This document shows positions 1-64,000 of a stretch of 64,000 nt of DNA, piece by piece (positions within the stretch are counted from its first letter, which is position 1; every line of letters begins with the position of its first letter). Source of the stretch: Ostreococcus lucimarinus (taxonomy: Eukaryota). The notes below the pieces were generated by a model. That model had not been told where the DNA came from and did not search any database. It saw nothing but the letters and a program-made list of their open reading frames with translations. The translations under genes were made by a program, and so were the position numbers. Location: assembly GCA_000092065.1 (NCBI GenBank), contig CP000593.1. One strand, written 5' to 3'.

Positions 1-126
1 CCCTAAACCCTAAACCCTAAACCCTAAACCCTAAACCCTAAACCCTAAACCCTAAACCCTAAACCCTAAACCCTAAACCCTAAACCCTAAACCCTAAACC
101 CTAAACCCTAAACCCTAAACCCTAAA
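1..126. repeat. Telomeric repeat array: 18 perfect tandem copies of CCCTAAA (TTTAGGG on the other strand), i.e. the left chromosome end; two degenerate telomere-like units follow at 146-160
   Basis: Read directly: 126 nt = 18 x 7-mer with no mismatch, at the very start of the window, followed by unique sequence. The orientation (C-rich strand read 5'->3') is what is expected for a left telomere. Confidence 0.97.
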
Positions 127-399
127 AAAGTCCGGAATTCCAGTAACCCTAAACCCTAAGCATGAGGGAGGGAGGCGCTTCGGGAGAAGTGCCGTAACCG
201 ACCGACTAGCTAATACTTATTACACCTACTCCTAGGTTCTCTGGGTCGTACTGAGGCATGAAAAGTTTCGCCGTTCGGGTCGGTCGGTCGGTGTCGGTTG
301 AAAAATCCCCGCGATCGCCGCGCGCCCCGGTCGGCGTCCGTCGCCGTCGTCGGCGTCGTCGGCGTGCGTCGTCATCGCGAGACGCGCGGCGGCCTCGCG

Positions 400-434
400 A
401 TGGACGACGCGAGCGTCGAGCGCGCGGGGACGAG

Positions 435-492
<58 letters not shown>

Positions 493-1593
493 CGCGCCCC
501 GGTCGGTCTGCGCGGCAGCCTCAACATGGGGAACACGTGCTTCCTCTCGAGCATATTGCAGACGCTCGTCTCGACGGCACCGGTGGTGGAATATTTCTTG
601 CGCGAAAACCACGCGCGGCGCGCGGGGGGATGCGAGATAGACGATTGCGTGGCGTGCGCGTTCGACGAGTACGTGAGCAAGGCGTACGACGACGCGCGGG
701 TGGCGACGTCGAGCGCGCCTTCGACGGCTTCGACGGCGCTCGTGGCGGGCGAGTTGTTGTACGCGTGGTGGGTGAACGAACCATCGATGGCGAAGGAGCA
801 GCAACAGGACGCGCACGAATTTTTTCTCAGCTTTTTATCCGTGGCGCACGCGAACGTGTTGGGGAGGTCGATACGACCACGCAAGAAACGCGCCGTGGGT
901 CTCGCGGCGCTGCTTTCGCTGGAAGCCGCGTTCGGCGACGACGATGAGGACGAATACGAGCGATCGCAGAACGAAGCCGCGAAGGAGGACGCGGCGACGT
1001 GTGAATGCGTCTTTCACACCGCATTCGCGGGCGTATTGCGATCAGATATCGCGTGTGCGTCGTGCGGCGCTTCGACGACGACGCGCGAGGCGACGACGGG
1101 CGTTTCGCTCGACGTGCCTCCGGCGACGAAATCGTCGCGAGTGAGCCTGATGGAGTGCTTGAGCAATTTCACCGCCATGGAGACGATCGAAAACACGTCG
1201 CGTCGAGTGTGCTCGGCGTGCGCGGTCGTCAGCGAATCGCACGGCAAGCAGACCCGCTTTGAACGCGTTCCGAAAATCTTAAATTTTCACTTCAAGCGCT
1301 TCGAGGGCGACTTCAAGTCGATGCGCAAGAACGACATTCACGTCGACTTCCCGTTCGACCTGGACATGTCGCCTTATCACGCGCATGATTGCAAGGAAAC
1401 CAACCACGACGCCGCGTACGAGTTGTACAGCGTCGTCCAACACAGCGGAGTCCTCGAAGGTGGACATTACGTGGCGTACGTGAGGCGAGACGGTGCCTGG
1501 TTCCTGTGTGACGACGCTGTCGTGCGCGAGGCCGATGAGAACGAGGTGAAATCATCGCAGGCGTTCATGTTGTTCTATAAGTTGCGAGCGTAG
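400..1593 (+). CDS. Ubiquitin carboxyl-terminal hydrolase (UBP/USP, peptidase C19)
   Basis: Cys-box GLRGSLNMGNTCFLSSILQ and His-box GGHYVAYVRRDGAWFLCDD are present in the translation. The track ORF starts with TTG at 298; the first in-frame ATG is at 400 (MDDASVERAG). The stop TAG is at 1591-1593. There is a poly-Thr tract near the N-terminus. Confidence 0.8.
433..491 (+). repeat. (ACG)n trinucleotide tract encoding poly-Thr/poly-Asp inside the USP N-terminus
   Basis: A run of gacgacgacg... is visible directly; it gives TTTTTTTTTTATTTTTTT in the USP frame. Confidence 0.8.
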
Positions 1594-1635
1594 GCGCGTA
1601 GAAATGTAAAAACAAAGCGCAGGCGCGTAAAAGAG

Positions 1636-4600
1636 ATGAAAAGTTTTCATCGAACACAGAGCGGAGAAGCTGTCCCATCCGTCAGCCTCGCGCGCGTCAC
1701 ATCTCGGACGACGTCGCGGTCGCGTCGAGGCATGACGCGACCTCGCGCGGCGTCGCGAAGCGCGCGACGATCGTACGCGGAAAGCGAGCAAGCGTCGAGC
1801 GAGGACGACGAACACCGCGCCGACGACGCCGAGGTTGACGCCGAGGAGAAGTTTGAATCCGAGGAGGAAGAAGAGCCGCTCAAACGTCGACGACGCGCGA
1901 CGACGACGACGACGACGACGTACGGGACGACGATGGTGCGGCGCGAGAAGCGTCGATCGAGTCGTCAGGAGAACAAGCCTCGGAAAAGATACGTGGACGA
2001 CGACGACGACGATGAGTTTGTCGCCGAGCAAGACGACGACGACGACGACGAGTTCGAGGAGGAGGACGAGGAGGATTTCATCGAGGACGAGAGCGACGAC
2101 GAACCGGTGCGAAGGAGTACGCGCGCAAGAGAGCGTGTGAATAGACTCTCGCCGACATTCAAGCAGAGAAACGATGACGACGAGGAGGAAGAGCTCGAAG
2201 ACGGCGAAGAAGAGACGGACGACGACGACATCGGCGACGTCGCGAACAAAACGTACCCGAAACGCACGCGTGGTCCGCCGCCGGAACGGTTCGCGCCTCA
2301 ACGACCCGAAAGTGGTAAAGATCGCTCGAATTCCGGGCGTCCAGGATTGTTCGAACGTCGCGGTACGACGTGGAAGGATGACAGAGACAAAACGTCGTCG
2401 CGCGAGCGCTCGAGACGACAGACGTCGGGGAGGTGGATCGATGATTCTGAAGATTCGGACGACGGCGAATTTAATCTCGGTGCTGGCGCCATGGATGCGT
2501 TTAAGGCACCGCCCGCGTATCCTCTCGCGGGCGCCGGTCCATCCAGTGCCGCGCCGGGTCCAAACGTCGACGCCGAAATTACACCAGTCACCGTCGACCC
2601 CACTTTGTCCTTCTCCTCGGTCGGTGGACTGGACAAGTACGTCGACGCGCTGAAAGAGATGGTATTCTTACCGCTCTTATACCCAGAAGTCTTCGCACGC
2701 TTTAAAATGAGTCCGCCGCGGGGTGTGCTCTTATACGGCGCGCCGGGCACGGGGAAGACGCTCATCGCGCGAGCGCTCGCCGCGTCTTGCAGTCGCGCAG
2801 GCTCTGAAGTCGCGTTCTTTATGCGCAAGGGAGCTGACGTCTTGTCAAAATGGGTCGGCGAATCCGAGAGGCAGCTGCGTCTTCTGTTCGAAGAGGCACA
2901 AAAGCGGCAGCCGGCAATAATTTTTTTCGACGAACTCGACGGCTTGGCGCCCGTGCGATCGAGCAAGACTGATCAAATTCACAACTCTTTGGTGGCGACC
3001 TTACTCGCGCTCATGGATGGCTTAGATAATCGAGGTCGTGTTGTCGTTCTTGGCGCGACGAATAGAGTGGATTCCATCGACGGTGCGTTACGTCGTCCCG
3101 GGAGATTTGATCGCGAGCTGGCGTTTCCGCTTCCCGGCGTGAAGGCGCGCGGTGAAATTTTACGTATTCACACCAAGGCGTGGGAGCAGCGTCCGTCGGA
3201 AGCGCTCATCGACGACCTTGCGGCGAAGTGCGTTGGGTACTGCGGCGCCGATTTGAAAGCCTTGTGCACCGAAGCCGCGGTTCACGCCCTTCGCAGAAGA
3301 TATCCGCAAATTTACGAATCCGACGAGCGGTTGAGCATCGACCCGAAGCAAGTGATTCCGAGTCGAGCAGATTTCAGAGCAGCGCTCGCGGCAATAGTTC
3401 CCGCGTCGCATCGTGCCGCACGCACGCACGCGAGGCCGCTTACGCCTTTACAAAAGCCGCTTCTTGAGGGCGTACTGGAGGCGTGCTTGGAGAGCATTCG
3501 CAAGACGTTTCCGCCGGCGACGTTCATCACTCTCGATGGCGACGGAGAAGCTGTGGGCGTGAATTCCGGGGCCCGTCAAATCACGGATGCTGTCGCCGAG
3601 GAAGAAGACGAGGATATACTCGCGCAAGCGGCGGTGAGCGATGAGGCCGCTGGTGCGCTGCCGAGCGAATCAGCGGCGACCGCGGCGCTCGAATTTATGA
3701 GACGTCCACCTTGTCAGCGCACGGCGCTTTGCATTCACGGCGCAGAAACTAGCGGTTACAATCAGCTCACATCGGCGCTTTTACACGCGCTAGAGCAGTT
3801 TCCCGTCCACGCGATCGGCATGCCATCACTTCTCGGCGACTCTGGACGCTCGCCCGAGGAAGCTCTCGTGACTGCCATCACGGAGGCTCGCCGCGCGGCG
3901 CCGTCAATTTTGTATCTCCCAGAAATTCGACTTTGGTGGGAGAGTTCTACGCCGACGCTGCGCGCGGCGTTGACGACGCTTCTTCGCGACATCCCAGCGG
4001 ATCTCCCGGTGATGTTGATCACCACGGCGGACGTCGCCACCGTCGATGAACTCGAGGAGAGTCTTCGCGCGTCGTTCGCGTCCGTTCGCTGGAACCCCAT
4101 CGCGATGCCAACGACGTACGACGATGCATCGTTGACGAAATTCTACCGCCCGCTTTGTGATGCGGCTTTCAATATTGCACAGAGACGAGACGTCGCGGCT
4201 TCCCGCGGCGAGCTCATCGACGGCCGAGCACCGGCTTCCGCGCTCAAACGAGAAGTTCTCACTCGAGCCCCTCGCCCGACTGAAGGCAGCGGTCGAGAGG
4301 CCGTCAAACGCGGATCGCAAAAACTTTCTCAAGCCGCCATCGCGGCGGAGAATCACCTGCTCCGTCAGCAGCGCATGTTCTTGCGCGACGTCGTGACGAA
4401 GCTCTTGTACAAAAAGGCGTGGAACGTGCTCGCGGCGCCGATTAACGACGACGAGTTGCCCGGGTATTCGCAACGCGTCACCGATCCCATGGACCTCTCT
4501 ACACTTCTTTGGAAAGTAGATAGTGAGAAGTACACGACGATTGACGCCTTCCTCAAGGATGCCAATCTCATCACGAAGAGCGCTCACGAGTATTGGGGCG

Positions 4601-5265
4601 AACGCCCCGAGTCAAACGACGGGAGGCAAATGTTGAGCAAGGCCCACGCTTTAGAGGACACCATAGCGCAAATGGTATCAGCGCTCGATCCTCAGCTCGT
4701 AACGAGGTGCAACGAGATCGATCAGGCGCGAAAGGAGCGCGAGGGCAAGACGTCTGCGCACGCTTCGCCGGCAGAGGCGGCGGCTGATTCCGGCAGCGAC
4801 AGAGACAGACCCACGAGAAAACGAGACGAAGCCGCCAAGGGTGCGCCGGTTTGGCAAAATCCCGATTTCGTCAAGGACCCTGAAGCGCTGGCAAGACAAC
4901 TGAAGAGAAAGGCTCGAGAAGAGGAGGAGCGCAAGAACGGCGCGGTAGACGAGAAAGCCGCCGACGATCCGACGCCGATGGAACAAGACGCCGCAGAGGA
5001 CGTCGTCGCGGCGCAACCTCCGACGCCAGTCTCGAAACCCGGCCCGCCGGCGAAGGAAGACGCGGAAGTGGAGAAGATCAAAACTTCCGCCGTGGCCACG
5101 TTCGTTAAAGCGGCAAGGAAGAGCGGTTACGACTTCACGCGGCTTGAATCGTCGGCGAGCGACATCGCTCGAGTCGCAAACGACGCAGCGAGCAAAGTGT
5201 CGGAACGGGGTTTGCGCGCGGACGCGCTGAAGGAGGCGTTCGCGAAGCTTTACGGTGAGGCGTAA
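1636..5265 (+). CDS. ATAD2/Yta7-like AAA+ ATPase with C-terminal bromodomain
   Basis: There is a Walker A motif (GVLLYGAPGTGKTL) and a second degenerate AAA region. A bromodomain-like segment is present (…YKKAWNVLAAPINDDELPGYSQRVTDPMDLSTLLWKVDSEKYTTIDAFLKDANLITKSA). Long acidic D/E tracts are typical of ATAD2. ATG is at 1636 and the stop TAA at 5263-5265. Confidence 0.8.
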   Translation: MKSFHRTQSGEAVPSVSLARVTSRTTSRSRRGMTRPRAASRSARRSYAESEQASSEDDEHRADDAEVDAEEKFESEEEEEPLKRRRRATTTTTTTYGTTMVRREKRRSSRQENKPRKRYVDDDDDDEFVAEQDDDDDDEFEEEDEEDFIEDESDDEPVRRSTRARERVNRLSPTFKQRNDDDEEEELEDGEEETDDDDIGDVANKTYPKRTRGPPPERFAPQRPESGKDRSNSGRPGLFERRGTTWKDDRDKTSSRERSRRQTSGRWIDDSEDSDDGEFNLGAGAMDAFKAPPAYPLAGAGPSSAAPGPNVDAEITPVTVDPTLSFSSVGGLDKYVDALKEMVFLPLLYPEVFARFKMSPPRGVLLYGAPGTGKTLIARALAASCSRAGSEVAFFMRKGADVLSKWVGESERQLRLLFEEAQKRQPAIIFFDELDGLAPVRSSKTDQIHNSLVATLLALMDGLDNRGRVVVLGATNRVDSIDGALRRPGRFDRELAFPLPGVKARGEILRIHTKAWEQRPSEALIDDLAAKCVGYCGADLKALCTEAAVHALRRRYPQIYESDERLSIDPKQVIPSRADFRAALAAIVPASHRAARTHARPLTPLQKPLLEGVLEACLESIRKTFPPATFITLDGDGEAVGVNSGARQITDAVAEEEDEDILAQAAVSDEAAGALPSESAATAALEFMRRPPCQRTALCIHGAETSGYNQLTSALLHALEQFPVHAIGMPSLLGDSGRSPEEALVTAITEARRAAPSILYLPEIRLWWESSTPTLRAALTTLLRDIPADLPVMLITTADVATVDELEESLRASFASVRWNPIAMPTTYDDASLTKFYRPLCDAAFNIAQRRDVAASRGELIDGRAPASALKREVLTRAPRPTEGSGREAVKRGSQKLSQAAIAAENHLLRQQRMFLRDVVTKLLYKKAWNVLAAPINDDELPGYSQRVTDPMDLSTLLWKVDSEKYTTIDAFLKDANLITKSAHEYWGERPESNDGRQMLSKAHALEDTIAQMVSALDPQLVTRCNEIDQARKEREGKTSAHASPAEAAADSGSDRDRPTRKRDEAAKGAPVWQNPDFVKDPEALARQLKRKAREEEERKNGAVDEKAADDPTPMEQDAAEDVVAAQPPTPVSKPGPPAKEDAEVEKIKTSAVATFVKAARKSGYDFTRLESSASDIARVANDAASKVSERGLRADALKEAFAKLYGEA

Positions 5266-5331
5266 ATTCTTTTTTAATTTCATCTTGGTACACGCTAAGC
5301 TACTGTTGATATCGTCGCGTAAATTTCGTCC

Positions 5332-6105
5332 CTAAACCGTCGGGTAATAATTCTCGTCGCGGCGCGGTGGCGGGGACGGACGCGTCGGAGGCACCGTGTA
5401 CACGTACGTCGGAGGCGGCTGTTGCGCGACAACTTGCGGACCGGATCGCACACCGGCTTGCATCATCGGCGGTTGCGGCGCGGTCGTCACGCCACCCGCC
5501 ATCCGTCCCGTCGGGGCGATGCTTCCGCCGTTGTCGCGGTATCTGATTTGCACTTGCTGTTGCGTGAGCATGCACGCGCACACGCTGGCGTACGTGAGAT
5601 CCGCCAGGCAATCCACGGCGTCGGCCAATCGTTCGATATCTGGGTTTTGCGACACCATCGCGACGCAACGCAAGCAAAACGCAATTTGTTGGGTGAGCAA
5701 CATGAAGCCGATCAGACAGTTGTCGCACTGAGTGTTCATCACGCGTTGTTCGTCTTGAATCATGAAACGCGTCGTCGCCATGGCGCTCGGGAAACAGCAC
5801 ACCACCTCGCAGCACAGACACAGCTCCGGGTTCGATTGTTCGCCGCACCTCCCCGAGATACACGTGCCTCCGTTGCAGCACGTGTACTGAGACGGCCACG
5901 CCGGCCCCATTTGAAGTTTTCTCTGCCCGTACGCCGCGCACTGTCCGCAAAAGAACGCGTAACAGCAGAACCCAGGATCAGCGCACGGTGCGTTCATCAA
6001 CCCGATCTGCCATTCATTGTTATACTGCTTACGCGCCGCCGCCTGGTCGCGTTTCTTTTGACTCAACGAACGCTGCATCCGTGGTTGCTGACGTGGTGCG
6101 TACAT
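5332..6105 (-). CDS. PLAC8 (FW2.2/cell-number-regulator-like) Cys-rich family protein
   Basis: Cys-rich core (CADPGFCCYAFFCGQCAAYGQ … CLCCEVVCCFPSAMATTRFMIQDE) matches the PLAC8 CCXXXXCPC-type pattern. An ATG reverse complement is at 6103-6105. Confidence 0.6.
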   Translation of the reverse strand: MYAPRQQPRMQRSLSQKKRDQAAARKQYNNEWQIGLMNAPCADPGFCCYAFFCGQCAAYGQRKLQMGPAWPSQYTCCNGGTCISGRCGEQSNPELCLCCEVVCCFPSAMATTRFMIQDEQRVMNTQCDNCLIGFMLLTQQIAFCLRCVAMVSQNPDIERLADAVDCLADLTYASVCACMLTQQQVQIRYRDNGGSIAPTGRMAGGVTTAPQPPMMQAGVRSGPQVVAQQPPPTYVYTVPPTRPSPPPRRDENYYPTV

Positions 6106-6522
6106 GGCGCCGGTTCGACGCGCGCTGAGGGCGCGAAGCGGTCGGTTCGAGCGAGTTAATCAAACAAAAACTGTCCTCGTCTTCGCCGTGCGCGCGCGAC
6201 GACGATCGCACGCCGTCTACGCCCGCACGCCGCGCGGCAACCTCTGCGAACGCGTCAACGTTCGAACGCGCGAGGTTTTCATCAGTATTGCAAACCACAC
6301 GGACCAATCCGGCGGCGAAGACGACTTCGCGCGAAGACATCGCGCGCGGCGATGAGCGGGCGCGTCGTGCGGCGCTCAGGATGCCGCCGTCGACGACTTT
6401 GACGAGTGTGTTGTGTGTTACGGTAAGATTACACCATCCTCTCCCGGATGACGAACATCGAATCAATCAAAGCTAAATCGAAGGCGAGCTCGCCCAAACC
6501 TATATCGCGGCTACGCAAACGC

Positions 6523-6702
6523 TCAGTTGTTGAAGCGCGCGCGTCCACCAGCGCGTTGGCCTTGCGGGTTCAAAGCGGCGGCTTCCTTCTCCGCGATAGC
6601 TTGCGCCGCAGTCTTCGGCTTGCCGCCCTTCTTGTTTCTCGGCGTCGATTGCTTGCGCTTGAGAATGTCCTGCTTGTTCTCAAAGTATCTACGGCGGCGG
6701 GT
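6523..6702 (-). CDS. Mitochondrial-type ribosomal protein bS21, exon 2 of 2 (TRRRRYFENKQDILKRKQSTPRNKKGGKPKTAAQ…FNN*)
   Basis: An AG acceptor lies at plus 6703-6704. The exon continues the S21 signature RRRxYxEKxxxxRKR in phase 0. The stop TGA is at plus 6523-6525. The intron is 205 bp (6703-6907). Neither exon is reported as a single ORF in the track. Confidence 0.65.
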   Translation of the reverse strand, partial: TRRRRYFENKQDILKRKQSTPRNKKGGKPKTAAQAIAEKEAAALNPQGQRAGGRARFNN

Positions 6703-6907
6703 CTGCGTCGTCGAGTCACATCCATCATTCGTCAGTCATCGATCGTCGATCGTCATTCGCGCATGCCCATCGCGCGCTCGGGCGCGTCGTCCACCGCGGC
6801 GACGGCTCGCTCGCCTCGCGCGCCCCTCGGCGTAACCCTATTCTGGGACCTATCCGTGGACTCGTCCACTCGTCGCGCGCGCGCGTCGTCGTCGCGATCG
6901 CGCGCAC

Positions 6908-6997
6908 CTCTTGGATGTGACCGGAAGACATCACGGCCTTTCTGAATCGTCGAATCGCGCTCTCGGCGTTTTCGTTTTCACCCACAGTCACCTGCAC
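6908..6997 (-). CDS. Mitochondrial-type ribosomal protein bS21, exon 1 of 2 (MQVTVGENENAESAIRRFRKAVMSSGHIQE)
   Basis: Strong similarity to bacterial S21 and MRPS21 N-termini ([21 protein letters not shown]… / …VQEGNVESAYRTLNR…). The exon ends at a GTGCGC donor (plus 6906-6907 = ac). Confidence 0.7.
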
Positions 6998-7485
6998 GGA
7001 ACGCGCGCGTCGCTCGCGTCGTCAGTCGCGGGTCTCGAGGGGTGCCATCGCCCCGCGTCGCGCGCGCGCGCGCCGCGTCCGTCGCGCGCGCGCGCTCGAA
7101 GACGCGCGAGATATTATTTCAATCGCGCACCTCCGCTTGGAACGCGCCCTTGAACGCGAAGATGTGGGAAAATCCACCGAGAATGAACGCCATGGTCGCG
7201 ACGTCGTCGGGTTGTGCCGACGCCGAACCTCGCGCGTCGGCGCGACGGCCGCGCGAGGCGCGTGCGCGTCGATGCGCCATGTATTTATACGACATAAATC
7301 TCGTATATAATTAAATATAAGTGCGATCTAATACTCACACGAAGGCCCTCGTCCCAAACCCTAGACAGTCTAGCCAATCCGCGCGCGTCGTCGTCGCGGC
7401 GTCGTGTCGTCGCATTCGCGTGGATCTGCCTTTTTTCGAGTGTTCGCGCGAAAATATCTCGAGCGGGCGCGCGGGCGCGTTACGA

Positions 7486-7509
7486 CGTCGTGTGACGCGT
7501 CACACGACG
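7486..7509. promoter_or_regulatory. 24-bp perfect palindrome CGTCGTGTGACGCGTCACACGACG (centred on ACGCGT) in the divergent bS21 / WD40 promoter region
   Basis: Read directly; the reverse complement is identical. It is the first of three TGTGACG…CGTCACA inverted-repeat elements in this window. Confidence 0.7.
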
Positions 7510-7724
7510 ACGACCGAGGCGACGACGACGCGTGCGTCGCGCGCGTGAAGGGTTCAATCTCAACTCGCGCGCGCGACGCCGCGACGCCGCGACGCGACGC
7601 GACGCATCGCATCGCGTCCGTTTCCGCCGTTCGCGGGATACGATTGGGGAATTAATCCACGCGAACGGCCTCGCGCGACGCGCGTGACGACGTCGAGCGC
7701 GCGCGAACGCCGCGCGAGGTGAGG

Positions 7725-9371
7725 ATGACGATGCGCGCACCCGCCGCGAGCGCGATCGGGGCGATGCATCACCGAGCGTCGACGCGCGCGGCGTCAACGT
7801 CTTCGACGCGCGGCGGGAAGCCGACGCGATGTTCGAGCGCGACGTCGACGTCTCGAACGGCGTCGTGGGTCGACAGATCGGCGCGGCGCGCGAGGACGAC
7901 GAGGCGAAAAACCATCGTTCGCGATGGAGCAGAGTTCGCGAACGATTCGGGTGGGTACGAGCGGTACCTGAGCAGCGACGCCGCGGAAGGGGGCGAAGGG
8001 GACGGCGAGGACGGCGCGGCGGCGCGCGCGAAAGAAGGCGCGCAAATGTCCACGTCGTCGGCTCAGGCTCGGGAACGTGAACGTGAAGTTGGTGCCAGTT
8101 ACGACGACGAGTTCGTCGCGCTCGTGCGCGCGCGCAAGGAGGCTACGGAGGAGGAGACGAGGAAAAGGTGGAACGAAGGGGCGGCGACGCCGCGAGTGGC
8201 TTACGATCTCGGGCAGGATTACATACGCAGGGTCTCGGTGGCGTATCCGTACGCCGTAGTCGGCTCCGCGCGCGGTGATGTGGCGGTGTGCGACGTCGTC
8301 GACGCTTCCGCGCTCGCAGTGTCGCCCGCGGCGCACAAGAAGGATTGGTCCGACGTCGACGCCAGGCCGTTGGGAGAACGCGTGCTCTTGGGGGCGCACG
8401 ATGGCGGTGCGGTCACGGCGGTGGCGATCACGAAAGATGCGCCGAAGCAAGAGAAGTATGATTTCGCGCACGTCGCATCCGGAGGCCGAGACGGCGTCGT
8501 ACGACTGTACAAGGCGTGCAAGAATAGCGCCGCGCTGCACGAGCTCGGCTGCGCCAATCACGACGACGTCGTTACGGGCGTTACTTTCGCGCGAGGCTCA
8601 CTTTGGAGCGTCGCTCTCGATGGTCGTTTGTGTCGCTGGTCTCTTGCGACTTCGCACGCCAAGGTCAAGTCTGCCAAGCACGCCAAGGAGTCGCTCATCG
8701 ACGCCGACGAGTACGTCCGCGAACAGGCGCCGGCGCTCACCAAGGAAGGTGAGTGGCGTAGCGGACAACCCACGCTTTGTTTGAACGCGTGTGAAAGCTC
8801 TGGGTTGATTTCAATCGGAAACGCCGATGGATCCGCTGCGTTGCTGAGCGCGGAAGTGAGTCATACGACTATCGGCGAAACAGCCGTCGTAAACGCTTGG
8901 ATTGCTCACGAAGGCTCCACCGTCCGCGCTATCGCGCACGGCCCGAACGGGAACACCGTAGTCACTGGTGGTGGCGACGGCGTGATCCGCGTGTGGTACT
9001 TGGTCGAGGAACAAACGGTCGGTGGTTTTAGGAGCATGAACAGACAGAAACTAGGCCTCCCGCAAGTCACGCCGATTCTCGTCGCCGAACTTCGAGGACA
9101 CACCTCCGCCGTCGTGTCTCTGTCCACGGGATGCCCTGGTCGATTAGTCAGCGGCGCTCACGACGGAACGATTCGAGTGTGGGACTTGGATGTGAAGCCC
9201 CCGCCCAAAGTGGCGAACATTAAAGCCGTTCGCAGAGACGCGAGATACGCGGTTCTTGGTCACACCATTTGGCTCGGCGGTACGTACGCCGACGCCGAAC
9301 GCATCATATGCGACGGCGCGAACAATGTGTTGTTGGAGTACGACTTTTCCAACGCACCCCAGGACGTCTGA
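7725..9371 (+). CDS. WD40-repeat protein
   Basis: Multiple WD-like repeats (…HDGGAVTAVAI…GGRDGVVRLY…; …GGGDGVIRVWY…; …GAHDGTIRVWD). The track start at 7719 is GTG; the first ATG is at 7725. The stop TGA is at 9369-9371. Confidence 0.6.
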   Translation: MTMRAPAASAIGAMHHRASTRAASTSSTRGGKPTRCSSATSTSRTASWVDRSARRARTTRRKTIVRDGAEFANDSGGYERYLSSDAAEGGEGDGEDGAAARAKEGAQMSTSSAQAREREREVGASYDDEFVALVRARKEATEEETRKRWNEGAATPRVAYDLGQDYIRRVSVAYPYAVVGSARGDVAVCDVVDASALAVSPAAHKKDWSDVDARPLGERVLLGAHDGGAVTAVAITKDAPKQEKYDFAHVASGGRDGVVRLYKACKNSAALHELGCANHDDVVTGVTFARGSLWSVALDGRLCRWSLATSHAKVKSAKHAKESLIDADEYVREQAPALTKEGEWRSGQPTLCLNACESSGLISIGNADGSAALLSAEVSHTTIGETAVVNAWIAHEGSTVRAIAHGPNGNTVVTGGGDGVIRVWYLVEEQTVGGFRSMNRQKLGLPQVTPILVAELRGHTSAVVSLSTGCPGRLVSGAHDGTIRVWDLDVKPPPKVANIKAVRRDARYAVLGHTIWLGGTYADAERIICDGANNVLLEYDFSNAPQDV

Positions 9372-9572
9372 TAATACGTGATCGTCTGTTTTTTTGTTGT
9401 TTTACTACTAATCACCAGCGCTTTATGCTTGTAATACCACCCCGCTCGCCTGTTGTGCTCCGGTCACCTCTTTGTTCGCGATTCCACAGTCGCACCACCG
9501 CGCGATGGCGTCACTATCGCGACTGCGCGCGCACTCGACCGACTTTGCGGACTCGACGATCGAACGAACACG

Positions 9573-10403
9573 ATGCGCGTCGGCTTCATCGGGTACGGAA
9601 ACATGGCCGACGCTCTCGCGTGCGGGTTCGTGTCGGCAAACATGATAAAATTCACCGACTTGACGATGTGCAACAAATCTAACGTCGAGCGCCGTGAAGC
9701 ATTCGCCAAGCGCGGCGGTGTCGTCGCTCCCGACGCCGTGAGCGTGGCGAAGTCTTCTGATGTCGTTTTTCTCGCCGTGAAGCCGCCGTACATCAAATCC
9801 GTCCTCGAAGAAGTCTACGGAGGCTGCGACGCCGACGAGCTCAAGCCCAAGGTTTTCGTGAGCGTCGCCGCGGGCGTGACGTTGGACGTCATGGAAGGGG
9901 TTTGGACGTCCAAAAACGCCACGCCGCCGCCCATGGTGCGCGTTATGCCGAATACACCGTGCTTAGTCGGCGCCGCAGCGAGTGGGCTGTGCGTCGGGAG
10001 CACGTGCTCCGACGACGACAGGAACAAGGCGTTGGCGCTCATGTCGGCGGTGGGTGTGTGCAAGGTGATTATGGAATCTCAGATGAGCGCTTTGACGGGA
10101 GTGAGCGGGTCTGGGCCGGCATATATTTTCATTTTAATCGAAGCGATGGCTGATGGGGGTGTTCGCGCCGGTTTACCTCGAGACGTCGCCTTACAGCTCG
10201 CCGCGCAGACGTTTTACGGAGCGGCCAAAATGGTGCTCGAGACGGGAGAACATCCCGGCGTTTTAAAGGACAAAGTCTGCTCGCCGGGTGGGACGACAAT
10301 TACAGCGGTGCATGAGCTCGAAAAGGCAGGCGTGCGCCAAGCGATGATGAACGCTGTCGTCGCGGCCGCCGCTCGCGGAGACGAGTTGGCAAAATTGAGT
10401 TAG
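9573..10403 (+). CDS. Pyrroline-5-carboxylate reductase (P5CR/ProC family)
   Basis: MRVGFIGYGNMADALACGF Rossmann N-terminus, …PNTPCLVGAAASG… and …SPGGTTITAVHELEKAG… are P5CR hallmarks. ATG is at 9573 and the stop TAG at 10401-10403. Confidence 0.85.
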   Translation: MRVGFIGYGNMADALACGFVSANMIKFTDLTMCNKSNVERREAFAKRGGVVAPDAVSVAKSSDVVFLAVKPPYIKSVLEEVYGGCDADELKPKVFVSVAAGVTLDVMEGVWTSKNATPPPMVRVMPNTPCLVGAAASGLCVGSTCSDDDRNKALALMSAVGVCKVIMESQMSALTGVSGSGPAYIFILIEAMADGGVRAGLPRDVALQLAAQTFYGAAKMVLETGEHPGVLKDKVCSPGGTTITAVHELEKAGVRQAMMNAVVAAAARGDELAKLS

Positions 10404-10695
10404 TAGTTTGTAATCGATGGAAACGCGTGTTGTTTGTTTGGTATCAGTATGTTACGATGGGATTAAATATACGATGCGCGGTGCGAAGAGACGTATTGTC
10501 GTCTCCTTCATACGTACGAGTCATCGCCCACGAGTGAGCGAGAAAAGAATAGTGGTGGTGGGAATTATGAGTGGTCTGTGTGGTCGTGCGAGCCGAAAAT
10601 TGATTTCGGTTCGTGTCTTGGATATCTGTGCGGACGGTCAGATTGGTGTCGAAGTACTATGAGGTGCTTCTCATGGGCGCGATATCGGGCTGAGC

Positions 10696-11835
10696 TTAAG
10701 CTCTGAGGCTGGCGGTAGCGATGGCAGCGGCGGCGTTCGCTTGGACGGGCTTCACGAAGGACTCCGTCTTCACCTCGGCGATGGACCGATCCATCGCGTC
10801 AGAGTTCTCCATCTTGCGCGCGCCGAGGTTGTTCAGCATGCGCGCGTACCAGCCATCGGACTGTAACATCGAAGCAGCTTGCATGCTCACCGGAGCACTG
10901 AGCGCACTACTCGGACGAGAAGGCGAGGCATCACCGTTGAGACTCGTCAACGAGTCGACGCGCTTCAAGCCGGCGAGAAACGGCGCGCTGAGCGCCGGGG
11001 AGTGCGAGCGCCAGTCGTACAAATCGGAAGGCCCGTGCACAGAGAAGCCACCGCGTTTGGGCTTGGGAGCGAGCAAAGTGGGAACCACGCCATCGTCTTC
11101 CGAGCGAGTCGGTTCAGGCGTGCCGCAGTCGCGCGCGGCGCCGTAGGGCATCGCTCCCCACTCGTGAATCTCACCCTTCGTGCTCTTCAGTCGCTCGAGC
11201 TCCATGAGAGAGGCTTGAATGAGGTTATCCAAACCTTGCCGTTCGATCGCCACTGCCTCGGCACTCTTGCGAGGAATATCGATTCGAGAATCTCCAACGT
11301 TCCCGCGCTTTTCGGCGAGCTTGCTCGATCTGTCTCGCGAGCGCTTGGGCGACCCCGCTTGCTCGACCGTTTCGCCGGGCGATAATGATCTCTCGCGCTT
11401 CGATCGGCTCGGCGTCGACGGCGCATTGACACCGTCGCTTCGGTTATCGCCCATTCGCGATTGCGGTCGCGACGGCGCCTTTCGCGGCGACGACGAAGCG
11501 TCTCTCGCGCTCGTCGCCGACGTCGACCCCGCGGAGCCATCCTTCTTTTGGCTCGCGATTAAGCGTCTGAGAGTGGAATTGAATCGATTCTTCACTTGAT
11601 TATCCGTGCGCCCCGGCATAGATCGCGATATCACCGCCCATTTATTCCCGTGAATCGCGTGCTGCGCCAGAATCGTCGAGTCTTCCTCCGCCGTAAACGG
11701 TCCTCGCTTCACGCTCGGGTTCAGCTGGTTGCACCACCGCAGCCGACACGACTTGCTCGACCGCCCCGTCAACGCCTCGGCGATCGCGGTCCAGTTCCCC
11801 GGACCACCGAGTCTTTCGATCTGTCGTCTCAGCAG
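10696..11835 (-). CDS. R2R3-type Myb DNA-binding protein (3' exon; N-terminal exon not located)
   Basis: EDELLRRQIERLGGPGNWTAIAEALTGRSSKSCRLRWCNQLNP + PFTAEEDSTILAQHAIHGNKWAVISRSMPGRTDNQVKNRFNSTLRR = Myb R2/R3 repeats. The open frame continues upstream of the track start (TTG at 11772) to a stop near 11838 with no ATG. An AG acceptor precedes GAGGATGAA, implying an upstream coding exon. Confidence 0.6.
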   Translation of the reverse strand: MLRRQIERLGGPGNWTAIAEALTGRSSKSCRLRWCNQLNPSVKRGPFTAEEDSTILAQHAIHGNKWAVISRSMPGRTDNQVKNRFNSTLRRLIASQKKDGSAGSTSATSARDASSSPRKAPSRPQSRMGDNRSDGVNAPSTPSRSKRERSLSPGETVEQAGSPKRSRDRSSKLAEKRGNVGDSRIDIPRKSAEAVAIERQGLDNLIQASLMELERLKSTKGEIHEWGAMPYGAARDCGTPEPTRSEDDGVVPTLLAPKPKRGGFSVHGPSDLYDWRSHSPALSAPFLAGLKRVDSLTSLNGDASPSRPSSALSAPVSMQAASMLQSDGWYARMLNNLGARKMENSDAMDRSIAEVKTESFVKPVQANAAAAIATASLRA

Positions 11836-12587
11836 TTCATCCTCCTGTTCGCATCGCGCGCGCGCGCATTCGTCAGTCCTCCGCCCGAGCCCGAGCCCGC
11901 GTTTAGCAGGCCAACCTCATCCAAGCCCTATCGCCGTCGGTTGCCGTCGGTTGCGCTGGCGATAAGATCCTCGGCGTCCGCGCGCGCGACGTCGTGCGTC
12001 GCGTGCGACGTCGCGCGCGCGTCGCGCGCGCGCGTGAATGATGAAATATAATGCACACATCCCATCCACGCCCTCGATGCCGTCGCGCGCGCGACGCCCG
12101 CGCCCGCGCGCGGCGCCATCGCGCGCCGTCACCGCGACGTCACCCGGGGTCGTTACCAACCGTGCGCGGTGGCCGATGTCGGGGTCGCGTCGGCGACGTC
12201 GCGACGGGTCGTCGCGGCGACGGCGCGCGGGGCGCTCGATTTCCATCCATCGCGGCGTTCTCGCACCTCTGGCGTCCACGCGCTCTTAATCATTCGATCG
12301 TCATCCATGATGCGCGCGGCCGCGCGTCGCACGATGCGGGGCGACGCCCGGCGCGGGCGCGCGCGAACGCGCGGCTGCGCGCGCGCGGGCGCAAAATGCG
12401 GTGAATCACGCGCTCGAACGCCATCGACGCACACGGCGATCGGGGTGATTGTACCCCCAAAATCGAGCGATCGTGACTCGAGACACCGCGCGGTCATAAA
12501 AAATGGACACACCGGTCGGTCGCCATCGCGCGCCATCGCGCGCGCGCGTCGCGCGTCCCGCGCACACTCGCGCGCGCTCGCGTCGCG

Positions 12588-12812
12588 ATGGCGGACGTGA
12601 GCATGGATTACAGCGAATACAGCGAGGATGATTACGAGGACGACGCGTCGGAATCGGAGTTCGACGAGAACTCGCCCGCGGTGAAGAGCAAGGTGCGCGC
12701 GATGGCGCGAGAGACGGGGGAACGAACCGAATCGACGGTTTGGGCGACGCCGCGGCCGACGACGCTGACGACGCTGACGACGACGACGACGACTGACGAT
12801 CGGGCGCGATGA
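12588..12812 (+). promoter_or_regulatory. Upstream ORF (74 codons, acidic peptide MADVSMDYSEYSEDDYEDD…) whose stop codon overlaps the TOP2 initiator as ATGA
   Basis: ATG at 12588; the TGA at 12810-12812 overlaps ATG 12809-12811 of the topoisomerase II CDS. Confidence 0.4.
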
Positions 12813-15800
12813 TCGAACAGAAACCGACGAGCAAAAAGCCAAAGTCGCCGCTCGGGAACGCGACGAACAAGACGAAGAATAACAAATCCGTGGAGGAGAT
12901 TTACCAAAAGAAGACGCAGCTCGAACACATTTTGCTTCGTCCGGATACGTACGTCGGGTCGTGCGAGCGAGCGGAGGAGAAGGCGTGGGTGTACGATGCG
13001 GCGACAAAATCTTTGACGCATAAGCAAGTGTCCTTCGTGCCGGGGTTGTACAAGATTTTCGATGAAATTCTCGTCAACGCGACGGACAACAAGGTGCGCG
13101 ACCCAAAGATGAAGGAACTCCGCGTGGACATCGACGTCGAGCAAGGGCTGATTCGAGTGTATAACGATGGTAACGGCATTCCCGTAGAAATGCACAAAGA
13201 CGAAGGCGTTTACGTCCCGGAACTCATCTTTGGTCATCTTTTGACGTCGAGCAACTACGACGACAACGAAAAGAAGGTTGTCGGCGGGCGCAACGGTTAC
13301 GGCGCCAAGTTGGCGAACATCTTCTCCACCGAGTTCATCGTCGAAACGTGCGATGGTTCGCGCGGAAAGCGATATCGTCAAGTGTTCAAGAACAATATGA
13401 GCGTCAAGGGCGAACCGGAACTTTCCAAGTGCAAGAAAAGCGAGAACTGGACTTGCATCACATTCAAACCAGACTTTGAGAAGTTCGGCATGGAGTCCCT
13501 CGTGAACGAAGACGTCGCGGCTTTGATGTGCAAGCGCGTGTACGACGCGGCGGGTAACATCGGCAAAAACACAAACATTTACTTGAACGGCGAAAAGCTC
13601 GAGGTGAAGGGTTTCAGTGATTACGTGAGTTTGTACTTGGATGGCCAAGCGAACGCGCCAAAGATTTTCGAAAAGACGATGGATCGATGGGAAGTGTGCG
13701 TCACCATCTCCGACACCGCGCAGTTCCAGCAGTGCTCGTTCGTGAACGGTATTTGCACCATGAAGGGTGGTACGCACGTGAACTCGGTCGCAGATCAAAT
13801 CTCTCAAAAGCTGTTGGAGAAGATTCAGAAGAAGGAAAAGAGTTGCAAGAATTTGAAGGCGTTTCAAGTGAAGAACCATCTTTGGGTATTCGTCAACGCG
13901 CTCATCGAGAACCCGGCGTTTGATTCACAAACCAAAGAGACCCTCATCACGAGACCGAACAAGTTTGGCAGCGCTTACGCGCCTTCAGATGCCATCATCA
14001 AGAAGCTCATGGAGTCGGGCGTCGTCGACAACATCATGTCGTGGGCGCAGTTCAAGCAGAGCAAGGAACTCAAGAAGACGGATGGTGCCAAACGATCGCG
14101 TCTGACAGGTATTCCAAAGCTTGACGATGCTAACGATGCCGGTGGACGCAACTCTGAGTCTTGTACTTTGATTCTCACCGAAGGGGATTCCGCGAAGGCG
14201 CTCGCCGTGAGCGGTCTCTCCGTCGTCGGGCGCGACAAGTACGGCGTCTTCCCGCTTCGAGGTAAACTCTTGAACGTCCGCGATGCTTCGCATGAGCAAA
14301 TCAAGAACAACACCGAAATCAATCATATCAAGCAAATCCTTGGTTTACAGCACGGTAAGGAGTACGACAGCGCGAAATCGCTGCGTTACGGCAAGCTCAT
14401 GATCATGACCGATCAGGATCACGACGGTTCGCACATCAAGGGCTTGCTCATCAACTTTTTGCACGCTCACTTCCCGTCTCTACTCAAGATTCCTGGGTTT
14501 TTACTCGAGTTCATCACGCCAATCATCAAGGCGACCAAGGGTAAGCAGTCGAAGGTGTTCTACACTATGCCCGAGTACGAAGCGTGGAAGGAAGCGAACG
14601 ACGGCACGTCTGGCTGGAGCATCAAGTATTACAAGGGTCTCGGTACTTCTACCGCCAACGAAGCAAAAGAATACTTTGCGTCTCTCGATCACCACCGAAA
14701 GAGCTTTGTCTGGCAAAGTGACGGTGACGGTGACTTGATTGACATGTCGTTCAGCAAAAAGCGCGTCGTAGATCGCAAGGCGTGGCTTACGGCGTACGAA
14801 CCGGGGACTTTCTTAGACATGACCGGTGAAGACATTCGATACGACGAATTTATCAACAAGGAGCTCATTTTGTTCTCTAGAGCCGACTTGTTGCGCTCTA
14901 TTCCCAGTATGGTGGACGGTTTCAAACCGTCGCAGCGCAAAGTTCTCTTCTCGTGCTTCAAGCGTAAGCTGAAGTCCGACATCAAAGTGGCGCAGTTGAG
15001 TGGTTACGTCTCCGAGCACTCCGCCTACCATCACGGTGAAGCTTCTCTCGCGATGACAATTGTCAACTTGGCGCAAGACTTCGTCGGTTCGAACAACATC
15101 AACTTGCTCGTGCCGAGCGGGCAGTTCGGTACTCGCTTACAAGGCGGTAAGGATCATGCGAGCCCTCGTTACATCTTCACTCGCTTGCACGAAGTGTGCC
15201 GCGCGATGTTCCCGGAGTGTGACGATGCGTTGTTGAACTACCTCGATGAAGACGGTCAGCGCATCGAGCCGGATTATTACTATCCGGTTCTCCCGCTCGT
15301 GTTGGTGAACGGCGCTGAAGGCATCGGTACGGGATGGTCGACGAGTATTCCGAACTTCAACCCGCGAGATTTGATCGCAAACATTCGACTCGTGCTCGAA
15401 GGCGAGAGTCCGGTGCAAATGCATCCGTGGTACAGACACTTCAAGGGTTCGATCACGGAAGAACTCGTCAAGGGCGAGACGCGCTACAACGTCACCGGCT
15501 CGTACAACATTCGCGATGAGTGCACGTTGGAAGTCACCGAGTTGCCGTTGCGATCGTGGACCTCGGATTACAAGGAGTTCCTCGAAGAAATGCTTGTGCC
15601 AAAAACGAAAACTGCCAAGCCGTTCATCACCGACTACAAGGAGTACCACACCGACAGCACCGTGCACTTTGTGATCACGATGCCGCCGGAGAACTTGGCC
15701 GCCGCGCAAGCGTCTGGCATCGAGAAGAAGTTCAAGTTGAGCACCAAGCTGAACATCACCAACATGCACTTGTTCAACGAACAAGGTGTGATCACCAAGT

Positions 15801-16951
15801 ACTCTTCTCCGGTCGCCATCTTAGAGGCGTTCGTTCCTCTGCGTCTCAAGGCGTACTCGCAACGCCGAGAAATGTTGATTCGTCTCGCCGAGTCTCAGCT
15901 CAAGCGCTTGTCGAACAAGATGCGATTTATTCTCGCTGTCGTCGATGGAAGCCTTGTCGTGAACCGCAAGAAGAAGCAAGAACTCATCGCTGAGCTCGAA
16001 GCTTTGTGCTATGATCGTCTTCCGAAGACCGACAAGGGTTCCGTCGCCGAACTCGACGAAGACGGCGAGTTCATCGCCAACGATGTCGCCGGGTCTTACG
16101 ATTACCTCCTGGGCATGCCTCTTTGGAATTTGACGCTCGAGAAAGTTGACGAGCTGTGCGCAGAAAAAGAAGCCAAGGAAGCAGAAGTCGCTGAGCTTCA
16201 CAAGACGACGGAGAAGGACTTGTGGATGAAGGATCTTGACACCCTGGAGCAGACGCTCGAGCTCCTCGACGCCGAAGACGAAGAATCCCGAATCGTTCTT
16301 GAGAAGCAACAACGCGCGGCGGCGCGAAACAACACCGCTGCGGGTAAGAAAGCCGCGAAGAAGAAGATGGCGAAGCAGCGCGCGGCGAACAGCAGCGACG
16401 AAGATGAATGGGACGATGACTTTAGCGACGACGATTTCGAAATCGCCAAACCGAAGAAGGCGGCGGCAAAGCCCAAGGCGGCGGCGAAGCCCAAGGCGGC
16501 GCCCGTACCTGCACCGGCACCGGTGGCCAAGGTTGAAAGCGAAGACGAAGAAACCGAGCCGATGTCTCTCGCCGAGCGCTTGGCGTTGAGAGGTGGCGCC
16601 GCGTTGAGCAAGCCCGCCGCCGCCAAGCCGGCGAGCGCGTTCAACATGTCCTCCATCAACGCCGCCGTCGATGATGTTGCGATCTCCAAGCCAGCTCCTG
16701 CGAAGAAATCGGCCGCGCCGAAACGTGCACCTGCAAAGAAGGCTGCCGTGGCGTCTGATTCCGAAGAGGACTTTGGCGGCGAGAGCGATTCCGAAGTCGT
16801 CGCCCCGGTGGCGCCGAGATCGACCGCTCGCCCGGCGAGAGCCCGGACGGCGAAAACTTACGTGGTCGACGATTCCGACGATTCTGAAGACGACGTTTCG
16901 GAGGAAGACGACGACGACGATGATGAGAGTGACTTTTCCGAATCTGAATAA
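12809..16951 (+). CDS. TOP2: DNA topoisomerase II
   Basis: …EIYQKKTQLEHILLRPDTYVGS…, GHKL ATPase block, TOPRIM (EGDSA), …MIMTDQDHDGSHIKGLL… and the catalytic-Tyr region are all present. It is 1380 aa with an acidic, Lys-rich C-terminal tail. ATG is at 12809 and the stop TAA at 16949-16951. Confidence 0.95.
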   Translation: MIEQKPTSKKPKSPLGNATNKTKNNKSVEEIYQKKTQLEHILLRPDTYVGSCERAEEKAWVYDAATKSLTHKQVSFVPGLYKIFDEILVNATDNKVRDPKMKELRVDIDVEQGLIRVYNDGNGIPVEMHKDEGVYVPELIFGHLLTSSNYDDNEKKVVGGRNGYGAKLANIFSTEFIVETCDGSRGKRYRQVFKNNMSVKGEPELSKCKKSENWTCITFKPDFEKFGMESLVNEDVAALMCKRVYDAAGNIGKNTNIYLNGEKLEVKGFSDYVSLYLDGQANAPKIFEKTMDRWEVCVTISDTAQFQQCSFVNGICTMKGGTHVNSVADQISQKLLEKIQKKEKSCKNLKAFQVKNHLWVFVNALIENPAFDSQTKETLITRPNKFGSAYAPSDAIIKKLMESGVVDNIMSWAQFKQSKELKKTDGAKRSRLTGIPKLDDANDAGGRNSESCTLILTEGDSAKALAVSGLSVVGRDKYGVFPLRGKLLNVRDASHEQIKNNTEINHIKQILGLQHGKEYDSAKSLRYGKLMIMTDQDHDGSHIKGLLINFLHAHFPSLLKIPGFLLEFITPIIKATKGKQSKVFYTMPEYEAWKEANDGTSGWSIKYYKGLGTSTANEAKEYFASLDHHRKSFVWQSDGDGDLIDMSFSKKRVVDRKAWLTAYEPGTFLDMTGEDIRYDEFINKELILFSRADLLRSIPSMVDGFKPSQRKVLFSCFKRKLKSDIKVAQLSGYVSEHSAYHHGEASLAMTIVNLAQDFVGSNNINLLVPSGQFGTRLQGGKDHASPRYIFTRLHEVCRAMFPECDDALLNYLDEDGQRIEPDYYYPVLPLVLVNGAEGIGTGWSTSIPNFNPRDLIANIRLVLEGESPVQMHPWYRHFKGSITEELVKGETRYNVTGSYNIRDECTLEVTELPLRSWTSDYKEFLEEMLVPKTKTAKPFITDYKEYHTDSTVHFVITMPPENLAAAQASGIEKKFKLSTKLNITNMHLFNEQGVITKYSSPVAILEAFVPLRLKAYSQRREMLIRLAESQLKRLSNKMRFILAVVDGSLVVNRKKKQELIAELEALCYDRLPKTDKGSVAELDEDGEFIANDVAGSYDYLLGMPLWNLTLEKVDELCAEKEAKEAEVAELHKTTEKDLWMKDLDTLEQTLELLDAEDEESRIVLEKQQRAAARNNTAAGKKAAKKKMAKQRAANSSDEDEWDDDFSDDDFEIAKPKKAAAKPKAAAKPKAAPVPAPAPVAKVESEDEETEPMSLAERLALRGGAALSKPAAAKPASAFNMSSINAAVDDVAISKPAPAKKSAAPKRAPAKKAAVASDSEEDFGGESDSEVVAPVAPRSTARPARARTAKTYVVDDSDDSEDDVSEEDDDDDDESDFSESE

Positions 16952-17042
16952 ACTGCGAACGCTTTACGACGTGCTCGCGCTTCTAAGCGCGGCGTCGCTA
17001 CGAAAAGACACTTTGTAAAAATGACCAATACTATTACATTCG

Positions 17043-18530
17043 CTAATGCATCCAGAGTCGCAGCATCTTATCTTTCCCCCCACTCGCGGCTTTCGTCCCC
17101 ATCGGACTCCAGTCCACCGCGTACACCTCGTCGGCGTGACCCGGGAGATCCTCCTTTAACTTTTTCAATCGCGCGTCCCACACCTTCATCGTGCTATCCT
17201 TACTCGCACTCATCAACAACCGGCTGTCGGCGGACCAGGCGAGCTGGTAAACCGCACCGACGTGACCACGAAAAGAAGTGATGAATTTGCCCGTAAGGCC
17301 GTCCCACAGTTTGACTCCCTTGTCGAACGACGCGCTCGCGAAGTATCTTCCATCCGGCGAGAATAAGACGTGGTTGATGAGTTGTTGATGCCCAGTCAAG
17401 CGCTGCAGCGGCGTCTTGGTCGTCGACGGCTCCCACATAAACATCGTGTAATCATCACTACCACTCACTAAGCGCTCCGGTTTCCCTCCAGTCGCCGCCT
17501 TATATCTCGTCAGCGCCTGCGCCTTGGCTTGAGCGTCGTTTTCAGGCTTTTTCCCGGTGTGATCGTACGGCCCCGTGCGCAGGGCGTATTCGGTCGACAA
17601 CGCTAACGAATTCACCCAGTGCCCGTGTCCTTTGAGCTGTCGCACCACCTTGCCGTCGTTCGCGTCCCAGACGTAGATGGTCGTGTCTCGAGAGGCGGTG
17701 TAAATCAATCCCTCGCCTCCCCACTTCACCGAGGCGATGGCTTTCGTGTGCGCCGACATGGTAAACAAGCACGCGCGCCGCACGGCGTCCCAAACTCGCA
17801 CGGACCCATCCGCGCTCGCGCTACAAAATCGCACGACGGGATAAGCCACGTGTGCGGGCTCCCACGCCAGCGCGGTCACGTGCTTCTTGTGACCCTTCAT
17901 CGGCCCTCCGCGCGCCTCGCCCGTGATCGGATCCCACAATCGCACGGCGCTATCCATCCCCCCGCTCGCCAAGTACACGTTATCCGCGCTCCACGCGATG
18001 CACAGCACCCAATTCGTGTGTCCCTTGAGCGTGTGTTTCGGCGCCTGTGAATCCAAATTCCACATTCGTATCGTCGAATCTCCGCTCCCGCTCGCCAAGT
18101 GTTTCCCGTCGCTCGAAAACGCCACGCTCAGCACCGCCTCGGCGTGTCCCGCGATCGCCGCCGAGCACCTCGTCACCGCGCGCACTCGAAACACACTTTG
18201 CGGCTGATACACTATCTTCAACACCTGTTCCACGGAGATCTTCCGCTCCACGATCGTCGCCGCCAACGCTCCCGTCACCTCCTCGCCGTCGACGTAAAAC
18301 GCGTACGGCGTCGTCAGCCGGTCGTCGTCCTCCGGATTCGCGCTCGACGCGCGAAGCAGCTCGCGCAGGAGCGACTGCAATTCGCGCGCGCCCACGTCGG
18401 GGGGCAAATCGAGCTCGGGTCCCGCCGCGACGCCGTCCACGTCGACGAGCTGCGCGATGAGGTTGGCGTCCGCGAGCGTCGTCGCGGGCGTCGTCGCGGG
18501 CGTCGCGCGCGCGCGCTTATTCGACGCCAT
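17043..18530 (-). CDS. NLE1: Notchless-like WD40 ribosome-biogenesis protein (NLE domain + 8 WD40 repeats)
   Basis: N-terminal NLE-like segment followed by canonical WD repeats (GHxxxV…WD). The track ORF extends to 18647 with an R/A-rich leader. The Met at 18530 (MASNKRARA…) gives about 496 aa, typical of Notchless. Confidence 0.7.
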   Translation of the reverse strand: MASNKRARATPATTPATTLADANLIAQLVDVDGVAAGPELDLPPDVGARELQSLLRELLRASSANPEDDDRLTTPYAFYVDGEEVTGALAATIVERKISVEQVLKIVYQPQSVFRVRAVTRCSAAIAGHAEAVLSVAFSSDGKHLASGSGDSTIRMWNLDSQAPKHTLKGHTNWVLCIAWSADNVYLASGGMDSAVRLWDPITGEARGGPMKGHKKHVTALAWEPAHVAYPVVRFCSASADGSVRVWDAVRRACLFTMSAHTKAIASVKWGGEGLIYTASRDTTIYVWDANDGKVVRQLKGHGHWVNSLALSTEYALRTGPYDHTGKKPENDAQAKAQALTRYKAATGGKPERLVSGSDDYTMFMWEPSTTKTPLQRLTGHQQLINHVLFSPDGRYFASASFDKGVKLWDGLTGKFITSFRGHVGAVYQLAWSADSRLLMSASKDSTMKVWDARLKKLKEDLPGHADEVYAVDWSPMGTKAASGGKDKMLRLWMH

Positions 18531-18736
18531 GCGCGCGCGAACCGCGCGGTGCGCGCGTTCGTCTCCTCGCCGCGCCGCGCGCGTCGCGGCGCGCTCGAGC
18601 GCGTCGCGAGGTGCGGACGCGCGCACCGCGCCGGCGGCGGCGGGCAAAGGAGGCGGGACGGCTGGGACGGCTGGGACGCGGGACGCGGGACGCGCGAATG
18701 CGAGAATGAATGCGTCGCATTACGCGCGATGACGGG

Positions 18737-20602
18737 TCAGGGCGGACACACGGCGATGCGAGGGTTCGATGGACGTAAATCCAACACGAACTCGCAGCCG
18801 CGGAAGAGGTCGGCGCACGCCGCGCCGTCGGCGTGCGGGCTGAGGTCGGCGTCCGGAGGCGCGCCGTCGAGATGGACGACGGCGCGAACGTTTTTAAACT
18901 CGAAGGATTTGAAACGAACGGTCTCGATTCGACCGGTGACGATCTCGTCGCCGACGCGCTGAAGACGACCGGCGCTCTCGCCGGGACCGGACATGATGCC
19001 TCCGGGCTGTAAAGCCTTGGTGCGATTGGCGACGTCGGCTTCGACGGCGACGCGATCGCCGAGCACGACGCCGACCCCGCCGGTCCCCAACGCGAGCTTA
19101 AACAGTCCTCTGCGCTCCGTGGTCATCTCAGTCACGCCCTGGAATCCGTCGTTGGCGATCGTGTACGAGCACTCGACGTACGGAACGCCGTCTATGAAAA
19201 CCACGGGCTCCCACGCGCGTTCGATCTCGGCGCTCGGCTCGTACGCCTCTGGACGAAACACGCGCACGTCCAACTTTGGTGGATCGCGACTTCCAGGGAC
19301 GCGCAACGGCGCGTGAATGCGAACGATGGCGTGCGCGCCGAGCACGGACAAACCGATGACGCCCGCCAGTCGCTCGCCGTTCGGCACTCTGAGCGCGCCG
19401 TCCAAGTTCTGTTCCATGAAAATCGGCGACGACAGGCTGAGCGCGCCGACGGATAACTTTTTCCCACGCCTGAGGGCGCCTTCGAGCGGTGCGGCGACGC
19501 CGACTATCGCCATGGAACCAAACGACGGCATAGACACGGCGTCCGCGACGTGCGGCGCCACGGCGAGTCCAGTCGACGCCGTGTCGAGGACGAACCAATC
19601 CGTCAGGGAAGCGCCGCCGTCGTCGCTCGATTCCAGCGTCGCCTTGACTAATATATGTCCACCTTCGCCTCGGCACGTCGCTATCGTCGCGTCATCGCCC
19701 GACCAAGCGCGCTCGCTCGCCCACGGCGCGACGCTGGAGCTCGGTAACGCCGCGTACGTCTCTCGATCCTCGCTCGCCGACGAAGTCGATTCGGCGCGAA
19801 ACGTCGTCACTTGGCCCTCGGCGTGCGTTCGATGCGCGAGACGCGGCACCGCCACCTCGTCCGTCTCCGAAACCGCCACGCGCTCCCACCCTTCGAACAT
19901 CCACGTCTCGACGCCGCGTTGATGATAAAATTCCGCGCGCCAAGCGAACCCCGTGGCTTCGTCCACGAAGACTCTTCCGCCGACTCGACCGCCGTCGAGC
20001 ATCGACACCGCGTACACGCTCGTCGCGCACCTCGGCACGCGAGGCGCTCGCGCGTCGCTCGACGCACCGAATCCACCGAATCCACCGAACCCGCGACCCG
20101 TTCGTCGCTTCGCCCTCCCTCGTCCTCGCTTTTCGACCTTCGCCGGCGTCGGCGCCTCGACGCCGTACCGCCGCAGCGCCGCCGTCGCCTCGACCCCCTC
20201 CGCGAGCTTCTTCCTCCGCAATCGTCCCGCCGCCGCGAGTTCATCGTTCCACTGATTCGTGCGCACCCACGTCATCATCGCCGACGCGTGCGCGCCGTCG
20301 AGCGTCGTCGCGCGGCGGTCGCCGTACCAGTCGGCGTCCCACGTCGTCCCGTCGTCGTCCCGACCGCTCTCCGTCGTCAGCGCGTCCGCGTCGTCGCCGC
20401 GCGCCAGCGTCACGCGCTCGACGAACGTCGTCCCGCGCGCGTCGTGGGTCAGCTCGAACGCGCCGTCGAGTCCGTGCGCGGTGCACGTCCCGCGGGTCGT
20501 CGCGAGGAGCGCGCGCGTCGTCGCGCGGCGTCCGCGACGCGCGCGCCGTCGCGGACGCGACGCCGGCGCGCGCGACGGCGCGCGCGACGTCGCGACGGAC
20601 AT
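18737..20602 (-). CDS. Hypothetical protein (no confident family assignment; DTAS/aspartic-protease-like motifs are only weak)
   Basis: A long ORF with non-low-complexity segments (…YVECSYTIANDGFQGVTEMTTERRGLFKLALGTGG…). The start is set to ATG at 20602 because the track start (20683) lies inside a duplicated 3'UTR segment of the upstream gene. Confidence 0.4.
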   Translation of the reverse strand: MSVATSRAPSRAPASRPRRRARRGRRATTRALLATTRGTCTAHGLDGAFELTHDARGTTFVERVTLARGDDADALTTESGRDDDGTTWDADWYGDRRATTLDGAHASAMMTWVRTNQWNDELAAAGRLRRKKLAEGVEATAALRRYGVEAPTPAKVEKRGRGRAKRRTGRGFGGFGGFGASSDARAPRVPRCATSVYAVSMLDGGRVGGRVFVDEATGFAWRAEFYHQRGVETWMFEGWERVAVSETDEVAVPRLAHRTHAEGQVTTFRAESTSSASEDRETYAALPSSSVAPWASERAWSGDDATIATCRGEGGHILVKATLESSDDGGASLTDWFVLDTASTGLAVAPHVADAVSMPSFGSMAIVGVAAPLEGALRRGKKLSVGALSLSSPIFMEQNLDGALRVPNGERLAGVIGLSVLGAHAIVRIHAPLRVPGSRDPPKLDVRVFRPEAYEPSAEIERAWEPVVFIDGVPYVECSYTIANDGFQGVTEMTTERRGLFKLALGTGGVGVVLGDRVAVEADVANRTKALQPGGIMSGPGESAGRLQRVGDEIVTGRIETVRFKSFEFKNVRAVVHLDGAPPDADLSPHADGAACADLFRGCEFVLDLRPSNPRIAVCPP

Positions 20603-20629
20603 GTTTCGTCCGCGAGCGCGCGACGGCGC

Positions 20630-20785
20630 GATGTGACGACGCGACGATGGTGACTGCGATGAGTGACTTGATGATGACTTCAACGCGCGATTTTACAGTG
20701 GCCGCGAAAGTACGGCGCGACGATGGTGACTGCGATGAGTGACTTGATGATGACTTCAACGCGCGATTTTACAGTGGCCGCGAAA
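20630..20785. repeat. Tandem direct duplication, 2 x 76 bp, containing the stop codon and last codons of the AKR gene
   Basis: Identical 76-mers at 20630-20705 and 20706-20781 (…cgacgatggtgactgcgatgagtgacttgatgatgacttcaacgcgcgattttacagtggccgcgaaagtacgg…). Confidence 0.85.
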
Positions 20786-21859
20786 GTACGGCGCGGCGGA
20801 CGCGCGACACTTTTCCCAACCCGCGTCGAAGGCGTCGAGAATGTCCCGGTGCAGCGGCTCTTCGCGCGCGGCGCTCGCTAAATTCGCCTCGAGCTGCGCC
20901 GCGCTCGACGCGCCGACGATGACGGCGTCGCCCTCGGCGCCGTCCAACGCGGAGTGCCGGTAGAGCCATCGCAGCGAGGCGTCCGCGGGCGCGACGCCGC
21001 GCTTCTCGCACGCCTCCACCACCTCGGCCACGGCTTCGTGATAGCACGGCAACCAAAATCGAGACTGATACATGTCGTTCCCGGCGAATCGCCCGCCGGA
21101 CACCGCGCCGACGTCGGTGTTGCCCTTGTATTTCCCCGTCAACAACCCTCCGCAGAGGGGATTGTACGCCGCGAAGCGCATCTTCGTCGCCCGCAGCGCC
21201 GGCACCAACTCCGCCTCGACGTTTCGCGTCAGCGCGTTGTACATCCCCTGATAAATCGTCGGTCTCTTCCACCCGTACTTTTCGCACAGCTCGTGCGCCT
21301 TGACCGTCTCCCACGCCGAAAAATTCGACAGTCCCACGTCTTCGAACGCGCGCTCCTCGACGCGCAGCCGTTCGCACTCTCGCAGCGCCTCCTCCAGCGT
21401 CGTGTCCGCGTCCGGCGCGTGTAAATACAGCGTTCGAATCTTCGTCCCTCGCAGCGATTCCACGCTCCGTCGCACCTGCGCCCGCAGTTCGTTCGCCCCT
21501 AACCCCCCTCGTCCCGCGCTCGGCGTCATCGTCCCGCCCGGCCACGGATTCGCCTTCGTGTCGACGCGCGCGCGCCGTCCCGCGTCGACGCGTCCGAGGA
21601 TTCGCTCCGTCTCCCCGTTCGCGTACGCGATCGCGGTGTCGATCTCGTCGTGCCCGGCGCGCGCGAACGCGTCCAGCATTCGCGCGCTCGCGTCGTCGTC
21701 GCACGCTTCGCTCGCGTGTCGCCACCCGAACGTCATCGTCCCGAGGATCGTCCGCACGTTAGGCGCCGTCGGCGACGCGCGCGCGCTCGACGCGCGTCGA
21801 TCGCGACGCGTCGATCGCGACGCGACGCGAGGGCGCATCGACGCGAGCGTCGGCCGCAT
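20756..21859 (-). CDS. Aldo/keto reductase, AKR7 (aflatoxin-aldehyde-reductase)-like, with N-terminal targeting-like extension
   Basis: …TILGTMTFGW… motif, …IDTAIAYANGETE…, and a C-terminal ending …APYFRGHCKIAR typical of the AKR7 subfamily. ATG reverse complement is at 21857-21859. Confidence 0.75.
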   Translation of the reverse strand: MRPTLASMRPRVASRSTRRDRRASSARASPTAPNVRTILGTMTFGWRHASEACDDDASARMLDAFARAGHDEIDTAIAYANGETERILGRVDAGRRARVDTKANPWPGGTMTPSAGRGGLGANELRAQVRRSVESLRGTKIRTLYLHAPDADTTLEEALRECERLRVEERAFEDVGLSNFSAWETVKAHELCEKYGWKRPTIYQGMYNALTRNVEAELVPALRATKMRFAAYNPLCGGLLTGKYKGNTDVGAVSGGRFAGNDMYQSRFWLPCYHEAVAEVVEACEKRGVAPADASLRWLYRHSALDGAEGDAVIVGASSAAQLEANLASAAREEPLHRDILDAFDAGWEKCRASAAPYFRGHCKIAR

Positions 21860-21865
21860 GGTGGA

Positions 21866-22030
21866 TCGATTGTGACGCTTCGGGACGACGCGTCACATCG
21901 CGACGACGCGTCGCGACGCGCGCGTCGGACGCGACGCGATTCCGAAGCGTCACGATCGCGACGCGTCGCGATCGTCGCGGGACGCATCGTTCGGGCGCGA
22001 TTCCGACGCGTCGCGATTCCGACGCGTCGG
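21866..22030. promoter_or_regulatory. Divergent promoter region with hairpin TGTGACGC-(11 nt)-GCGTCACA (21871-21897) and five ACGCGT (MluI/MCB-like) cores within GACGCGTC repeats
   Basis: Read directly; it lies between the AKR start (minus, 21859) and the helicase start (plus, 22032). Confidence 0.6.
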
Positions 22031-22031
22031 G

Positions 22032-25000
22032 ATGGAATCTTCGGAGGGAATCTTCGCGGGACGACGCGACGGCGACGCGAGCGACGCGCGGGCGTCGGCG
22101 CGCGATGGGACGCGACGAGCGATGATGGATGACCGCGCGCGGAGTCGCGAGGGGGCGCGGGACGACGCGCGTCAACAGCATCATCCGCGACGCGGGCGAC
22201 CGAGCGGGACGGCGGCGACGGCGCGGGGCGGACGCGAATACGGCGGACGAGGGCGCGCGCGCGCGACGCAGGGGTACGGATACGAGCACGGGCACGGGTA
22301 CGGGCACGGGCACGGGTACGGGTACGGGTACGGGTACGGGTACGGGTACGCCGGACACGCGCCGAGCGGCGGGGGCGGCGGACGCGGACGAGGGAAGAAG
22401 ACGGCGAAACCGCCGCCGAAAATCGCGTACGCGACGAAGATTAAGCGGTGCGTGAACACCGGGGACGTGAGCGGGGCGTTCGAGTTTTTCGCGCACGCGA
22501 TGGCGAGGTATAGGTTTGAGACGGCGAATGGGACGTTTAAGCGACACCCGGGCGATCCCGCGACGGTGTGTCCGATGGGGATCGACGAGACGACGTATTA
22601 CAAGCTCGTCGCGGCGTTGGTCAAGGAGACGCACGCCGATCACGCGAGCGAGGTGGCGCGAGCGATGGCGGCGTTCGGGTTGAAGATGTCGGTCAAGAGA
22701 TTTACCGAGGTCATCGCCGCGATTCCGTGCCGGACGAGGGCGAAGGAGGCGTTGGCGTTCGTGGACGCGTGCTGTCGAGGGGCGGATCTCGTCGGCGAAG
22801 AAACCGCGTCGACGTCTTCGAGCACGGGGGGTGTTTTAGAGTTTGGTGATCTCGCCACGGCGGCGTATTACACGAAAAACGTTCGTCTGTTGGTGATGGA
22901 GTTTTGCGAGGAGTCTAATCAAATCATGGAGCGCATCAAGAAGCGGTCGCCGAAATCGCTCGAGCAGGCGGGGACGTGTTCGTTGAACCTCGTGGCGAAA
23001 CCGTCCAAGCTCAAGGGTGGGCGCTTGTGCTTATCCACACCGACGAGCGCGGACGCGCCAAACGTCATCACGCGCATGGCGTGCTTGAAATCGCTCGAGT
23101 CTAACGACGGCAAACGAGGCGTGCAGGTGGGTGATTCCATCCTCGTGCGAAGGTACCAGCCGCCAGTCGAGCAGGAGGAACCCGAATCCGAACCCGAGCC
23201 CGTGAACCAAATCGCGGCAAACTCGTCGTTGAAAGTCACCGCGGCCGCGTTCGTGCCGAGACCCAAAGCTCCGAAGCCGCTCGCGGCGCCGGAGACGCCC
23301 GTGGAAGAGTACGAAGGCGTGATTGAAATCGTCCCGTACACGCTCAACGAGTTGCACATCAAGCTCGATCACGGCGACGTCCAACAACTTTCCGGCGACG
23401 ATTGGCGCATCGATCGATTAGCGAACAGAATCACGTACACGCGTCAAATAGAGTCGCTGTACGAACTTCTCGAGCCGAACGATCCGACGAAGAAGGCCAT
23501 CTGCAACACGAATCCCGTGTTTCGACAAATTCTCACCGCCGGCTTTCAAAGACCGGCGAAAGATTTGGCGGACGAACTCGCGGCGGCGATCGGCTCGCTT
23601 AACGTGCGAGGGGATGATAAAACCGATGGTATCGATCAAAGCGGCGCGCCACCTCTCGCGGCGAAGGAACCGCGATTCAACGTGTGCGAAACCCAACCGT
23701 GGCTCCCCGGGTGCGAGATGGTCGAGCGCGACGTCGTGCCCACGCTGTGCCAAGGGACGATTAATCCCACGGGCGATTTATCGCTCGCTGGACCGTACGA
23801 TCGCGTCGTCGACAGCGTGACAAGAATCCACAGCCTGAACACGTCGCAGCGCGACGCCATGAAAGCGGCGTTGGAGCGACGATTGACGTTGATTCAAGGG
23901 CCGCCGGGAACCGGCAAGACGCACACGTCGGTGGCCATCGTTCGCGGCATGCTCGAAATCGGGCACGGACCCGTATTGTGCACGTCCGACTCGAATACCG
24001 CGGTGGATAACATGGTCGAGGGCCTGGCGAAGGCTGGTGTGAACGTCATTCGTTTAGGGCGACCCGAGGCGGTGCGACCTGATTTGGCGCGGTATCAAAT
24101 CGAAAACGCCATTCCGCCGGGGGCGACGAAGCACGAGGCGTATGAGGCGCAGTTGCGCGCGGTGCGTTACGCACAAGCCGTGTGCGCGACGTGTTCGGGA
24201 TCTGGAAGCGACTTCCTCGATCGAATCAACTTTAGTGCTGTGATGTTGGACGAGGCGAGCCAAGTGACCGAGCCCATGGCCCTCGTTCCGCTTGCGAACG
24301 GTTGTCAACAGCTCGTCCTCGTGGGCGATCACAAACAACTTCCGCCGACGGTGGTTTCGCGCGAAGCCGAGCTCGCGGGCATGACACTCTCGCTGTTTGA
24401 CCGCTTGATTCGGGCCGGGGTGAAGCCGTACTTGTTAGACACGCAGTTCCGCATGCACCCGGCGATCAGTTACTTTCCGTCGCTGTCGTTTTACAAGGGT
24501 CTCGTGAAGAGCGGCACGCCAGCCGCCGAGCGTCCGGCGCCCAAAGGATTCGCGTGGCCCATTCCGAGCGTGCCGATCGCGTTCTGTCCATCACCTCAAG
24601 ACGCCATGGAAACTAACGATAATATGAGCTACTCAAACAAAGTCGAAGCCGAGCGAGTGATGAAGATTCTCACCGATCTTCTCCAAGCGAAGGAGTTGCG
24701 CGAGTGCAACATCGGCATCGTGACGCCGTACGCGTCGCAGGTGCGACTGATTCGATCGATGTTACGCGCGCGAGGCGTGCGTACGGGCGTGGATAGAGAA
24801 ACCGGCGAAGCCGGGGTCGAAGTGTCTTCCGTCGACGGCTATCAAGGTCGAGAAAAGGAGCTCATGATAGTCTCCACCGTGCGCGCGAACAACCTCAACA
24901 CCATCGGTTTCGTCGCGGACGCTCGACGATGCAACGTCACGCTCACGAGGGCGCGAAGAGGCGTCATAGTCGTCGGTCACGCCTCGACGCTTTCACGCGA

Positions 25001-25178
25001 TCGACGCACATGGGGCCCTTGGGTGCGGTGGGTGCAGAAATCCGGTCTTACGCTCGGCGTCAAGGGTCGACGCGAAGACATCGAGGCGGTGCGAGCGATT
25101 GAAGCGGACGTCCAAAACGCGCCGGCGAGGCGACTCGTGCCCCCACCGCGCGGACTCGTTCCTAGAGGTATGCGTTAG
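22032..25178 (+). CDS. Upf1-like superfamily-1 helicase with N-terminal RGG/GY-rich low-complexity region
   Basis: Motif I LIQGPPGTGKTHTSVAIV, motif II VMLDEASQVTE, LVLVGDHKQLPPTV, motif V VSSVDGYQGREKELMIVSTVRAN, motif VI …CNVTLTRARRGVIVVG. ATG is at 22032. The N-terminal 150 aa are low complexity and the true start could be downstream. Confidence 0.75.
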   Translation: MESSEGIFAGRRDGDASDARASARDGTRRAMMDDRARSREGARDDARQQHHPRRGRPSGTAATARGGREYGGRGRARATQGYGYEHGHGYGHGHGYGYGYGYGYGYAGHAPSGGGGGRGRGKKTAKPPPKIAYATKIKRCVNTGDVSGAFEFFAHAMARYRFETANGTFKRHPGDPATVCPMGIDETTYYKLVAALVKETHADHASEVARAMAAFGLKMSVKRFTEVIAAIPCRTRAKEALAFVDACCRGADLVGEETASTSSSTGGVLEFGDLATAAYYTKNVRLLVMEFCEESNQIMERIKKRSPKSLEQAGTCSLNLVAKPSKLKGGRLCLSTPTSADAPNVITRMACLKSLESNDGKRGVQVGDSILVRRYQPPVEQEEPESEPEPVNQIAANSSLKVTAAAFVPRPKAPKPLAAPETPVEEYEGVIEIVPYTLNELHIKLDHGDVQQLSGDDWRIDRLANRITYTRQIESLYELLEPNDPTKKAICNTNPVFRQILTAGFQRPAKDLADELAAAIGSLNVRGDDKTDGIDQSGAPPLAAKEPRFNVCETQPWLPGCEMVERDVVPTLCQGTINPTGDLSLAGPYDRVVDSVTRIHSLNTSQRDAMKAALERRLTLIQGPPGTGKTHTSVAIVRGMLEIGHGPVLCTSDSNTAVDNMVEGLAKAGVNVIRLGRPEAVRPDLARYQIENAIPPGATKHEAYEAQLRAVRYAQAVCATCSGSGSDFLDRINFSAVMLDEASQVTEPMALVPLANGCQQLVLVGDHKQLPPTVVSREAELAGMTLSLFDRLIRAGVKPYLLDTQFRMHPAISYFPSLSFYKGLVKSGTPAAERPAPKGFAWPIPSVPIAFCPSPQDAMETNDNMSYSNKVEAERVMKILTDLLQAKELRECNIGIVTPYASQVRLIRSMLRARGVRTGVDRETGEAGVEVSSVDGYQGREKELMIVSTVRANNLNTIGFVADARRCNVTLTRARRGVIVVGHASTLSRDRRTWGPWVRWVQKSGLTLGVKGRREDIEAVRAIEADVQNAPARRLVPPPRGLVPRGMR
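22272..22351 (+). repeat. (GTACGG)/(GCACGG) hexanucleotide repeat encoding a (GY/GH)n tract
   Basis: ggtacgggcacgggtacgggtacggg… is read directly; it gives GYGHGHGYGYGYGYGYGY in the helicase frame. Confidence 0.85.
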
Positions 25179-25216
25179 AAATGACACGACTATTGTACAC
25201 ACACACGAAGATTCTT

Positions 25217-26467
25217 TTACGAAAACTCGCAAAACCAGCGACTCGATTCGCCACTCTCGGGACGAGGCATCTCGCGCGCGTCGTCTCTGTTCGACGAAGC
25301 GTCGGCGCCGTCGTCGCCCCTTTGCTCGAATCGCACATCGGCGTACTCTCCCGCCAGGAGTTTCGAGAATCGCTCGTCGAACCATTTCGCGAACGCGTCG
25401 TCGCGTCGCACTATTCCCTCGTCCACCGCGAGTTCGCGAAGACCCTGATACGCCGAGGGAAACTCGAGACATTTTCGCTCGCCGCCGAATCGCTCCAGCG
25501 CGCGCTTCATGCGGTCGTTCTTCACGCGCTTCTCCCCGCGCGAAGCCTCCTCGCGCGCGACCGGCGCGGCCGGCGCCTCGGACGCGCCGTCGCGCGCGAC
25601 GCCCACGAGTCGCTCCGCGAACGCCACGGCGTCTCGTCGCGACATCGGAAAGTCATCGACGACGTTGTACGCGTCGCTCGCGGCTTCGCCCGCGCGCATC
25701 GTCGCCGCGATTAAATTCACCGCGTCTCGCACGTGCACGCGACTCGTGTACGCGCGCGACGCGCGCGCGCGCTGACTCGCGCTTTCGCTCTCCCCCCTCG
25801 CCCTTCGCTTCACCGTCTCCAGCGCGTTCCTTCCCGGCCCGTAAATCCCTCCGAGGCGGTAGGAGACGACTTTCAATTCGCCGTTCGCCGCCTTCGCGAG
25901 CGCCGACCATCGCTCTTCGGCGTCGCGTCGCGTCTTCGCCGTTCCCGACGCCGCCCGGCGCGCGCTCGTCTCGTCCACCCATCGTCCCTCGTGATCGCCG
26001 TACACCGCGGTCGTGCTGCAGTACCCCACGAACCGCGTCCTTCGTCGTCCCGCGTCGTCCCGGCGCGCCGCTTTTAACGTCCTCGCGAACGCGTCGTACA
26101 CCGGATCCCTCCACCCCTCGCCCGTCTCCGCGCTTACCGGCGGCACGGCGACGATGACGTGCGTCGCCCGCTCGACCATCGCTTCGATCGCCTCGGAGTC
26201 GCCTCGCGTCCCGCGCCACGTCGTCGTCGTCTCGTCGTTCGCGCCGTCGTCGAGCGTCGTCCCTCGCACGACGTACCCTTCTTTCGTGAGCGCTTGAGCG
26301 AGCGCGCGTCCGAGGTACCCGAGCCCGAACACGAACACCTCGTCGCGCGTCGCGCGCGGAGCGTCATGAGCGCGTCCCGGTCGCGTCGTGTGCCGCGTCG
26401 CGCGCGCGTCGACGCGTCGGGCGCGGACGCGGACGCGCTCGCGCGCCACTCCGTCGCGCGTCGACAT
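25217..26467 (-). CDS. NAD(P)-binding Rossmann-fold epimerase/dehydratase (SDR family)
   Basis: VFVFGLGYLGRALAQAL Rossmann motif, then …GYCSTTAVYGDHEG… (YxxxK-like region). The track ORF runs to 26635 (R/S-rich leader). The Met at 26467 is the last ATG before the Rossmann fold, and either start is possible. Confidence 0.55.
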   Translation of the reverse strand: MSTRDGVARERVRVRARRVDARATRHTTRPGRAHDAPRATRDEVFVFGLGYLGRALAQALTKEGYVVRGTTLDDGANDETTTTWRGTRGDSEAIEAMVERATHVIVAVPPVSAETGEGWRDPVYDAFARTLKAARRDDAGRRRTRFVGYCSTTAVYGDHEGRWVDETSARRAASGTAKTRRDAEERWSALAKAANGELKVVSYRLGGIYGPGRNALETVKRRARGESESASQRARASRAYTSRVHVRDAVNLIAATMRAGEAASDAYNVVDDFPMSRRDAVAFAERLVGVARDGASEAPAAPVAREEASRGEKRVKNDRMKRALERFGGERKCLEFPSAYQGLRELAVDEGIVRRDDAFAKWFDERFSKLLAGEYADVRFEQRGDDGADASSNRDDAREMPRPESGESSRWFCEFS

Positions 26468-27278
26468 GGCGCTCGACGTCGCGTCGCGATGCGTCGCGAA
26501 TCTCCGTCGCGTCGACGCGCGCCGGCGATTCCCGCGTCGACGCGCCGTCGCGTCGTCCTCCGCGCGCGATCTGCTCGACGCGATCGCGCGCGAGGCGGAC
26601 GACGACGCGATTCGCGCGCGCGTCGACGAACTCACCGAAACGTTCGAGCTCGACCGCGCGTTCGGTGGCGACGGCGACGCCGTCGCGGCGGCGCTGCACG
26701 GGACGTGGAGACTCGCGCACGCGTCGAAGAGCGCGTTCGATCCGCGCGCGCCGCTGGGGAGACGGACGGACGCGACGACGCCGGGATTGGAGGCGGCGTT
26801 CGCGACGCTCTTCGACGACGCGAACGCGAGCGGGAGCGGGAGCGGGAGCGCGAACGCGAGCGGGAGCTCGTCGCCGATTCAGCGCGCGGTGCTGTCGAAA
26901 CTCAGCGATGGTGGGTTCGCGGTGCGACAGGGGGTGCGATTGCGCGGCGAGGCGCGAAAACGTCGAGTCGACCAGGCGGTGTGCTTCGGCGACGGATACG
27001 GATGGTTTCGGCTGAGCGCGAACGCGCGCCTGGACGCGCGCGAGGGGAGGATCGATTACGGGTTCGATTTAGCGTACGTGGACCTGAAGAAACCGATCGC
27101 GGTGCGAGTGCCGTATCCGGTGCCGTTCAGGTTGCTCGGGAAGGAGGCGATGGGGTACCTGACGTGCGATTACGTCGGCGACGGCGTGCGCGTGTGCACG
27201 GGGAACAAGGGCACGACGTTCGTCTTCGTCAAGGAAGACGACGACGCGCTTCCGTACGCGAACGAATTCTACGACTAG
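26466..27278 (+). CDS. Plastid-lipid-associated protein / fibrillin-like (PAP_fibrillin)
   Basis: …LLDAIAREADDDAIRARVDELTETFE… and the LHGTWRLAHASKSAFDPRAPLG block resemble the fibrillin L-x-G-x-W-x-L-x-Y-T-S signature. The track start at 26388 is GTG; the first ATG is at 26466. Confidence 0.45.
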   Translation: MALDVASRCVANLRRVDARRRFPRRRAVASSSARDLLDAIAREADDDAIRARVDELTETFELDRAFGGDGDAVAAALHGTWRLAHASKSAFDPRAPLGRRTDATTPGLEAAFATLFDDANASGSGSGSANASGSSSPIQRAVLSKLSDGGFAVRQGVRLRGEARKRRVDQAVCFGDGYGWFRLSANARLDAREGRIDYGFDLAYVDLKKPIAVRVPYPVPFRLLGKEAMGYLTCDYVGDGVRVCTGNKGTTFVFVKEDDDALPYANEFYD

Positions 27279-27358
27279 CTTAGCGTTATTACAAAAGTAC
27301 ATTATCACAAAAGGACGAACGCGACGCGCGCGCGCGACGAACGTCCGCGCGAACAAAG

Positions 27359-28084
27359 TCACCGCGTCCGCGCGCGCCGCGTCGACGCTCGAATCGCGCG
27401 CAACGCGCACGCCGCGCCCGCCAACTGCGCCGCCGCGTTCGTCGCGCGCACGCGCCCCACCGCGCTCGCGTCCCCGACCGGCACGTCCCAAATACCATCC
27501 GTTCGCGCCCGCGCGACGCGCGTCGTTCCGTCCATCAGCGTCGCCGCCGCGCCGAAGTCGATTTCGATCCTCGCCGCGCCGCCGCCCGGCCGCGTCGCGC
27601 CGTATCGCGCGTGCGCCATCGCCGCGAACGCGAGCGCGCGTTCGTCGCCGTGCGACGCAGTCGTTTGAATCATTCGTCGCGCGCACGTCACCGCGCTCTC
27701 GCTCGCGCTCGCGCTCGTTCGTTCGCCATCCGCGTCGCCGCTCGTCTCGCACGTCCACCCGTCGCTCGCGCGCGTCGCCGCCCGAATCTCATCCGCGTCG
27801 AACGTCGCGCCCGGAGGCAGGCGAACCGAAACGGCGATCCAGCGCGCGTTCGCGGGCGCGTCGTCGATCGTCATCGCCAGCGCGCGATGGAACCCGCGCC
27901 CGCGCGGCGTCATCGACGCGCGGAACGATGACTCGGCGCGGAACGAATCATCGTCGTCGGAACGCCTCGACGACGCGTCGAGCGCGTCGCGGAGCGCCTC
28001 CAGCGCGTCGAGCGCGTCGACGTCGACGCCGTCGCGCATCCGAACGGCGCGCGCCGACCGCGTCGGCGTCGCGGCGCGTTTCAA
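27359..28084 (-). CDS. Hypothetical protein (weakly supported ORF)
   Basis: A 241-codon open frame with a mixed-composition C-terminal half and no recognisable family. It could be a chance ORF in GC-rich DNA. Confidence 0.25.
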   Translation of the reverse strand: MKRAATPTRSARAVRMRDGVDVDALDALEALRDALDASSRRSDDDDSFRAESSFRASMTPRGRGFHRALAMTIDDAPANARWIAVSVRLPPGATFDADEIRAATRASDGWTCETSGDADGERTSASASESAVTCARRMIQTTASHGDERALAFAAMAHARYGATRPGGGAARIEIDFGAAATLMDGTTRVARARTDGIWDVPVGDASAVGRVRATNAAAQLAGAACALRAIRASTRRARTR

Positions 28085-28107
28085 AGTGTCGCCACAAAGC
28101 GTCGCGC

Positions 28108-28770
28108 ATGCCGTCGCTCGGCGTCCCCGCGTGGCGCGTCGCCGTCAAGGCGGCGCTGAAAAAGAACGGCAAGAGCGCGTGCGCCAAGTTCGCGCAGTTG
28201 GCGACGGTGCGCGCGTCCACGGGCGCGCCCGCGGTGCGAACGGTGGTGTTTCGGGGATTCGGCGACGCTTTTCGGGACGACGACGACGACGACGCGCGCG
28301 ACGACGGCGACGAAGCGAACGCGCTGACGTTCTGCGCGGACGCGAGGTCGGAAAAGATCCGAGACATCGCGGGCGACGCCAGGGGCGAGATCGCGTGGTA
28401 CTTTCCGGAGACGCGGGAACAGTTTCGGGTGACGGGGACGCTGGCGTGCGCGACGAGCGAAACCGCGGCGAAAGACGCGAGGGGCGAGGCGCGGAGGCGG
28501 AATTTGTGGCGGAAAATGCGCCGGGGGGCGAGGGGACAGTTTATGTGGCCGGCGCCGGGGGAAACGCGGGCGGAGGTGGGCGAGGGGGGGCGAGATCCGC
28601 ACGACGTGGACGAGGACGACGCGCGCTTGGACGACGAGACGGTGGGCGAACACTTCGCGTTGGTGGCGCTGCGCGCCGATCGAATCGATCATCTGTCGCT
28701 GAGAAAGAACGAGCGGGTGATGCACGAGATCGTGGACGGGACGTGGACGTCGACGCGCGTGAACCCGTGA
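28108..28770 (+). CDS. Pyridoxamine 5'-phosphate oxidase-related FMN-binding protein (PNPOx-like, Alr4036-type)
   Basis: MPSLGVPAWRVAVKAALKKNGKSACAKFAQLATVRASTGAPAVRTVVFRGF matches the N-terminus of the PNPOx-like FMN-binding family. ATG is at 28108 and the track start upstream is non-ATG. Confidence 0.6.
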   Translation: MPSLGVPAWRVAVKAALKKNGKSACAKFAQLATVRASTGAPAVRTVVFRGFGDAFRDDDDDDARDDGDEANALTFCADARSEKIRDIAGDARGEIAWYFPETREQFRVTGTLACATSETAAKDARGEARRRNLWRKMRRGARGQFMWPAPGETRAEVGEGGRDPHDVDEDDARLDDETVGEHFALVALRADRIDHLSLRKNERVMHEIVDGTWTSTRVNP

Positions 28771-28886
28771 TTCTTTCATTTATTTCATTCATTCGAGACG
28801 CGACGCGTTTTCGATTGCTCGCGCGTAGTCGTGCGCGTAATCGTGCGTGTGACAAACAAACAAACTAAACGAACGAACGAACGAAC

Positions 28887-29264
28887 CTACGCCAAGCCCG
28901 CGAGAATGACGCCGAACACGAACGCGCGCTCGCCCATCGCGGAGTCGCACGCGGGCAATAATCTGTGCGCGCACGTCCAAAATCGTCGCTCCTGCTTATC
29001 CCACCACCCGTCGCGCATCGCGTTTTTCGCCGCCTTCGTCTTCATCGCCGCGACGCCGAAATCGTTCAGACTCTTCTGATACTCGATCGGCAGGTACGGT
29101 CGAACCAACCGTTCGTGCAGCATCGCGGGCGAAATCTTCACCGCGTGCATCCTGAACAAGAGCTGCGTCGTCCCCCAAAACAGCGCGAACGGCGCGAACA
29201 ACCTCTTGAGCGCGATTTTTATCCCGTAAAACGCCGCGAATCCGTACAGCGCGCTCGTCGCCAT
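28887..29264 (-). CDS. Small hydrophobic hypothetical protein (possible Gly-rich N-terminal extension up to 29690)
   Basis: C-terminal 126 aa MATSALYGFAAFYGIKIALKRLFAPFALFWGTTQLLF… carries predicted membrane segments. Upstream in frame is a poly-Gly region (GGAGGWFGGGGGWLGGGGGGGFGG). No family is recognised. Confidence 0.35.
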   Translation of the reverse strand: MATSALYGFAAFYGIKIALKRLFAPFALFWGTTQLLFRMHAVKISPAMLHERLVRPYLPIEYQKSLNDFGVAAMKTKAAKNAMRDGWWDKQERRFWTCAHRLLPACDSAMGERAFVFGVILAGLA

Positions 29265-29758
29265 GTCCCCGAGCTTCGTCGCGCGCCGTCCGCCGTCTCC
29301 GCGCCTTCGCGTCGTCGTCGTCGTCGCGTTCGCCTCCCGCGCGCCTCCCGCGCCCGTCGCCGTCGCCGCCGCGAGCGCGAACGCCGCGCGTCTCGCCCCG
29401 CGCGTCGCGTCGTCGCCGTCGCCGCCGAACCCACCGCCGCCACCACCGCCGAGCCACCCCCCACCACCGCCGAACCACCCGCCGGCGCCGCCGTCGTCCG
29501 TCGTCGTCGTCGCGCGCGTCGTCGCCGACGACTTTTCGATCCCATCGCGCGTCGTCGTTCGCGTCTCCGATCGCGTCGTCGACGCCGTCTCCGATCGCCG
29601 CGCGCGCGCGACGTCGCGACGATTCCCGCGCGCGTCCTCGCGCCGTCCGACGCCCGCGACGGCGACGCGCGGCGTCGCGAGACGGCGCATCGAATCGAGC
29701 GCGCGAATGAATGCGCGAATGAATCGACGCGCGTCGCACTCCGCCGCGCGTCGTCGCG

Positions 29759-30883
29759 ATGCCCGACGCCGCGTCGACGCGCGCCGCGCCGACGGCGTCG
29801 ACGGCGTCGTCGACGACGCTCGCGATCGGGTTCGAGGGCAGCGCGAACAAGATCTCCGTCGGCGTCGCGCGCGCGGACGGGACGATCCTGGCGAACCCGC
29901 GGGAGACGTACGTGACGCCGCCGGGCACGGGATTCCTGCCGCGAGAGACGGCGAAACACCACCGAGACGTCGTGGTCGAACTCGCGCGACGGGCGCTGGA
30001 GGAGGCGAAAGCGTCGATGCGAGACGTGGACGCGGTGTGCTTCACGCGAGGGCCGGGGATGGGGGCGCCGCTGACGACGGCGGCGGCGTGCGCGAGGACG
30101 CTGGCGCTGCTGTTCGATAAACCGCTGGTGGGGGTGAATCACTGCGTGGCACACATCGAGATGGGAAGGTTGGTCACGGGAGCGCGAGATCCGGTGGTGC
30201 TGTACGCGTCGGGAGGGAACACGCAGGTCATCGCGTACAACGAACGACGGTATCGAATCTTTGGCGAGACGATCGACATCGCGGTGGGGAACATGCTCGA
30301 TAGGTTCGCGCGCGTGTGCGGGCTGAGCAACGACCCGGCGCCGGGGTATAATATCGAACAAGAGGCGAAAAAGGGGACGAAATTCATCGAAGGACCGTAC
30401 GGGGTGAAGGGAATGGATGTGAATTTGAGCGGGATTTTGACGTTTTACGAGACGTACGCCAAGGAGCACTTGGGCGCGGGCGAGGTCACGGTGGCGGATT
30501 TGTGTATGTCCATGCAAGAGACGGTGTTTAGCATGCTCGTCGAGATCACCGAGCGCGCGATGGCGCACACGAATGCCAAGGATGTCCTGATCGTCGGCGG
30601 GGTCGGGTGCAACCTGCGCCTGCAGGAGATGATGGCCATCATGGCGAGCGAACGAGGAGGGAAGCTGTACGGCTTGGACGAAGACGGGCGAATGGACGAT
30701 CGATTTTGTATCGATAATGGCGCCATGATCGCCTACACAGGTTTGTTACAGTACGAAAACGGCGAGACGACACCTTTGGAGAAGACGTGGTGCACGCAAA
30801 GGTTCCGCACGGATGAAGTTTTAGTGACGTGGCGGTCCGAAGCCGTCAAGCGACCGGCGAGCTGCGAGCCGCCGACTGTGTGA
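29759..30883 (+). CDS. KAE1: tRNA N6-adenosine threonylcarbamoyltransferase Kae1/OSGEP (KEOPS catalytic subunit)
   Basis: [16 protein letters not shown]…, …[12 protein letters not shown]…, …[12 protein letters not shown]…, …[11 protein letters not shown]… are diagnostic Kae1/TsaD blocks. ATG is at 29759 and the stop TGA at 30881-30883. Confidence 0.9.
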
Positions 30884-30937
30884 TGTAATTAATATTAGTC
30901 ATTAGCTTTTTTTGGTTCGCGATTTCATATTACGCTG

Positions 30938-32425
30938 CTACTGCGTGTGTTCTAATCGCGCTGTCGATGACTTTTCGATGATGGCTCCGCACGCGTCGCC
31001 GCGAGCGTAACGCACGGCGCCGGAGAAATTCGCCAGCGCGAAACCTTCTTCGCCTTTGTGGGCGTTGGAGACCAACGCGTGAAACGTCTCAACGTACCTG
31101 ACGAGCGAATACGCTCGTTCGGGCTTGGCGCGAGCGACGAGGGCCAAAAGGACGAGAAGTAAATCATCGGCGTTCATGGGATCGTCTTCGTCGCCACCCG
31201 CTTGACGGATGCGCGTGGAGACGTCCACGAGGCGCGTTGCCATGTGCGACGGACTCGACAAATCGCCAAGCGATGATAGTGAAGCGATAATATCTTCGTC
31301 GTCGACAACCTTCGCGTATCGTTCGACCTCCAGGCCGAGCGCATCGATGGGTAACGACGCCAACTGCTCGAGTCGAATCGCGGTGAATTCGTCTTCGCGC
31401 GCAAACTTCGGATGAATGCCAACTTTGAAAAGTTTGCGCTGCACGCCACCCGTCACGTAGCCTTCTACGACTCTCAACAACGAGTCGCGATGTTTCGGCG
31501 TCGTCGAACAGCTCTCGAGCCGACCACCGACGTTCACCAACGTCTTCAAAAATACCTCACACATGTCCTTCGCGCGACGGCGCCAATACTCTAACAAATC
31601 ATCCCCGTCGAACATCTCGCCGTCGGCGTCGCGCACGCGCGTCTTCACCACCCACGCCTCTAAACGCTCATCCATAGCTGCACATACCACCTTGGCTTCG
31701 GCTAACGAACGCACTGCTCGACGACAATCGTCCGCGGTGACGAAGGCGTTCGGCGCTCCCCACAATCGTTGCGATTCTGCGGCGATTTCATCCATCACGC
31801 CCTCTCCGACAGTCATCACCTTTTTTCCCGGGAAAACATCCGGTAAATCGCGCGCCACGAATCGCGAGCTCACCTCTTCATCGCTCGACGACGACGACGA
31901 TCGCACGATCTCATCTTCGTCGTCTCCAAAGAAATATCCCCCCCCGCCGCTCCCCGAGCTTCGTCTTCGATTTCCAAACGACGACGACGTCCTTCGAAGT
32001 CTCTCGCTCGACGCCGGCGTCGCCGTCTTCCTCAGCACCACTTCCATCTCTTGTTCCATTCCTAAATCTATGTTTTCGATCGCGCGCGCGCCCGTGGGCG
32101 TCCCTCCTCGGCCTCGTCTCGCGTCCGCCCACTCGTCGTCGTCCTCGGCGAGGAGCGACCGCCAGAGTTCGGAGAACCATCCGCGCACCGTCGCCGGTGG
32201 CGCCGTTCGTCGCGCCGGCGTCGTCGCGCTCGACGACCGCATCAACGGCGACGACTCGCCGCGACGCGCGGGCGTATTCGCGTCGTCCTTCGACGTCGAC
32301 GCGTCGTCGACGACGCGACGGCGATTGGCGTAATCTTCATCTAAAAACAGCGACGCGAGCTCGTCTATGACGTCGGATGACGGCCGACGACGCGCATCGT
32401 CTTCGTTCGCGTCGTCTGATGTCAT
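30938..32425 (-). CDS. VPS9-domain protein (Rab5-family GEF-like)
   Basis: …PMNADDLLLVLLALVARAKPERAYSLVRYVETF… matches the VPS9 catalytic core (DDxLPxLiYVviKAnp..L.SnlqyI..F). ATG reverse complement is at 32423-32425. Confidence 0.6.
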   Translation of the reverse strand: MTSDDANEDDARRRPSSDVIDELASLFLDEDYANRRRVVDDASTSKDDANTPARRGESSPLMRSSSATTPARRTAPPATVRGWFSELWRSLLAEDDDEWADARRGRGGTPTGARAIENIDLGMEQEMEVVLRKTATPASSERLRRTSSSFGNRRRSSGSGGGGYFFGDDEDEIVRSSSSSSDEEVSSRFVARDLPDVFPGKKVMTVGEGVMDEIAAESQRLWGAPNAFVTADDCRRAVRSLAEAKVVCAAMDERLEAWVVKTRVRDADGEMFDGDDLLEYWRRRAKDMCEVFLKTLVNVGGRLESCSTTPKHRDSLLRVVEGYVTGGVQRKLFKVGIHPKFAREDEFTAIRLEQLASLPIDALGLEVERYAKVVDDEDIIASLSSLGDLSSPSHMATRLVDVSTRIRQAGGDEDDPMNADDLLLVLLALVARAKPERAYSLVRYVETFHALVSNAHKGEEGFALANFSGAVRYARGDACGAIIEKSSTARLEHTQ

Positions 32426-32717
32426 CGTGTCGACGAACGACGGCGCTCGCGCGCCATGCGCGGCGACGATTGACGCCCCATTCGCGAGCGCGCGGGGCCG
32501 AAACGGCGCTCGCTTCCGGCTCGACGCGAGTGAAATAATACGTCGATCGCTTATTACAACATCATTTGACGAATATAATGCAAAACAACACTCGACGACG
32601 GCGCTCGCATCACCTCGCGGTGCCGCGCGCGCCGTCTACGAGGGCGACGTCTTGAGAAAGCCATCGGCGTCGCGTCGTCAAAACATTCGACTTTGCGAAC
32701 GCTCACCATTGGAGCGC

Positions 32718-33020
32718 TTACGCGACGACGGCGGTGATGGCGTGGATGGTGGCGTTGTCAACCTTGATGTCGTTCTTCTTGTAGTTGAACGTGGACGTGG
32801 CGACAGTCTTACCCGACACCATGGTGACCTCCGCCGGCATGTTCGCCGCGGTGAACGCGCCCTTGGCGACGTGGTTCAAGACGACGTCCTTGAGGCCGTC
32901 GTAGGTCATGATTTCAACCTTGGACAAGCCTTGCGCCTTGCAGAAATCGGCGAACGCGTCATCGTTCGGCGCGAACACGGTGATCGGGCCCTCGCACGTG
33001 AATTCAGCCTCAACGCCGGA
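32718..33020 (-). CDS. Fasciclin (FAS1)-domain protein, exon 3 (…GPITVFAPNDDAFADF…DVVLNHV…NATIHAITAVVA*)
   Basis: H1 (TVFAPNDDAF) and H2 (ATIHAITAV) FAS1 motifs are present. An AG acceptor lies at plus 33021-33022 (tcgtag|TCC), an in-frame stop is just upstream, and the stop is at 32718-32720. Confidence 0.6.
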   Translation of the reverse strand, partial: SGVEAEFTCEGPITVFAPNDDAFADFCKAQGLSKVEIMTYDGLKDVVLNHVAKGAFTAANMPAEVTMVSGKTVATSTFNYKKNDIKVDNATIHAITAVVA

Positions 33021-33325
33021 CTACGATTCGTCAACGCGCTCAGTCAGTCACGGGCGTCATCATCGCGTCTTCTTTTCCGGGTGTTTCGCCACGCCCCGAC
33101 AGCGCCACCGCATCGCGCGCGCGCCCCCGTCTCGCGCCCGCGCGACGGTGCCGCCGTCCCGCGCGCGCGCTCCAATCGACGCGAAATAATTTTCCCATTC
33201 GTTCGCGCGCTCGCGCGCTCGCTCGCGCGCCCGCGCGCGCGCGCGACGACCCCTCATGCGATGCCGCGCGCGTCGATCGCTTATCCACACGCGGTCGCGC
33301 GCGCGCGGGTTTTCCGTCGACGCAC

Positions 33326-33403
33326 CTTGGTGATCGCGGCGCCGAAGAGGGAGTACGACGCAGCCTTGGCGATCATACCGAACGCATCGTTGTTGTACGC
33401 GCG
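33326..33403 (-). CDS. Fasciclin (FAS1)-domain protein, proposed exon 2 (RAYNNDAFGMIAKAASYSLFGAAITK)
   Basis: An AG acceptor (plus 33404-33405) and a GTGCGT donor (plus 33324-33325) are in phase 0. The sequence fits the N-terminal part of a FAS1 domain. Confidence 0.45.
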
Positions 33404-33523
33404 CTGTGCGATTCGGATCGATCCACCGTCGTCAGTCGCGCGCGCTTCGCGTCGTCGTCGGCGTCATCGTCGCGGTAATCATCATCATCGCGCGTCGCGT
33501 CGTCGTCGTCGTCGTGGACGCAC

Positions 33524-33640
33524 CGCGCCTTCTTCGCCACCCTTGGAGTTACGGCGAACGATGGAGTTACCGCGCTTGGCGACGGTGTGCTTGGTCGTGG
33601 CGACGGCCTTGGCGGAGACGGTGAACTTTTGGGCGAGCAT
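33524..33640 (-). CDS. Fasciclin (FAS1)-domain protein, proposed exon 1 (MLAQKFTVSAKAVATTKHTVAKRGNSIVRRNSKGGEEGA)
   Basis: ATG at minus 33640. The exon ends at a GTGCGT donor (plus 33522-33523 = ac). This assignment is less certain than those for exons 2 and 3. Confidence 0.35.
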
Positions 33641-34170
33641 GGCGAATGTGTGCGTGAAAGAGTGCGGGGCGACGCGCGCGCGCGACGGCGCGGACGACGT
33701 GCGATCGCGCGTCCGATCGCGTCCGATCGTCGCATTGGAGATGCTTTCAGACCCATGTGTGCGCGCGCGAGTGGTGAAAAAATACCGCCCACCGAATCCG
33801 ACGTCGTGGCGCACTGAATGCGCATACGCGTGTGGGTATCGCCGAATGTCCGAACGACGCGTCGCGCCCGCGCGCGCGAATGCGCCGAAAGCGCCGCGCG
33901 CGGCAGAGCGCGCGCGACGACGGACGCGCGCGCTTCCGAGACGAGAGCGCGCGCGCGTCGAATAACGCGTTGAGAGGTTCGCGCGCGGAGGCGGGTCGCG
34001 CCCGCGCGGGCCGCGTCGAGCGACGCGCGCGGGACGCGGACGGATTTCGATTCGTTCGATTGCGATTCGTCGCGATTGCGTTTGGTCGGCGAATCGCGCG
34101 CGCGCGCGGGCGAATCGCGATCGAGCGCGGGACGCGCGCGCGGTGACGAAGGCGCGATCGCGCGGACGTC

Positions 34171-36762
34171 ATGGTGGCGATCGGGACGTCGAACAGCCGA
34201 GCGGGGGATAGCGAGGAGGCGCGCGTGCGCAAGCTCGTGCGGGACAGAAAGACCGCGAGCGCGGAGACGCGAAAGGCGAAGTCTCGAGGTCGAGGACGAT
34301 TGACGACGTCGCTGGCGTCGTTCAAGGAGTCCAGCGCGCGGGAAAACGATGGAGAGGGAGATGAGGATGAACAAAGCGGGTACGGGATTCTTTCGATTGA
34401 TAAGTTGATTTCGCTGTCGCCGACCGAGGCGGTGAAGCGGCTGGTGGCTTTCGGCGAGGATTTGAGGGGAAATTTCGTGGGATTGGCGGAACGCGCGGGG
34501 AGCGCGCGAGAGTGGGCGCGACAGGCGTGGCGCGATGGCGAGTTGTATCATCAATCGCTGGTGCAGATAGTGATACGTTTGGAGCATAAGCGGCTGTTGG
34601 ACGAGCGCAGGTTCGCCGCGCTCGATCAAGTTTACGCGCAGACGAGCAAGAATCCAGACGAAGCCGAGCTGAATGCCGCGATTGGCAAGTTTGATTCGAT
34701 CGTGCGGCGCTTCACGAGCGATCGCGAACACATCGACAATTTGTATCGGACAAAAGATGCGGCGGCGGAGGCTGCGAAGCGGGCGTACACGAAAGAGATG
34801 GAAAGCGCGATGAATGCGACGTCGCCGTCCGGCGAGTCGAATACGCCGAGGGATCGCCTCGGAGACGCGTACGGAGACGAGGACGACGATGTGTCCGAGG
34901 ATTTCACGGACGATGCAGAGAAGTCGCAAAACTCCGATGACGTCAGGTACGACGAGTTGGCGGAAGAGTTGAAGAACTCGCCCCTTTTACAAACGGCGAG
35001 CGGCAAGGTGGCGCGGTCCAAACTCACACACGCCGCGTCCGTGGACGATGGCCCTGCGTCGTCGTCGCGACAGCGCGATGATGCGCTCGCCGCAGCCGTC
35101 GAATCGGACGACACGATGACGCAAGTAGGGCGGAACTTGAGCGAAATTGCGAAAACAATGCTGAGCGAAGAAGAACCGTCAAAAGGGGAAGTTTCTAGAC
35201 GTCCAAACCTCGCGCCGATGCTCGGCAAGAGTTTGAGCTTCTACTCCTCAACGTCGGTCAACGATGACAACGACGCGCGTAACGTGCTCAGTTCGTTTGG
35301 ACGTACGGTGAACGAACTGTCAGATAAGGAGTTGCGTTCGACCATCGTTCGACTGGTGCGAAGTTCGATTTGGAACGCGTTTGAAAACGTCACCTCTTCG
35401 CCCTTTGCGTACTGGCTCGCCGTGTTTTACATCACGCTCATCTTTGCATCGTCGCTTTCGTTTTGCATTGAGACGTTGCCGGAATACAAAAATGGCAAGT
35501 CCAAGAACGTGTTCTACGGTATCGAGTTATTCTCAGTCATCATGTTTACGATTGAGTACGTCTTGCGGTCGCTGTGTTGTCCAAACTATCGAAAGTTTGT
35601 CAGGCAACCTCTGAACGTGGTTGATTTGTGCGCCATTCTTCCGTTTTATCTCGAAGCTATTTTTCCGCTTTCGGTATCCAGTCTTCAGATTATTCGTACG
35701 ATTCGTTTGGTGAGAGTGCTGCGAATCGTCCGGCTTGGGGTGAAATTCGGACGCTTATCCATCATCGGATCGTCGATCAGGGAATGCATCGACATGCTGT
35801 TGGTTTCGCTCGCCATCGGTTCAGTGTGCACGGTGATTTTTTCGACGCTCATCTACTATGCTGAACACGGCGATTACGTGGCGAGCTTGGACATTTACGC
35901 GCGGAGAACGGACGTTTATTGTGAAGGACTGAGCCAGAGCGTCACATCTATCTATCAAAGCGACGGTACGCTTGTGAGTGGATGCACGCACGTGGAGAGC
36001 CCGTACAAGAGCATCCCCGCGAGCTTCTGGTGGTGCATGGTGACATTGATGACAGTCGGCTATGGCGACCACGTGCCGGCGACAGGTTGGGGTAAACTTG
36101 TGGCGTGTCTCACAATGGTGACGTCGGTATTATTATTAGCCTTGCCGATTTCAGTCATCGGCACAGAGTTCACTCGTCAGTGGCTCAATTATAAAGTCGA
36201 CTCCGAGTTCGAAAGGGATAAAAAAACCGTCACGCCGAGGTGTTACAGATTGTTCAAAGCGTTAAAGGAGCAAACCCGCAACGCACAAGACGCGCAACAG
36301 GACTTGCGTCAAAGAGCTTTAGATTTGGACGATCGAGTGCAGACTATAAAGGCGCTCGTGTCTCGTAGAAACGCTGAGACCGCCTTTCTTCATAGAAAAA
36401 TTGCCGGTCGTTCGACGTTTTCGACGTCGGGCATGGAAAAAGTGCAAGGGGCGCTCGACATGGATGACTTGGATAGCGAGATGCATCAAATGTTCATGAG
36501 CCACAGAGATTACAGAGCGACCGCGCGCGAAGTAAAAACTATTTGGAGTGGGCATAAGCTCCTAAAGTTTACCGAGTTCCTGATCTCCGCTGAGCACGTT
36601 TTGGACGGGTTGTGCAATGACGATTACGACATGGTGACCCAGGAGTTGGACTCGTTATTCTTTGACGTGTGGCGCGCGCGTGCAAAGTTGGCGGCGACGT
36701 TCGGAAATGAACGACGAGGGACTGCCGCTCCGGCGAGTGTCGCGACTGAGGGCGGCGCGTGA
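34171..36762 (+). CDS. Voltage-gated K+ channel (Shaker-like 6-TM Kv) with long N-terminal cytoplasmic region
   Basis: S4 voltage sensor with Arg at every third position (IIRTIRLVRVLRIVRLGVKFGRL) and the pore/selectivity filter MTVGYGD. ATG is at 34171. Confidence 0.8.
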   Translation: MVAIGTSNSRAGDSEEARVRKLVRDRKTASAETRKAKSRGRGRLTTSLASFKESSARENDGEGDEDEQSGYGILSIDKLISLSPTEAVKRLVAFGEDLRGNFVGLAERAGSAREWARQAWRDGELYHQSLVQIVIRLEHKRLLDERRFAALDQVYAQTSKNPDEAELNAAIGKFDSIVRRFTSDREHIDNLYRTKDAAAEAAKRAYTKEMESAMNATSPSGESNTPRDRLGDAYGDEDDDVSEDFTDDAEKSQNSDDVRYDELAEELKNSPLLQTASGKVARSKLTHAASVDDGPASSSRQRDDALAAAVESDDTMTQVGRNLSEIAKTMLSEEEPSKGEVSRRPNLAPMLGKSLSFYSSTSVNDDNDARNVLSSFGRTVNELSDKELRSTIVRLVRSSIWNAFENVTSSPFAYWLAVFYITLIFASSLSFCIETLPEYKNGKSKNVFYGIELFSVIMFTIEYVLRSLCCPNYRKFVRQPLNVVDLCAILPFYLEAIFPLSVSSLQIIRTIRLVRVLRIVRLGVKFGRLSIIGSSIRECIDMLLVSLAIGSVCTVIFSTLIYYAEHGDYVASLDIYARRTDVYCEGLSQSVTSIYQSDGTLVSGCTHVESPYKSIPASFWWCMVTLMTVGYGDHVPATGWGKLVACLTMVTSVLLLALPISVIGTEFTRQWLNYKVDSEFERDKKTVTPRCYRLFKALKEQTRNAQDAQQDLRQRALDLDDRVQTIKALVSRRNAETAFLHRKIAGRSTFSTSGMEKVQGALDMDDLDSEMHQMFMSHRDYRATAREVKTIWSGHKLLKFTEFLISAEHVLDGLCNDDYDMVTQELDSLFFDVWRARAKLAATFGNERRGTAAPASVATEGGA

Positions 36763-36816
36763 GGAGATAAGTACCGTAGTATTAATTAATATCAACGCAA
36801 CAACGCGACTTTGCTT

Positions 36817-38541
36817 TCACAGCGCGTACAAGGCGATGCGCGTCGGTCCTTCACCCGACGGGTTTTTGACGCGATACTCGAGCGACACGTCGTAAGCACG
36901 CGGTCTGGACTTTGATTTAACCATAGATATTCTTCCCACGATGGAGTCCGTCGCTTGATCGCCCAACGTGATCGGTTCGCGGAAGTGAAGCATCGTTTGC
37001 ACCCAGTGCGTCTTTTTCGCCTCCGGGCTCGTCGACAACATCACGGCGAGGTCGGCGCAAAATCTCTTTGAAAACTCAGTGTCAAACCACAACACGATGC
37101 CGTGAGTTTCTTCCCCTATACGACCGTCTTTCGCCGACAACGAAAATTCCGTGGTGAACTCTGTGTCGGCGATGGAACACGTGGCGAGGTCGAGCTCGCA
37201 CACTTGCGAACCGGACGTCGTCAAGCGCGCGCCGTCTACGTGCGTCACCACCGCCGTCTTCATCGCGCCCTGAAACAGCTGCTTCTTGATTTCTGGCATC
37301 TCGAACCCGTACACGTCCTCCCAAAACGGGAAGTCAGTAGCCTTGCGATCGAAACCAGCGATATGAATCGTGGCTATGTCGGGCAACACCGCGCCCCCGG
37401 GCTTTAAAAAGCGATTCCTCGCCACGAGGACGGTGTCGAGCATTGACTCGAAAAGCAAACCGTAGCCCATCCATTCGGAAACCAACACATCAAACGGTGC
37501 ACCTGGAATATCACCTTCTATATCTTCCAATTTCCCGTAAACTATTTGAATGCGATCGCTAAATCCATTGTGCTTCACGTTTGCCTTGGCGACTTCGGCG
37601 ATGTGCTTGGCGCCGTCGACTCCGACGACGGCGCTCGCGCCCCCTCTGGCGGCAAACATGCTTAAAATCCCCGTCCCACACCCAATATCGAGAACACGTT
37701 TCCCTTGGATGAGCGTCGGGTTCTTTTCGAGCGCGTCTCTGTACGCATCCGTGCGCGCGGTGTCCCCGATCATGTCGCGATGAATGTCAAAGTAGGAGTA
37801 CGAGTCAAAGTACCCGTCGTCGACCTCTTGCTTCAGTCTCTCCTCCGCCGTCGTCGGCGCGCGTCGTCGACTCGTCGCCGGCATCGACACCATCGATTCA
37901 GCGGCGCTCTTCTTCACCGCCGCCGACGTCCCTCGACCGAGCGTCTCCGTTCCCTCGGCGACGACTGGCGAAAACGCCTCCGCCACGCTCGCCTCGTCCA
38001 CCATCCCCGCCGCCGTCATCACCTCACACAATCGCACCCTCAGCGCCTCGTTCTCGACTCGCAACTTTCGCGCCATTTCCTCCTTCGACGGCGTTCCGTC
38101 CTCGTCTTCCCCGTCCTCGTTCTCTTCCTCTTCCTCTTCCTCTTCCTCTCGTCCCTCCACGTACGCCTCCCATCCGAAGAGCGCCCCGTCGTCCTCCAGC
38201 GTCGGCTTCAGGTACGCGTCGTCGTCCCACGCCCGCGCCTTCGCCCCCGCTCGAATCGCCTCAACCATCGCTTCCTTCGTCATCGTCCCTCGCTTTTTCT
38301 CCGCCTCCGCGCGCACGTAATTCAACCACTTCACGACGTCGTAGTGCGCCTCCTCGCACCCGCGTCCCCGCGCGACGTCTCGCGCGTCCAGCCCGTGCGC
38401 GTCCCGCGCTCGCCGCAGCGCCGCCGTCGCGCTCGCGTGCGCGACGTCGGCGTCGATCAGGTCGCGCACCGCGTCCTCGAGCGCGTCGTCCTCGCCGTCG
38501 TCGTACGCGTCGGCGTCGTCGTCGTCGCTCGAGCGCGACAT
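36817..38541 (-). CDS. Protein arginine N-methyltransferase (class I SAM-dependent PRMT)
   Basis: VLDIGCGTGILSMFAARGGASAVVGVDGAKHIAEVAKANVKHNGFSDRIQIVYGKLEDI is motif I/post-I of PRMTs. …VSEWMGYGLLFESMLDTVL… is the double-E/THW region. The start is taken at Met 38541 (MSRSSDDDD…) because the track ORF extends to 39471 through R-rich junk. Confidence 0.8.
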   Translation of the reverse strand: MSRSSDDDDADAYDDGEDDALEDAVRDLIDADVAHASATAALRRARDAHGLDARDVARGRGCEEAHYDVVKWLNYVRAEAEKKRGTMTKEAMVEAIRAGAKARAWDDDAYLKPTLEDDGALFGWEAYVEGREEEEEEEEENEDGEDEDGTPSKEEMARKLRVENEALRVRLCEVMTAAGMVDEASVAEAFSPVVAEGTETLGRGTSAAVKKSAAESMVSMPATSRRRAPTTAEERLKQEVDDGYFDSYSYFDIHRDMIGDTARTDAYRDALEKNPTLIQGKRVLDIGCGTGILSMFAARGGASAVVGVDGAKHIAEVAKANVKHNGFSDRIQIVYGKLEDIEGDIPGAPFDVLVSEWMGYGLLFESMLDTVLVARNRFLKPGGAVLPDIATIHIAGFDRKATDFPFWEDVYGFEMPEIKKQLFQGAMKTAVVTHVDGARLTTSGSQVCELDLATCSIADTEFTTEFSLSAKDGRIGEETHGIVLWFDTEFSKRFCADLAVMLSTSPEAKKTHWVQTMLHFREPITLGDQATDSIVGRISMVKSKSRPRAYDVSLEYRVKNPSGEGPTRIALYAL

Positions 38542-38982
38542 GGCGGCGGCGACGAAACGACGCGCTCGAGGACGACGCGCGGGATCACGAGCGGTCGCGC
38601 GTCGACGCGCGACGCGCGCGGCGCCGGTCTCGCGATTCGCGCGCGCGTCGGCGTCGCGTCGCGCGTCGATCGGCGCGCGGCGGTGTGGCGACGGCGGCGC
38701 CACTCGTCGGCGCGAATCGCGCGCGCGCGACGCGCGCGATGGACGCGGCGCGCGCGAAGCGGCGCGAGCGGGCGCACAAACTGCGCGCGCGCGATCACGA
38801 GGCGCGTGACGGCGCGCGCGACGCGACGCGAGGGCGACGCGTTCGGGAATTCGCGACGCGGCTGGGATTTCGCGACGACGCGCGGGGACGCGGGCGCGAC
38901 GAAAGGATCGAGGCGCGCGACGGCGCGAGCGCGCGACTGACGAGGGCGAAAGATTCGCGCGCGCGCGCAGAACGACGCGCAC

Positions 38983-41616
38983 TTGAAGAGGCTGGATGCG
39001 ATTTTGGGTCGATTGCGGCGCGCGCAGCCGACGCTCTCGGCGACGTTCGACGCGGCGGCGCTGTCGAAACAGATCCAACGCCTGCTGACGGCGGAGGATA
39101 AGGTGCTGGGAAGCGGTGGATGCGGAGAGACGTCGACGTCGGGACGCGGACGGCGAGATGGGTGCGTGCGGGTGCCGCACGAATTGTGGCGAGACGCGAC
39201 GCCGCGAGGGGCGCTGTTCGAGGCGCTGCAGACGTACGTGGAGTGGCGACGGGAGGGGAAGCTGGCGAAGGACGCGAGCGATGACGACGGGCGCGAAGAG
39301 TTCGAGGGATACTTTCGAGCGGTGCGGGAAAAGTTGATCGAGCGCGGACATTTGGGGTTTGTGAAAATTTACATCGCCGACGACGTGGAACGCGCGAGGG
39401 AATTGAAGACGCTGGCGAGGGCGATGCGGGCGACGTTGGCGGCGTCCGCGGATGAGCCAGGGGTGACGCACGTCCTACGCACGGATGATTCGGTGAATGA
39501 CGACGAGATCGAGGACGGCGCGTTGTGGCGAATCACGGAGACGAGAGTGGCGACGTCGAGTGGAAAGACGGAGCAAAGGTTACACTTTTGGTTTTATCCG
39601 GATTCGTACGACGCCTGGTACGCGGATTCGTCGATTAGTGGTAAGGGGAAAGCGCCGTGGGCGCCGGAGACGAGCGTGATTTTGAGAAATAAAGCGGAGA
39701 AGAGAAACGACCTGCCGCACAACGTGCGCGCGCGATGGTTGCGCGACAGTCACACGTTTAACGAGTGGATGAACGAGCTCGATTACGAGTACGACGTGAC
39801 GCGCGAAATGTTGAGCGCGCCGCGGCACGCGTGGGATCCATCGAACGCGCCACAAAACAAACGCGCGCGTGCGCCCGAAAACTTTGAGGGTGATGCCGAA
39901 ATTCTCGCTCCAGGAGAAGAGGAACGCGTGCCGTGGGGGTTTGCCGTCACGCGTCGTCGCGTCGTTCGCGCGCATCCAGTCGTCGCGGCGGCGGCGAGTC
40001 AAGACGACGGCGCACTCGTCTTGCAAGACGACGAAGAACTAATCACGAAAGAGTTCATGATTGCGAAAACGCTACGCATGCAGAATATCTCGGTGGATCA
40101 GTTGCCGTGGAATGCGACGCCGTCAATGCGCAAAGCCGAGCGTAAAGCCGAGCCTTTAACGGAGTACAGAGTGCCGACGCACAGCGCTTGGTTCAAATGG
40201 GGCGAAGTTCACGCCATCGAAAGACGTGCGTTGCCAGAATTCTTCGACGATGATGACACGTGTCAAAAGTACATCGCGTGTCGAAACGAAATCATGAATC
40301 AGTTTCGCTTCAAAGGCCAAGAGGTTACGTTGCATGAAGTGTCTTCGTCAAGAACGACAAAAAATATTGTCGACGCCGCCGCGCATCAGAGAATTTTCTC
40401 ATTTCTCGAGCAGTGGGGATTGATTAATTGGCAATTCACATCCGGACGTGATGTGATTGACTTGAAACAAAAACCTCTCGCCGCGTGGCGTCGCATCGTC
40501 ACTGGCGAGGATGGCGCGGCGCGTGTCGAGAAGACGGATCCCTTAGCCGCCTTCAAAGGGACGTTGTTCGAGTTTTCGAAATGTCGTGCGACGACTGCGA
40601 GTGGTTTACACCCGCTCGAACCGCAGTCGAGATATGCGCCGTCTTCGGAAACGCAACTCGAGCGTCAATCTTTGGATGCGTTGTTTGCCTCTCACGACGC
40701 GCTGTCAAAGCGTGGGGTCGACGTCAAGTTTGCGTGCAACGCGTGCGGCGCTGATTTAAAGAGCACTGGCGTTTTTTACCACGCGTTTCTCACGCGTGAT
40801 TTTGATTTGTGCCCATCGTGCTTTTCCAAAGGCGTGTACCCGCACGGCCAAGCGAGCGGCGACTTTGTCAAGGCAATGTACCCAGACTTTCACGCCGAAG
40901 CCGTCTCGGCGGACGAAATCGTCGACGACGCCGAGTGGACGCCGCAGGAGGTCGCCGCCCTGCTCGATGCAATTTCGCAGTCGAATGAGTTAAATTGGAA
41001 CGATATTGCTTCTGCGGTCGGGACAAAGAGCGAGGATGAGTGCTTGAAGCACTTCGCGCGCATGCCCATCGAAGACGCCGCGATTGAAAACATAGAGCGC
41101 GAGTTACTTGTGCCGCGCGGCGCCATCATCGATGATGAGGGAGCCAAGATCCTCGATCCTGTGCCTTTCTCATTCGCCCCAAACCCCACGATGGCTCAGC
41201 TCGAGTTTTTGGTGAGCATGATCTCCCCTCGCGTCGCCGCTGCGTCGGCGAAAGCCGCGCTGACGAAAATCGCGCTCGGCGGGTCGCTCGACGCCGCCGA
41301 CCTCAACGTCGACGGTCTCGCCGCTGCCGCCATTCAAGCCAAGATCCTGGCCCAAGACGAAGAACACGAAGTTCATCGCATCATCGCCAGTGCTCTGGAC
41401 GTCTTGCTGAAAAAGCTCGAAATTAAGCTCAGATTCCTCGGCCGACTGGTCGACGACGAGCCGGAGACGGCGAGCCGTCTCGCCAAGCTTCGAGAGGAGT
41501 CCGCGCGCAATCGAACGAACGATCTGTACACGCGCGACGTGCAATCCGCGCGACACAAGGAACACATAGCCACGATTCATCGTTTACGACAGCAGCTCGC
41601 CGGTCTGTCGTCTTAG
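38983..41616 (+). CDS. SWI3/SMARCC-like chromatin-remodelling subunit (SWIRM + ZZ zinc finger + SANT)
   Basis: SWIRM (…PTHSAWFKWGEVHAIERRALPEFFDDDDTCQKYIACRNEIMNQF…EQWGLINWQ), ZZ finger (CNACGADLKSTGVFYHAFLTRDFDLCPSCFSKG) and SANT (WTPQEVAALLDAISQSNELNWNDIASAVGTKSEDECLKHF) are present. The track start at 38983 is TTG and the first in-frame ATG is at 39424, so the true 5' end is unresolved. Confidence 0.65.
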   Translation: MKRLDAILGRLRRAQPTLSATFDAAALSKQIQRLLTAEDKVLGSGGCGETSTSGRGRRDGCVRVPHELWRDATPRGALFEALQTYVEWRREGKLAKDASDDDGREEFEGYFRAVREKLIERGHLGFVKIYIADDVERARELKTLARAMRATLAASADEPGVTHVLRTDDSVNDDEIEDGALWRITETRVATSSGKTEQRLHFWFYPDSYDAWYADSSISGKGKAPWAPETSVILRNKAEKRNDLPHNVRARWLRDSHTFNEWMNELDYEYDVTREMLSAPRHAWDPSNAPQNKRARAPENFEGDAEILAPGEEERVPWGFAVTRRRVVRAHPVVAAAASQDDGALVLQDDEELITKEFMIAKTLRMQNISVDQLPWNATPSMRKAERKAEPLTEYRVPTHSAWFKWGEVHAIERRALPEFFDDDDTCQKYIACRNEIMNQFRFKGQEVTLHEVSSSRTTKNIVDAAAHQRIFSFLEQWGLINWQFTSGRDVIDLKQKPLAAWRRIVTGEDGAARVEKTDPLAAFKGTLFEFSKCRATTASGLHPLEPQSRYAPSSETQLERQSLDALFASHDALSKRGVDVKFACNACGADLKSTGVFYHAFLTRDFDLCPSCFSKGVYPHGQASGDFVKAMYPDFHAEAVSADEIVDDAEWTPQEVAALLDAISQSNELNWNDIASAVGTKSEDECLKHFARMPIEDAAIENIERELLVPRGAIIDDEGAKILDPVPFSFAPNPTMAQLEFLVSMISPRVAAASAKAALTKIALGGSLDAADLNVDGLAAAAIQAKILAQDEEHEVHRIIASALDVLLKKLEIKLRFLGRLVDDEPETASRLAKLREESARNRTNDLYTRDVQSARHKEHIATIHRLRQQLAGLSS

Positions 41617-41675
41617 TCGCCTCGCGCTTGCAGCAACAAAGCCGTAAGCCGTCACAACTCGCCTCGCCTCGAAAC

Positions 41676-42413
41676 ATGACCACCCGGCAGTTGACGATCC
41701 AAATCGTCTCCGACGTCGTGTGACCTTGGTGTTACGTCGGCGTGAAGAACCTCGACCGCGCGCGCGCCGCGCTTCGTCCCGACGTCGCGTCCTCCCGGGC
41801 CGTTTGGCGACCATTTCAGCTCGTGAGTTCTCATGATTGGCGGCGAATGGGCGCCGACGTCGCGCGCGCGGGCGTGAACAAGCGCTCGTGGTACAACGAA
41901 CGATTCGGCGCCGATACGGTGGCGACGTTCGAGCCCAGGCTCGCGAGCGCGTTCGCGAAGGCGGGGATCGAGGGCGCGTACACGCTCGACGGCAACACCG
42001 GCGACACGAGACCTGCGCACCGCGTCGCGGCTTACGCCGAGGAAACGCACGGCCCGGCGGCGCAGGACGCCTTCATGCGCGCCATGTTCCACAGATACTT
42101 CATCGAAGCGCTCGCGCCGTGCGACGAAGCCGTGATGAGAGACGCGGCGAGCGCCGCGGGTTTGGACGAAGCGGCGGTTTCCAAAGTGCTCGCCGACGGC
42201 GAGGCGTCGCCGTTCGAGACGGTCGTGGAGGAGCAAATGTCGGCGACGCGCGCGCGCGTTCGCGGCGTGCCGCACTTCATCATCACGTGCGACGGCGACG
42301 GTGCGTCGCGAAAGATTGAGATCGGCGGCGCGCAACCGCCCGAGGCGTTTTTGGACGCGTTCGCCGAGCTTTTGGATTTGGACGCCGACGACGTCGCAGC
42401 GACGAAGTCCTAA
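41676..42413 (+). CDS. DsbA/FrnE-like thioredoxin-fold oxidoreductase with in-frame TGA (41721-41723) at the first Cys of the CxxC motif: candidate selenoprotein (UPWC)
   Basis: ATG at 41676. The translation reads MTTRQLTIQIVSDVV-[TGA]-PWCYVGVKNLDRARAAL…, which is the canonical DsbA/FrnE N-terminal motif SDxxCPWCYxGxxxL with TGA replacing the first Cys. The frame stays open to TAA at 42411-42413 and encodes a full DsbA-like domain (…RARVRGVPHFIITCDGDG…). TGA is a normal stop in neighbouring genes. Confidence 0.55.
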
Positions 42414-42580
42414 AACGACCGGCGACGATAACGTGACCGCGGTGGTTCGTAAACGCGCGCGTCGACGCGCGCGCGAGAGCACCGCGCGATTAATTCCATC
42501 GACACTCGCCGTCGCGGCTCCTGCGCCTCGCCGGCGCCCGCGTCCACACTTCCAGCCTCCTCGCGCGCGCGCGCGTCGTC

Positions 42581-43105
42581 ATGTCCGTCGCGAACGCGCT
42601 CGCATCGACGCAGCGCATCGTCCGTAACCTTCGGAACGTCCCCGTCGCGTCCTCGCGCGCGACGCGCGCGCGCGCGATGCGCGCGACGCGCACAAAGTCG
42701 CTCGCTGAAGAAATCGAGATACAGGGCGTCCATCACGTCGCGGTGATTTGCGACGACCTCGAGCGCTCCATGGCGTTCTACGGCGGATTGCTCGGATTGA
42801 AAATTAACCCCGAGCGTCCGGAGGATAAATTGCCGTACCGCGGGGCGTGGTTGTGGATCGGGCCGGAGATGATTCACTTGATGGAGCTGCCGAACCCCGA
42901 CTGCGCGCACGCCGAGTTTCGTCCGACGCACGGGGGGCGAGATCGACACTTTTGCATCGGAGTGAAACGCATCCAGCCCTTGATCGATGCGTTAGAGCGA
43001 GAAAATATCGCGTACACGGCGAGTAAGTCGGGGAGGCCGGCGATATTCTTTCGGGATCCAGATTGCAACACGCTCGAGGTCGTCGAGGGGCTGGAGTGGC
43101 GTTGA
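42581..43105 (+). CDS. Glyoxalase/VOC-family protein (lactoylglutathione-lyase-like fold) with N-terminal targeting-like peptide
   Basis: …VHHVAVICDDLERSMAFYGGLLGL… and …FFRDPDCNTLEVVE… are typical VOC/glyoxalase βαβββ module signatures. ATG is at 42581. Confidence 0.65.
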   Translation: MSVANALASTQRIVRNLRNVPVASSRATRARAMRATRTKSLAEEIEIQGVHHVAVICDDLERSMAFYGGLLGLKINPERPEDKLPYRGAWLWIGPEMIHLMELPNPDCAHAEFRPTHGGRDRHFCIGVKRIQPLIDALERENIAYTASKSGRPAIFFRDPDCNTLEVVEGLEWR

Positions 43106-43220
43106 GCGGCAGACTTTGGCAGGGGGTACGTTAGAGCGTAGGGCGCGAATTATATGTATGCTATAGTAGAAATATTCAAAGAATTTGGTTCGTTTACTAG
43201 GTGCTAACTCGTTGGTTTCA

Positions 43221-44507
43221 CTACTCAACGGACGTCGCGTCGACACCGCAGAGCGTCGTCGGCGGCTTTTCGATAACGTGCCCGGGGCCCCAGAATCCCA
43301 TGCAATCTCCCGCGCACGTCGCGAGCTCGCGCCCGGAGTTGCGACAAAACGCGACGTCACGGCGATCGCACGCACCGCCCGCCTCGCGACGTTTGAGCTC
43401 GGCTTCCATGCGCGTAAAACATTTGCGAAGCGTGCGTCGCTTGTTCGCCGTCGATTTTGGATCCGCGTCGAAGAGCTCCCGCTCCATGCACTTCATGCGT
43501 TCGATCCGCGCCGTCAAGTCCTCTGCCGTTAAATGAGGGACAGCATACATGGAGTATACGCCATCGAGATTGGCGTGGTGCGAACACGTCCACTCGCCGC
43601 GATTCGACGTCGACGTTTGACACCGCTCGCAGAGGACGAGTGGGAATCTGCAGACGACGCAAACTGCGCAGCTTCGAAGCTTTGGTTCACCGTCTCGACA
43701 TCGCTGACAGTTCCACACCTCTCCGTCGCAATCGACCTTCCCGCTCTTTGGCATCACCCCGCGCTTATCGAACGTAAAATTCTTCCCGAGAAACAAACAT
43801 TCCTCGCTCCCGCCGTACGCTTCCAAGTACTCGTGAATGCCGCCTTGTAACTGATAAACTTTCGCGACATCCGGCGCTTTCTTCTCTAAATAAATCGCCG
43901 CTTTCTCACACCGAATGCCTCCGGTGCAATACATGAACACCTCCTTCCCCGAACTCTCTCGCGCCGCCGAATCCAAAAACCGTCCGAGCTCTTGCATGTT
44001 CCTCGCGTCCGGGCATCTCGCGCCTCTAAATTTCCCCACGATGCTCTCGTTTTCGTTCCTCAGATCCAACACCGTCGCCTCGCCGTCGCGCGCCTTCAAC
44101 GCTTCGTGGAACTCTTTCGGGCTCAGGTGCACCACTTTTTCGCGTCGTTCGTGCGCCAATCGCTCGCCCCATCCCACGAGTTCGCGCACCGTCTCGACGC
44201 GCGCGTCGTGGAACACTTGCTCGCTCGCGAGTGACGTCTTGTAAGGCATCGTCTCGCACCCCGGCACGAGCTCGCGGAGCAGCGCCTGGAACATCGGCAG
44301 CGCGCCGGACCGTCGCGATCCGCACGCGGTGCCGTTGACGCCCTCGCGCGCGACCAGCACGCGACCTTTAAAGTGCGCCGCGTGTTCGGCAAAGAAACTT
44401 TTGAGCGTCGACGCCACGGCGTCCGGGCGCTCGATCGCGGTGTAGGCGTAGAAGAGCACGACGTCGTGGACGTCGTCGCCGTCGGGCGCGGCGGCGTCGG
44501 GCGCCAT
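43221..44507 (-). CDS. Rhodanese-domain tRNA U34 hydroxylase TrhO/UPF0176-like protein with C-terminal Cys-rich tail
   Basis: The N-terminal UPF0176 block (VVLFYAYTAIERPDAV…KGRVLVAREGVNGT) is followed by a rhodanese active-site region (…MYCTGGIRCEKA…). ATG reverse complement is at 44505-44507. Confidence 0.65.
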   Translation of the reverse strand: MAPDAAAPDGDDVHDVVLFYAYTAIERPDAVASTLKSFFAEHAAHFKGRVLVAREGVNGTACGSRRSGALPMFQALLRELVPGCETMPYKTSLASEQVFHDARVETVRELVGWGERLAHERREKVVHLSPKEFHEALKARDGEATVLDLRNENESIVGKFRGARCPDARNMQELGRFLDSAARESSGKEVFMYCTGGIRCEKAAIYLEKKAPDVAKVYQLQGGIHEYLEAYGGSEECLFLGKNFTFDKRGVMPKSGKVDCDGEVWNCQRCRDGEPKLRSCAVCVVCRFPLVLCERCQTSTSNRGEWTCSHHANLDGVYSMYAVPHLTAEDLTARIERMKCMERELFDADPKSTANKRRTLRKCFTRMEAELKRREAGGACDRRDVAFCRNSGRELATCAGDCMGFWGPGHVIEKPPTTLCGVDATSVE

Positions 44508-44645
44508 CGCGCTGGGCGTCGCGCGAGGCGCGACGCGTTGTACGGCGACGGCGGGCGGCGGCTGCGGGACGGAGGAACGAAGGAGGAACGACTATCGAGC
44601 GCTGGGCGCGTCCCTACAAACAAATGATTCTAACGTCGCGCGCGC

Positions 44646-46511
44646 TCAAAACGTGTGCGAGCTGGTGTCGGTGTTGGGCATGTCGCGGCCTTCGGGAGAT
44701 TTCGTGTACAGACTCTCCTGTAGGTACGTCGCGATGCGCGACGACACGGGCCGAATGTCGGGATCGTTCTTGGCGTCCAACTTTGGAAGAAACTCTCGAT
44801 GGATGAGTTCGAGGACTTTGACGAACTGACCGCGATACGCCGCGTACATGCGAAAGCCGGCGATTTTGAGGAATGAGTCCAGAGCCACCGCGGTGTGGCG
44901 ATTGGGCGGACATCTGTTCAACAGACGCGCGAGCCATCGCCACGCGGCGTCGACGCCGTGTGGGTGATTCGGCGCGTCGACTTGTAAAAACGCGGCGTAA
45001 AAGAGCATGCTACCCGTCATGCGATCGACGTAGGAATCCGTGGTTTCGAACGCCGTGCCTTCATCGTTTTTGACGTACCCCATGAGACTGTAGTATTCGT
45101 CGTCGGTGGCGTAACGTCCCGGAACAAACGGGTAATACTTCGGCACCGCGTTGACGCAAACCTCGTGTATGAGGGCGACGAGCAAGACACCAAACCTCGG
45201 TACGTCGATCGCGATACTCACCGCGACTTCGGCGAGCGCAAACGCGTAGCGATTGAGTTTGGCCACCTGCACGTCGCACTGCGAGAGCATCTTTTTCGCG
45301 ATGCTCATCAACGCGAACGTCTTTTGAGGCTCCTGCAATTGCACCAGCAGCATCATGATGTCTCGACTCTTCTTATTGATTTGCTCCTTCGTCGCCGCGA
45401 TTTGTTGCACGTGCACCACGATGGTGTTCGTGAGTTTCCGGCGTTCCAATTTCGCCGTCGGATGCGACTGATACTCGGCCACCATCGCGCGCGCCTCGAC
45501 GAGCGTCTTGGCCAAGTTCGTTTCCTGCTCCAACGCCTCCGCCGCCGCGGCGACGCGCGGGATTTCTCCCGTGGCTTTACCACTGACGTAATCGCTCGCC
45601 GCCTGCTTGCGCTTCGCTTCCTCTTCGCGCGCCTTTTCCTTCGCCTCTTCCTCCGCTCGCTTCTTCGCCGCCTCGGCGTCCTCCTCCGCCTTTTTCCTCG
45701 CCGCCTCCTCCGCCTCTTGCCGCCGCTTTTCCTCCTCAACTCTCGCGCGCTCCGCCGCTTCCTTCGCCTCCGCATCCGCCGCGACCGCGCGCATGACGAG
45801 CGCGTCCGTCTCCTCTCTCGCCAGTTGCGCCGCCGCCGCGCGCGCCTCCCGCGCCCGTCGCGCGTCGTCGAACAGCGCCTCATCCGCCGCCCGCAACCGC
45901 GCCCCGATCGATTTTACGGTTTCTAAATTCATCGCCAACTCTCGGGTTTCCATCTCTCGCGCCACCGCGAGCTCCAACTCCAACGACGCGATTCGTTTCG
46001 CCGCCGTCGCGCGCGCGCGTTCCCGTCTCGCCCTCGCTCGTTCAAACGCATCCTGTCTCGCTCGTCCGACGGCGATGATCGTCCTCGATCCAATCGCGTT
46101 CGCGACCGTGTCCACGGAGCCATCATCGCTCGATCCATCGCCGTCGGCTTTCGCTCGCGCCTTCGCTCGCGCGTCTTCGTCGTCGTCTTCGTCCTCGTCC
46201 GACGCCTCCGGCGCGCGCACGCGCCTCGCGCGCCACGTACGACGTCCGCGCGCGCCACCGATGACGACCGGCGCGCACACGTCCTCGTCATCGCTCGACG
46301 ACGTCGACGTCGACGCCACGGCGTCGTCGAACGTCAACGTTCTCGACATGCGCGCGATTTCGCGAATCAATTCCCTCGCCTCGTCGTCGTTCGCGCGCGC
46401 TCGCGCGCCGCGCCCCTCGTCGTCGCGCCGCGCGCGCGTCGCGTCGACGTCGACCGCGATTCGCGCGCGCTCGGCGCCGCGCCGCGCGTCGAGGCGTCGT
46501 GTGAGGATCAT
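44646..46511 (-). CDS. GLE1: GLE1-like mRNA-export factor / nucleoporin
   Basis: A central coiled-coil (…KKAEEDAEAAKKRAEEEAKEKAREEEAKRK…) is followed by a C-terminal GLE1 domain (…AAWRWLARLLNRCP…HTAVALDSFLKIAGFRMYAAYRGQFVKVL…). The track ORF extends to 47153 through an R/A/P-rich leader. The Met at 46511 is chosen as the start. Confidence 0.5.
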   Translation of the reverse strand: MILTRRLDARRGAERARIAVDVDATRARRDDEGRGARARANDDEARELIREIARMSRTLTFDDAVASTSTSSSDDEDVCAPVVIGGARGRRTWRARRVRAPEASDEDEDDDEDARAKARAKADGDGSSDDGSVDTVANAIGSRTIIAVGRARQDAFERARARRERARATAAKRIASLELELAVAREMETRELAMNLETVKSIGARLRAADEALFDDARRAREARAAAAQLAREETDALVMRAVAADAEAKEAAERARVEEEKRRQEAEEAARKKAEEDAEAAKKRAEEEAKEKAREEEAKRKQAASDYVSGKATGEIPRVAAAAEALEQETNLAKTLVEARAMVAEYQSHPTAKLERRKLTNTIVVHVQQIAATKEQINKKSRDIMMLLVQLQEPQKTFALMSIAKKMLSQCDVQVAKLNRYAFALAEVAVSIAIDVPRFGVLLVALIHEVCVNAVPKYYPFVPGRYATDDEYYSLMGYVKNDEGTAFETTDSYVDRMTGSMLFYAAFLQVDAPNHPHGVDAAWRWLARLLNRCPPNRHTAVALDSFLKIAGFRMYAAYRGQFVKVLELIHREFLPKLDAKNDPDIRPVSSRIATYLQESLYTKSPEGRDMPNTDTSSHTF

Positions 46512-46735
46512 TCTGCAAAGATACCGAGGTCGCGTCGTCAGTTTCCGACGCGCGGCGCGCGCTCGCGGCGCCGGACGACGTCTCGCGGCGCGCGCGCGCG
46601 CGCGATCGACGCGCGCGTCCCGTCGCGCGCGCGACGCGGCGGAACGCGCCGGCGCGCGCGCGCGACGCCGCGGAACGCGACCGACCGCTCGCGCGCGTCG
46701 GCGGGTCGTCGCGCGCGCGCGCGACGGTCGACGCC

Positions 46736-49231
46736 ATGGCGGTCGCGCGCGGCGCGCGCGCGGTGATGGCGACGGCGCGCGCGCGATCGGGGACGCGGCG
46801 AGGCGGACGCGCGCGAACGACGCGCGCGGGAGGGGTCGGGACGACGCGCGAGGTCTCGGCGCGGCGGCGCGCGCGCGAGGGAGGGATCTCGCGCGCGATT
46901 CAGGCCGATCACGGCGTGCGAGCGGAATCTGGGGACTCGAACGATGACGCGCGAAGCGCGGCGAGCGTGCGACGGGCGCTGGAGCGCGTGCGTGAGGTTC
47001 GAGATGGGTTGTTGGAGATTGCGGGGGAGGGCGCGTCGAGCGAGACGGAGACGTACGAGAAAAGAGTGGCGTTGATGGACGAACTAGAGATCGTTCGCGC
47101 GTGGGTCGAACGCGGAGGCGCGGTGGTGGCGATGAGCGAGACGATGTCGCCAAGAGAGCGGTATTTGGTGCGCGCGTGCGTGGCGTGCGGGCAGGCGCAC
47201 CTGTTTGACTTTCAAGACGACGACGACGCGGGAGAAGACGCGCTCGAGGGTCGAATCGCGCGTTTGGTCGCGGTGTTGGGCAAAGTAGAAACGTTTTATG
47301 ACATGCTCGGCGGTGTCGTGGGGTATCAGTGCACGGCGCTGGAGCTTTGCTTGGAATACGCCACGGGGGAGCCGGCGATGTTGCACAGCGGGGCGGATTG
47401 CTACGGCGTGGATTGCTACGGCGTTCCGGGAGACGTGGATTTTCACGTCCCCCCGGGCGTTGATCTGAGAGCGAGCGATGGTGCGTTCGCAGCCACGGCT
47501 GCGCGTTGGGGATTGGAAGAGCTTCCGAACATGGCGGAGATTTATCCGCTCGGCGGCGCCGGCGACAGGCTCGGGTTGGTGGACGCCGAAACCGGCGAGA
47601 GCTTGCCCGCAGCGCTCTTGCCGTACAACGGGCGGCCTCTCATCGAAGGCCTCGTCCGCGATTTGACCGCTCGAGAGTGGTTGTACTACAAATTGACTGG
47701 TGAGCACCACAAAACACCGGTGGCGGTCATGACGAGCGCCGCAAAGGGTAACCACAGACGGATCACGGCTTTGCTCAAAGAGAACAACTGGTTCGGTAGA
47801 GGTGAGGAAAACTATCGACTGTTCGAGCAACCACTCGTTCCAGTGATCAGTATGGATGGCGGCCGTTGGGTGAGAGAAGGCTTCTCGCAAATGGCGCTCA
47901 AGCCCGGGGGACACGGCGCCATTTGGAAGCTCATGCACGACGACGGCGTGTTTGATTGGTTGGAGTCTCGCGACCGAACAGGCGGGATCGTGCGCCAAAT
48001 AACGAATCCGATGGCGGGAACGGATACCACACTTCTATCCCTTTCAGGCGTCGGCATTAAGGGCGACAAAGCGCTCGGATTCGCGAGTTGCGAGAGACAC
48101 GTGGGCGCCTCAGAAGGCGTCAACGTGCTCATCGAAAAGAAGAATGCTCTGACGGATGAATTTGTGTACGGCGTGTCCAACATCGAGTACACCGATCTCG
48201 ATCGACTGGGCGTGAGTGATAAAGCGAACGGTGACGGCGGTACGGAAAGTGCGTATCCCGCAAACACGAATGTTTTGTACGTTGGATTGAAGCACATACG
48301 GGACGCGCTCGTCGGTTCGTCTCGCGCGGCGTTTCCGGGCATGTTGATAAACCTCACGAAACCGGTGCTGGCGAACGGCACTAAAGGTGGTCGCCTCGAG
48401 TGCTCGATGCAAAACATCGCGGACGCGCTCATGCGCCGATCGAGCCATCGACTTGGTCCGGAAGATTTCGATAATTTGCCAACGTTTGTCCTGTACACGC
48501 TTCGCCGACGCATCACCAGTAGCGCGAAGAAGAAGCGAGCACCGGAATCGATGAATCTCGCGCAAACCCCCGATGGCTCATTTTTGGATTTACTTCGCAA
48601 CGCGAGCGATCTGCTGAAGCGTTGTAACGTCGCCCACCCACCGCCGGACGATCAACCCTTGGAGGAGTACTTGAGCGACGGACCAGAGTTCATCTACAGC
48701 GCCCTTCCTAGCATCGGCCCGCTTTGGGATGTCGTAGAGCAAAAAATTCAAGGCGGCGAAATCAAGAAAGGCTCAGAAGTGCGCTTAGAGATCGCGGAGA
48801 TTGAATGGCGTGACGTTTCTGTGCAAGGATCACTCTTCGTCGAGTCGTCCTCGCCGTTTGGTACTACTTCAGCCGAGAGCGTGTGCTTTGACGAATCCGC
48901 GTGCGGCCGTTGTCGATTGAACAACGTCGTCGTCTCAAACGCTGGAATCGATTGGAGCGAAGCGTCAAACGTATACTGGAGTAACTTCATCACGCGCCGC
49001 GAGCGTTGCTCCATCGTCGTCGAAGGCAACGGTGAATTCGACGCCAAAGACGTCGCTCTCGAAGGCGACGTGCGTTACGTCGTTCCGACCGGTAAGCGAC
49101 TGATGTTGCGACCGGACGGCGCGGGTGGCGTTCAAGAAACATGGAGCGATATTTCGATGCCATCATGGCGCTGGAAGTATACGTTCGGTGACGACGACCG
49201 CGTCAACGTCGTCATGGAAGAACTGAGTTGA
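46736..49231 (+). CDS. UDPGP-family nucleotide-sugar pyrophosphorylase, long form (UGP3-like), with N-terminal transit-peptide-like region
   Basis: Nucleotidyltransferase G-loop IYPLGGAGDRLGL, …LPYNGRPLIEGLVRDL…, …LKPGGHGAIWKLM…. Its length (about 830 aa) is like plastidial UGP3 rather than UGP1/2. ATG is at 46736. Confidence 0.55.
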   Translation: MAVARGARAVMATARARSGTRRGGRARTTRAGGVGTTREVSARRRAREGGISRAIQADHGVRAESGDSNDDARSAASVRRALERVREVRDGLLEIAGEGASSETETYEKRVALMDELEIVRAWVERGGAVVAMSETMSPRERYLVRACVACGQAHLFDFQDDDDAGEDALEGRIARLVAVLGKVETFYDMLGGVVGYQCTALELCLEYATGEPAMLHSGADCYGVDCYGVPGDVDFHVPPGVDLRASDGAFAATAARWGLEELPNMAEIYPLGGAGDRLGLVDAETGESLPAALLPYNGRPLIEGLVRDLTAREWLYYKLTGEHHKTPVAVMTSAAKGNHRRITALLKENNWFGRGEENYRLFEQPLVPVISMDGGRWVREGFSQMALKPGGHGAIWKLMHDDGVFDWLESRDRTGGIVRQITNPMAGTDTTLLSLSGVGIKGDKALGFASCERHVGASEGVNVLIEKKNALTDEFVYGVSNIEYTDLDRLGVSDKANGDGGTESAYPANTNVLYVGLKHIRDALVGSSRAAFPGMLINLTKPVLANGTKGGRLECSMQNIADALMRRSSHRLGPEDFDNLPTFVLYTLRRRITSSAKKKRAPESMNLAQTPDGSFLDLLRNASDLLKRCNVAHPPPDDQPLEEYLSDGPEFIYSALPSIGPLWDVVEQKIQGGEIKKGSEVRLEIAEIEWRDVSVQGSLFVESSSPFGTTSAESVCFDESACGRCRLNNVVVSNAGIDWSEASNVYWSNFITRRERCSIVVEGNGEFDAKDVALEGDVRYVVPTGKRLMLRPDGAGGVQETWSDISMPSWRWKYTFGDDDRVNVVMEELS

Positions 49232-49372
49232 GGCGTAACGACGCATCAACAACCTCAAGCAATTTGTCTCGCACGCGCAACGCGCACCTCCCTTGCCCAA
49301 TTCAATATGTAAAACGAAAATTTATACATTGACGTCAACGTGCAATAGTGTCTACGTCGTCGTGTTACAAGG

Positions 49373-50236
49373 CTAAGTTTGTACTCGCGGCAAAAACCCC
49401 GGCGGCACGTCGGAATGCGAGGCCTCGACGGCGTTGGAAATGGCCTCCGCCGCGGCGACGATTGGTGATTTTCTACGCTCGCGCGGCGTCATGAACTTTG
49501 ACGCAGGGTCGTCTAGCTCGTCGAAACTTGCGTTGAGCTCGTTCGTCGCCAGCGCCATGGGCACGAAGAGCGCGCGAGCGCTCTTCTCGTCCAAGTATGA
49601 AAATTTTTCTCTTCCGATGGCCGTCGTCAAGCGAGCGTTGATCCCGCGTTTACAGCTTGAAATGCACTTCCCACTGCCTCGACATTTCCACCCACGAGGT
49701 AATTCCGCATTCAACGCGTCGACGATCGCTTCTGAACCGCTTTTGCGGCAATCCTTGCCCGTGCAAATCTCCACGACGGCGATGGGCACCTCTCGCGTGG
49801 CGTCGCCTAAAACCACGGGCGATACGAGCGGACACGCGCCGAGCGTGGCCAGCGCCGTCGGTTGCCGCGTCTCTTTCGTCGCCGTCGTCGAGGACGCGGT
49901 CACGTCGAGCACCGCCAAACCGGCGCCCAAGGCGTCCGCCCTGAGCGTCTCCTCGTAACACTTTTGCGACACCAACTTTCCTAGTTTCGCCTCGAGCGAA
50001 AACTTATGCCTCCTCTTGCCCGAAGGTCCGTTCTTTTTCTCCTTACCCGCCTTGCCCGATTTCTTCATCTTCATCGTGGACTTTGAAGATTTCGCCTTAC
50101 GCTTCGCCTTGCTCGCCTTCCTGACGACGTCCGCCAACGCGTCTCGTAGCTTGTTCGCGTTATCCGCCGCCTTTCGCGACGACCTTCGACCGCACGCCGA
50201 ATCGCTCTCACTCGACGACGACGACGACGACGACGA

Positions 50237-50282
<46 letters not shown>

Positions 50283-50737
50283 GAACTCGACCCGCCGCGA
50301 TTCTTCTTCTTCTTCTTCTTCTTCGTCTCGTCCTCGCCCTTCGCCCTCGTCGCCTTCCTCGCCCGCTTCGTCCTCACCCCCTCGTACTGCGTCTCGTGCG
50401 AATCATCCGCGAACCCACCACACGCCTTCCTCGCCCGCGCGCGCGCGTCCCTTCGCGTCTTTCGCCCTCGCTCGCCTCGCGTCGCGCTCGCCCTCGCGCG
50501 TTCGCCCTCGCCCTCGCTCGCCCGCGCCCGCGTCGCGCCCGCGGACCTTCGCGCGTCCCGCGTCTCCCACCGCGTCGTCTCCGCGTCGTCTCCGCGCGCG
50601 CGCGCGCGTTCCGCGTCCCGTCGTCGCCGTCCCGTCGTCGTCGTCGTCGTCGTCGTTCGCGTCCCTCGTCGCGTCGTCGTCGTCCATCGCGCCGTCGCCG
50701 CCGGCGCCGTCCATCGCGACGCCGTCGCCGTCGCCAT
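49373..50737 (-). CDS. Low-complexity protein with poly-Ser/poly-Lys tracts and C-terminal thioredoxin-like [2Fe-2S]-ferredoxin-type Cys motif
   Basis: C-terminal …PIAVVEICTGKDCRKSGSEAIVDAL…GWKCRGSGKCISSCKRG… (C-x4-C … C-x3-C pattern). The N-terminal two thirds are low complexity (Ser28, Lys7), so the start is uncertain. Confidence 0.35.
50213..50281. repeat. Compound trinucleotide repeat (GAC)8(CTG)15
   Basis: Read directly; it encodes the poly-Ser tract of the minus-strand gene. Confidence 0.9.
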
Positions 50738-51113
50738 CGCCGCTCGCGCGCGCGCGTCGCGTCGCGTCGCGGTCCGGCGCGCGGCGTCGACGCGCGCGCC
50801 GGATCGAGTGGATAGCGATCGACGGGTCGCGACCCATCGATGGGGGGGTCATGCCGAATGTCCGAACCACGCGCCATCGTACGCGCGCAAACAGTACGCA
50901 ATGGATAAACGCGTTCGGGTCCGCGATCGGTAATATTTGGATCCTCTGTGTGTGTGTTTATTTTTACCGCGCGACGGCGTGGATGGCATCCATCGCGCGC
51001 GCGCGCGACACACGACGGCGCGCGCGATCGATCGAGACGGTCGAGTCGTTCGCGCGCGCGACGGACGCGAACGCGACGGACGCGACGGGAATCGAACGAA
51101 TCGGCGCGAACGA

Positions 51114-51173
51114 AGGAAAGGAAAGGAAAGGAAGGATCGAATCGAATCGAATCGAATCGAATCGAATCGAATC
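51114..51173. repeat. Compound microsatellite (GGAAA)4-(ATCGA)8 in the divergent promoter / 5' leader upstream of the APH-like gene
   Basis: Read directly: ggaaaggaaaggaaaggaagg followed by atcgaatcgaatcga…. Confidence 0.9.
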
Positions 51174-51218
51174 GCGACGGAAACGCGACGAAAGGGCGAC
51201 GAAAGGTCGACCGCGGCG

Positions 51219-53147
51219 ATGGTGCGAGCGACGGGGCGCGCGCGCGCGGAACGCGGGACGCGGGAGGCGCGCGCGCGACGGCGAGAGTCGAGCGAGGGTG
51301 GTTCGCGGGACGAGGACGCGGCGACGACGACGGCGACGACGAGCGGACGCGAGACGGGCGCGCGCGAGACGGAAACGGCGGCGCGAACGCGCGAGGGGAA
51401 TGACGAAGAGGGACGGGCGGGCGTCGAGGGCGAGGAGACGGCGGGACGCGATGGGGAGGAGGAGGGACGCGGCGGCGACGGAGACGCGAGGGAGGGAGAC
51501 GCGCTCACGGGGGAGGAGTTGGACGTGTTGAAGGCGAACACGACGGGCACGAAGCACGTTCGAGGGATGGGGATGAATGGACACGTCATGCTCGAGGCGA
51601 CGACGTCGAGCGGTGACGGGAGGGGCGGAGATCAGCCGCCGGCAAAGGCGCGGAAAATCGTCGCCGCGCCGAAAGGGTTGGGACCGCACGCGATGAAGAA
51701 TGTGCCTTCGAGCGTGTTGGACGAGTCGGAGAGGAAATTGAGACGACCGAAGGTGCAAACGCACGAGGTGTATGGATTACTGCGGGCGCATTACGATTTA
51801 GGCGACATCGACCGCGAATCTTTGAAGGAGCTTCCGTCGTACGACGATAAGAATTGGTACTTTTGCGCGTACACGGACGATCCCAAGACGGGCGAGAAGG
51901 TCAAGCACGAGTACGTCGCCAAGGTACACAACGGTATGGACTCCTCTGGAGTCAGTCGCGGCGTACTCGCGGCGCAAGAGCGTATCATAGGGTACCTCGC
52001 CGCGCACGGCGTCGAGGTTCCAAACGTCGTCAAGTCGAAACTCGCGATGTACACCACGCCTGGTCCGAACGGGACGGTGAATCTCGTCTCCGAGGGCACG
52101 CCCGGCGCGAAGCGCGAGTTTTGCACGCGCGTGACGTTTCTCGCCAGCAACCAAGTCGCGCACACCATGCGCGTGTTGACGTATGTGCGAGGCAAAACCA
52201 TCGTGCAGGTGCCGATGCCGCACTCGATCGACTTTGTGCGAAGGAGCGGCTTATTCGTCGGACAAGTGTGCCACGCGTTGTCCAAGTGGCCTACGCCGAA
52301 AGAGATGGAAATCCAGCAGGATCGGCGCGAACTGGGAGACGCCGTTACGCTGCCTTACGTAGAGCAGCACGCGATGTGCTGGAAGGTGCTCACAAGTCGC
52401 TCGCGCTTGTGGGATCTTCGCTTCTTCATGGACGTGCAGCACTTCATGACGGATCTCATCATGCGCGAACTCTTCGAAGACGAAACGCGCATCATGATGT
52501 GCAACACCGTCTTCAACGCCTTCAAACACTTGGTGCTTCCGGTGGCGGACAAACTTCGCATCGGCATCTTGCACAACGACTTGAACGAGCAAAACATCAT
52601 CGCGTTGGAATCAGGGCCAGATCCCGTCAAGTTTCCAGCGAATGTAAAGTTTGCTGCGATTGATTTTGGAGACGTCGTCGTGTCGTGGCGCGTAAACGAA
52701 ATTGCCGTCGCGTGCGCGTACTGCGCTCTGGACAAGGAAGACCCCGTGCACGACATGTCGATGATGCTGGCGGGGATTCAATCCGTCTATCCGCTCACGC
52801 CGCTCGAGATGCGCGTCTTGCCGTGTCTCATCGCCGCTCGTTTGGTCACGTCGCTCATCATGGGCATGTACTCGTACCATATGCAAATTGTGGGTGAACA
52901 AAACGATCACGCGTCTGACGCCGCCGCCGGGCAAGCGAACTCGAACGCGGACCCGAGCGGCGAACCAGCCAGCGCGGATACGCCGAGGGGCAACGTGTAC
53001 GTACTCACGACTCAAAAATCTGCTTGGACTGCGCTGACTCGCATCTTAACCGTCGGCGCGGAGACGATGTTCAAGAGATTCATCATCGATGCCTACTCTG
53101 AAGGGTCGAGCGTCGTCGTCCCGCAAGCGGCTGGGTATCCCGCCTAG
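51219..53147 (+). CDS. Phosphotransferase-enzyme-family (APH/ChoK-like kinase fold) protein
   Basis: Catalytic loop LRIGILHNDLNEQNII (HxDxxxxN) and the metal-binding AAIDFGDVV (DFG-like) motif. The track start at 50937 is TTG inside an AT-rich segment; the first ATG is at 51219. The N-terminus is low complexity. Confidence 0.6.
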   Translation: MVRATGRARAERGTREARARRRESSEGGSRDEDAATTTATTSGRETGARETETAARTREGNDEEGRAGVEGEETAGRDGEEEGRGGDGDAREGDALTGEELDVLKANTTGTKHVRGMGMNGHVMLEATTSSGDGRGGDQPPAKARKIVAAPKGLGPHAMKNVPSSVLDESERKLRRPKVQTHEVYGLLRAHYDLGDIDRESLKELPSYDDKNWYFCAYTDDPKTGEKVKHEYVAKVHNGMDSSGVSRGVLAAQERIIGYLAAHGVEVPNVVKSKLAMYTTPGPNGTVNLVSEGTPGAKREFCTRVTFLASNQVAHTMRVLTYVRGKTIVQVPMPHSIDFVRRSGLFVGQVCHALSKWPTPKEMEIQQDRRELGDAVTLPYVEQHAMCWKVLTSRSRLWDLRFFMDVQHFMTDLIMRELFEDETRIMMCNTVFNAFKHLVLPVADKLRIGILHNDLNEQNIIALESGPDPVKFPANVKFAAIDFGDVVVSWRVNEIAVACAYCALDKEDPVHDMSMMLAGIQSVYPLTPLEMRVLPCLIAARLVTSLIMGMYSYHMQIVGEQNDHASDAAAGQANSNADPSGEPASADTPRGNVYVLTTQKSAWTALTRILTVGAETMFKRFIIDAYSEGSSVVVPQAAGYPA

Positions 53148-53312
53148 ACGGTTCGCGCGGACGCCGCGATCGCGACGTATGAGGACGACGAGTCGATGAT
53201 GCGCGCGAAAAACTAATAAATGATAACATTTAATGTGCAACAGTTTCGTATACTTGTAGTCTTATTAAAAAATCCGTTCAATGATGGAGCGCCGGGACGA
53301 CGTGAGACGCAG

Positions 53313-54308
53313 TTAAACCTCGAGCGCGCCGACCAACTCCGCATCGTTGTTGATGGGGTTCTTCGGCTCGAGCTTGACGAGTTCGATCGGCTTCTTGCCC
53401 GTTCCATTCGTCGCCGTCTTATCGCAACCCTTTTCCAAGAGCGCCTTGACCGCGAACGGCTTGCCGTACCCGCACGCGTAGTGCAGAGGCGTGTTCTTCT
53501 TCTCATCCGTCGCCGTCAAATCCGCGCCGGCTTCGAGCAAGAGATTGAAGATTTCTTCCCCGGCGTCTCCTTTGCCGAACGCGATGGCGTAGTGAATGGG
53601 CGTTCGCGAGGACGAATCGCGCGCGTTGATATCCTTGCCGACGGCGATGAAGTCTTCCACCGCCTCGACGTCGCCGTATCGCGCGGCGTCGTGCAACGTC
53701 TCAACCTCGGGCGCTTGCACCGCCGCCGGCGCCGCGGCCGCTTCCGGCGGTGCGATCCCTCCCGCCGCGGCGCGAATCGCATCCTCCCCACCCAACGCGT
53801 CGTTCAATCGCTGCAAGAAATCCTGATCGTTCGCCCACTTCATCATCGCCCCCGGTCCGTTTTTCCTCAAATCGTCAAAGAAATCCGCGAACGCGGGATC
53901 ATCCTTCAAACTTGCGATCCTCTTTTGCATGTCGGGATTCGCCACCATGTTATTCATCGCCTGCATCTGCTGCTGCACCATCGGATTCGACATCATGCCT
54001 TGCATCTGCGCCATCTGCGCCTTCACCTTTTTCGCCGTCTCGGGATCCTTCATCGCCTCCGCGTACGCCTTTTGCATCTCCGCCATCTTCTTCGGGTCCA
54101 TGTTCGGCGGCATCCCCGGCATCCCTCCTCCCGGCGGCAGCATCATTCGCACCGCCGCGCGTCCCCGTCGCGTCGTCGTCGCGCGCCCCGTCGCCGCGCC
54201 CCAGCCAGGGTTGCGCGTCGACGTCGTCCCGCCCATCGCGCGCCGTCCGCCGAGCGCCGTCGCGCGCGTCGCGCGCGTCGCGCCGGTCGTCGCCATCGCC
54301 ATCGCCAT
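53313..54308 (-). CDS. AKR2-like protein: STI1/DP-type domain plus C-terminal ankyrin repeats
   Basis: Met/Gln-rich STI1-like segment (…MAEMQKAYAEAMKDPETAKKVKAQMAQMQGMMSNPMVQQQMQAMNNMVANPDMQKRIASLKDDPAFADFFDDL…) followed by ankyrin repeats (…DSSSRTPIHYAIAFGKGDAGEEIFNLLLEAGADLTATDEKKNTPLHYACGYGKPFAVKALLEKG…). This is the domain order of plant ANKYRIN REPEAT PROTEIN 2. The start is taken at Met 54308. Confidence 0.65.
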   Translation of the reverse strand: MAMAMATTGATRATRATALGGRRAMGGTTSTRNPGWGAATGRATTTRRGRAAVRMMLPPGGGMPGMPPNMDPKKMAEMQKAYAEAMKDPETAKKVKAQMAQMQGMMSNPMVQQQMQAMNNMVANPDMQKRIASLKDDPAFADFFDDLRKNGPGAMMKWANDQDFLQRLNDALGGEDAIRAAAGGIAPPEAAAAPAAVQAPEVETLHDAARYGDVEAVEDFIAVGKDINARDSSSRTPIHYAIAFGKGDAGEEIFNLLLEAGADLTATDEKKNTPLHYACGYGKPFAVKALLEKGCDKTATNGTGKKPIELVKLEPKNPINNDAELVGALEV

Positions 54309-54679
54309 CGTTCGCGCGCGCGCGATTCGCTCGCTCGCGCGTCGCGCCGCGCCGCGGTCTCGCGCGCCGCCTCGTCGCGCGCGCGGCGCGACGGCGATCG
54401 ACGCGCGATGGGATGCGCGATCGGATGCGCGATCGCGCGACCCTCGAGCCGAGGTTCGATTCGCCGAGACGAACCTCGCCCGAGGGTCGACGCGACGATC
54501 GACGTCGCGCGCGTCGATCGCGTCGACGCGCGTCGCAAAGCGATCGACGCGCGCGGTCACTTTCACGCGCGGTCGCGCCCGTCGCGCTCGACGCCGACAC
54601 GACGCCGCGGAGCTCGCGCGCGCGCGACGCGCTGCGCACGCTCGGACGCGCGACGCGCGTCGACGCGCGCGCGCGCGCG

Positions 54680-54696
54680 ATGGATGCGCGCGCGAT

Positions 54697-54730
<34 letters not shown>

Positions 54731-54797
54731 GCGCGATGGACGGCGACGCGGGCGCGGCGAAGCGCGAACGCGAAGTGCGGCGCGCGACGAGGATTCG

Positions 54798-54837
<40 letters not shown>

Positions 54838-57823
54838 GGCGATCGCGAACGAAGCGAACGAGACGAGGGTGGATTATAAATCCATGCGCGCGCCGACGAC
54901 GACGCACGGGTTTAGGCTCGTCAGGGAGGATTACATCGCGGAGTACGACGCGAAGGCGTTCTTGTTTAAGCACGAAAAAACCGGCGCGGAGGTGATGTCG
55001 TTGAGCAATGAGGATGAGAATAAAACGTTCGGGGTGACGTTTCGAACGCCGCCGAGTAACTCGACGGGGATACCGCACATTTTGGAACACTCGGTGCTGT
55101 GCGGGTCGAGAAAGTATCCGATCAAGGAACCGTTCGTGGAGTTGATCAAGGGGTCGTTGAACACGTTTTTGAACGCGATGACGTGGCCCGATAAGACGGC
55201 GTATCCGGTGGCGTCGTGTAACTTGCAAGATTTCAGAAACTTGACGGACGTGTACCTGGACGCGGTGTTTCATCCGCGGTGCATCTCGAACGAAAAGACG
55301 TTTGAGCAAGAGGGGTGGCACTACGAGCTCGACGACGCGAGCGGGCCGATGACATTCAAGGGGGTGGTTTTCAACGAGATGAAGGGGGTGTATTCATCGC
55401 CGGATTCCGTGCTCGCGCGCGAGTGCCAGCAAGCGCTTTTTCCAGACAACACGTACGGCGTGGACTCGGGCGGCGACCCCACGGTGATTCCCGAGTTGAC
55501 GTTTGCCGAGTTTAAGGAATTCCACGCCAAGTTTTATCACCCGAGCAACTCGCGCATGTGGTTTTACGGCGACGACGACGTGGAGGAGCGCTTGAAAATT
55601 TTGGCGTCTTTCCTTGACGAGTTCGATCGTCGCGAAGTGGACAGCACGATCGCTACTCAAAAGTTTTTCACCGAGCCTCGACGCGTCGTCAAGACGTACT
55701 CCACGGGCGAGGGCGAGGACGCTCAAAAGTCCTTCGTCCAAGTCAACTGGTTGCTCAGCGAAGAGCCGTTCGATCCCGAAACTGGCCTCGCCGTTGGTTT
55801 CTTGGACCATTTATTGATGGGTTCGCAATCTGCACCGCTTCGCTTGGCGCTCGAAGAGTCTGGTCTCGGTGAAGCCATCGTCGGCTACGGATTGGAGGAC
55901 GAGCTCCGCCAGCCGACGTACGCGCTCGGCTTGCGAGGCGTGGCGCAAGAAGACATCCCAAAGGTTGAAAAGCTGATTCACGACACCATCGCCGCGATCG
56001 CGGAGGAAGGTTTCTCGAACGAAGCGATCGAAGCGGCGATTAACTCGATCGAATTCAGCTTGCGCGAAAACAACACTGGTCGGTTCCCGCGAGGTTTGTC
56101 GCTCATGTTCCGCTCGATGAGCACGTGGCTGTACGAGGGCGATCCTTTCGAGCCGCTGCGATTCGAAGAACCGCTCGCGAAGCTTAAGGCTAGAATCGCC
56201 GCCGGCGATATCTTCCGTCCTCTGATGCGTCGATTGCTCATCGAAAACACGCACCAAGTCACCGTCGAACTCAACCCGGATTCCACGCTCGCCGAAAAAG
56301 AGGCGGCGGAGGAACAGAGTAAGCTGGACGCTAAGCGCGCGAGCATGACCCCGGAAGAGCTCGAAAAGATGGTGCAAGCGACGAAAGAGCTCAAGGAGCT
56401 CCAAGAGACGTCCGATTCTCCCGAAGCGCTCGCTTGCGTGCCCACGCTCGCCATCAGCGACATCCCGAAGGAGGCCAAGGGCATCCCCACGGATATCTCC
56501 GCCGTCGGCGCCACCAAGGTGTTAACGCACGACTTGTTCACGAACGATATCTTGTATGCCGAGCACTTGCTCGACCTGAAGACGGTGCCGGCACACTTGT
56601 TGCCGCTCATCCCGCTGTGGACTCGCGCTCTCGGTCGCATGGGCACCAAGACGAAATCTTTCATCGAATTCGATCAGCTCATCAGCGCGCAAACGGGCGG
56701 CATTTCCGTGTCTCCGTTTACGTCTGGCATGCGCGACTCGGATGAGATGGCAGCCTTCATGGTCGTTCGCGGTAAAGCCACGAGCGACAAAGTTGGCGTG
56801 ATGCACGAACTCATGTCCGAACTCATGCTCGAGGCGAAGTTTGACGACAAGAACATCTTCAAGCAACTCGTGCTTGAGACGCGCGCGGGGATGGAATCTC
56901 GCGTGCAAGGCTCGGGCCACAGCGTCGCCGCCGGTCGCCTTGATGCCCAAGACTCGGTCGCGGGCTGGGTGAGCGAACAGATGGGGGGGTTGGCGCAGCT
57001 CGATTACCTTCGTGAGCTCGTGAAGCGCGTCGACAACGACTGGGACGGCGTGTTGGCGGATCTTTACACGATTTCGGCGTGCCTGAACAACCGCGCTGGA
57101 AGCGTCACCAACTTGACGGCGGATGCAAAGACGCTGGATCTCTCCATGCCTTCGGTCGAGGCGTTCTTGAACTCTTTACCCGCCACGGGCGCTGGCAAGT
57201 CTGAACAATGGACCGGGATCAACGCCAAGCAAAACGAAATCCTCACCGTCCCGACGCAAGTCAACTACGTCGGCAAGGCGGCCAACTTGTACAAGGCGGG
57301 GTACGAACTTCACGGAAGCTCTTACGTCATCAACAAATTGCTCGGCACGACGTGGTTGTGGGATCGCGTGCGCGTTTCCGGCGGTGCTTACGGCGGCTTC
57401 AGCGATTTCGACTCGCACAGCGGTATGTTCACCTACCTCTCCTACCGCGATCCGAACTTGTTGAAGACGCTCGACAACTACGACGCCACCGTTGACTTTT
57501 TGCGCAACCTCGAAATCGGCAAGGAGGAGCTCACGAAGAGCATCATCGGTACCATCGGCGACGTCGACTCGTACCAACTTCCCGACTCAAAGGGTTACAC
57601 CGCGTTGATGCGACACTTGCTCAAGGTGACGGACGAAGAGCGTCAAGAGCGTCGTGATCAAATTTTGGGCACGACGCAAAAGGACTTCAAGGACTTCGCC
57701 GACGCGCTCGAAACCGTGCGTGGCGCCGACGCGACGAGCGTCAGCGTCGCCTCGGTCGAGGCGGCGAAGACCGCCGTCGCCGAACGACCGGATCTCAACT
57801 TTGTCGTCAAGAGCGTTATGTGA
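54680..57823 (+). CDS. PREP: Presequence protease PreP (M16C pitrilysin family Zn-metalloprotease) with N-terminal transit peptide
   Basis: Inverted zinc motif HILEHSVLCGS (HxxEH), more than 1000 aa and four M16 domains. The track ORF starts at 53750 but overlaps the opposite-strand ankyrin gene. ATG 54680 (MDARAMTTTT…) is the first Met after that gene, and the later Met 54695 is an alternative. Confidence 0.85.
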
Positions 57824-57941
57824 GAGCGTTTAGATAATCTACAACTCAACCTATAGTAGCCGCAATCTAAAGAGAAAAAATGAATTTAATCCGACGAGCC
57901 GTCATCCACAATGCGACGCGTCGGCGTCGGCGGCTCCGCGA

Positions 57942-58616
57942 TCAACATCCGCCCACCGCGATCTGCCCCTCGATGTCCAGCGTCGGGTTCTGACACAGCT
58001 TTCGCGCGTCGCTCAATGACAACAGCGCGCCCTCGAACTCCGCGCCCTCCACGTTCGCCCATCGTCCATCCTCGCCCTTGCCGAAGCTCGCGTTCGACAG
58101 CAGCGCGTTCGCGAAATTCGCCCCTCTCAAATCCGACCCATCGAATCGCGCCTCGTACGCGTTCGCGCTCGCAAAGTTCACCCCGCGCAGATTCGAATTT
58201 CGCGCCGACGTCCGGCTCATCTCCGTCTCAGAGGCGTCGGCGTTTTCAAAATTCGTCCCGTCCATGACGACGCCGGAAAGAATTTTCCCTCGCAGCTGCT
58301 TCCCCGAGTAATCGCACCCCGTAAGCGTGAGCACCGCCTCCGGCAGCGCGCCCGTGGACACCTCGAGAGAAAACTTCGCGCGCACGTCCGAGAACGCGTC
58401 GAGCGCGCGCAGCGTGCATCCCTCGGGCGTGGAGATCGTCGGCGGTGGTTTCTGACCCACCGAGGCGACCGCGTCGGCGTCGAGCGGCGACGTCGCGAGC
58501 GCGAGCGAGAGCGCGACCGCGGCGACGCGCGAATGCGCGGGCGTCGTCGTCGCGCGCGTCGTCGCGCGCGCGCTCGGCGCGAACGGCGCCGCGCGGGCGA
58601 AGGCGACGCGCGTCAT
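57942..58616 (-). CDS. Thylakoid-lumen-type pentapeptide-repeat protein (TL15/TL17-like) with bipartite transit peptide
   Basis: N-terminal S/T/R-rich stroma-targeting region, then the hydrophobic lumen-targeting segment VAAVALSLALATSPLDADA (AxA cleavage motif). The mature part is made of pentapeptide repeats (…NLRGVNFASANAYEARFDGSDLRGANFANALLSNASF…). Confidence 0.7.
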   Translation of the reverse strand: MTRVAFARAAPFAPSARATTRATTTPAHSRVAAVALSLALATSPLDADAVASVGQKPPPTISTPEGCTLRALDAFSDVRAKFSLEVSTGALPEAVLTLTGCDYSGKQLRGKILSGVVMDGTNFENADASETEMSRTSARNSNLRGVNFASANAYEARFDGSDLRGANFANALLSNASFGKGEDGRWANVEGAEFEGALLSLSDARKLCQNPTLDIEGQIAVGGC

Positions 58617-58683
58617 GATGCGGCGTCGAGTCTGTCTAGTCGGCGTCTTCGCTACAAACGCGTCGTTCGTCGCCGGTCGTCGC

Positions 58684-59289
58684 TCATCGCGCCGCGGATT
58701 TCTCCGTCGAAGATTCCCTCTTCTTCTCCTTCTTCTCCTTCTTCTCCTTCTTCTCCTTCTTCGCCTTCTTTTCTTTCGCCGCGCTCGGCGACGCGTCGTT
58801 CTCGTCGTCGTCGCCGCGCGCCTCGAAACCGTCGTCGCTCGCCTCTAATCTTCGCGTCAGCGTCAGTTCCCGCGCGATCCCGACGCTCGACGCCGTCAAC
58901 AGCGACGCATTATTTTCATCGCCATCGCTCGCGTCCGCGACGTCGTACGCGCGCGCGATCGTTCTCCCGAAATCTCCGAGTCTGTATTCGCTCGTCGTCG
59001 CCGCGTCGTCCCGCCGTCCCCCGCGCGTCGTCGTCGTCGTCATCACCAGCCCGTCCACGTCCGCCAGCCTGACGTCTCCCGGCACGCGCACGAGCACCAA
59101 ACTCGACTCGATTCTTTCGTCGTCGTCGTCTTCCGCGTCGTCGTCGCGCGTCGTCACGACGCGATGTCGCCCCGGGACGTCCGCGGCGGCGGCGCGAATT
59201 CCTTCGTACGTCGCGTCGTACATCGCGCGCGCGCGCGCGTCCACGAGCGCGCCGATCGTCGTCGTCGTCCCTCGCGTCGTCGTCGTCAT
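58684..59289 (-). CDS. Hypothetical acidic protein with C-terminal (KEKK)n tail
   Basis: An ORF with mixed composition and a terminal AAKEKKAKKEKKEKKEKKEKKRESS tail. No family is recognised. Confidence 0.3.
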   Translation of the reverse strand: MTTTTRGTTTTIGALVDARARAMYDATYEGIRAAAADVPGRHRVVTTRDDDAEDDDDERIESSLVLVRVPGDVRLADVDGLVMTTTTTRGGRRDDAATTSEYRLGDFGRTIARAYDVADASDGDENNASLLTASSVGIARELTLTRRLEASDDGFEARGDDDENDASPSAAKEKKAKKEKKEKKEKKEKKRESSTEKSAAR

Positions 59290-59327
59290 CGCGCGTCGTC
59301 GCGTCGTCGCGTCGTCGTCCGCGTCGT

Positions 59328-59360
59328 CGTGTGACGATTCGACGCCGCATTCGTCACACG
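59328..59360. promoter_or_regulatory. Inverted repeat CGTGTGACGA-(13 nt)-TCGTCACACG, 9 bp upstream of the EMC1 start codon
   Basis: Read directly; 10-bp perfect arms. It is the third member of the TGTGACG…CGTCACA element family. Confidence 0.7.
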
Positions 59361-59368
59361 GCGACGCG

Positions 59369-62300
59369 ATGCGCGCGCGCGCGCGATCGAGGCGCGCGAG
59401 GCGCGCGCGCGCGCTCGCGATGCGCGTCGCCGTCGTCGCGGCGTGCGCGGTCGAGCGCGCGCGCGCGACGCGCGAGGACGCGGTCGGGACGAAAGATTTC
59501 GCGCTCGAGCGCGTCGGCGACGCGCGCGCGTGCGTCGCGCGGCTGTGCGCGTCGAGCGACGCGATCGCGAGCGTCGACGCGGCGACGGGCGCGATCGAGT
59601 GGCGCGTCGCGAGCGAGGACGCGATCGAGACGTTCGCGGCGGACGCGGCGCGCGGCGTGGCGACGACGACGTCGGGACGGGCGGACGCGCGAGGGAAGAC
59701 GATCCGTGGATACGATCTGCGCGACGCCCCGGGAGCGCTGCTGTGGGAAGATGTCAGCTACGGGGACGCGCACGAGAGCGAGCGGGCGATGCGGGAGGCG
59801 GAGACGCACGCGAGGGACGCGCCGGACGCGGCGGCGGGCGACGGGACGACGACGACGCTGGCGAGGGGGGAAGTGGTGATGCGAGAGACGCGCTCGGGGG
59901 AGGTTTTGTGGCGAGCGAAGGTGCGAGAGGCGGTGGTGGACGTGGCGTGGGCGCGGGTGTTCGTGGAGACGACGCGAGAGACGGCGTACGCGGTGGGGCG
60001 CGCGAGAGACGGCGGCGCGCCGTGCGCGGCGGCGATTCGCGTCGCGGACGGCTCGATCATCGGCGCCAAGTGCGCGGGTTCGAAGCACGCCGGCGTCGAG
60101 GGCGCGTTCACGATCGTCAGCGGTGAGAAAAAGTCGAGCGCGCTGGCGAGGATGGCGAATGGAAAATTGGTCGTCGTCGACGTCGACGCGTTGGCTCGCG
60201 GAAGCGCTCTCTTCGGCGCGGCGACGATCTCGAGCTTTCCAGCGCACGTTTACGGCGACGTCGACGCGTTGGAACCGCTGCGGGGACACGACGTGCGCGC
60301 GCAAGAGGCGGCGCAGACGCACGGTTTCGCCGTCGCGCGCGCGGGCGACGCGTGCGCGTTGATTCGCGTCGAGGCGGACACCGGCGCGATGCGCGTCGTC
60401 GCGAGATACGACGACGCGTGTCCCGCGTTCACGTCCGTGCACGTGCGCTCGGGGAAAGGGAAATTTGGTCTCGACGCCATCACCATCGGCGTCGTGCGCT
60501 CGAACGTCGTCGGTGAGGGTGTGAGAGAGTACGAGCGGTTCGCCATCTCAGTCGCGGACGGCGCGACGCGACGAGTCGGAACTTCTCGCCGCGGCGACGC
60601 GCGCGCGCGTGCGGGGCCGCCTGCGCGAGCCTTCTTCACATCGGATGACGCGGATGCGATGATCGTGGTCGACGAGGACGCGACGATGACGTACCACGAA
60701 GGGAACGTCGTGCGCTGGACGCGAGAAGAGGCTACCTCGCAAGCCGTTCAAGTCATCTTCGGCGACCTTCCCGAGAAGACGGACGCCGCGGGCGGCGTCC
60801 AGTTCACGAAACTCTCCTTGCGCGATCGCTCCGAGCTGCAATTGCTCGCGCTTAAGGCGCGATTCCAGCTCGCCGGGCCGAGAGAGATGGCGCGACTGAT
60901 CCATCTCCGCAGCGCGGACGCGACCAAGTTACTCGCCAAGAGAGACGCCAACGGATTTCGTAAATCCATCTTGACGCTCTCCGAGCGAGGTGCGATCGTG
61001 GCGTTGCACAACGGTGACGGAAGAACGCTTTGGCGTCAATATCTGGGTGGAAAATCCGTTGGGACGTTCAAGAGTCTGATGAAGTGGAAACCAATCGGCG
61101 GCGACGACGAAGTCGACTACGCACTCGCGATGGCGAAATCGTCGACGACGACGACCTTCTTCGTCGTCAACCAATTCACCGGAGAACTATTCGGCAAGCC
61201 TACGATCGTGGACGTCGCTGCGGCGCACGTGTTGCCCTTCACTCTACCCACAGGCGAAGACGCGCTGATCGTCGTCGACGCCGAAGGCCGCGCGGCGACG
61301 TACCCGAAGCGGGCCGAGCCGAGCGCGTTGGACGCGCTCAATAGTCTGTCGTACTACAAAGTCGATCAAACGACGAACGAGGTGCGAGGGTACAAACTTC
61401 GCAAAGCCTCGGATGGAATGACGACGATGGATTCTCTGCACACGTGGACGGTGTCGTTCCCACCAGCAGCCGGTTCCATCGTTGGATTCGCAAACAAGCC
61501 CACGTCTGAAGAACGCGTCAACTCGTGGACGCGCGTGCCGGGCGATCGCTCGACACTCTTCAAGTATCTCAATCCAAACACCATCTTCGTCGCCACGAGC
61601 GACGGAACCGCGGTGCACGTGAGCTTGATCGACGGCGTCACGGGAAGGATATTGTATCGCGTTCGCCACGGCGACGCGCGCGGACCGGTAAAAGCCGTGG
61701 TATGCGAAAATTGGGTGGCGTATCACTACTTCAACACGCGAGCGAAGCGGTACGCGATGAGCGTGCTCGAAATGTTCGATGACGGCGAAGAACGGCGAAA
61801 CTTAGCGGTGGGCGATTTACTGTACGATTCAATTTTGGGAAAAACGCGAAACGAGACGTCCAGCTCGTTGAATCCGCCACCCTTGCGCATCATCGGTCAG
61901 AGCTATTACGTTCGCCCGGAAGCCAAGATGATTTCCGTGACGCGTTCGAAGCGGGGCGTCACCGAGCCGGCGGTTCTGCTCGCCACGGCGAACGATCAAG
62001 TCGCGGCAATCGATAAGCGATTCTTAGATCCAAGGCGCCCGAACAAACCATCGGCGGCGGACCGAGAGGAAGGTTTGATCCCGTACACCGAAGTCATTCC
62101 GATTTTTCCCGGAAGCTGGGTCACGCACAAGCGCGTCGTACACGGCCTTCGCGGTCTCGTCACGGCGCCCGCCGAGCTCGAATCGTCTATTCACTTCGTC
62201 GCTCATGGTTTGGACTTGTTTTACGCCCGCATCACCCCGAGTCAATCCTTTGACGCCTTGGACGATGATTTCAATTATGTATTGCTCGTCTTCACCTTGG

Positions 62301-62374
62301 TCGCGCTCGCCGTCGGCGCTTTCGTGACAAAGCGCGCGGCGGATGCGGCTGACGCGAATCACGCGTGGCGATGA
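59369..62374 (+). CDS. EMC1: ER membrane protein complex subunit 1 (EMC1)
   Basis: About 1000 aa with an N-terminal signal-like segment (MRVAVVAACAV…) and a luminal repeat-rich body. The C-terminus …APAELESSIHFVAHGLDLFYARITPSQSFDALDDDFNYVLLVFTLVALAVGAFVTKRA matches the conserved EMC1 C-terminal domain (…YGLDLF…P…FD.L..DFNY…) plus single TM. ATG is at 59369. Confidence 0.7.
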   Translation: MRARARSRRARRARALAMRVAVVAACAVERARATREDAVGTKDFALERVGDARACVARLCASSDAIASVDAATGAIEWRVASEDAIETFAADAARGVATTTSGRADARGKTIRGYDLRDAPGALLWEDVSYGDAHESERAMREAETHARDAPDAAAGDGTTTTLARGEVVMRETRSGEVLWRAKVREAVVDVAWARVFVETTRETAYAVGRARDGGAPCAAAIRVADGSIIGAKCAGSKHAGVEGAFTIVSGEKKSSALARMANGKLVVVDVDALARGSALFGAATISSFPAHVYGDVDALEPLRGHDVRAQEAAQTHGFAVARAGDACALIRVEADTGAMRVVARYDDACPAFTSVHVRSGKGKFGLDAITIGVVRSNVVGEGVREYERFAISVADGATRRVGTSRRGDARARAGPPARAFFTSDDADAMIVVDEDATMTYHEGNVVRWTREEATSQAVQVIFGDLPEKTDAAGGVQFTKLSLRDRSELQLLALKARFQLAGPREMARLIHLRSADATKLLAKRDANGFRKSILTLSERGAIVALHNGDGRTLWRQYLGGKSVGTFKSLMKWKPIGGDDEVDYALAMAKSSTTTTFFVVNQFTGELFGKPTIVDVAAAHVLPFTLPTGEDALIVVDAEGRAATYPKRAEPSALDALNSLSYYKVDQTTNEVRGYKLRKASDGMTTMDSLHTWTVSFPPAAGSIVGFANKPTSEERVNSWTRVPGDRSTLFKYLNPNTIFVATSDGTAVHVSLIDGVTGRILYRVRHGDARGPVKAVVCENWVAYHYFNTRAKRYAMSVLEMFDDGEERRNLAVGDLLYDSILGKTRNETSSSLNPPPLRIIGQSYYVRPEAKMISVTRSKRGVTEPAVLLATANDQVAAIDKRFLDPRRPNKPSAADREEGLIPYTEVIPIFPGSWVTHKRVVHGLRGLVTAPAELESSIHFVAHGLDLFYARITPSQSFDALDDDFNYVLLVFTLVALAVGAFVTKRAADAADANHAWR

Positions 62375-62459
62375 TCGCGCTTTACCTCGATGCGCGTGGT
62401 CTCGATTAGCTATAGTTACAGCAAGCTGGTTGTGAAATCTAAAATCTATCGTCATTTCG

Positions 62460-63599
62460 CTACGCGCCGAATTTCTCACACACACCCTTGGCGAACCAAA
62501 AGTCGACGCCGTCGTGCTCGTCGCGCGCTCGTTCGCGAGATTTTCGGCAGTACACGCGAGGGTCGTTGTAATCGCGCGACTTCACTCCCGCGTATCCATC
62601 CAACGTGGTTCCAGCATCGATGAGCCCCCAGCCTTTGGAGTTGATGCGATCTTGCGCGCTCAAAATCGCGGTCTTCGCCGCCATACCGGCCGCCATGATG
62701 ACCACCGGCGGCTCGTCGAACGCGTCGCCGATTTCGAAAATTCGCTGTACGACGGAATCCGCGGCGCCGTCGCCGCCCATCCCCTTCCCACTCGCGTCTA
62801 CGAACGCGCTGTGCCCTATGAACGGCAACCCCTCGACGTGAGGTGGCCCCACTAAAATCACCTTGCGCTTTGCCTCGCGAACGACGTTGATGTACCCGTC
62901 GACGCCGTTCTCCTTCCACATCGACCTATCGTCGTCCCCCGGATCACCCATCGGCAAGAAAAAAAACGCGTGCCCGATCGTATCGTTCACGTCCACGCCG
63001 TCCATCGCCGCGTTCCAATTATTCCGCAGCGCCCCGTTGCACAGCCAGTGCACGCCGACGTTGAGCACGCAGTTCGGCGTCGCGCTCACGCTCATCAGCG
63101 CCCGCACCGCCAGTCGCATCGGCGACCCATCCCTCGCGCTCGAAATCATCTCCGCGTCTCCCCAGCGCGCCCATCCGAATCCGACGCGCGCGCGCGTCCT
63201 CCGTTCGACCTCTCTCACGAGCGCGAAGTCGCGCGTCGCGAACCGTCCTCGCACGTCGCGCTCGTTCGTGCACGCGCCCTCGTCTTTCGCCCCCGCGAGC
63301 AGCGTCGCCTTCAGCGTCGACCGCGTCGCGTCGTCTCGCGCCGCCGTCGCCGCTTCCGCGCCCTCGCGCGCGTCGTCGTCGACGGACGTCGTCGCGCTCG
63401 ACGTCGACGCCGTCGACGACGCCTCGCCGCCGGACCGCCACCGCGCGCCGACGGTGACGCACGCGACGAGCGCGAGGGCGCACGCGAGCGCGCGCTTCGC
63501 CGCGCGCGCGCCGCGCGCGCGTCGTCGCGTCGCCATGCGTCGCCGCGCGCGCGCGCGATGGATGGATGCGTCGCGCCTTCGATCATAAATTACACGCAC
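62460..63599 (-). CDS. Hypothetical protein with N-terminal signal-anchor (type II membrane / secreted); family not recognised
   Basis: A basic N-terminus followed by the hydrophobic stretch ALACALALVACVTVGA, then a globular portion of about 300 aa. The track start was not verified as ATG. Confidence 0.4.
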   Translation of the reverse strand: MRVIYDRRRDASIHRARARRRMATRRRARGARAAKRALACALALVACVTVGARWRSGGEASSTASTSSATTSVDDDAREGAEAATAARDDATRSTLKATLLAGAKDEGACTNERDVRGRFATRDFALVREVERRTRARVGFGWARWGDAEMISSARDGSPMRLAVRALMSVSATPNCVLNVGVHWLCNGALRNNWNAAMDGVDVNDTIGHAFFFLPMGDPGDDDRSMWKENGVDGYINVVREAKRKVILVGPPHVEGLPFIGHSAFVDASGKGMGGDGAADSVVQRIFEIGDAFDEPPVVIMAAGMAAKTAILSAQDRINSKGWGLIDAGTTLDGYAGVKSRDYNDPRVYCRKSRERARDEHDGVDFWFAKGVCEKFGA

Positions 63600-63911
63600 T
63601 CACTGTATACACATACCCGAACGTCCGAAGATTTGGATATATAAATACACGCATTCGAGCGCTCGATCGCCCATGACGCGATCGTGCCCTCGCCCGCGCG
63701 TCTCGCGGCGACGGCGCGCGCCGCGCACCGCGACGCGTCGCCGCGATCGACGCGCGAATCGCGACGGGCGCGACGCGCGCGAGGCGTGGATCACCGCCGA
63801 CCGTCACGTCGCGAGCGCGCGAATCGCGCGCCGCGGCGACGTCGCGAGAGGATTCGATCGCCGCGCGATCGAGATCGCATCTTCTTTAATTTCCGCGCCG
63901 ACGAACGCGAC

Positions 63912-64000
63912 ATGAGCGACGACGCGAGCGATGCGGCGGTGAAAACGACGGAGGAGGCGGCGGGCGTCGTCGAGGCGGCGGGCGCGGCGAGCGAGGCGAC
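63912..64000 (+). CDS. 5' fragment of a gene running off the window (MSDDASDAAVKTTEEAAGVVEAAGAASEA…)
   Basis: ATG at 63912 with an open frame to the window end. Too short to classify. Confidence 0.25.
   Translation, partial: MSDDASDAAVKTTEEAAGVVEAAGAASEA

Follow-up and report, generated by a model that had tools for sequence, protein, structure and literature searches.

A three-exon nuclear gene for a probable plastid-type ribosomal protein bS21 in Ostreococcus lucimarinus

A minus-strand gene for an S21-family ribosomal protein is present in the window, the 64,000-nucleotide stretch of Ostreococcus lucimarinus CCE9901 nuclear DNA analyzed here, and the locus raises the questions of where its coding sequence begins, how it is spliced, and to which ribosome its product belongs. 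The first-pass annotation had proposed a gene of two exons, 6997-6908 and 6702-6523, whose 89-aa product would be a mitochondrial-type bS21 with its initial Met at 6997 and a resemblance to animal MRPS21. We find three exons (coding sequence 7193-7131 + 6991-6908 + 6702-6523) and a 108-aa product from the ATG at 7193; the exon at 7193-7131 and the 139-nt intron that follows it had been missed. The general idea of an intron-bearing gene for an organellar, bacterial-type S21 was sound, and we put the probability that this nuclear gene encodes bS21 (PRPS21), a plastid-type protein of the small ribosomal subunit, at roughly 0.88. The gene comprises the following features.

7282 to 7289, minus strand: TATA-box-like motif TATAAATA, a putative core promoter recognized from sequence only
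7131 to 7193, minus strand: coding part of exon 1; ATG at 7193-7191, 21 codons, MAFILGGFSHIFAFKGAFQAE, the conserved N-terminal extension
6992 to 7130, minus strand: intron 1; 139 nt, GTGCGC...CAG, phase 0, GC 0.73
7025 to 7021, minus strand: CTGAC branch-site-like motif of intron 1, its A 30 nt before the acceptor
6908 to 6991, minus strand: exon 2; 28 codons, VTVGENENAESAIRRFRKAVMSSGHIQE, first half of the S21 domain
6703 to 6907, minus strand: intron 2; 205 nt, GTGCGC...CAG, phase 0, GC 0.68
6735 to 6731, minus strand: CTGAC motif of intron 2, its A 29 nt before the acceptor
6523 to 6702, minus strand: coding part of exon 3; 59 codons plus stop TGA at 6525-6523, TRRRRYFENKQDILKRKQSTPRNKKGGKPK...RFNN, second half of the S21 domain and basic C-terminal tail
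6407 to 6522, minus strand: approximate 3' UTR; RNA contig L003 reaches 6407, and the genuine portion of contig L001 reaches 6442
6433 to 6429, minus strand: TGTAA, a candidate polyadenylation signal of the kind found in green algae

The spliced 108-aa product is very basic (pI about 11.2) and matches P0001, which is ABO99318.1/XP_001421025.1 (UniRef100_A4S641), with 100% identity from end to end. It is likewise identical to the open reading frame of MMETSP Transcript_2484, which is flagged "complete." RefSeq names the protein "Plastid ribosomal protein S21 small ribosomal subunit," a label supplied by the depositor. The S21 gene is therefore an ordinary nuclear gene that was already known: the gene, its three-exon structure, and the "plastid S21" label entered GenBank/RefSeq with the 2007 release of the O. 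lucimarinus genome, and their rediscovery is of little biological import. Besides this identity, exon 1 is supported by the RNA junction described below and by a start codon that is kept in Ostreococcus tauri and Micromonas commoda.

Splicing was examined with five RNA-derived contigs, L001 to L005, which come from five separate RNA-type samples (ERR9850626, SRR28369095, SRR28369157, JGI 3300016791, and SRR6824968) and are 99.3 to 100% identical to the window. These show transcription of the S21 gene from the minus strand. All five contigs lack intron 2, which bears out the predicted joint between 6908 and 6702 and, with it, the 205-nt, phase 0 GT-AG intron with a GTGCGC donor at 6907-6703, the boundary at 6908 where the preceding coding block stops, and the last exon, 6702-6523 (TRRRRYFENKQDILKRKQ...RFNN, stop TGA at 6525-6523). 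Intron 1 is absent from L001 to L004, which join 7131 to 6991. The fifth contig, L005, begins inside intron 1 at 7052 and thus represents partly unspliced RNA. L001 is chimeric (bases 1-30 and those beyond 448 do not match the window), so its 5' end is uninformative on the transcription start. The start site is not fixed by L002 to L004 either, since these reach upstream of the TATAAATA motif, which sits in the sole AT-rich patch of the divergent S21/WD40 intergenic region. A scan for bacterial promoters and terminators flagged just an AT-rich patch at about 7280-7340, which is irrelevant to a eukaryotic nuclear gene. A gap in L004 relative to positions 7403-7362 was considered as a 5'-UTR intron and rejected: it lacks GT-AG ends, 8 nt replace 42 nt, and it is an indel in an environmental strain.

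Comparison with related genomes gave the same structure. In O. tauri, the three exons are about 90% identical to those of O. lucimarinus and the introns have diverged, with GTGCGT/GTGCGC donors; the order of the WD40 gene, S21, a 270-aa open reading frame, and an AAA gene is also kept. Both O. tauri and M. commoda carry introns at the same two phase 0 codon boundaries, although lengths (139 and 205 nt in O. lucimarinus versus about 226 and 336 nt in M. commoda) and sequences differ. Bathycoccus has no introns at either position. Consensus boundaries, removal from RNA, a branch motif (ACTGAC is found in both O. tauri introns too), and conserved positions all agree, and both introns are spliceosomal introns of the U2-type GT-AG class. 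The first-pass remark that the genome is not intron-free is true but long published: introns occur in 16 to 20% of O. lucimarinus genes (PMC2367439), and their presence in this species was reported in 2007-2008.

The two-exon model fails at its 5' end. The codon at 6997-6995 is GTG, not ATG, and the frame translates as VQVTVG. Positions 6997-6992 are the end of intron 1 (...ttccgtgCAG) with its AG acceptor at 6993-6992, and the true exon runs from 6991. The "M" at 6997 arose because the bacterial-code list of open reading frames, in which this one is entered as 6725..6997 on the minus strand (90 aa, GTG start), prints M for a GTG start and so gives "MQVTVGENEN...". It had also been said that the gene is invisible among the listed reading frames. 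That is correct for the complete coding sequence; pieces of it are listed, however, as 6725..6997 and 7119..7295. The model does have points in its favor, in that its second intron and last exon are correct, its product scores as well as the full protein against the Pfam profile (51.9 bits), and an 89-aa "MQVTVG..." protein identical to it exists in a public collection (P0061). P0061, however, is a Prodigal-style, bacterial-style call on L005, the contig that starts inside intron 1, and GTG is not a normal eukaryotic start. Moreover, four RNA contigs splice 7131 to 6991, the exon 1 peptide is present in RefSeq, MMETSP, O. tauri, O. mediterraneus, and Micromonas proteins, and the similarity to MRPS21 is not significant (16 bits, E about 0.12). 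Compared with XP_001421025.1, the two-exon model lacks exon 1 and begins at a GTG inside intron 1. The sequence, which has no ATG there, and the spliced RNA contigs refute it, and we leave it next to no probability. The lesson is one of method: where "M" is printed for GTG, the last bases of an intron can be mistaken for a start codon and an upstream exon can go unseen, and public metagenomic and transcriptomic protein collections contain the same artifact in P0061.

The S21 similarity claimed at first sight was confirmed by profile searches. The 108-aa product matches PF01165 with 50.7 bits (E 1.4e-13; profile positions 1-51 of 55; cut-off 27), and the two gene models together span 50.7 to 51.9 bits (E about 1e-13). 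The spliced product also matches TIGR00030 with 43.8 bits against a cut-off of 28.95. Splicing restores the S21 domain, because the unspliced reading frame scores just 33.7 bits with PF01165 and exon 3 alone has no match. AlphaFold predicts helices at residues 30-42, 45-55, and 59-68 within the domain, at low confidence (pLDDT 60, pTM 0.26).

Which S21 lineage the protein belongs to was judged by comparison with ribosomal proteins of known structure. In a single-sequence phmmer search of the PDB, the best solved relative is spinach chloroplast bS21c, at 57.6 bits (E 1.4e-14). The spinach entries 5x8p_u, 5mmj_u, 4v61_AU, and 6eri_BU score 49 to 58 bits, with the alignment reaching into exon 1; solved bacterial S21 proteins score at most 34 bits. 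Mammalian MRPS21 scores 15.8 to 16.1 bits in the same search (E 0.11 to 0.14), which is not significant; the human MRPS21 query sequence was checked and is identical to 6nu2_AQ. Fungal bS21m, like the bS21m chain 8a22_Bt, stays at E 0.02 or worse even under a profile. The plastid-versus-mitochondrial question was judged from the single-sequence search only, as the profile search (alignment A2) held human MRPS21 and cannot discriminate between the two, and the mitochondrial side of the comparison consists of mammalian, fungal, and 8a22_Bt bS21m. Within that set, closest affinity is to the bS21 of the chloroplast ribosome (57.6 bits, versus no more than 34 and 16), and sequence comparison does not support the label "mitochondrial-type" or a kinship with MRPS21.

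A wider, exhaustive phmmer search points the same way. Its relatives are mostly plant and algal precursors of 110 to 290 aa with the same N-terminal motif; the nearest named ones are the Physcomitrium chloroplast S21 and sequences from Coleochaete, Ginkgo, and Tetraselmis. The nearest cluster of bacterial length is cyanobacterial (Thainema) and shares the signature V.VGENE..ESA.RRF+. These likenesses would place the protein in the Viridiplantae bS21c group and suggest a cyanobacterial-like ancestry.

The families also differ in other features. Spinach bS21c (5MMJ u, 5X8P u, 6ERI BU, and 4V61 AU) has in common with it the core RRFR..VM..G.IQE.+RRRYFENKQ+..KRK and the N-terminal extension FS..L.F+.A....V. 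The spinach precursor, however, is 180 aa long: about 70 residues come before the part that aligns, and a long acidic extension forms its C terminus. A long presequence and such a tail are both missing from the Ostreococcus protein. In land plants, the C-terminal extension of bS21c contacts uS7c, a contact that is not predicted for green algae (bioRxiv 10.64898/2026.07.03.736309). Bacterial and cyanobacterial S21 (rpsU) shares the domain but is 55 to 70 aa long, intronless, and without the N-terminal extension. Mammalian MRPS21 (3J9M AQ and 6NU2 AQ) belongs to the same superfamily, is similarly small (87 aa), and has no long cleavable presequence, yet it is not the closest family.

From the ATG at 7193, the predicted N terminus is (M)AFLLASNIFAFK. 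Exon 1 encodes GFSHIFAFKGAFQAEV, which aligns to AFSNTLYFRSAYNVQV of spinach and also to moss, Coleochaete, Ginkgo, and angiosperm-like sequences. Twenty residues precede the S21 domain, and the motif FAFKGAFQAEV, invariant in Mamiellophyceae, matches the plant bS21c extension; the more general pattern [YF][AS]N..[WYF]F[KR][GS].[YF][NQ].[QE][VI] is found just before the domain. The orthologues from this class are XP_022840148.1 of O. tauri (106 aa), A0A6T5T4W0 of O. mediterraneus (108 aa), XP_002502355.1 of M. commoda (110 aa), and sequences from Mantoniella and Bathycoccus. They are 61 to 98% identical, and all have a short N terminus and an invariant FAFKG[AST][FY]Q[AT]E. The protein had been said to begin directly with the S21 fold and to have no presequence; the 20 residues contradict the first part, and the second stands insofar as there is no long cleavable presequence.

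The 108-aa protein has no recognizable cleavable transit peptide. Just about 6 to 16 residues precede the region homologous to ordered, mature spinach bS21c (the first residue of 6eri_BU aligns with A17), while nearly all plant and core-chlorophyte relatives carry Ser/Ala-rich presequences of 40 to 130 residues. The short N terminus is kept across Mamiellophyceae and in Cymbomonas. This lowers our confidence in plastid localization but not in orthology; it is orthology and the database name that point to the plastid.

A transit peptide could in principle lie upstream, if the functional precursor had 142 or 137 aa and began at an ATG at 7295 or 7280, with the Arg/Ala/Ser-rich stretch MSYKYMAHRRARASRGRRADARGSASAQPDDVAT as the targeting sequence. 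No stop codon interrupts the frame between 7295 and 7193, the upstream ATGs occur in three spliced RNA contigs, gene callers produced the 142-aa P0058, and the ATG at 7280 lies in good context (A at -3, G at +4). The composition resembles that of a short algal transit peptide, and in-frame upstream ATGs occur in another Ostreococcus strain (P0064) and in Micromonas polaris (P0003). The extension is not conserved, however: before the shared start, no in-frame ATG occurs in O. tauri, and in M. commoda the frame is closed by a TAA that lies 21 nt (7 codons) upstream of the start. The upstream DNA of these two species rules out the extension as a conserved transit peptide, a general feature of the group. 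The upstream DNA is without conservation, against about 90% identity for the exons, and Arg/Ala-rich peptides arise from any frame of CG-rich noncoding DNA. The two ATGs overlap or adjoin TATAAATA (7289-7282), which would put the main start site downstream of them, and the MMETSP form flagged complete is the 108-aa one. None of the contigs that bear the ATGs is confined to the gene: L002 and L004 continue into the genes downstream, and L003 extends upstream through the intergenic region as far as the WD40 and P5CR genes, which have the opposite orientation. For this reason these contigs are taken as merged or read-through assemblies rather than defined mRNAs. We therefore regard the longer precursor as improbable and keep the start at 7193.

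With that start, transcription from the minus strand and removal of the two GT-AG introns yield an mRNA for the 108-aa protein. By homology, the protein would enter an organelle (most probably the chloroplast) and bind the platform cavity of the 30S subunit at the mRNA exit. There, bS21 or bS21c contacts the 3' end of the 16S rRNA (the anti-Shine-Dalgarno region) and would assist translation initiation. In spinach, bS21c lies where the mRNA leaves the 30S subunit, in contact with the 3' end of 16S rRNA (PMC5737520), and the same site is described for bS21c elsewhere (bioRxiv 10.64898/2026.07.03.736309).

The same gene model would also accommodate an S21 of plastid ancestry that lacks a transit peptide and acts in mitochondria or in both organelles, imported like the small, basic mitoribosomal proteins that have no presequence and possibly replacing a lost bS21m. 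The missing transit peptide and the short N terminus retained in Mamiellophyceae and Cymbomonas fit this idea, and one S21 family only was retrieved from Mamiellophyceae, in searches not designed for a divergent paralogue. In plants, duplicated or retargeted ribosomal proteins of one organelle have taken the place of their counterparts in the other. One paper reports such a case, chloroplast RPL10 replacing mitochondrial rpl10 (PMC2818186). The sequence affinity, however, is clearly to chloroplast-ribosome bS21c. Green plant and algal chloroplast ribosomes contain bS21c, which is nucleus encoded where studied (spinach, PMC5737520); Ostreococcus therefore needs a gene for it, and no other candidate was seen. 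The closely related protein P0068 (66% identity) has a signal-peptide-like leader typical of secondary-plastid targeting, and a separate bS21m has been described for plants and Chlamydomonas. A mitochondrial or dual role thus appears unlikely, and the chloroplast ribosome is the preferred destination.

What interest the locus retains lies in the lack of a transit peptide in prasinophyte S21 proteins. As a speculative proposal from sequence, prasinophytes (Mamiellophyceae and, independently, Cymbomonas) may encode a bS21 of plastid ancestry that lost its transit peptide and that either enters the chloroplast without a presequence, its Phe-rich N terminus serving as an uncleaved signal, or joined the mitochondrial ribosome or the ribosomes of both organelles.

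Small nucleolar RNAs are common in the introns of ribosomal protein genes. A hidden RNA gene of this or another kind was rejected for both introns of S21: across 6300-7500, the matches of an Rfam E-value scan were all to bacterial small RNAs and internal ribosome entry sites, at chance level and far below gathering scores, and shuffled versions of intron 2 fold at least as well as intron 2 itself (z=+0.63). Intron 2 does hold a 12-nt block, AGAATAGGGTTA (6844-6833), that is common to intron 2 of O. tauri.

Joining the three coding blocks listed here on the minus strand yields an ORF of 108 amino acids, the product of which has a pI of 11.2.

Features of the S21 gene
7193-7131, minus strand: coding part of exon 1; ATG at 7193, 21 codons, MAFILGGFSHIFAFKGAFQAE; donor GTGCGC follows
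7130-6992, minus strand: intron 1; 139 nt, phase 0, donor GTGCGC, acceptor ...ttccgtgCAG, GC 0.73
6991-6908, minus strand: exon 2, the middle block of the ORF
6907-6703, minus strand: intron 2; 205 nt, phase 0, donor GTGCGC, GC 0.68
6702-6523, minus strand: coding part of exon 3; translation TRRRRYFENKQDILKRKQ...RFNN*

From end to end, the product matches the O. lucimarinus database protein P0001 (ABO99318.1/XP_001421025.1) with 100% identity. P0001 carries the title 'Plastid ribosomal protein S21 small ribosomal subunit [Ostreococcus lucimarinus CCE9901]' and corresponds as well to MMETSP Transcript_2484, which is flagged complete; the match places the window in the nuclear genome of this species (Chlorophyta, Mamiellophyceae). 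Both the gene and its division into exons were already annotated, and nothing about them is new. The donor hexamer after exon 1 is the same as that of the 205-nt intron, in both introns the A of a CTGAC motif is 30 nt (intron 1) or 29 nt (intron 2) before the acceptor, and the introns are richer in GC than the exons (0.54 to 0.60). Four lines of evidence (annotation, RNA, orthologues, and splice signals) establish the three-exon model as real.

RNA contigs from five different samples matched the window at 99.3 to 100% identity. L001 (ERR9850626), L002 (SRR28369095), L003 (SRR28369157), and L004 (JGI 3300016791) lack introns 1 and 2, and L005 (SRR6824968), which begins at 7052 inside intron 1, lacks intron 2 only. 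The GT-AG rule leaves a single placement for each junction, 7131/6991 and 6908/6702. These data show transcription of the minus strand and removal of both introns, which are of the U2 type.

The first-pass annotation had described two exons encoding 89 amino acids. Its last exon translates exactly as claimed, and its 205-nt phase-0 GT-AG intron is absent from all five contigs. However, it missed exon 1, and the real product has 108 residues. In the block 6997-6908, which reads VQVTVGENENAESAIRRFRKAVMSSGHIQE in translation, GTG rather than ATG is the opening codon, and the start of the block overlaps a typical 3' splice site, so that the supposed initiator at 6997 belongs to the 3' end of intron 1; the ATG at 7193 lies about 130 nt further upstream. 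The methionine arose because the bacterial-code ORF list, which has a 90-aa entry at 6725..6997(-) with a GTG start ('MQVTVGENEN...'), prints a GTG start as M. A bacterial-style gene call on L005 gave P0061, the exact 89-aa 'MQVTVG...' protein; since L005 starts inside intron 1, the two-exon model reproduces a known artefact. That this genome contains introns is true but not news: their presence in 16 to 20% of O. lucimarinus genes, with enrichment among those expressed at high levels, was already published in 2007-2008 (PMC2367439).

Two orthologous loci share this structure. In O. tauri the three exons recur, roughly 90% identical at the nucleotide level, with diverged introns (donors GTGCGT/GTGCGC, acceptors TAG/CAG), and in Micromonas commoda the locus and an mRNA contig put both introns precisely at the corresponding codon boundaries. 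In contrast, Bathycoccus S21 is one uninterrupted ORF (Bathycoccus-like contig L011, 2001-2570) without either intron, reflecting either loss there or gain in the other lineages. Gene order is partly common to O. tauri and the window: a WD40 gene is divergent from S21, and a 257/270-aa ORF follows S21. Beyond that ORF each species has an AAA gene, though not the same one: the O. tauri gene combines PF12037 ATAD3_N with AAA, and that of the window combines AAA with a bromodomain.

The conserved start codon is the ATG at 7193. Upstream of this shared start, O. tauri contains no in-frame ATG and M. commoda has its frame closed by a TAA at a distance of 21 nt, and the nucleotide similarity of O. 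lucimarinus and O. tauri ends just before the ATG. Some spliced RNA contigs contain in-frame ATGs at 7295 and 7280 (minus), and public collections hold a 142-aa call from such contigs, P0058, with an Arg/Ala/Ser-rich extension of 29 to 34 residues. This longer form is nevertheless unlikely to be the normal O. lucimarinus product. Neither O. tauri nor M. commoda conserves the leader, a TATAAATA motif (7289-7282) overlaps or adjoins the ATGs, and the contigs carrying these ATGs do not stop at the limits of the gene: L002 and L004 continue into genes downstream, and L003 extends upstream into WD40 and P5CR, which have the opposite orientation. L002 to L004 look like merged or read-through assemblies, and the 7278-7295 extension could be 5'-UTR or promoter sequence or belong to a minor longer isoform.

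The spliced protein scored 50.7 bits on PF01165 (E 1.4e-13; cut-off 27), as the first-pass S21 assignment anticipated, and 43.8 bits on TIGR00030 (cut-off 28.95). The unspliced ORF reached only 33.7 bits for the domain and exon 3 alone gave none; therefore, the splice junction restores the domain. Membership in the S21 family, judged by these profiles, is solid. In a search against all PDB chains, spinach chloroplast bS21c (5x8p_u, 5mmj_u, 4v61_AU, 6eri_BU) scored 49 to 58 bits (E 1.4e-14 to 8e-12), bacterial S21 at most 34 bits (E 3e-7 or weaker), and mammalian MRPS21 a nonsignificant 15.8 to 16.1 bits (E 0.11 to 0.14). The spinach alignment extends into exon 1 (GFSHIFAFKGAFQAEV versus AFSNTLYFRSAYNVQV). 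When 1.84 billion representatives were searched exhaustively with phmmer, 436 matches reached E<=1e-3. Among the best 150, most are 110 to 290 aa long, with the match starting 40 to 140 residues in, and Ser/Ala-rich leaders precede the same motif (e.g., YANLMWFRGSYNAQV and YANTLFFKSAYNVQV). Named relatives include Physcomitrium '30S ribosomal protein S21, chloroplastic-like' and Coleochaete, Ginkgo, and Tetraselmis sequences, and the closest bacterial-length cluster includes S21 of the cyanobacterium Thainema. This ranking and these relatives do not support the earlier 'mitochondrial-type' label; the protein is predicted to be an orthologue of Viridiplantae plastid bS21c.

S21 of Mamiellophyceae (P0001, P0054, P0065, P0007, and others) and a similar 92-aa form from the prasinophyte Cymbomonas (P0070) have almost nothing ahead of the conserved N-terminal extension, unlike plant, Tetraselmis, and other relatives, which carry a presequence of 40 to 130 residues. 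Only about 6 to 16 residues precede the region ordered in the spinach chloroplast ribosome, and the conserved Ostreococcus protein has no recognisable transit peptide; plastid localisation is therefore suggested by orthology and the depositor's name. A mitochondrial or dual-organelle role for this plastid-type S21 is unlikely. By homology and the literature, the protein would be imported into the chloroplast and would bind the 30S platform cavity at the mRNA exit. Plastid bS21c contacts the 16S rRNA 3' end (anti-Shine-Dalgarno region) and influences translation initiation (PMC5737520; bioRxiv 10.64898/2026.07.03.736309). The C-terminal extension that tethers uS7c, described as land-plant specific (bioRxiv 10.64898/2026.07.03.736309), is absent from Ostreococcus S21. 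The AlphaFold model has low confidence (pLDDT 60).

Within intron 2, a 12-nt block, AGAATAGGGTTA (6833-6844, minus), is identical in O. tauri intron 2 (3306-3317 of contigs L006/L007), in an intron that has otherwise diverged. The block occurs only once in the 64-kb window (0.02 matches expected by chance), does not occur in the Micromonas locus, and may be shared by chance. No Rfam family was significant in the introns or at this block, and intron 2 showed no unusual RNA fold (z=+0.63). A bacterial promoter/terminator scan was set aside as inapplicable to a eukaryotic nuclear gene.

L001 (Logan contig ERR9850626_19439) is chimeric: S21 mRNA occupies only bases 31-448, and bases 1-30 and 449-1119 have another origin, the remainder coding for an unrelated acidic protein absent from the window. 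L003 (window 10466-6407) is continuous across P5CR, WD40, and S21, and L002 (7327-1901) across S21, the 257-aa ORF, and the AAA-bromodomain gene. These RNA-type contigs cover neighbouring genes of both strands, in which they reveal no introns, and both S21 introns have been spliced from them; their continuity implies overlapping or read-through transcription units in this very compact genome. L004, from an environmental relative about 99.5% identical (JGI 3300016791), has 8 nt (bases 46-53) where the S21/WD40 intergenic region of the window has 42 nt (7362-7403); an intron was rejected here, and the difference is an indel polymorphism. The Cys-rich 257-aa ORF just downstream of S21 (5332-6105, minus; e.g., GFCCYAFFCGQCAAYG) has no Pfam match; it is expressed, with 248-aa calls on L002, L004, and L005, and is kept beside S21 in O. 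tauri (270 aa). A 66% identical relative from an ENA metagenome contig, P0068 (138 aa), has a hydrophobic, signal-peptide-like leader, MKHWCVSIMLLCFCIICNFHTNGVNA/FP..., which resembles a bipartite targeting signal for a secondary green plastid.

Follow-up and report, generated by a model that had tools for sequence, protein, structure and literature searches.

An oriented CGTCACA word at gene 5' ends of Ostreococcus lucimarinus and its possible palindromisation by template switching

In a 64,000-nt stretch of nuclear DNA from Ostreococcus lucimarinus (referred to below as the window), the heptamer CGTCACA is enriched, in one orientation, immediately upstream of gene starts, and at three head-to-head gene pairs it belongs to an inverted repeat that is polymorphic between samples. 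Enrichment, orientation and polymorphism are directly observed, as is the templated character of the variants. The best explanation of these data, which is proposed here with moderate confidence, is that a promoter-proximal oriented DNA word has been repeatedly palindromised by template switching. CGTCACA would in this case act as a promoter-proximal or transcription-start-proximal protein-binding word, located in the ATG-free leader directly upstream of a start and serving the gene to which it points. Of the two outward-facing copies present at each of the three head-to-head pairs, the distal one would have been written by short hairpin-templated replication errors, through which the gene-proximal arm was copied in inverted form. 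Template switching would also homogenise the arms and flip the spacer that separates them, and the palindromic form itself would have little or no separate function.

The intergenic regions of Mamiellales picoalgae are among the shortest of any free-living eukaryote and, to our knowledge, the promoter architecture of these organisms is largely uncharted. No description of a CGTCACA word was found in the literature on the motif, on Ostreococcus promoter motifs, on bidirectional promoters or on transcription start sites. The window is nuclear DNA of a compact, intron-poor green picoalga, with a GC content of 62%, a CpG observed/expected ratio of 1.72 and long uninterrupted ORFs encoding topoisomerase II, EMC1, an AAA-bromodomain protein, WD40 proteins and others. 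The nearest proteins come from marine metagenomes; relatives at 59-73% identity make up several Ostreococcus-like groups, and Bathycoccus stands at 48%. Gene models were built from ORFs, with three manual corrections, and starts were inferred from ORFs and conservation. All statistics refer to ~75 kb of one species, in which the 12 copies of CGTCACA are not independent of each other. Contigs for comparison were gathered through one metagenome scan with a WD40 alignment, through exact-protein look-ups and from cluster members; three short ones (L229, L230 and L243) may or may not be RNA-derived and give no firm start-site evidence. The pattern TGTGACG-N(0-20)-CGTCACA also has at least 120 matches in viral contigs, unrelated phage contigs being among those listed.

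CGTCACA as an oriented word at gene 5' ends

The preliminary description of this DNA was centred on a palindrome (site 1, Table 1) and two related inverted repeats (sites 2 and 3), and it raised the possibility of an enrichment near gene starts. This enrichment is real: CGTCACA is not uniformly distributed in the window and has a strong tie to 5' ends. Eight of the 12 oriented copies are found in the ATG-free leader of a gene, six of them 10-40 nt before the ATG. Distances from the word to the start are 10 nt for EMC1, 11 nt for an aldo/keto reductase, 19 nt for a DsbA-like gene, 29 nt for a gene of 621 aa, 30 nt for the AAA-bromodomain gene (counted to its second in-frame ATG), 40 nt for a DUF4604 gene, 134 nt for a helicase and 220 nt for the WD40 gene. 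As the chance of such a location is 0.055 per copy, the association has P=3.5e-8, or P=1.4e-3 when inverted repeats are counted as single loci (5/9). This test replaced an earlier one asking whether the first downstream ATG opens a long ORF, which has a background of 22% because of in-frame internal ATGs. In sense-oriented upstream DNA, CGTCACA is the best word that is not made of CG repeats, with 8/12 copies falling in 4.4% of the sequence (P=5.7e-9), and 8 copies are observed within 5' intergenic DNA versus 0.99 expected.

The word occurs as single copies at three tandem genes (20638, 41650 and 1695) and as pairs at three head-to-head gene pairs, the others falling in coding sequence, and it is often extended as CGTCACA(C/T)CG.... 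The single oriented copies upstream of three further starts, as well as the marks of template switching, had escaped the preliminary description. At the AAA-bromodomain gene, for which the start assignment is inferred, ATG 1732 may be the true start. Sense orientation combined with a narrow position before the gene start is what characterises core-promoter words. CGTCACA thereby resembles initiator-like words and the elements of bidirectional promoters, a likeness that extends to the very short leaders, to the TCA/CA step that it contains and to the outward-facing copies at head-to-head genes. In contrast to initiator-like words, it is present at ~8 of ~40 genes and is poorly conserved between congeneric species, and its two copies are only 7-29 bp apart, which sets it apart from known bidirectional promoters.

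Table 1. Inverted repeats and single copies of CGTCACA in the window, with position, strand and remarks
Feature	Position	Strand	Remark
Site 1, 24-bp perfect palindrome CGTCGTGTGACG / CGTCACACGACG	7486..7509	.	minority allele
Site 1, polymorphic 8-nt block	7488..7495	.	TCGTGTGA in window, CGCGCGGG in most contigs
Site 1, right arm GCGTCACACGACG, aimed at WD40 (ATG 7725)	7497..7509	+	invariant in same-species contigs
Site 2, quasi-palindrome TGTGACGCtTCG-gga-CGAcGCGTCACA	21871..21897	.	27 bp, longer than first noted
Site 3, 49-bp quasi-palindrome, 18-bp arms CGCGTCGTCGTGTGACGA / TCGTCACACGGCGACGCG	59320..59368	.	longer than first noted
Single oriented CGTCACA	20632..20638	-	29 nt before first ATG (20602) of 621-aa gene, tandem neighbour
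Single oriented CGTCACA	41650..41656	+	19 nt before ATG 41676 of DsbA-like gene
Single oriented CGTCACA	1695..1701	+	30 nt before second in-frame ATG (1732) of AAA-bromodomain gene

Two further candidates were set aside. A family member with one mismatch (35920-35946) belongs to the part of a channel gene that encodes its ion-transport domain, and a 13-nt match to the site-1 arm (41712-41724) is coding sequence across a TGA codon. The gene that holds this codon, the DsbA-like thioredoxin-fold gene at 41676-42413, is split by ORF tools and has a Pfam match only from profile position 76; it reads ...SDVV-TGA-PWCYVG..., the TGA (41721-41723) replacing the first Cys of a CxxC motif, and on this pattern it is likely to encode a selenoprotein.

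The recurrence of the motif at three 5' ends had also been held to exceed chance, and the counts agree. TGTGACG and CGTCACA are each present six times in the window, three of each being paired within 15 nt, and every other 7-mer with at least three inverted-pair loci occurs at least 44 times. A rare 7-mer with at least three such loci was obtained in 0/150 shuffles with 300-bp blocks and in 2/150 with 1-kb blocks (0-1.3%). The outward arrangement TGTGACG...CGTCACA is the only one found, inward and direct arrangements of the two half-sites being absent from the window. Palindromes in general are abundant in this DNA: those of at least 12 bp number 171, versus 87+-13 in dinucleotide shuffles (300-bp blocks), i.e., about twice as many, and there are two of 24 bp versus 0.27 expected (shuffle maximum 4). 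With palindromes so common here, little can be concluded from the 24-bp length by itself, and the strong evidence lies in the recurrence of one rare word.

It could thus be asked whether extremely CpG-rich, low-complexity intergenic DNA would produce the whole pattern by chance, since palindromes are abundant, a second perfect one of 24 bp exists at 21952-21975, shuffles give 0.27 of them per window, and the flanks CGTCG/CGACG are among the commonest words. This is nonetheless highly improbable in view of the family-wise shuffle tests (0/150 and 2/150), of the under-representation of TGTG/CACA (TG and CA observed/expected ~0.75) and of the leader association (P=3.5e-8). In 5' intergenic DNA, 5.7% of 7-mers have a perfect inverted partner within 20 nt, or 1.6% of those with at least three A/T (background 2-9%), and 3/5 intergenic CGTCACA loci have such a partner. 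A model of coincidence between a common word and pervasive inverted repeats was rejected on the basis of this low background pairing rate.

As a separate observation, the longest inverted repeats of the window concentrate in head-to-head and tandem 5' gaps, the median arm being 13 bp in divergent and 6 bp in convergent ones.

Alleles of the three inverted repeats

Site 1 had been presented as a perfect 24-bp palindrome located ~215 bp upstream of the WD40 ATG, between divergent genes, and each of these points is correct: positions 7486-7509 read CGTCGTGTGACGCGTCACACGACG, which is identical to its own reverse complement, the palindrome ends 216 nt before ATG 7725, and the 443-bp gap separates a minus-strand gene (start 7193) from the WD40 gene. 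Its designation as founding member of a family of elements is not supported, however, as the perfect palindrome is a segregating minority allele (the window and 3/12 other contigs) and the right arm alone is fixed. In 9/12 same-species contigs, which come from other, independent samples, CGCGCGGG replaces TCGTGTGA; these nine contigs read acgacgCGCGCGGGcgcgtcacacgacg, and acgacgTCGTGTGAcgcgtcacacgacg is restricted to the window, L142 and L241. The two alleles are of equal length and differ by a single 8-nt block in which 7/8 positions are mismatched at once; since these positions changed together, the change was templated and multi-nucleotide. In addition, TCGTGTGA is the exact reverse complement of positions 7500-7507, a signature of template switching. 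The alternative allele repeats cgcgcgggcgcgt, located 21 nt upstream, so that its block completes a direct repeat of 13 nt. Since this allele, too, is a copy of neighbouring sequence, either of the two may be the derived one at site 1. The left arm aims at a gene whose start is ~300 nt off, with ATGs in between, which speaks against the proposed account. Under that account, the 24-bp perfect palindrome at 7486-7509 would be a young allele and not a conserved palindromic operator.

Several other features of this gap and of its neighbourhood deserve mention in their own right. The minus-strand gene to the left of site 1 begins with a conserved MAFILGG... at 7193, and its second exon resembles ribosomal protein S21; the gene spans 6500-7193 with an apparent intron, a first exon MAFILGGFSHIFAFKGAFQAE being followed by bacterial-type ribosomal protein S21 exons (QVTVGENENAESAIRRFRK...), and a 165-aa antisense ORF in the same region (6448-6945) is probably spurious. 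A telo-box-like AAACCCTA is present upstream of this gene at 7356-7363, in a segment that is partly deleted in L222, and AACCCTAA also follows a CGTCACA at 21997 in L221. The evening element AAAATATCT is found at 7451-7459, 27 nt to the left of the palindrome, and every Ostreococcus-like group examined has AAATATCT, in one orientation or the other, upstream of WD40, in a region that is otherwise not alignable; this shared element suggests that the WD40/minus-strand gene pair may be under clock control.

Two sets of contigs covering the WD40 gene are also of interest. L243 (a contig of 1734 nt from SRR847308) runs from 1 nt before the WD40 ATG to 86 nt past the stop and is transcript-like; an RNA origin would hint at a short WD40 leader, with the site-1 palindrome in the promoter and not in the 5' UTR. 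L010 and L222 are parts of one 29.7-kb long-read contig (ERZ10646675 contig_13210) that is near-identical to the window around WD40. The reductase of this contig, ~12 kb from WD40, has only ~77% protein identity, and the EMC1 of a sister contig has 92%. The pattern of L010/L222 and L221 points to a mosaic divergence between lineages or to a chimeric consensus.

At site 2, the related repeat reported at 21871-21897 is indeed TGTGACG-N13-CGTCACA, 11 nt from the minus-strand ATG (21859) of the aldo/keto reductase gene and 134 nt from the helicase ATG at 22032, and it extends into 12-bp arms with one mismatch and a 3-nt spacer. Seven contigs agree with the window at this site. The haplotype of L229 carries TGTGACGCTTCG-gga-CGAAGCGTCACA, a perfected palindrome with 12-bp arms and an inverted spacer; it differs from the common haplotype by an arm change, G>T, and a spacer change, tcc>gga, that is, by the combination of spacer inversion and arm homogenisation that template switching is known to produce. 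In the divergent lineage L010, site 2 resembles the common imperfect form, with a disrupted repeat in which a TGTGA/TCACA core persists, which supports the perfect form as the derived one. In L005, from another species, CGTCAC is kept 17 nt before the reductase ATG; this is not clearly so in another species.

The second 24-bp perfect palindrome, ACGATCGCGACGCGTCGCGATCGT at 21952-21975, shares its divergent gap with site 2 and lies among GACGCGTCGGAATCG-type repeats; it is imperfect in 3/4 of the other same-species contigs compared and deleted in the fourth. Both 24-bp perfect palindromes of the window are therefore imperfect or absent in contigs from most other samples. Past the reductase stop, a 78-bp tandem duplication (20603-20755) is absent from other same-species contigs; the E2F-like CTTTCGCGG is found between its copies, and between similar repeats in species L005 too.

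The third repeat, first located at 59328-59360 in front of EMC1, likewise stands up to closer reading, with TGTGACG-N15-CGTCACA at 59330-59358, 10 nt before ATG 59369. In its full extent (Table 1), it has one T.G mismatch and a 13-nt spacer, ends 1 nt before the EMC1 ATG and takes up most of the 79-bp gap between the minus-strand DUF4604 gene (ATG 59289) and EMC1. Variation among 20 contigs consists of a G>A change in L232 and L234, which perfects the 18-bp arms, and of one loop change; stem-breaking variants were not found in these 20 contigs. In the divergent lineage L221, whose EMC1 is 92% identical, the right arm is kept (CGTCAGAcggcgacgcg) with one change, CGTCAGA, and the left-arm GTCGTGTGACGA is replaced by GACGCGTCGCGA, leaving this lineage without an inverted repeat at site 3. 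The differences between the left arm and L221 are clustered and make the arm complementary to the shared right arm; L221 has G at the mismatch position. At both sites 2 and 3, the gene-proximal arm appears to be the older one.

A discontinuity was also seen close to site 3. To the right of position 59277, L236 and L240 (SRR32281596 and SRR32281661) share 99.9% identity with the window, and they carry different genes (acetyltransferase, SNAPC1, JmjC) left of the junction. This junction (59277/59278), 43 nt away from the 49-bp quasi-palindrome, interrupts the DUF4604 gene after four codons, within an ACG/GTC repeat, and reflects either a real rearrangement reusing the same divergent promoter or an assembly chimera. 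A correspondence with the rearrangements of the O. mediterraneus structural-variation paper was considered and dropped, as the runs carrying it are not those of that paper.

Beyond the species of the window, the word is found at different places. In the divergent lineage represented by L221 and L010, 3/5 copies are again just upstream of genes, though of different ones (e.g., CGTCACAtcATG, at a pentapeptide gene), and the single copy at 20632-20638, present in every same-species contig read, is absent from L010; the use of the word at other genes in this lineage indicates a probable rapid turnover. Apart from the evening element, the region upstream of WD40 could not be aligned in six other species groups, only one of which has CGTCACA at ~-210 of the orthologous WD40 ATG. 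The word is not conserved at the 621-aa gene in related species. Among the loci available from other species, which are orthologues of a few window genes only, start-proximal enrichment was not seen (1/13 copies), and no orthologous inverted repeat was found at the loci compared. Conservation of CGTCACA across species thus appears weak, a further point against the proposed account.

Origin and role of the paired form

Arm homogenisation, spacer inversion and perfect stems formed in one step have been described as results of template switches that involve short inverted repeats (PMC8604942, PMC8794818). The variants described above resemble such mutations in several respects: changes are clustered and multi-nucleotide, the new sequence being the reverse complement of the neighbouring arm, a 3-nt spacer is inverted together with an arm correction, and single changes remove the sole mismatch. 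They differ in one respect, namely that three events concern the same 7-mer, all at gene 5' ends, which a purely neutral process does not predict. The excess of pairing at CGTCACA is not fully explained by the main account and calls either for selection or for a local mutational bias: pairing at 3/5 loci versus 2-9% implies that the paired form is favoured, as would suit the DNA module or RNA hairpin considered below, or else that a bound or active site promotes local template switching.

Two known palindromic sites had been evoked for the motif, and neither is supported. ACGCGT centres the palindromic allele of site 1, as in the MluI cell-cycle box bound by fungal MBF, but it occurs 80 times versus 78.6 expected from dinucleotides, i.e., at compositional expectation, it is not the centre of sites 2 and 3, and the majority allele of site 1, GGCGCGTCAC, is without it. 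Similarly, the half-site contains TGACG/CGTCA, as do bZIP sites (CRE TGACGTCA; plant as-1/TGA). However, a bZIP site has a fixed geometry with an overlapping ACGT core, whereas the half-sites are here 0, 13 and 15 nt apart and TGACGCGTCA, with its CGCG centre, is 2 bp wider than CRE; furthermore, the conserved part reaches TGTG/CACA, and single copies occur.

The pairing excess leads to a second possibility, in which the inverted repeat itself would be a functional bidirectional-promoter module serving both head-to-head genes, either as the target of a dimeric or paired factor or through cruciform extrusion, the variants still arising from template switching. All three inverted repeats are indeed in head-to-head pairs, no such pair in the window has a single copy, pairing is far above the 2-9% background and strictly outward, and the distance between half-site centres, 20 bp at site 2 and 22 bp at site 3, is about two helical turns. 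Site 3, where 20 contigs are without stem-breaking variants and one variant improves pairing, would also be in line with such a module. Such a role is doubtful, though, when set against the missing left arm in most site-1 haplotypes, the variable spacing (0, 13 or 15 nt), the divergent lineage, in which the repeat is missing from site 3 and disrupted at site 2, and the lack of an orthologous inverted repeat in the other species compared. Tandem genes, moreover, carry single copies at the same position.

Sites 2 and 3 are close enough to their starts to be considered at the RNA level too, as stable stem-loops that would be transcribed in very short 5' leaders and would tune translation or mRNA stability. 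Predicted folds reach -36.8 kcal/mol for the EMC1 leader (z -5.2) and -18 to -20 kcal/mol for that of the reductase (z ~-2.1), making these the two most structured of 36 leaders (mean z -0.18). The mismatch of site 3 would be a G.U wobble solely on the EMC1 sense strand, the variants leave pairing intact or strengthen it, and L229, whether RNA-derived or not, starts 46 nt before the reductase ATG and holds the entire site-2 hairpin. The lack of stem-breaking variants at site 3 would also be consistent with a selected hairpin. DNA folds of sites 1-3 are predicted to behave like the RNA folds. Several observations make a role in RNA unlikely. Transcription of EMC1 would have to start within 30 nt of the ATG of the divergent gene, and in a housekeeping gene a stem of -37 kcal/mol that stops 1 nt short of the AUG should impede scanning, as reportedly follows from Kozak's work on the scanning model. 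The variants are templated blocks or single corrections and not independent compensatory pairs, in a set of few sequences, and no Rfam match at gathering threshold is found in the whole window. The polymorphic site 1, at a distance of 216 nt from the ATG, is no more stably folded than shuffled sequence (-18.4 kcal/mol, z -0.9), and, as a weaker point, the transcript-like L243 starts 1 nt ahead of the WD40 ATG. With the stable start-abutting stems that they could form, sites 2 and 3 are reminiscent of 5' UTR stem-loops such as iron-responsive elements, but they are without a conserved loop or bulge and without an Rfam match. Start-abutting hairpins are not a genome-wide habit either, the 36 gene leaders being no more structured than shuffles.

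Finally, the repeats could be seen as remnants of small mobile elements, i.e., terminal inverted repeats or excision footprints with a preference for promoters, given that sites 1 and 3 share an 11-nt arm, GTCGTGTGACG, and that all copies are in promoter regions. This is hardly credible: the alleles of site 1 have equal lengths, which denotes a block substitution and not an insertion, and alignments with the divergent lineage show substitutions where an inserted segment would be expected. Target-site duplications are not found, the spacers are without the similarity that is typical of miniature inverted-repeat elements, and the additional 13-nt match at 41712-41724 is coding sequence.

Significance for picoalgal promoters

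A variant that combines several of these ideas would have lineage-specific hairpin elements, acting as cruciforms or leader stem-loops, born by template switching and then kept by selection as a shared switch for head-to-head genes. It is an improbable scenario on the present data; if true, regulatory structures would be born in one mutational step and would still be segregating in nature, in a very compact eukaryotic genome.

More generally, under the preferred reading of a promoter-proximal word palindromised by template switching, an oriented word positioned 10-40 nt before starts would be of practical use in annotating and engineering promoters. The palindromic alleles that segregate here are natural cases in which regulatory DNA has acquired perfect inverted repeats by template switching. 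They call for caution, since a perfect palindrome, however striking, may be the most extreme allele produced by rapid mutation and not a conserved element. CGTCACA is, in sum, a promoter word of ordinary to moderate interest whose mutational history is instructive, rather than a conserved palindromic regulator.
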